DNA of 10,106 nt. It comes from Candidatus Jordarchaeia archaeon. GTDB lineage: Archaea; Asgardarchaeota; Jordiarchaeia; Jordiarchaeales; Jordiarchaeaceae. The stretch lies in contig JAHQXB010000141.1 in the NCBI GenBank assembly GCA_029856435.1, forward strand, positions 1 to 10,106. The letters run 5' to 3'. The notes beneath the pieces were generated by a model that was not told where the DNA came from, ran no database searches, and worked only from the letters and a program-made list of their open reading frames with translations. Positions within the stretch are counted from its first letter, which is position 1. Each line of letters starts with the position of its first letter. This document shows, piece by piece, positions 1 through 10,106 of this stretch. The translations under genes were made by a program, and so were the position numbers.

Positions 1-177
1 CTCTTAAATAAGATTTTTGTGGCTGGCTTTCGGCGATGTGGATTTATTCGATTTTCCCCTTAATCACGAGCTCCAGCCTGAAGGGGAAACCCCATAAAAA
101 CACCCTCCCCAATAAGGTTGAACGTCTCCTCAAGTCTGCCTACAAAATGTGACAGCCACAAAATTCTTAGTTATGAG
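1..177. repeat. Imperfect 25-bp inverted repeat (1-25 vs 153-177, 22/25 match) enclosing 127 bp
   Basis: CTCTTAAATAAGATTTTTGTGGCTG at 1-25; the reverse complement of 153-177 is CTCATAACTAAGAATTTTGTGGCTG. It may extend beyond the window edge. Confidence 0.6.
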
Positions 178-208
178 CGAACTAGAAGATTCCTCTTGCA
201 GACTACGG

Positions 209-238
209 AAAATAAATGAAAAACAAAATGGAGAAAAT
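209..238 (-). terminator. Putative oligo-U archaeal terminator downstream of rtcB
   Basis: The minus strand reads CUAUUUUCUCCAUUUUGUUUUUCAUUUAUUUU, 60-90 nt after the stop. Confidence 0.4.
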
Positions 239-298
239 AGAGAGACCCACACAAACGGTAAACGACACCCGAGGTAACCACATACACTACTATAAATG

Positions 299-1546
299 TC
301 AGCCCTTCACAACGCCCAGAGGACGCAGACGCGCAACCAGAGAAGCAATACCTGCATCATGCGACGCCTTAGCCACCTCATCAACATTCTTGTAAGCCTC
401 AGGAGCCTCCTCAGCCACAACTTCAATACTCGCAGCCCTAACAAGAATCCCCGCAGACAAAAGCTTACCCTTCACACTCTCACCCCTAAAACTCCTAATC
501 GCCTCATTCCTACTCATCACCCTACCCGCTCCGTGAGCGGTTGATCCGAAGCTGAGTTCCATGGCTTCTTTTCGCCCTCTGAGGATGTAGCTGGCGGTTC
601 CCATTGTTCCGGGTATGATGACTGGTTGTCCTATGTTTTTGTATTTTTGTGGTAGTTCGGGGTGTTCTGGGGGGAATGCGCGTGTGGCGCCTTTTCTGTG
701 TACGTAGACTGTGCTGGTTTCGCCGTTGACTTTGTGTTTTTCGATTTTGGCTATGTTATGTGCTACGTCGTAGATTAGGTGCATTTCAAGGTCTTCTGCC
801 GGTGTTCCGTATACTTTTTGGAAGGATTCCCGTACCCAGTGGGTTATGCTTTGTCTGTTGGCCCAAGCGAAGTTGGCTGCTGCGGCCATGGCTGCTAGGT
901 AGTCTTGGCCTTCGGGGCTTTTTCCGGGTGCTGCTGCTAGTTCTCTGTCTGGTAGTTCGATTCCGTACTTTTTTGTGGCTCTTTCCATTATTCGTAGGTA
1001 GTCGGAGCATACTTGGTGTCCTAGTCCTCTTGAGCCTGTGTGTATCATGACTGTGGCCTGATTCTCTCTTAGTCCGTAGATTTTGGCTGCTTCTTGATCG
1101 AAGATTTTTTCGACGTATTGGATTTCGAGGAAGTGGTTGCCGGCTCCTAGTGTTCCTACCTGTGCGACGCCTCTGTCTTTTGCTTTGGTTGATACTTTTG
1201 TTGGGTCAGCTTCTTTTAGGCTTCCGTTTGCTTCGCAGTATAGGGCGTCTTCTTCCCAGCCGAAACCCTTTTCGATGGACCATTTGACGCCTTCGGCGAG
1301 TATGCTGTCTAATTCTGCCATTGAGAGCTTAATTTTTCTTTTGGAGCCTAAACCGCTGGGAACGTTATCGAATATTTCTTGTGTTAGGACTTTTATTTTT
1401 TCTTCAACGTCTTTTCTTTCTAGGTTGGTTGTGATTATTCTAACACCGCAGTTGATGTCGTATCCTACGCCTCCCGGGCTTAAGACTCCTTCTTCATAAT
1501 CGGTTGCAGCCACTCCGCCTATTGGAAATCCGTAGCCTTGATGTGC
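299..1546 (-). CDS. rtcB: RtcB 3'-phosphate/5'-OH RNA (tRNA-splicing) ligase, exon 2 (415 aa). Predicted gene is join(1577..1792,299..1546); the ORF-track 418-aa ORF starts at an AUG inside the intron
   Basis: All expected RtcB motifs are intact: AHQGYGFPIGG, GGVGYDINCG (Asp/Cys metal ligands), GTLGAGNHFLE, IHTGSRG, DVAHNIAK, HRKGAT, PGTMG, STAHGAGR (guanylylated His motif), EEAPEAYK and the C-terminal LRPLGVVKG. Confidence 0.96.
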   Translation of the reverse strand, partial: AHQGYGFPIGGVAATDYEEGVLSPGGVGYDINCGVRIITTNLERKDVEEKIKVLTQEIFDNVPSGLGSKRKIKLSMAELDSILAEGVKWSIEKGFGWEEDALYCEANGSLKEADPTKVSTKAKDRGVAQVGTLGAGNHFLEIQYVEKIFDQEAAKIYGLRENQATVMIHTGSRGLGHQVCSDYLRIMERATKKYGIELPDRELAAAPGKSPEGQDYLAAMAAAANFAWANRQSITHWVRESFQKVYGTPAEDLEMHLIYDVAHNIAKIEKHKVNGETSTVYVHRKGATRAFPPEHPELPQKYKNIGQPVIIPGTMGTASYILRGRKEAMELSFGSTAHGAGRVMSRNEAIRSFRGESVKGKLLSAGILVRAASIEVVAEEAPEAYKNVDEVAKASHDAGIASLVARLRPLGVVKG

Positions 1547-1576
1547 TTCCCGCATGGGAGGCGATTCTCTTCATGT
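1547..1576 (-). other. 30-nt archaeal BHB-type pre-mRNA intron in rtcB (ACAUGAAGAGAAUCGCCUCCCAUGCGGGAA)
   Basis: Central 4-bp helix CCCG(1582-1579)/CGGG(1552-1549); 3-nt bulges ACA(1578-1576) and AAG(1548-1546); intron helix CAUG(1575-1572)/CAUG(1556-1553); flanking exon-exon helix. Cleavage after the 2nd nt of each bulge removes exactly 30 nt, including the UGA, and restores PD|AH. Confidence 0.9.
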
Positions 1577-1792
1577 GTCGGGCAAGGTTACGGAGAACTT
1601 TTTTATTCCAGGTAGGCTGGTTACGTTTGCCGCTTGGATTAGGGTTTGGTCTTTGTGTATATCTTTCATGAGGTACTCATTTGCGATGATTCTTGCGGGC
1701 ACCCTCATGTAGGGGCGGAAATCTTTGGGTATTTCCCAAATGTTTTTGCTGATTTGTTTGAGAGGTATGTTTTTTGTGCTCAAATTGTTCAC
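1577..1792 (-). CDS. rtcB: RtcB ligase, exon 1 (N-terminal ~69-72 aa). Start is GTG 1792 or, more likely, TTG 1783
   Basis: Translation IWEIPKDFRPYMRVPARIIAN...TLIQAANVTSLPGIKKFSVTLPD resembles the archaeal RtcB N-terminus and ends at the conserved PD. GGAGGTGA at 1796-1789 lies 5 nt upstream of TTG 1783. Confidence 0.92.
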
Positions 1793-1796
1793 CTCC
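1789..1796 (-). promoter_or_regulatory. Shine-Dalgarno site GGAGGTGA for rtcB
   Basis: Full anti-SD complement with 5-nt spacing to an in-frame TTG. Confidence 0.7.
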
Positions 1797-1845
1797 TCTC
1801 TTCATTAAGGGAATGAAGGATAAGTTGCATCGCTTATTACTCTTT

Positions 1846-1853
1846 TTTTATAA
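1846..1853 (-). promoter_or_regulatory. Putative archaeal TATA box (TTATAAAA) for rtcB
   Basis: TATA-like octamer about 50 nt upstream of the SD, implying a start site near 1822. Position and consensus only. Confidence 0.45.
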
Positions 1854-2510
1854 GTTAGTCTACTTAGGGGAAGATTTACGTCACTGTACTTACAATAAGT
1901 TTATGCATCTAATTTTGAATCAACTTATTCTTAAATTTTTTACAATTCTGAGAAAACACTTTTTACTATTTATTATCCTAAATTATGATTGTTTACTATG
2001 ATTTCTTCCCTATGCCACTCCTAAAAAGTTGTTATATTTAAAAGTATCTAGTATGGTGAAGGGGGACCTCGTCTTATGTATGTAGCTTCTCTTCTATGCG
2101 TAATCGTTTGATCCTCTCAAAAAAAGGAGGCTTAACAGGGCTTCCTTCCAAATAAGCCTAAAAAAATGGGGGTAAGACCAGCTAACCCTGCACACATACC
2201 ATGTCAACAAACCACATACTTACGACAAGGTCTCATGGTGAAGTATGAACCAAGTTATTGGAGGCAGTGTTTTGGAGGGTAATCAGAGGGGTTAAAGCAC
2301 AGTTTTGAATTGTTGAGCTAAAATTGTGGGTTGAGTGTTTGCCTCTAGGGGTTTGCCTTTTGTTTAGTTTATAATGAATCTTTTTGGTAGCGAATCGGAT
2401 GCTTGGGTAGTAGAATTTTGCTATTTTTCCAGTTGTCTCGCTAGAGAAACATTGTTGCATGTTTTTATATTTGGTTTTATCGAAAAATTGAAAATGCAGG
2501 TTGGGTATTG

Positions 2511-2522
2511 TATATTTAAAAG
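2511..2522 (+). promoter_or_regulatory. Putative TATA element TATATTTAAAAG upstream of infB
   Basis: AT-rich box about 20-30 nt before the ATG cluster at 2530-2544. Confidence 0.45.
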
Positions 2523-2535
2523 AGGGGATATGAAA

Positions 2536-4320
2536 ATGCCCATGAGACAGCCCATTTGCGTAGTGCTAGGTCATATAGACAGTGGAAAAACCAGCATATT
2601 AGACAAAATTAGAGGAACCGCGGTGCAAAAGAGAGAGGCAAAGGGTATAACGCAGCATATAGGGGCTAGCATGCTTGATACAGAGACCATAAATGCCATT
2701 GGTGGTAAACTTCTTGAGTCTTATAAAGTGAAGTTAACTATACCCGGTATTTTAGTTATCGATACGCCTGGGCATAGTTCGTTTTTTAATCTTAGGAAGC
2801 GTGGTGGTGCAGTTGCAGATTTTGCCATTCTCGTTGTTGATATTTTGAATGGTTTTCAGGCGCAGACCTATGAGTGTGTGGATATTTTGAAGACGCGTAA
2901 AACACCCTTTTTGATTGCTGCTAACAAGGTTGATAGAATTAACGGCTGGTCTCCCTCTGGTTCTCTCTCCATTCTTAAGAGTTTGAGTATCCAACCGGAT
3001 TTTGTGTTGCGTTTTTTGGATGAACGTATATATGAGATTATGGGTGACCTGTCACGTTTGGGTTTTTCGGGAGATCGTTTTGACAGAGTGCGGGACTTTA
3101 CCCGGAATGTTGCTATAATTCCTACAAGTGCTGTGACTGGAGAGGGAATCGCCGAGCTACTGGTTGTATTAGCGGGTTTGGCTCAGCAGTATTTAAGTCA
3201 GCGGTTGCAGTTCAGCGAAGGGGCGGCTAAGGGAGTGGTTTTGGAGGTGAAGGAGGAACCGGGACTTGGCCACACTATAGATGCCATAATTTATGATGGT
3301 GTTTTGCACAAGGATGATTTGATAGTTATAGGTGGACTGGGGAAGGCGATTGATACCCATATTCGTGCTTTGTTGTTGCCTAAGCCTTTAGATGAGATGC
3401 GTGATCCACGTCAGCGTTTTGATAGTGTTGATGAGGTGGTGGCTGCTGCTGGTGTGAAAATTGTTGCGCCGGGTTTGGAGAAAGCTGTTGCGGGTGCTCC
3501 TCTACGCGCTGTGGGAGATTCGTCTCAGCTTGACCAGGTAATAAAAGAGGTCCAAGCTGAGGTGGAATCAGTGCGTATTGAAACTAGTAAGAGTGGGGTG
3601 GTTCTCAAGGCGGATACCTTGGGCAGTCTTGAGGCGTTGATGAGTTATTTTAGTGAGCGGGGGGTTCCGGTGCGTTTGGCGGATGTGGGTGATGTTAGTA
3701 AGAGGGATGTAATTGAGGCTGCGGTGGTTGCTGAGAGGGAGCCATTATATGCTGTGGTTTTAGCGTTTGGTGTGCGTGTTTTACCGGATGCTGAAGAGGA
3801 GGCAGAGATTAATGGTGTTCCGATTTTTCGTAGTGATGTAATTTATGGTTTATTTGATGATTATGATAAGTGGGTTGCTGAAAAGAAGGAGGAGCAGCGG
3901 CGCCAAGCTTTGGCAGGAGTTGTGCGTCCATTTAAGATTAGGATTTTGCCAGGTTATGTTTTTAGAAGGAGCAAGCCTGCAGTTGTGGGAGTGGAAGTTT
4001 TGGCGGGTTCAATGGTTCCTAAGACTAGGCTTGTTAATAAGGACAATCGGCGAGTGGGCGAAATTATGCAAATTCAGGATGAGGGAGAGGTGAGACAGGT
4101 TGCACATAGAGGTTCAAGCGTGGCTATCAGTATTAGGGGACCAACAGTGGGGCGCCAGATTCGCGAAGGGGATATTTTGTACTCAGATATTCCTGAGATT
4201 CAACTAGATAGGCTCTCTCGTGAACTGGGGGAGGAGCTTAGTCCTGATGAACTGGAGGTTTTAAATGAAATAAGGGAGTTCAAAAGCAGGAAACTATTAG
4301 ACCTTCTGGAAGAAAGTTAG
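2536..4320 (+). CDS. infB: Translation initiation factor IF2 / aIF5B (~594 aa; start ATG 2536, alternatives 2530 and 2542)
   Basis: RQPICVVLGHIDSGKT (G1), ITQHIGA (G2), DTPGH (G3), NKVD (G4), SAVTGEG, KADTLGSLEAL and VFRRSKPAVVGVEV. There is no bacterial N-terminal extension. GAGGGG at 2522-2527 precedes ATG 2536. Confidence 0.97.
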   Translation: MPMRQPICVVLGHIDSGKTSILDKIRGTAVQKREAKGITQHIGASMLDTETINAIGGKLLESYKVKLTIPGILVIDTPGHSSFFNLRKRGGAVADFAILVVDILNGFQAQTYECVDILKTRKTPFLIAANKVDRINGWSPSGSLSILKSLSIQPDFVLRFLDERIYEIMGDLSRLGFSGDRFDRVRDFTRNVAIIPTSAVTGEGIAELLVVLAGLAQQYLSQRLQFSEGAAKGVVLEVKEEPGLGHTIDAIIYDGVLHKDDLIVIGGLGKAIDTHIRALLLPKPLDEMRDPRQRFDSVDEVVAAAGVKIVAPGLEKAVAGAPLRAVGDSSQLDQVIKEVQAEVESVRIETSKSGVVLKADTLGSLEALMSYFSERGVPVRLADVGDVSKRDVIEAAVVAEREPLYAVVLAFGVRVLPDAEEEAEINGVPIFRSDVIYGLFDDYDKWVAEKKEEQRRQALAGVVRPFKIRILPGYVFRRSKPAVVGVEVLAGSMVPKTRLVNKDNRRVGEIMQIQDEGEVRQVAHRGSSVAISIRGPTVGRQIREGDILYSDIPEIQLDRLSRELGEELSPDELEVLNEIREFKSRKLLDLLEES

Positions 4321-4401
4321 ATTCAGTTATGAAAAGAAATACGAATAGTTTAAAAGCAGTTATTGATAGTATTTTTTGGTATCTATCGGAGGTTATCACT
4401 C

Positions 4402-4773
4402 ATGCCCGGATTTAAATTGGTGATTTCCGATCCAGAAAAGGGCCGTACGGTACAGGTTGATGTTGATGAAGCAAAGTCTCGTGCCTTGTTAGGGGCTCGT
4501 ATTGGTCAGAAGATTGATGGTGGACCTCTGGGTTTTAGTGGATATGAATTTTTGCTCACCGGTGGAAGCGATAAAGATGGTTTTCCCATGCGAAAAGGGG
4601 TGCATGGTCCGGTGAGAAAAAGGATTCTTATTGGTAGCAAACCAGGATATCATCCGCCCTATAAGGGCCAGCGTAGAATGAAGATGGTTAGAGGGGACAC
4701 GATTTCTGAGGATATAGCCCAGGTAAACTTGAAGATAGTTAAAAGGGGTGCAAAGGAAATCTTTGAAGGGTAA
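4402..4773 (+). CDS. rps6e: 30S ribosomal protein S6e (123 aa)
   Basis: FKLVISDP, TGGSDKDGFPMRKGV, RRMKMVRGDTIS and IAQVNLKIV motifs. GGAGGT at 4388-4393 is 8 nt before ATG 4402. Adjacency to infB is typical of archaea. Confidence 0.96.
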   Translation: MPGFKLVISDPEKGRTVQVDVDEAKSRALLGARIGQKIDGGPLGFSGYEFLLTGGSDKDGFPMRKGVHGPVRKRILIGSKPGYHPPYKGQRRMKMVRGDTISEDIAQVNLKIVKRGAKEIFEG

Positions 4774-4855
4774 GAGGCACCCCAAAGTATAACCTTCAAA
4801 TTGTTGAATTTCTCTTCATAAATTTTTTAGCCTTTAGGGTGGGGAGGAACTCTTA

Positions 4856-5371
4856 ATGAGTGTTTACAAGGAGGGAAGTTATGGTGGGGAAAGAAGATTT
4901 GCTTGTGACGCTATGCTAGGGCGTCTTGCACGTTGGCTTCGTCTTCTTGGATATTATACTTTTTATTCTCCCAAAATTAGGGATGATGAGCTTTTAGAGG
5001 TCTGTATTCGGGAGGATTTGAACCTCCTCACTAGGGATGTGGACTTTTTTAAGCGAGCGACTTCGTGCGGTTTAAAAGTTAAACTCATTCAGAAAAATTC
5101 CTTTGAGGAACAATTTTTCGAAGTTGTGGGTTTTTTTGGTTTAAATTTGAGCATTTCCCCTGAGAACTCCCGCTGCCCAGAATGCAATGGTCTAATTCAG
5201 AGTGTGGATAGAGAGGAGATAAAAAATAAGGTTTCAGCTAATACTTTGGATTCCTATGATGCCTTTTGGATTTGCACAAACTGCGGCCAAGTTTATTGGC
5301 GTGGACGCATGTGGCTGTCAATGACTCGAATTGTTGAAAGAACTAAGGAAAAACTAAAAAGGGGAGTTTGA
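4856..5371 (+). CDS. Mut7-C RNase-domain (PIN-like, DUF82/MJ1477-like family) protein with C-terminal Zn ribbon
   Basis: FACDAMLGRLARWLRLLGY, LLTRD, RCPECNG and FWICTNCGQVYWRG. Confidence 0.88.
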   Translation: MSVYKEGSYGGERRFACDAMLGRLARWLRLLGYYTFYSPKIRDDELLEVCIREDLNLLTRDVDFFKRATSCGLKVKLIQKNSFEEQFFEVVGFFGLNLSISPENSRCPECNGLIQSVDREEIKNKVSANTLDSYDAFWICTNCGQVYWRGRMWLSMTRIVERTKEKLKRGV

Positions 5372-5861
5372 TGTTCCAAGCCTTTTAATATCTCAACATT
5401 GCGAAATGTGCTTATTTTCTATCTCCTATGCTATAAAAAAGTAGTAAGAAACAATTCCAAATAAAAAGAAGAGAAGGGGAGGAAGCGAAAAGTACTAGAG
5501 CAAAACTAAACAGTGCAGGAAAGTGACCTTCAATTTCCAGTAGCGCCACCGCTTTATTTGTGGAGAATTATTGTTTCGAAGCTATCTTTGTTCTATAGCG
5601 TGTCTATAATGGAAGCGTAAACTTGGCATTCTTCTATCCCGATTCATGATTTGAGAAACTAAATAAGGAAAAAACGGTTAATTGAACACTAAAAAGGGAG
5701 GAAGTAGTGAAGGTAATCAGTTTTAAAAAGTTTATTTTTATCATTTTTCAAGGTTGGCTGTTTAAGTATTAAGGAAAAACTTTTCTATCTGTTTTACCAA
5801 TGAAACTTAAGTAAATTGCTTATGTAGTTTTTGGTTTTCTGTTTTAAGAGGACTGGTAGGA

Positions 5862-6476
5862 ATGACTCTTGAAGAAGGACAATTCTTGGTTAAACTGGCA
5901 CGTAGAGCCTTCGAAACTTACGTCAAAGAAAATGTAAAGATTGAGGTTCCTAAAGACACCCCAGCAAAGCTGCTTGAAAAGAGTGGTGTTTTTGTAACTC
6001 TCAGCACGGTTACCCCAACAGGAGAAAAACGTCTACGGGGATGTATAGGCTTTCCCCTGCCACACTTCCCTTTAGCCCAAGCAACCATCGAGGCGGCTAT
6101 TAGTTCTGCAACCATGGATCCCAGGTTTCCTCCTGTCACGGAAAGTGAGATAGATAATATAGTAGTTGAGGTCACCGTTTTGACGCCGCCAAACCTAATA
6201 GAAGTGGAGGATCCAAAGGAGTATCCTTCCAAGATTAAGGTGGGAAAACACGGTTTAATCATAGAAAGGGGACCCTACAAAGGTTTGCTCCTGCCCCAAG
6301 TTCCTGTAGACTGGAATTGGGACGAAGAAGAATTTCTTTGTGAATGCTGCATTAAGGCGGGTCTCTCGCCAGATGCGTGGTGTGACAAAAAAACAAAAGT
6401 CTACTGTTTTGAGGGAATCATCTATGAAGAAGAGAGCCCCCGTGGCAAGATAGTAGAGCGCCCTCTGATAAAATAG
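5862..6476 (+). CDS. AMMECR1-domain protein (TIGR00296-like)
   Basis: GVFVTL, LRGCIG, AISSATMDPRFPPV, VEVTVLTPP, GLLLPQV and CIKAGL motifs. Confidence 0.94.
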   Translation: MTLEEGQFLVKLARRAFETYVKENVKIEVPKDTPAKLLEKSGVFVTLSTVTPTGEKRLRGCIGFPLPHFPLAQATIEAAISSATMDPRFPPVTESEIDNIVVEVTVLTPPNLIEVEDPKEYPSKIKVGKHGLIIERGPYKGLLLPQVPVDWNWDEEEFLCECCIKAGLSPDAWCDKKTKVYCFEGIIYEEESPRGKIVERPLIK

Positions 6477-6498
6477 GGCATTTACTGGGGTTCTTAAA

Positions 6499-7686
6499 AT
6501 GAAAGTGTACTTTTCACCCAACGGTATGGCTCTTGGACATGCGGGTCGTTGTGTTCCTATTGCTAAGAAACTCGTAAACGATGGTGATGAGGTTCTCTTC
6601 TCGACTTACGGTGACGCGGTAAATTTTGTTAAGGCGGCAGGTATACCTGTAACCCGAGTGCCCAAGATGGGATTAGTTGAAAGTCTTGATGGAACTATTG
6701 AAATGCTTAGAACAAGCATTCGGTGGCCCAAATATGTTTGGATTTTTTTGAAACAGTACATATCTGAAATCAAGCTTTTAAGACGTTTCAAGCCAGATGT
6801 GGCTGTTTCTGATTCGCGTTTATCCACGGTCTTGGCTTGTTGGCTTCTGGGAATACCTTGCATTTTGTTGCTGCATCAAATTAAGTTGCTGGTACCCCAT
6901 AAGAAGCGCCTCAGCAAATTTAAGGAGAAACTAAAGCATTTTGCGGAATGGGTTATTCTTTATGTTACTCACCTGCTTTGGAATAGAAGTACTTCAATTC
7001 TTGTTCCAGACTTTCCACCTCCCTACACAATATTCAAATCTAGTCTTGAAGTTCCAGAGAAGCTTATGAGTAAGGTGAAATTTATTGGTCAAGTGATTGA
7101 AAGACCGCCACACCAGTTACCTAGTGAGAAAGAGTTGAAGAGCAAATTAGGGTTCGATAGTCGACCACTCATCTATGTTGGGATTTCAGGGACAAAGAAG
7201 GAGAGGGAGCTTCTGGCAATTAAGCTTGAAGAAATTTTCAGCCAGTTTCCTGCCAAGTATAATATTGTGATGACCCTGGGAAAACCAGATAAACCAGACA
7301 CCTTTATAGAAAAAAATAATCTGCGTATCTATAATTGGGTCACAGACAGATACTCTTTGATTAAGGCCTGCGACCTTTTGGTATCTAGGTCAGGGCATAA
7401 CACCTTAGCAGAGTCCATGTATTATGGCAAGCCATCAATTCTTATTCCAACACCTGCCCACACAGAGCATCAGGAAAATTCAAAGTCTGCGGAACGCATG
7501 GGCATCGCAAAAGTTATTCAACAAAACGAGTTATCAAAAGGTAAAATGTTAGATTGTGTGGAGGAGGTGCTGAATCATTCAAGGTATAGGAATCGTATAA
7601 AGCAGGTTCAGAAAAAAATTTCCAACTTGGACGCCGTACAAACCGTTATTGACCTAATACATCAATTAGGAAATAGAGAAAAATAA
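6499..7686 (+). CDS. GT-B fold glycosyltransferase, family 28 / MJ1255-like
   Basis: N-terminal G(MA)LGHAGR motif, PDVAVSD, and C-terminal SRSGHNTLAESMYYGKPSILIP..EHQENS sugar-nucleotide-binding segment. Substrate unknown. Confidence 0.85.
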   Translation: MKVYFSPNGMALGHAGRCVPIAKKLVNDGDEVLFSTYGDAVNFVKAAGIPVTRVPKMGLVESLDGTIEMLRTSIRWPKYVWIFLKQYISEIKLLRRFKPDVAVSDSRLSTVLACWLLGIPCILLLHQIKLLVPHKKRLSKFKEKLKHFAEWVILYVTHLLWNRSTSILVPDFPPPYTIFKSSLEVPEKLMSKVKFIGQVIERPPHQLPSEKELKSKLGFDSRPLIYVGISGTKKERELLAIKLEEIFSQFPAKYNIVMTLGKPDKPDTFIEKNNLRIYNWVTDRYSLIKACDLLVSRSGHNTLAESMYYGKPSILIPTPAHTEHQENSKSAERMGIAKVIQQNELSKGKMLDCVEEVLNHSRYRNRIKQVQKKISNLDAVQTVIDLIHQLGNREK

Positions 7687-7700
7687 ATTTTCGGGAGGTT

Positions 7701-8579
7701 ATGTCTCTGGTTATTGATAAATTGCTGGAGAGAAAAATGTTAGAGTTTCTGGAAGAAGACTTGGGAGGGGGGGACATTACTACAAATGCGCTCATTCCTG
7801 AAGAAATCATAGCTGAGGCGAGAATAATTTCCAAAAGAGAAGGCATAATTGCTGGTGTAGAGGAGGCAGGTATAATTTACAAACTTTTAAATGTGGATTT
7901 TAAACCTCTGGTTAAAGATGGGGAGAGAGTAGCTAAAGGTCAAACTGTGGCGGAGTTAAAAGGCTCTGCTAAATCTATTCTTCTTGGGGAGCGCACTGCT
8001 CTAAATATTATGATGCGTATGAGCGGCATTGCTACTGAAACCTCTAAAATTGTGGATCTGGCAAAAACAATTAACCCAAAACTCAGAATAGCCTGTACCC
8101 GCAAGACTACACCTGGATTCAGATATTTTGAGAAAAAGGCTGTGGCTCTGGGCGGAGGTGACACTCATCGTTTCCGTCTTGACGATATGGTTCTAATTAA
8201 AGATAACCATTTATATATAATAGGTGATGTTAGAAGGGCGGTATCTCAAGCCCGGTTAAGGAGTAGTTTCACCAAAAAAATAGAGGTGGAAGTTGTGGAC
8301 GCCGACCAAGCCTTTGAAGCAGCCGATGCCGGCGCAGATATAATAATGTTTGATAACATGTCCCCAGAGGAGATAAAAAAAGCACTGGAAATATTAGAGA
8401 AGAGGGGATTAAGAGAAAAGGTTCTAATTGAATTGTCTGGGGGAATCACTCCAGAAAATGTTGAAAAGTACATGGCTCTGGACGTGGACATTATATCTAT
8501 GGGCTATATAATTCACTCCATAAGAGCCCTAGATTTAAGCTTGGACTTAATTAGCACTAAATCCACTCCTGAAGCTTAG
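7701..8579 (+). CDS. nadC: Quinolinate phosphoribosyltransferase (nicotinate-nucleotide pyrophosphorylase, carboxylating)
   Basis: EDLGGGDITT, GERTALN, TRKTTPG, HRFRLDDMVLIKDNH, IEVEV, DIIMFDN, SGGIT and ISMG. Exact start uncertain: GGAGGT abuts ATG 7701, and ATG 7737 is an alternative. Confidence 0.96.
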   Translation: MSLVIDKLLERKMLEFLEEDLGGGDITTNALIPEEIIAEARIISKREGIIAGVEEAGIIYKLLNVDFKPLVKDGERVAKGQTVAELKGSAKSILLGERTALNIMMRMSGIATETSKIVDLAKTINPKLRIACTRKTTPGFRYFEKKAVALGGGDTHRFRLDDMVLIKDNHLYIIGDVRRAVSQARLRSSFTKKIEVEVVDADQAFEAADAGADIIMFDNMSPEEIKKALEILEKRGLREKVLIELSGGITPENVEKYMALDVDIISMGYIIHSIRALDLSLDLISTKSTPEA

Positions 8580-8593
8580 TTTTTCCATTTTTT
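8580..8593 (+). terminator. Putative oligo-U terminator after nadC
   Basis: TTTTTCCATTTTTT immediately follows the stop codon. Confidence 0.45.
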
Positions 8594-8844
8594 GAAAAGT
8601 CTGTCGTTGAGAAGAAGCCAACCTCAGATAAGTTTTCAGAATATGAGATTCAGGTAAATGAAATAATCAGTAATTGGGAAAAGCTACAAGAGGTGTTTAC
8701 GAATTTGCCGAAAGCGGAATAATTTTCCAGCCCTCTTTTACCCTTTTTTTCCACATATTTTAAAGCAATTAATGGTTTCTCTTTATACGGGTTGTTTTCT
8801 TCAAGCGTATATTCTCCAAAAATTGTATGTTGGGTGGCTGAAGA

Positions 8845-10056
8845 ATGCTTCAGAATAAGTTGGTTGAGTCTCCTGTTGAAATTCTTAATGAGTGGAAAAA
8901 GGCGGTGCTTGTGCGTTACGGGGAACTGTCACTTAAAAGTGAGCCTACCAGAAGTTTTATGGAAAACATTTTGATTAGAAACATAAAGTGGACACTTAAC
9001 AGGAAAAAAGTACCTTACGATAGTATCTCTCGGGAGAGAGGTAGAATCTTTTTGAGTAGCAATTCTCCCAGAATGGTGGGGCAAGCGCTCTCTAGTGTTT
9101 TTGGCGTTGTTTCTACAAGTCCTGTTCTGGTTACGTCCTCAGAAATGGATGAGATAATACGTCTCTCTGAAAGGGTAGCTGATGTTCTAATCAAACCCAA
9201 TGACAGCTTTGCAATACGTGCTAGGAGAGTGGGGACTCACAGCTTCACTTCCATTGATGTTGAGAAAAAGGTTGGAGAAGTAATTCTTGCTAGAACTAGG
9301 AATCTAAATACTAAGGTAAATCTGACCCAACCAGACAAATGCATCTTTATAGAGGTTAGAGAAAAAAAGACTTACATTTACCACGAAATCTTTCCAGGAC
9401 CAGGCGGCTTACCTTATAACAGTGAGGGGAAGATGGTTGCTCTCTTCTCGGGGGGCATAGACAGCCCAGTCGCAATGTGGTTGATGATGAAACGTGGATG
9501 TAAAGTAGTTCCTATATATTTTGACAACGCGCCATACACGGATGAATCTAACTATAACCGAGCAATGAGTGTAATCAAAATTCTAAGAGAATATGCTACT
9601 CAAGACGAATTCTATATTTATGTGGTTCCTCATGGTAAAACTCTCGAAAAGGCCATCACTCAGGCGCCTCGTAGGCTGACTTGCCTCCTCTGCAAAAGAG
9701 CCTTTTACCGGGTGGCTACTATTATAGCTGAAAAGGAGAACGCGAAAGGCATCGTCACGGGAGAGAGCTTGGGACAAGTAGCTAGCCAAACATTAGATAA
9801 CCTAATGGTTCTGAATGAAGCTACACATCTACCTGTATTCCGCCCCTTAATAGGTTTAGACAAATTAGAAATAGAGGGCATCGCCAAAAAAATCGGAACA
9901 TACGAAGCTTCCTGCATTAAAACTGCAAGCTGTTCAGCGGCACCAGATAAACCAAGAACAAAAGCAAAACTGGAAGAGGTAAAAAAGACAGAAGAAGAAC
10001 TCATGAACCTCATACAAGAAGAGAGTAATTTAGCCAAACGCATTTACATTGAATAG
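8845..10056 (+). CDS. thiI: tRNA 4-thiouridine(8) synthase ThiI, archaeal CXXC type without rhodanese domain
   Basis: VRYGELSLKS, THUMP domain (SFAIRARR...VNLTQPD), PP-loop SGGIDS, CLLC, TGESLGQVASQT and a downstream Cys in ASCSAAP. This matches the CXXC+C arrangement of Fe-S-dependent archaeal ThiI. Start could be later (GTG 8905). Confidence 0.95.
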   Translation: MLQNKLVESPVEILNEWKKAVLVRYGELSLKSEPTRSFMENILIRNIKWTLNRKKVPYDSISRERGRIFLSSNSPRMVGQALSSVFGVVSTSPVLVTSSEMDEIIRLSERVADVLIKPNDSFAIRARRVGTHSFTSIDVEKKVGEVILARTRNLNTKVNLTQPDKCIFIEVREKKTYIYHEIFPGPGGLPYNSEGKMVALFSGGIDSPVAMWLMMKRGCKVVPIYFDNAPYTDESNYNRAMSVIKILREYATQDEFYIYVVPHGKTLEKAITQAPRRLTCLLCKRAFYRVATIIAEKENAKGIVTGESLGQVASQTLDNLMVLNEATHLPVFRPLIGLDKLEIEGIAKKIGTYEASCIKTASCSAAPDKPRTKAKLEEVKKTEEELMNLIQEESNLAKRIYIE

Positions 10057-10106
10057 ATAAGCTTCGAGAGAGATTTGAACATAAAATAGGGGATATGCAT
10101 TTTTGA

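What the first reader, a model, noticed from the sequence alone, without database searches (positions are those of the whole stretch)
1529..1594. Bulge-helix-bulge intron interrupting the active-site motif of rtcB
Seen: the minus-strand mRNA reads ...UUG CCC GAC|ACAUGAAGAGAAUCGCCUCCCAUGCGGGAA|GCA CAU CAA GGC UAC.... The 30-nt insert (1547-1576) carries an in-frame UGA and splits the conserved PD-x-H-x-GYG-x-PIG motif. It folds as a BHB: CCCG/CGGG 4-bp central helix, 3-nt bulges AC^A and AA^G on opposite strands, and a CAUG/CAUG intron helix with an inner GAG/CUC stem. Established: archaeal EndA cuts after the second nt of each bulge. Those two positions coincide to the nucleotide with the boundaries required by protein homology, so structure and protein conservation predict the same junction independently. 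The spliced product is a full-length 484-487 aa RtcB. BHB introns in archaeal mRNAs are rare; the well-known case is cbf5 in Crenarchaeota. I do not know of one described in rtcB, but this needs a literature check. Automated annotation would call this a pseudogene or two fragments.
Basis: partly seen in the sequence, partly recalled or inferred. Interest (0 to 1): 0.97.

Follow-up and report, generated by a model that had tools for sequence, protein, structure and literature searches.

The report
tRNA-type mini-intron inside Asgard rtcB
The only gene for the RNA-splicing ligase RtcB in this Asgard archaeon (Jordarchaeia/Freyarchaeia group) is interrupted by a conserved 30-base tRNA-type intron, so its message most likely has to be cut by the tRNA-splicing endonuclease and rejoined by RtcB itself; no RNA data were available to confirm this.

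Summary
On the minus strand, rtcB is interrupted at 1576..1547 by 30 nt that carry an in-frame UGA. The insert lies between Asp and Ala of an invariant LPD|AHQGYGFPIGG motif. The junction folds as a bulge-helix-bulge (BHB): a CCCG/CGGG helix, 3-nt bulges ACA and AAG, an intron hairpin and an 11-bp exon-exon helix.

Cutting after the second nucleotide of each bulge gives a 484-aa RtcB. It has no gap against 25 uninterrupted Asgard orthologues.

The insert is at the same codon in all 5 other genomes of the genus and in 15 distinct DNA variants (13 of 30 nt, 2 of 29 nt). No genome examined outside the genus has it. All 23 protein clusters at 83% identity or more are truncated gene models.

Exon dN/dS is 0.04-0.065, with synonymous sites saturated. 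This is the genome's only rtcB. Two EndA paralogues and archease are present and uninterrupted.

Pseudogene, assembly artefact, stop-codon recoding and ribosome bypass fit poorly. A two-polypeptide split gene is a weak rival.

No RNA evidence could be obtained. The papers I could search report endonuclease-spliced archaeal mRNA only for cbf5 and HVO_1309. Earlier reports of this scan already described similar mRNA mini-introns in this genome. I re-derived those in tyrS and cbf5.

The parts
1577..1783 (-). rtcB exon 1, 69 codons from TTG 1783-1781 (72 if GTG 1792 is used), ending ...FSVTLPD
   Evidence: Translation. GGAGGTGA Shine-Dalgarno at 1796-1789, 5 nt before the TTG. Relatives' gene models start at the same residue.
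1547..1576 (-). 30-nt BHB-type intron ACAUGAAGAGAAUCGCCUCCCAUGCGGGAA
   Evidence: Same site in 15 variants. Unique sequence in the genome.
302..1546 (-). rtcB exon 2, 415 codons starting AHQGYGFPIGG; stop codon at 301-299
   Evidence: Pfam RtcB 7.8e-171, profile positions 21-426. Residue 2 aligns with His67 of P. horikoshii RtcB.
1579..1582 (-). Central 4-bp helix, 5' strand CCCG (last exon-1 bases before the bulge)
   Evidence: Pairs with 1552-1549. Three C-G pairs are invariant in 15 of 15 variants.
1549..1552 (-). Central 4-bp helix, 3' strand CGGG (intron)
   Evidence: The first base is C in 9 variants and A in 6, giving a G.A fourth pair.
1576..1578 (-). 5' bulge ACA; predicted cut AC^A between 1577 and 1576
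   Evidence: Unpaired in the minimum-energy fold. The bulge is A-[C/U]-[A/C/U] in all variants.
1546..1548 (-). 3' bulge AAG; predicted cut AA^G between 1547 and 1546
   Evidence: AAG in 13 variants, AUG in 2.
1553..1575 (-). Intron hairpin: CAUG (1575-1572) with CAUG (1556-1553), and GAG (1569-1567) with CUC (1560-1558)
   Evidence: An equivalent hairpin of up to 9-10 bp occurs in the other variants. 81.5% of cells are paired.
1571..1573 (-). In-frame UGA, second codon of the intron
   Evidence: UGA or UAA at this position in 14 of 15 variants.
1583..1594 (-). Exon-exon helix, 5' strand UCCGUA-A-CCUUG
   Evidence: Pairs with 1540-1529. One pair covaries through synonymous changes: U-A, C-G and U-G.
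1529..1540 (-). Exon-exon helix, 3' strand CAAGG-C-UACGGA
1841..1854 (-). A/T-rich TATA-like box (cttataaaaaaaga), about 60 nt upstream of the start; possible promoter
   Evidence: Read from the sequence only; inference.

Best explanation
The 30 nt at 1576..1547 are an archaeal splicing-endonuclease (bulge-helix-bulge) intron in the rtcB pre-mRNA of a Jordarchaeia/Freyarchaeia Asgard archaeon.

Inferred mechanism. The transcript folds so that the last exon-1 bases (CCCG) pair with the 3' end of the intron (CGGG), with a 3-nt bulge on each strand. An intron hairpin and an exon-exon helix hold this in place. The heterotetramer-type EndA, encoded by two paralogues in this genome, cuts after the second nucleotide of each bulge (AC^A and AA^G). 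This follows the rule established for archaeal tRNA and cbf5 introns. RtcB, probably helped by archease, then joins the 2',3'-cyclic phosphate and 5'-OH ends. The result is ...CCC GAC|GCA CAU..., which encodes a 484-aa RtcB with an intact LPDAHQGYGFPIGG motif.

Unspliced mRNA ends at the UGA two codons into the intron and yields only a roughly 70-aa fragment.

Because this is the genome's only rtcB, new ligase can be made only if ligase is already present.

Shown: anatomy, conservation, selection on the exons and the enzyme inventory. Inferred: cleavage, ligation and any regulatory role.
For: Sequence and fold.

Distribution:
- All 5 other genomes of the genus carry an insert at the same codon (stops TGA or TAA; 29 nt in G005).
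- None of the 34 non-genus Asgard genomes with a match has a stop inside rtcB.
- 25 of 25 non-genus loci inspected have an uninterrupted [LM]PD.H.GYG motif. The sister family reads LPDAHQGYGFPIGG, the same as the predicted joint.
- 15 distinct variants come from genomes and metagenomes: 13 of 30 nt and 2 of 29 nt. The 29-nt forms cannot be read through.

Structure across variants: 89.4% of helix cells are paired, against 39-46% when the partners are slid. Three pairs change on both sides. The covariation score is reached by 1 of 500 shuffles.

Selection: exon dN/dS is 0.04-0.065, with dS up to more than 2.

Genome inventory: one rtcB. Two uninterrupted EndA genes, one closest to the catalytic subunits of crenarchaeal (alpha-beta)2 enzymes (3P1Z_B, 3e-45). 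Archease is present.

Public gene models: all 23 protein clusters at 83% identity or more are truncated (mostly 418-419 aa), and 11 clusters of orphan 70-76-aa N-terminal ORFs end in ...TLPD[ST].

DNA support: independent hot-spring contigs about 93% identical keep the insert.

Same rule elsewhere in this genome: it restores the reading frame and motif in cbf5 (31 nt) and tyrS (30 nt).

Literature: 92-95% of tRNA genes in complete Freyarchaeia and Atabeyarchaeia genomes have introns, often at non-canonical positions (PMC11291895). Asgard EndA is (alpha-beta)2 with the loop linked to broad specificity (PMC5829648).
Against: - In 6 of 15 variants the fourth central pair is G.A. Their minimum-energy fold shifts the 5' bulge by one base, which would break the frame if the enzyme followed that fold.
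- The strict 3-nt 3' bulge is not the minimum-energy form.
- Covariation is modest, because most pairs never vary.
- Part of the exon-exon complementarity comes from the coding sequence itself. Intronless relatives score 7.9 of 12 on average, and the sister family 10 of 12.
Confidence: 0.85

Rival explanations
1. Split gene. RtcB is made as two polypeptides that assemble: about 70 aa ending PD[T/S], and about 418 aa restarting inside the insert. The insert would act as a stop-restart spacer.
For: Codon -3 relative to exon 2 is AUG, GUG or UUG in 9 of 15 variants. A purine-rich GAGAGG/AGGAGG stretch lies about 10 nt upstream of it. Gene callers model it this way.
Against: That codon is CUG (4), ACG (1) or CCG (1) in the other 6 variants, so no start is conserved. 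It also forms the closing pairs of the intron hairpin, which explains its sequence. The break would fall inside an invariant PD.H motif and add extra residues on both sides. This reading gives no reason for the exact BHB geometry or for the synonymous covariation in the exon helix.
Confidence: 0.06
2. Translational recoding. Ribosomes hop over the 30 nt (as in T4 gene 60) or read through the stop, for example UGA as selenocysteine.
For: A stop codon sits right after the take-off region and is followed by a stable hairpin. Relatives of this lineage are reported to have selenocysteine machinery (PMC11291895).
Against: There is no matching take-off and landing codon: GAC or GAU before the insert, GAA or GAU as its last codon. 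The stop is UAA in 4 variants. Two variants are 29 nt, so read-through would shift the frame. Read-through would also add 10 residues inside an invariant motif.
Confidence: 0.03
3. Decaying pseudogene or assembly artefact.
For: There is an in-frame stop, and public annotations show a truncated gene.
Against: dN/dS is 0.04-0.065 over saturated synonymous divergence. It is the only rtcB in a 98%-complete genome of a group whose tRNA genes nearly all need splicing. No other lesion appears in any of the 15 variants. The insert is present in a closed genome and in many independent assemblies.
Confidence: 0.02

Closest known systems
cbf5 pre-mRNA intron of Crenarchaeota (Watanabe 2002; Yoshinari 2006; Yokobori 2009, PMC2738675)
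   Same: A short intron inside a coding sequence. It has a BHB, often relaxed, at the exon-intron borders, with cuts between the 2nd and 3rd bulge residues. It occurs in organisms with a hetero-oligomeric EndA and sits at a catalytic or invariant motif. Its distribution is clade-limited, implying a gain.
   Different: The host gene is the ligase of the pathway itself, and the lineage is Asgard, not Crenarchaeota. The size is fixed at 29-30 nt, with a near-invariant stop at intron codon 2. Splicing of cbf5 was shown by cDNA and in vitro cleavage; splicing here is predicted only.
HVO_1309 mRNA intron of Haloferax volcanii (Schwarz 2020, PMC7714728; reviewed in PMC10485636)
   Same: An mRNA substrate of the archaeal splicing endonuclease with BHB sites.
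   Different: That intron lies in the 5' UTR and is cut by an alpha-2-type enzyme. It does not interrupt a reading frame.
Non-canonical tRNA introns of Freyarchaeia and Atabeyarchaeia (PMC11291895)
   Same: Same lineage, same predicted enzymes and similar small size. 92-95% of tRNA genes are interrupted, often at unusual positions.
   Different: The substrate is an mRNA. The exon-side helix is built from codons, so it is constrained by the protein sequence.
HAC1/XBP1 unconventional mRNA splicing (RtcB as ligase: Tanaka, Meineke and Shuman 2011, listed; the rest from general knowledge)
   Same: A protein endonuclease cuts an mRNA at stem-loop sites, and an RtcB-type ligase can seal the exons. 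Splicing changes the protein that is made.
   Different: The endonuclease there is Ire1, not EndA/TSEN. The process is stress-regulated, and the target is a transcription factor, not the ligase.

Membership tests
Archaeal BHB (splicing-endonuclease) intron | Two 3-nt bulges on opposite strands, separated by a 4-bp helix | tested here: met
   The window has CCCG/CGGG with ACA and AAG. Across 15 variants, three pairs are invariant. The fourth is G-C in 9 and G.A in 6, a relaxed form.
Archaeal BHB (splicing-endonuclease) intron | Flanking helices h (exon side, at least 2 bp) and h' (intron side) | tested here: met
   h' is CAUG/CAUG plus GAG/CUC. h is either UG/CA (2 bp, strict form, -18.6 kcal/mol) or an 11-bp exon-exon helix with an 8-nt 3' bulge (minimum-energy form, -23.0).
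Archaeal BHB (splicing-endonuclease) intron | Cutting after the 2nd nucleotide of each bulge gives a functional product | tested here: met
   The joint gives LPD|AHQGYGFPIGG with no gap against 25 orthologues, identical to the sister family. It gives Ala in all 15 variants.
Archaeal BHB (splicing-endonuclease) intron | Splicing enzymes encoded in the genome: broad-specificity EndA and RtcB | tested here: met
   Two EndA paralogues, one rtcB and archease. The broad specificity of Asgard EndA is taken from PMC5829648 and was not tested on these proteins.
Archaeal BHB (splicing-endonuclease) intron | Spliced RNA, a circular intron, or in vitro cleavage observed | not testable with these tools
   No RNA run holding this sequence was listed, and only contigs could be laid.
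Pseudogene | Relaxed selection, further lesions, or a functional paralogue elsewhere | tested here: not met
   dN/dS 0.04-0.065. A single interruption only. No second rtcB.
Programmed translational bypass (T4 gene 60 type) | Matching take-off and landing codons flanking the gap | tested here: not met
   GAC or GAU before the insert, against GAA or GAU as its last codon. They match in only 0-2 of 15 variants and in no consistent way.
Naturally split gene with an internal restart | Conserved start codon (and ribosome-binding site) for the downstream part | tested here: not met
   AUG, GUG or UUG in 9 of 15 variants; CUG, ACG or CCG in 6 of 15.

The most novel reading that the evidence does not exclude
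This rtcB intron may be one visible piece of a wholesale spread of endonuclease-spliced mini-introns into protein-coding genes of an Asgard lineage. Here it closes a self-referential loop: the ligase can be produced only from a message that the ligase itself has sealed. The conserved early stop would keep unspliced message harmless. Ligase output would then be tied to the cell's splicing capacity, as a positive feedback or licensing step. The lineage would be a prokaryote in which protein expression depends broadly on enzymatic mRNA splicing.
Probability: 0.3. Interest if true: 0.9.

Novelty: new member of a known kind. Interest (0 to 1): 0.76.

Why it matters
In the papers I could search, endonuclease-mediated splicing of archaeal mRNA is reported for one coding-sequence intron (cbf5) and one 5'-UTR intron (HVO_1309). 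An intron of this type in rtcB would:
- extend the phenomenon to Asgard archaea, the closest prokaryotic relatives of eukaryotes;
- place it in the gene for the enzyme that completes the reaction, so the ligase depends on itself and this can be tested;
- show that public annotations of this clade's rtcB are wrong. They give 418-aa proteins that lack the first 69 residues and half of an invariant motif.

Together with cbf5 and tyrS in the same genome, it suggests that gene calling in these lineages needs an intron-aware step. It also offers a natural system for studying how tRNA-type introns colonise coding sequences.

Tried and rejected
- **RNA evidence.** No RNA holder was listed. I laid four runs, all contigs. 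Two were labelled metatranscriptomic but are probably DNA. None showed a joint skipping 1547-1576. One 215-nt contig of about 88% identity has a joint 1482->1571 that does not match the intron borders and is probably a diverged relative. This says nothing about expression.
- **Spliced products in the protein collection.** No full-length RtcB at 83% identity or more exists, so there is no assembled spliced cDNA and no intronless close relative.
- **Genome-wide count of intron-split genes.** I ran three versions of a BHB-shape plus frame-restoration scan. None separated real cut sites from cut sites shifted by 1-2 nt: 1070 vs 962-1014, 177 vs 171-192, and 43 vs 35-51 after a codon-usage filter. 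Gene junctions and chance open frames swamp the signal, so I claim no count. The scan did recover rtcB, cbf5 and an EndoQ-like gene.
- **Other searches.** Rfam and tRNA scans of the window found nothing. The intron has no other copy in the genome, so it is not a repeat.
- **Literature.** A search for Asp65/His67 of RtcB found nothing, so 'active-site motif' stays unverified.
- **Other ligases.** RNA-ligase Pfam families gave only weak hits in ORFs of about 590-600 aa (PF09414), which I did not characterise. The PF09511 search rang in no control genome either. No alternative ligase is shown or excluded.
- **Rejected readings.** An intein reading fails because 30 nt with stop codons cannot encode one. 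Selenocysteine read-through, ribosome bypass, split gene, pseudogene and artefact are treated under the rivals.
Full report
**What is there.** On the minus strand the window carries rtcB. Exon 1 most likely starts at TTG 1783, which lies 5 nt after a GGAGGUGA Shine-Dalgarno sequence, and it ends ...FSVTLPD at 1577. Thirty nucleotides follow (1576..1547, ACAUGAAGAGAAUCGCCUCCCAUGCGGGAA), and their second codon is UGA. From 1546 the same frame reads AHQGYGFPIGG... for 415 codons to the stop at 301-299. That part matches Pfam RtcB positions 21-426 at E = 7.8e-171. Its second residue aligns with His67 of Pyrococcus horikoshii RtcB, so the break lies between Asp65 and residue 66.

**The fold.** The 66 nt at 1594..1529 fold at -23.0 kcal/mol (z = -3.25; 1 of 200 shuffles folds as well). 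The fold has these elements:
- an exon-exon helix, UCCGUA.CCUUG with CAAGG.UACGGA;
- a central helix, CCCG (exon 1) with CGGG (3' end of the intron);
- a 3-nt bulge, ACA;
- an intron hairpin, CAUG/CAUG plus GAG/CUC.

On the 3' side the minimum-energy form leaves 8 nt unpaired (AAGCACAU). The textbook form has a 3-nt AAG bulge and a 2-bp UG/CA helix, and costs about 4.4 kcal/mol more. The topology is the one known from pre-tRNA: the exon end pairs with the intron's 3' end, and each bulge is cut after its second base. A loosely defined BHB shape occurs at about 1.2e-4 per position and length in this genome. Finding one in a frame-restoring register of a random insert would therefore be unusual.

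**Organism and distribution.** The genome is a 3.54-Mb, 98%-complete MAG. Its close relatives are deposited as Candidatus Jordarchaeia, Jordarchaeaceae or Freyarchaeota, including the closed genome CP147778.1.
- All five other genomes of the genus have an insert at the same codon: 30 nt with TGA or TAA, or 29 nt in the closed genome.
- None of the 34 non-genus Asgard genomes with a match has a stop inside rtcB.
- In 25 of 25 non-genus loci the motif [LM]PD.H.GYG is uninterrupted. The sister family reads LPDAHQGYGFPIGG, identical to the predicted joint.
- A metagenome pattern scan found further variants.
- Look-ups of the orphan 70-76-aa N-terminal ORFs found more. There are 11 such clusters, each ending ...TLPD[ST] followed by a stop, or a frameshift in one case.
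- Together these give 15 distinct DNA variants: 13 of 30 nt and 2 of 29 nt.
- All 23 protein clusters at 83% identity or more to exon 2 are truncated models of 340-441 aa, mostly 418-419. Everything full-length is 69% identical or less.

The insert is therefore fixed in one clade and was gained after that clade split from its sister family.

**The gene is functional.** Pairwise dN/dS over both exons is 0.04-0.065, while synonymous sites are saturated between the deeper pairs (dS from 1 to more than 2). No variant has a second lesion. The genome has no other rtcB. It belongs to a group in which 92-95% of tRNA genes in complete genomes need splicing (PMC11291895). Independent hot-spring assemblies about 93% identical, and the source run itself, carry the insert in DNA contigs. 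Pseudogene and assembly artefact can be set aside.

**Structure across variants.** On the 15-sequence alignment, 89.4% of helix cells form standard pairs, against 39-46% when the 3' partners are slid by 1-3 columns. Three pairs change on both sides. The covariation score is reached by 1 of 500 shuffles. These shuffles ignore relatedness, so I treat the score as supportive only.

The clearest case is in the exon helix: U-A, C-G and U-G arise through synonymous Leu (UUG/CUG) and Gln (CAA/CAG) changes. RNAalifold independently recovers the exon helix and the three invariant C-G pairs.

There are three weak points.
- In 6 variants the fourth central pair is G.A. Their minimum-energy fold then moves the 5' bulge by one base, and a cut there would break the frame. 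The enzyme would have to impose the 4-bp spacing.
- Most pairs never vary.
- Intronless relatives already have 7.9 of 12 complementary positions on average in the exon helix, and the sister family 10 of 12. Part of that helix pre-dates the intron and may have favoured its gain at this site.

**Which junction.** Because CACAU-like bases recur at both borders, protein homology alone allows four registers in this sequence, giving PDAH or PDTH. Comparison settles it. With the BHB cuts, residue 66 is Ala in all 15 variants, and its codon changes only synonymously (GCA, GCG, GCU). The first intron codon varies non-synonymously (ACA, UCA, CCA). None of the intronless relatives has Thr at that position.

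**Enzymes.** Two uninterrupted EndA genes are present. One is closest to the catalytic subunits of crenarchaeal (alpha-beta)2 endonucleases (3P1Z_B, 3e-45). The other is closest to the M. jannaschii and M. kandleri enzymes. Published work assigns Asgard archaea an (alpha-beta)2 EndA carrying the loop linked to broad substrate specificity (PMC5829648). Archease is present and intact. I found no clear alternative ligase for 3'-phosphate and 5'-OH ends, but that search was not conclusive.

**Mechanism proposed.** EndA cuts at AC^A and AA^G. RtcB, with archease, joins the exons and probably circularises the 30-mer. The product is a 484-aa RtcB. Unspliced message terminates at the UGA or UAA that occupies intron codon 2 in 14 of 15 variants. 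I read this conserved stop as a safeguard against making an RtcB with ten extra residues in an invariant motif; that reading is inference. Because the ligase seals its own message, synthesis of new ligase depends on inherited ligase. Whether this is used for regulation, or merely tolerated in a cell that cannot live without RtcB anyway, is open.

**Rivals.**
- Split gene with an internal restart is the only rival with some support: a start-type codon in 9 of 15 variants and a purine-rich stretch upstream. The codon is CUG, ACG or CCG in the other six, and it is part of the hairpin stem.
- Ribosome bypass lacks matching take-off and landing codons.
- Selenocysteine read-through fails on the UAA and 29-nt variants.

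**Context in the same genome.** Earlier notes of this scan list many similar mRNA mini-introns here. I re-derived two myself.
- tyrS has a 30-nt insert with three stops in EPSG|..|HLG (CUGG/CCAG helix, bulges AUA and AAU).
- cbf5 has a 31-nt insert (CACU/AGUG helix, bulges AGA and AAA). The same cutting rule joins CUA G|AU CCC, that is GTL-D-PKV. The break lies between the first and second letter of what I take to be the catalytic Asp codon, the position reported for the crenarchaeal cbf5 intron (PMC2738675).

My own genome-wide scans could not separate signal from noise, so I give no count.

**Literature.** Full-text searches found no report of an intron in rtcB or of mRNA introns in Asgard archaea. 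A 2020 paper and a 2023 review name cbf5 and HVO_1309 as the known mRNA substrates.

**Verdict.** It is a new member of the cbf5-type class of archaeal pre-mRNA introns. It is notable for its host gene and lineage, and as part of a wider intron spread that this scan has already met in this genome.

Noticed in passing
G000 contig C73:22783-22813 (minus strand), outside the window; relatives: cbf5 carries a 31-nt BHB-type insert with an in-frame TGA. The predicted joint lies between the 1st and 2nd letter of what I take to be the catalytic Asp codon (GTL-D-PKV), the position published for the crenarchaeal cbf5 intron. TruB_N matches in many other Asgard genomes also break at about profile position 11-17 or contain stops. 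These include all members of this genus and its sister family, plus G021, G028, G031, G033 and G038. The cbf5 intron may therefore be widespread in Asgard archaea.
   Followed up: partly
G000 contig C81, about 49760-50701 (+), locus L129: tyrS has a 30-nt insert with three stop codons between EPSG and the HLG of the HIGH motif. A CUGG/CCAG helix with AUA and AAU bulges restores the frame. This agrees with an earlier report of this scan.
   Followed up: partly
G000 contig C24:15011-15038 (minus strand): A 28-nt candidate BHB insert (ACGG/CCGU helix, two AAA bulges, 6-bp intron stem) joins two long coding frames.
   Followed up: no
relatives G013 (C38:129362-132214) and G034 (C1:1558351-1561179): In these genomes rtcB is one open frame of about 1000 aa. 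Pfam RtcB positions 1-50 and 44/49-426 are separated by about 1.5 kb, which looks like an intein at a different site from the mini-intron.
   Followed up: no
window 500-4500: There is a strong local strand asymmetry across the divergent rtcB and aIF5B genes. GC skew reaches +0.43 at 3000-4000 and AT skew reaches -0.46 at 500-1500. Third codon positions of aIF5B are mostly T or G (skew 0.3-0.8), and by eye over the first ~46 exon-2 codons (not counted) those of rtcB look mostly A or C in its own sense, so the + strand appears G+T-rich in both genes. Earlier notes of this scan describe skew flips inside aIF5B in other Asgard genomes; I saw no flip here.
   Followed up: partly
window 299-1555 and public records: Public annotations of this clade call rtcB a 418-419-aa 'RtcB family protein' starting inside the intron, and the 70-76-aa N-terminal piece a separate unnamed ORF. 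This is a systematic mis-annotation.
   Followed up: yes
window 2374-10056 (+): The neighbouring genes are aIF5B, ribosomal protein S6e, a Mut7-C RNase-domain protein, AMMECR1, a glycosyltransferase, quinolinate phosphoribosyltransferase and ThiI. Each matches its Pfam family across a single uninterrupted ORF; no other split gene was evident in the window.
   Followed up: yes

What the first reader, a model, noticed from the sequence alone, without database searches (positions are those of the whole stretch)
299..1792. Candidate self-referential circuit: RNA ligase needed to mature its own mRNA
Established: EndA leaves 2',3'-cyclic phosphate and 5'-OH ends, and RtcB is the archaeal ligase that joins them. 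Inference: if the intron is real, functional RtcB can only be made when EndA and pre-existing RtcB (or another ligase) act on rtcB pre-mRNA. Ligase synthesis would then be coupled to splicing capacity. It could act as positive feedback, as a sensor competing with pre-tRNA/pre-rRNA BHB substrates, or as a link to GTP/Mn2+/archease status. It is conceptually parallel to RtcB-ligated unconventional XBP1 splicing in metazoa, so it is of evolutionary interest if the host is TACK or Asgard. All catalytic motifs in exon 2 are intact, which argues the gene is under selection.
Basis: inference. Interest (0 to 1): 0.85.

Follow-up and report, generated by a model that had tools for sequence, protein, structure and literature searches.

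The report
tRNA-type intron inside Asgard rtcB
The only RNA-splicing ligase gene (rtcB) of this Asgard archaeon is split by a conserved 30-base tRNA-type intron, so new ligase can almost certainly be made only after existing ligase rejoins its own message; this looks like a side effect of a genome-wide spread of such introns, not a purpose-built control circuit.

Summary
Observation confirmed. rtcB lies on the minus strand (1792 to 299). A 30-nt insert (1547-1576) carries an in-frame TGA and splits the universal LPD|AHQGYG motif.

The insert is a real bulge-helix-bulge (BHB) intron:
- All 13 distinct alleles found carry it at the same codon boundary.
- Its length is 28, 29 or 30 nt, and the indels fall in the apical loop.
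- Both exons are under strong purifying selection (dN/dS 0.03-0.06) even where synonymous sites are saturated.
- The canonical BHB cut positions restore LPDAHQGYG exactly in every allele.

The host is an Asgard archaeon (Freyarchaeia/Jordarchaeia). Its genome holds one rtcB, an uninterrupted (alpha-beta)2 EndA with the broad-specificity loop, and one archease. I found no other RNA ligase, only a LigT-like 2H protein. The logical loop therefore stands: RtcB must ligate rtcB mRNA.

The regulatory reading has no support here. ahcY, tyrS, pcm and cbf5 in the same genome carry similar interruptions, and nearly all tRNA genes are intron-broken. A ligase shortage would also lower ligase synthesis, which is the wrong sign for homeostasis.

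No RNA data could be checked. I found no paper describing an rtcB intron. Earlier notes of this scan report rtcB introns in other archaeal genomes and mRNA mini-introns in this one.

The parts
1577..1792 (-). rtcB exon 1 (about 70-72 codons, ending ...SVTLPD). The start is either GTG at 1792 or, more likely, TTG at 1783, which lies 5 nt after a GGAGGTGA Shine-Dalgarno-like site at 1796-1789.
   Evidence: The RtcB HMM match runs through this exon. dN/dS over the joined exons is 0.03-0.06.
1547..1576 (-). 30-nt BHB intron. It begins ACAUGA, with an in-frame UGA at 1573-1571, and ends CGGGAA.
   Evidence: Present at the same site in 13 distinct alleles with lengths of 28, 29 or 30 nt and indels in the apical loop. 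Removing it restores LPD|AHQGYG in every allele.
1579..1582 (-). Central 4-bp helix, 5' strand (CCCG, in exon 1). It pairs with 1549-1552 (CGGG, the last part of the intron).
   Evidence: Three C-G pairs are invariant in 13/13 alleles. The fourth is G-C in 7 alleles and G.A in 6.
1576..1578 (-). 5' bulge AC|A. The predicted cut lies after 1577, at the end of the Asp codon.
   Evidence: The canonical rule (cut after the second bulge base) gives the exon 1 end needed for LPD.
1546..1548 (-). 3' bulge AA|G. The predicted cut lies after 1547, so exon 2 starts at 1546 (GCA = Ala). In the minimum-free-energy fold this bulge extends to 8 nt (1548-1541).
   Evidence: The bulge is AAG in 12 of 13 alleles and AUG in one.
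1553..1575 (-). Intron hairpin. CAUG (1575-1572) pairs with CAUG (1556-1553), above an inner GAG/CUC stem and an apical loop.
   Evidence: Every one of the 8 alleles folded on its own gives the same architecture. Pairs 23-41 and 24-40 change on both sides in some alleles (UA/UG/GC; GC/AU).
1530..1593 (-). Exon-exon clamp helix. An 11-nt stretch of exon 1 (1593-1583) pairs with an 11-nt stretch of exon 2 (1540-1530).
   Evidence: 10-11 of 11 positions pair in intron-bearing alleles. One pair covaries at synonymous sites (CG 9, UA 3, UG 1). Intronless relatives pair at a median of 7/11, but two sister-order genes already reach 10/11.
299..1546 (-). rtcB exon 2 (415 codons plus the stop at 299-301). 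It holds all metal-binding and guanylylation motifs.
   Evidence: Pfam 2e-171. Full-length alignment to PH1602 RtcB, 1uc2.

Best explanation
The 30-nt insert at 1547-1576 is an archaeal bulge-helix-bulge intron in the rtcB pre-mRNA. The (alpha-beta)2 splicing endonuclease EndA cuts after ...GAC and after ...GGGAA. This leaves a 2',3'-cyclic phosphate and a 5'-OH end, and the two exons are rejoined to encode LPDAHQGYG. RtcB is the only enzyme in the genome able to join such ends, so each new RtcB molecule requires pre-existing RtcB inherited by the cell. That is a direct autocatalytic dependency. I read the dependency as an incidental by-product. The intron was fixed in the ancestor of this Freyarchaeia genus during a lineage-wide expansion of BHB introns into tRNA and protein genes, and it is probably spliced constitutively by a machinery that is abundant because nearly every tRNA needs it. 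Shown: the insert, its conservation, its structure, exon selection, and the gene inventory. Inferred: cleavage, ligation by RtcB, constitutive splicing, and lack of a regulatory role.
For: (1) The same-site interruption is present in all 6 species of the genus (TGA, TAA, or a 29-nt frameshift) and absent from the 35 other relatives. It was not seen in the listed matches from 245 other Asgard genomes.
(2) 13 distinct alleles have lengths of 28, 29 and 30 nt, with indels only in the apical loop. The segment therefore cannot be translated.
(3) Exons have dN/dS 0.03-0.06 while pS reaches 0.7-0.8. The gene has stayed functional through long divergence with the insert in place.
(4) The BHB geometry (4-bp helix CCCG/CGGG, bulges AC|A and AA|G) predicts cuts that give exactly LPD|AHQGYG in all alleles. 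A shift of one base would give Thr, Ser or Pro at a position that is Ala or Gly in relatives.
(5) 87% of cells pair, against 38-45% when the partners are slid, and three pairs change on both sides. Folding z-scores are -2.9 to -5.7.
(6) All relatives at 83% identity or more in the 5.8-billion-protein set are called as 418-419 aa truncated ORFs, apart from two fragments (340, 394 aa) and one 441-aa read-through call. None is full length.
(7) The genome has one rtcB. EndA alpha carries the Crenarchaea-type specific loop Lys and the Tyr/His/Lys triad. The second paralogue lacks the loop and the His, as a beta subunit would. There is one archease. The PF09414 hits are DNA ligases.
(8) It is one of many: ahcY has 1 TAA and tyrS has 3 stops; pcm is split into two contiguous profile halves around my predicted 32-nt intron; cbf5 is interrupted. 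ARAGORN finds only 3 tRNAs in 3.5 Mb, and PMC11291895 reports that 92-95% of tRNA genes have introns in this lineage.
Against: No RNA evidence exists: no spliced cDNA-derived protein in the databases, and no transcriptome could be read. The 3' cut site lies in an 8-nt bulge in the predicted fold, and the canonical 3-nt form leaves only a 1-2 bp outer helix. In 6 of 13 alleles the central helix has a G.A in place of the fourth pair, and one allele (G003) has almost no helix next to the 5' bulge. Cleavage therefore relies on a relaxed-substrate EndA that has not been assayed in this lineage. Covariation is modest, because many pairs never vary and the exon helix is partly dictated by coding. My genome-wide BHB scan showed no clear excess over decoys, so I could not count the mRNA introns. 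Calling the dependency a by-product is an argument from parsimony, not a test.
Confidence: 0.7

Rival explanations
1. The intron is real, and the loop is a selected regulatory device. Ligase synthesis is coupled to splicing capacity as positive feedback, or as a sensor that competes with pre-tRNA and pre-mRNA substrates.
For: The intron has been kept at one site through saturating synonymous divergence. An in-frame stop lies 1 codon into the intron in 12 of 13 alleles, so unspliced mRNA gives only a 70-odd-residue peptide. Among the splicing genes only the ligase gene is interrupted. Earlier scan notes (unchecked by me) report rtcB introns in other archaeal lineages, which could mean recurrent selection.
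Against: Several unrelated housekeeping genes in the same genome carry the same kind of intron, so retention needs no special function. Positive feedback on a limiting ligase is destabilising rather than homeostatic. RtcB production already depends on RtcB through tRNA splicing. The early stop is part of the CAUG/CAUA helix and may be a by-product. There are no expression data.
Confidence: 0.12
2. The intron is real, but another enzyme joins the exons. Candidates are the LigT-like 2H protein or an unrecognised ligase. The self-dependence would then not be closed.
For: One PF13563 2',5' RNA ligase-like gene exists on C64, near the endA beta gene. The genome is a 97.8%-complete MAG, so a gene could be missing.
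Against: From general knowledge, LigT-type enzymes are cyclic phosphodiesterases that make 2'-5' bonds only in vitro, whereas RtcB is the established archaeal ligase for these ends. No Rnl-type RNA ligase was found. All six genomes of the genus show a single rtcB.
Confidence: 0.07
3. No splicing occurs. The gene is expressed as two polypeptides (an N-terminal peptide plus a 418-aa protein restarted inside the insert), or the ribosome reads through or hops over the insert.
For: In the window an in-frame ATG (1555-1553) lies 5 codons after the TGA, and gene callers use such starts.
Against: That codon is ATG in some alleles, GTG in two, CTG or TTG in several and CCG in one, so a restart site is not conserved. 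The 28- and 29-nt alleles rule out read-through. There is no matching take-off and landing codon pair for hopping. The missing N-terminal segment is part of the conserved RtcB fold (HMM positions 1-17 and beyond).
Confidence: 0.04
4. rtcB is a pseudogene, or the interruption is an assembly or sequencing artefact.
For: There is an in-frame stop, and the contig is a MAG contig.
Against: Independent assemblies from NCBI, JGI, ENA and Logan show the same feature, including a closed 3.58-Mb genome. dN/dS is 0.03-0.06. It is the only rtcB in a lineage whose tRNAs nearly all need splicing.
Confidence: 0.01

Closest known systems
BHB intron in the cbf5 pre-mRNA of Crenarchaeota (Watanabe 2002; Yokobori 2009, PMC2738675)
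   Same: It is a short EndA-type intron inside a protein-coding sequence, recognised by a bulge-helix-bulge fold, conserved within a clade and absent from its sisters.
   Different: The gene, site and phylum (Asgard) all differ. Here the interrupted gene encodes the ligase that completes the reaction, and splicing has not been shown experimentally. PMC7714728 (2020) states that cbf5 was the only coding-sequence case reported, besides the 5'-UTR intron it describes in Haloferax HVO_1309.
Non-canonical and multiple tRNA introns of Freyarchaeia and Atabeyarchaeia (PMC11291895) and of Thermoproteales
   Same: Same lineage, same presumed enzymes, and a relaxed BHB form. The intron-rich background explains how such an intron could arise.
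   Different: Those introns are in tRNA genes. That paper does not mention RtcB or introns in protein genes.
IRE1/RtcB-dependent unconventional splicing of XBP1 mRNA in metazoa
   Same: An mRNA is cut by a protein endonuclease to 2',3'-cyclic phosphate and 5'-OH ends and rejoined by RtcB, which changes the reading frame outcome.
   Different: The endonuclease is IRE1, not EndA, and it recognises different stem-loops. That splicing is a stress-regulated switch, and the target is a transcription factor rather than the ligase itself. The resemblance lies in the chemistry, not in homology of the intron.
Inteins in RtcB
   Same: Another selfish insertion in conserved motifs of the same gene. I saw them in other Asgard, Hadesarchaea and DPANN rtcB genes.
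   Different: Inteins are removed at the protein level, are hundreds of residues long, and do not need RtcB.

Membership tests
RtcB 3'-phosphate RNA ligase (PF01139) | Full-length match to the family profile above the curated cut-off | tested here: met
   571 bits for exon 2 alone. Profile positions 1-426 are covered across both exons.
RtcB 3'-phosphate RNA ligase (PF01139) | Metal-binding Asp/Cys/His residues and the guanylylated His (P. horikoshii D95, C98, H203, H234, H329, H404) | tested here: met
   All lie in identical motifs in the alignment to 1uc2. The residue numbering is from my own knowledge of the PH1602 literature.
Archaeal BHB (EndA-spliced) intron | Two 3-nt bulges on opposite strands separated by a 4-bp helix | tested here: inconclusive
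   The 4-bp helix and the 3-nt 5' bulge are present. The 3' bulge is 3 nt only if the outer helix is 1-2 bp; the predicted fold has an 8-nt bulge. Six alleles have G.A at the fourth pair. This makes it a relaxed BHB.
Archaeal BHB (EndA-spliced) intron | Cuts after the second base of each bulge give a functional product | tested here: met
   They restore LPD|AHQGYG in all 13 alleles, including the 28- and 29-nt ones.
Archaeal BHB (EndA-spliced) intron | The structure is maintained in evolution | tested here: met
   87% of cells pair against 38-45% in slid controls. Three pairs change on both sides, and indels are confined to the loop.
Archaeal BHB (EndA-spliced) intron | Cleavage by EndA and exon ligation observed | not testable with these tools
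   No RNA or enzyme data. No spliced product in the protein databases.
(alpha-beta)2 EndA with broad substrate range | A catalytic alpha subunit with the specific loop Lys and the Tyr/His/Lys triad, plus a non-catalytic beta paralogue | tested here: met
   Alpha aligns to A. pernix 3p1z_B through the loop (..KPK..) and the triad motifs. The paralogue lacks the 9-residue loop and has Thr in place of the His. The Asgard type is as described in PMC5829648.
Autoregulatory splicing circuit | The gene product is required for maturation of its own mRNA | tested here: inconclusive
   Single rtcB and no other RNA ligase found. The requirement follows by inference only.
Autoregulatory splicing circuit | Splicing efficiency varies with product level or conditions and sets expression | not testable with these tools
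   No expression data.

The most novel reading that the evidence does not exclude
The rtcB intron is a selected autocatalytic switch. Ligase output is gated by current splicing capacity, which gives a bistable or growth-coupled control of the whole tRNA and mRNA splicing economy in an Asgard archaeon. The exon-exon clamp at this motif is a preferred landing site, which would explain repeated independent gains of introns in rtcB across archaea.
Probability: 0.1. Interest if true: 0.85.

Novelty: new variant of a known kind. Interest (0 to 1): 0.68.

Why it matters
Papers describe splicing of an archaeal coding sequence by the tRNA machinery for one gene only, cbf5. Here the same kind of intron sits in the gene for the ligase that finishes the reaction, in a close prokaryotic relative of eukaryotes, and alongside similar introns in other housekeeping genes. 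If splicing is confirmed, three things follow. Protein-only mRNA splicing is routine in at least one Asgard lineage. Gene callers systematically truncate these genes: every close relative of this RtcB in the databases is called at about 418 aa, with none called as the full ~487-residue protein. And there is a natural, minimal case of an enzyme whose synthesis needs its own activity, which can be tested with a 67-nt substrate.

Tried and rejected
1. Genome-wide count of mRNA BHB introns. I ran four scans with shifted-partner decoys: strict BHB plus ORF joining; relaxed flanks; a coding-potential filter; and bulge-consensus constraints. None gave a clear excess over decoys. Adjacent co-directional genes and long off-frame ORFs in this skewed genome swamp the signal. 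The scans did recover rtcB, ahcY, cbf5, pcm and two further plausible cases, but I give no total.

2. Search for a spliced or intronless form among close relatives in the 5.8-billion-protein set. None was found.

3. Independent check of earlier scan notes that rtcB introns are common in DPANN. A sample of 61 genomes of one DPANN class showed only inteins and no stops. The interrupted motifs in my fetched loci L063, L085 and L107 are inteins, not introns. That claim stays untested by me.

4. TGA recoding, read-through or hopping. Rejected because of the 28- and 29-nt alleles.

5. Rnl-type RNA ligase. The two PF09414 hits are DNA ligases.

6. The exon-exon helix as pure evidence of selection for splicing. 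Weakened, because intronless sister-order genes already reach 10/11 complementarity.

7. A replication origin as the cause of the composition flip at about 540. Not supported, because the skew is a local patch a few kb long and other patches occur nearby.

Full report
WHAT IS THERE. The window is the whole of contig C93 of a 3.54-Mb, 181-contig genome. On the minus strand, two open frames in the same register (1571-1801 and 299-1570) are separated by one TGA. The downstream frame is RtcB (Pfam PF01139, 2e-171). A six-frame search of the genome gives one RtcB match, covering profile positions 1-426 with '1 TGA inside'. The upstream frame ends ...SVTLPD, and the downstream frame resumes with AHQGYGFPIGG after ten extra codons. 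Intronless relatives read LPD(A/G)HQGYG without a break. The insert is therefore 30 nt, window 1547-1576.

WHO CARRIES IT. Record titles of the nearest loci name Candidatus Freyarchaeota and Jordarchaeia, which are Asgard archaea. One of them is the closed genome CP147778.
- All six species of the genus carry an interruption at this site, as TGA, TAA, or a frameshift in G005.
- The 35 other genomes sampled from the same order and phylum have an uninterrupted gene of about 1308 nt, against 1335 nt here.
- In a wider sample of 251 Asgard genomes, only this genus shows the longer, stop-containing match among the 150 listed matches. One other genome (G099) has a TGA without any extra length. A further 110 weaker matches were not listed.
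- A metagenome pattern scan and look-ups of database proteins added seven more alleles.
- In the 5.8-billion-protein collection, every relative at 83% identity or more is a 418-419 aa call that starts inside the insert, apart from two fragments (340, 394 aa) and one 441-aa read-through call. The first full-length proteins (483-484 aa) appear at 69% identity in Jordarchaeales. No intronless allele and no cDNA-like product exists in that set.

WHY IT IS AN INTRON AND NOT A BROKEN GENE.
(i) The 13 distinct alleles have inserts of 30 nt (11 alleles), 29 nt (G005) and 28 nt (L129). The alignment places the missing bases in the apical loop. A translated segment could not tolerate this.
(ii) The joined exons have dN/dS of 0.03-0.06 in every pair, while synonymous differences reach 0.7-0.8 between the deep branches. 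The gene has stayed under strong selection for a long time with the insert in place.
(iii) The insert diverges about as fast as synonymous sites among close species (0.10-0.27 against pS 0.17-0.24). It diverges more slowly than synonymous sites between deep branches, as expected for a structure-constrained non-coding element.
(iv) The RNA folds as a bulge-helix-bulge:
- a 4-bp helix between CCCG at the end of exon 1 (1582-1579) and CGGG near the end of the insert (1552-1549);
- a 3-nt bulge AC|A at the 5' junction;
- a bulge beginning AA|G at the 3' junction;
- an intron hairpin that starts with CAUG/CAUG.
By the canonical rule (from general knowledge of archaeal tRNA introns) EndA cuts after the second base of each bulge. 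That places the cuts after 1577 and after 1547, which are exactly the bonds needed to give LPD|AHQGYG. The same holds for all 13 alleles. A one-base shift would give Thr, Ser or Pro where relatives have Ala or Gly.
(v) Each of the eight alleles folded on its own gives the same architecture, with z-scores of -2.9 to -5.7. On the 13-allele alignment, 87% of cells pair against 38-45% when the partners are slid. Three pairs change on both sides.

DEPARTURES FROM THE TEXTBOOK MOTIF.
- In the predicted fold the 3' bulge is 8 nt, because an 11-nt stretch of exon 1 (1593-1583) pairs with exon 2 (1540-1530). The strict 3-nt form leaves an outer helix of only 1-2 bp.
- Six alleles have G.A in place of the fourth central pair.
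- One allele (G003) has almost no helix beside the 5' bulge.
The intron is therefore a relaxed BHB.

The exon-exon clamp pairs at 10-11 of 11 positions in intron-bearing genes and covaries at two synonymous sites (CG/UA/UG). The same positions pair at a median of 7/11 in 99 intronless genes, and already at 10/11 in two Jordarchaeales genes. Part of the clamp is therefore a consequence of the conserved coding sequence, and it may have predisposed the site to hold an intron.

THE MACHINERY.
- EndA has two paralogues, both complete. The C104 protein aligns throughout with the catalytic alpha subunit of the Aeropyrum pernix heterotetramer (3p1z_B, 3e-45). The alignment covers the lysine-bearing specific loop and the Tyr, His and Lys motifs.
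- The C64 protein lacks that 9-residue loop and has Thr in place of the catalytic His, as a structural beta subunit would.
- This is the (alpha-beta)2 type with the L1 loop that PMC5829648 assigns to Asgard and TACK archaea and links to cleavage of relaxed motifs.
- Archease is present once and is intact.
- The only matches to the RNA_ligase family are two three-domain ATP-dependent DNA ligases.
- One LigT-like 2H protein is encoded on C64.

IS IT A CIRCUIT? Several results argue that the loop is incidental.
- The genome holds other interrupted housekeeping genes. ahcY has one TAA inside, with a clean 30-nt BHB that restores the TKxxFDN motif. tyrS has three stops inside a 30-nt BHB at its HIGH-motif region. 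pcm is split into two profile-contiguous halves around a 32-nt BHB that my scan predicted. cbf5 is interrupted at GTL|DP.
- ARAGORN recognises only 3 tRNA genes in a 97.8%-complete genome. This fits the report that 92-95% of tRNA genes in this lineage carry introns, often several and at unusual positions (PMC11291895).
- RtcB is therefore already indispensable for translation of every protein, itself included. The mRNA intron adds a direct loop to an existing indirect one.
- The sign of the loop is positive: less ligase gives less ligase. That does not help homeostasis.
- The in-frame stop one codon into the intron (12 of 13 alleles) is part of the CAUG/CAUA helix. The in-frame ATG in the window's intron is not conserved (ATG, GTG, CTG, TTG or CCG at that codon).
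I therefore favour a neutral or selfish origin with constitutive splicing, and I keep the regulatory reading as a minority possibility.

LITERATURE. In the library searched, no paper links rtcB with an intron. PMC7714728 (2020) states that cbf5 was the only BHB intron reported in an archaeal mRNA besides the 5'-UTR case it describes. The Freyarchaeia genome paper does not mention RtcB. A 2026 preprint on Asgard tRNA introns does not treat protein genes.

EARLIER NOTES OF THIS SCAN (AI notes, used as leads). One note describes the same BHB on this window. Several report about 30-nt introns in tyrS, ahcY, selD, ppsA and other genes of this genome. I re-tested tyrS and ahcY. Fourteen genomes elsewhere are noted with rtcB introns. 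My own sample of 61 DPANN genomes showed none, so I treat that claim as unverified.

LIMITS. There is no RNA or protein evidence. The genome is a MAG. I could not count mRNA introns, because my scans did not beat their decoys.

Noticed in passing
window 299-1546, flip near 540; + strand 541 to about 5000: Synonymous third positions of rtcB exon 2 are only 3-23% G/T for the first ~320 codons. They then jump to 60% and 93% G/T in the last 80 codons. The + strand is A/C-rich left of about 540 and G/T-rich (keto skew +0.2 to +0.4) for about 4.5 kb to the right, whatever the gene orientation. The flip sits at the same place in G001, G003, G004 and L129 and is weak in G005, L116, L128 and L134. Intronless relatives show none. 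It is a local patch, not a genome-wide arm switch. The cause is unknown. Earlier scan notes describe similar tracts in other Asgard genomes.
   Followed up: partly
G000 contigs: C81 48230-48259 (+) ahcY; C81 near 49800 (+) tyrS; C109 12093-12124 (-) pcm; C73 22783-22813 (-) cbf5; C24 15011-15038 (-); C136 1384-1411 (-): These are other protein genes with 28-32-nt BHB-type interruptions whose removal restores conserved motifs (TKxxFDN, EPSG..HLG, GQTISAP|HMV, GHAGTL|DP). cbf5, the classic crenarchaeal case, is interrupted here too, and it shows a further TGA inside the TruB_N match.
   Followed up: partly
whole genome G000: ARAGORN finds only 3 tRNA genes, one of them dubious, in a 3.54-Mb genome rated 97.8% complete. 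This implies that almost all tRNA genes are broken by non-canonical or multiple introns.
   Followed up: partly
L010, L012 (Jordarchaeales rtcB, intronless): The exon stretches that clamp the intron in Freyarchaeia are already 10/11 complementary in the intronless sister order. This may be a pre-existing proto-splice helix at the site.
   Followed up: partly
G013, G034 (Asgard); L063, L085, L107; G290, G293, G311, G274 (DPANN class sample): rtcB in other lineages carries inteins (open frames of about 1000 aa or more; ...HN|C junctions at the catalytic Cys or at GYGFP|IGG). This is a second kind of selfish insert in the same conserved motifs.
   Followed up: partly
G000 C64 4671-6357: A LigT-like 2H phosphoesterase gene, a HycI hydrogenase protease gene and the endA beta gene lie side by side.
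   Followed up: no
G099 C65 293-1591: The rtcB of another Asgard family has one in-frame TGA with no extra length. It could be a point nonsense mutation, a sequencing error or a recoding event. It was not examined.
   Followed up: no
window 296-544 (+): An 82-codon antisense ORF exactly spans the A/C-rich tract. It is most likely a by-product of the lack of T and G (few stop codons), not a gene.
   Followed up: no
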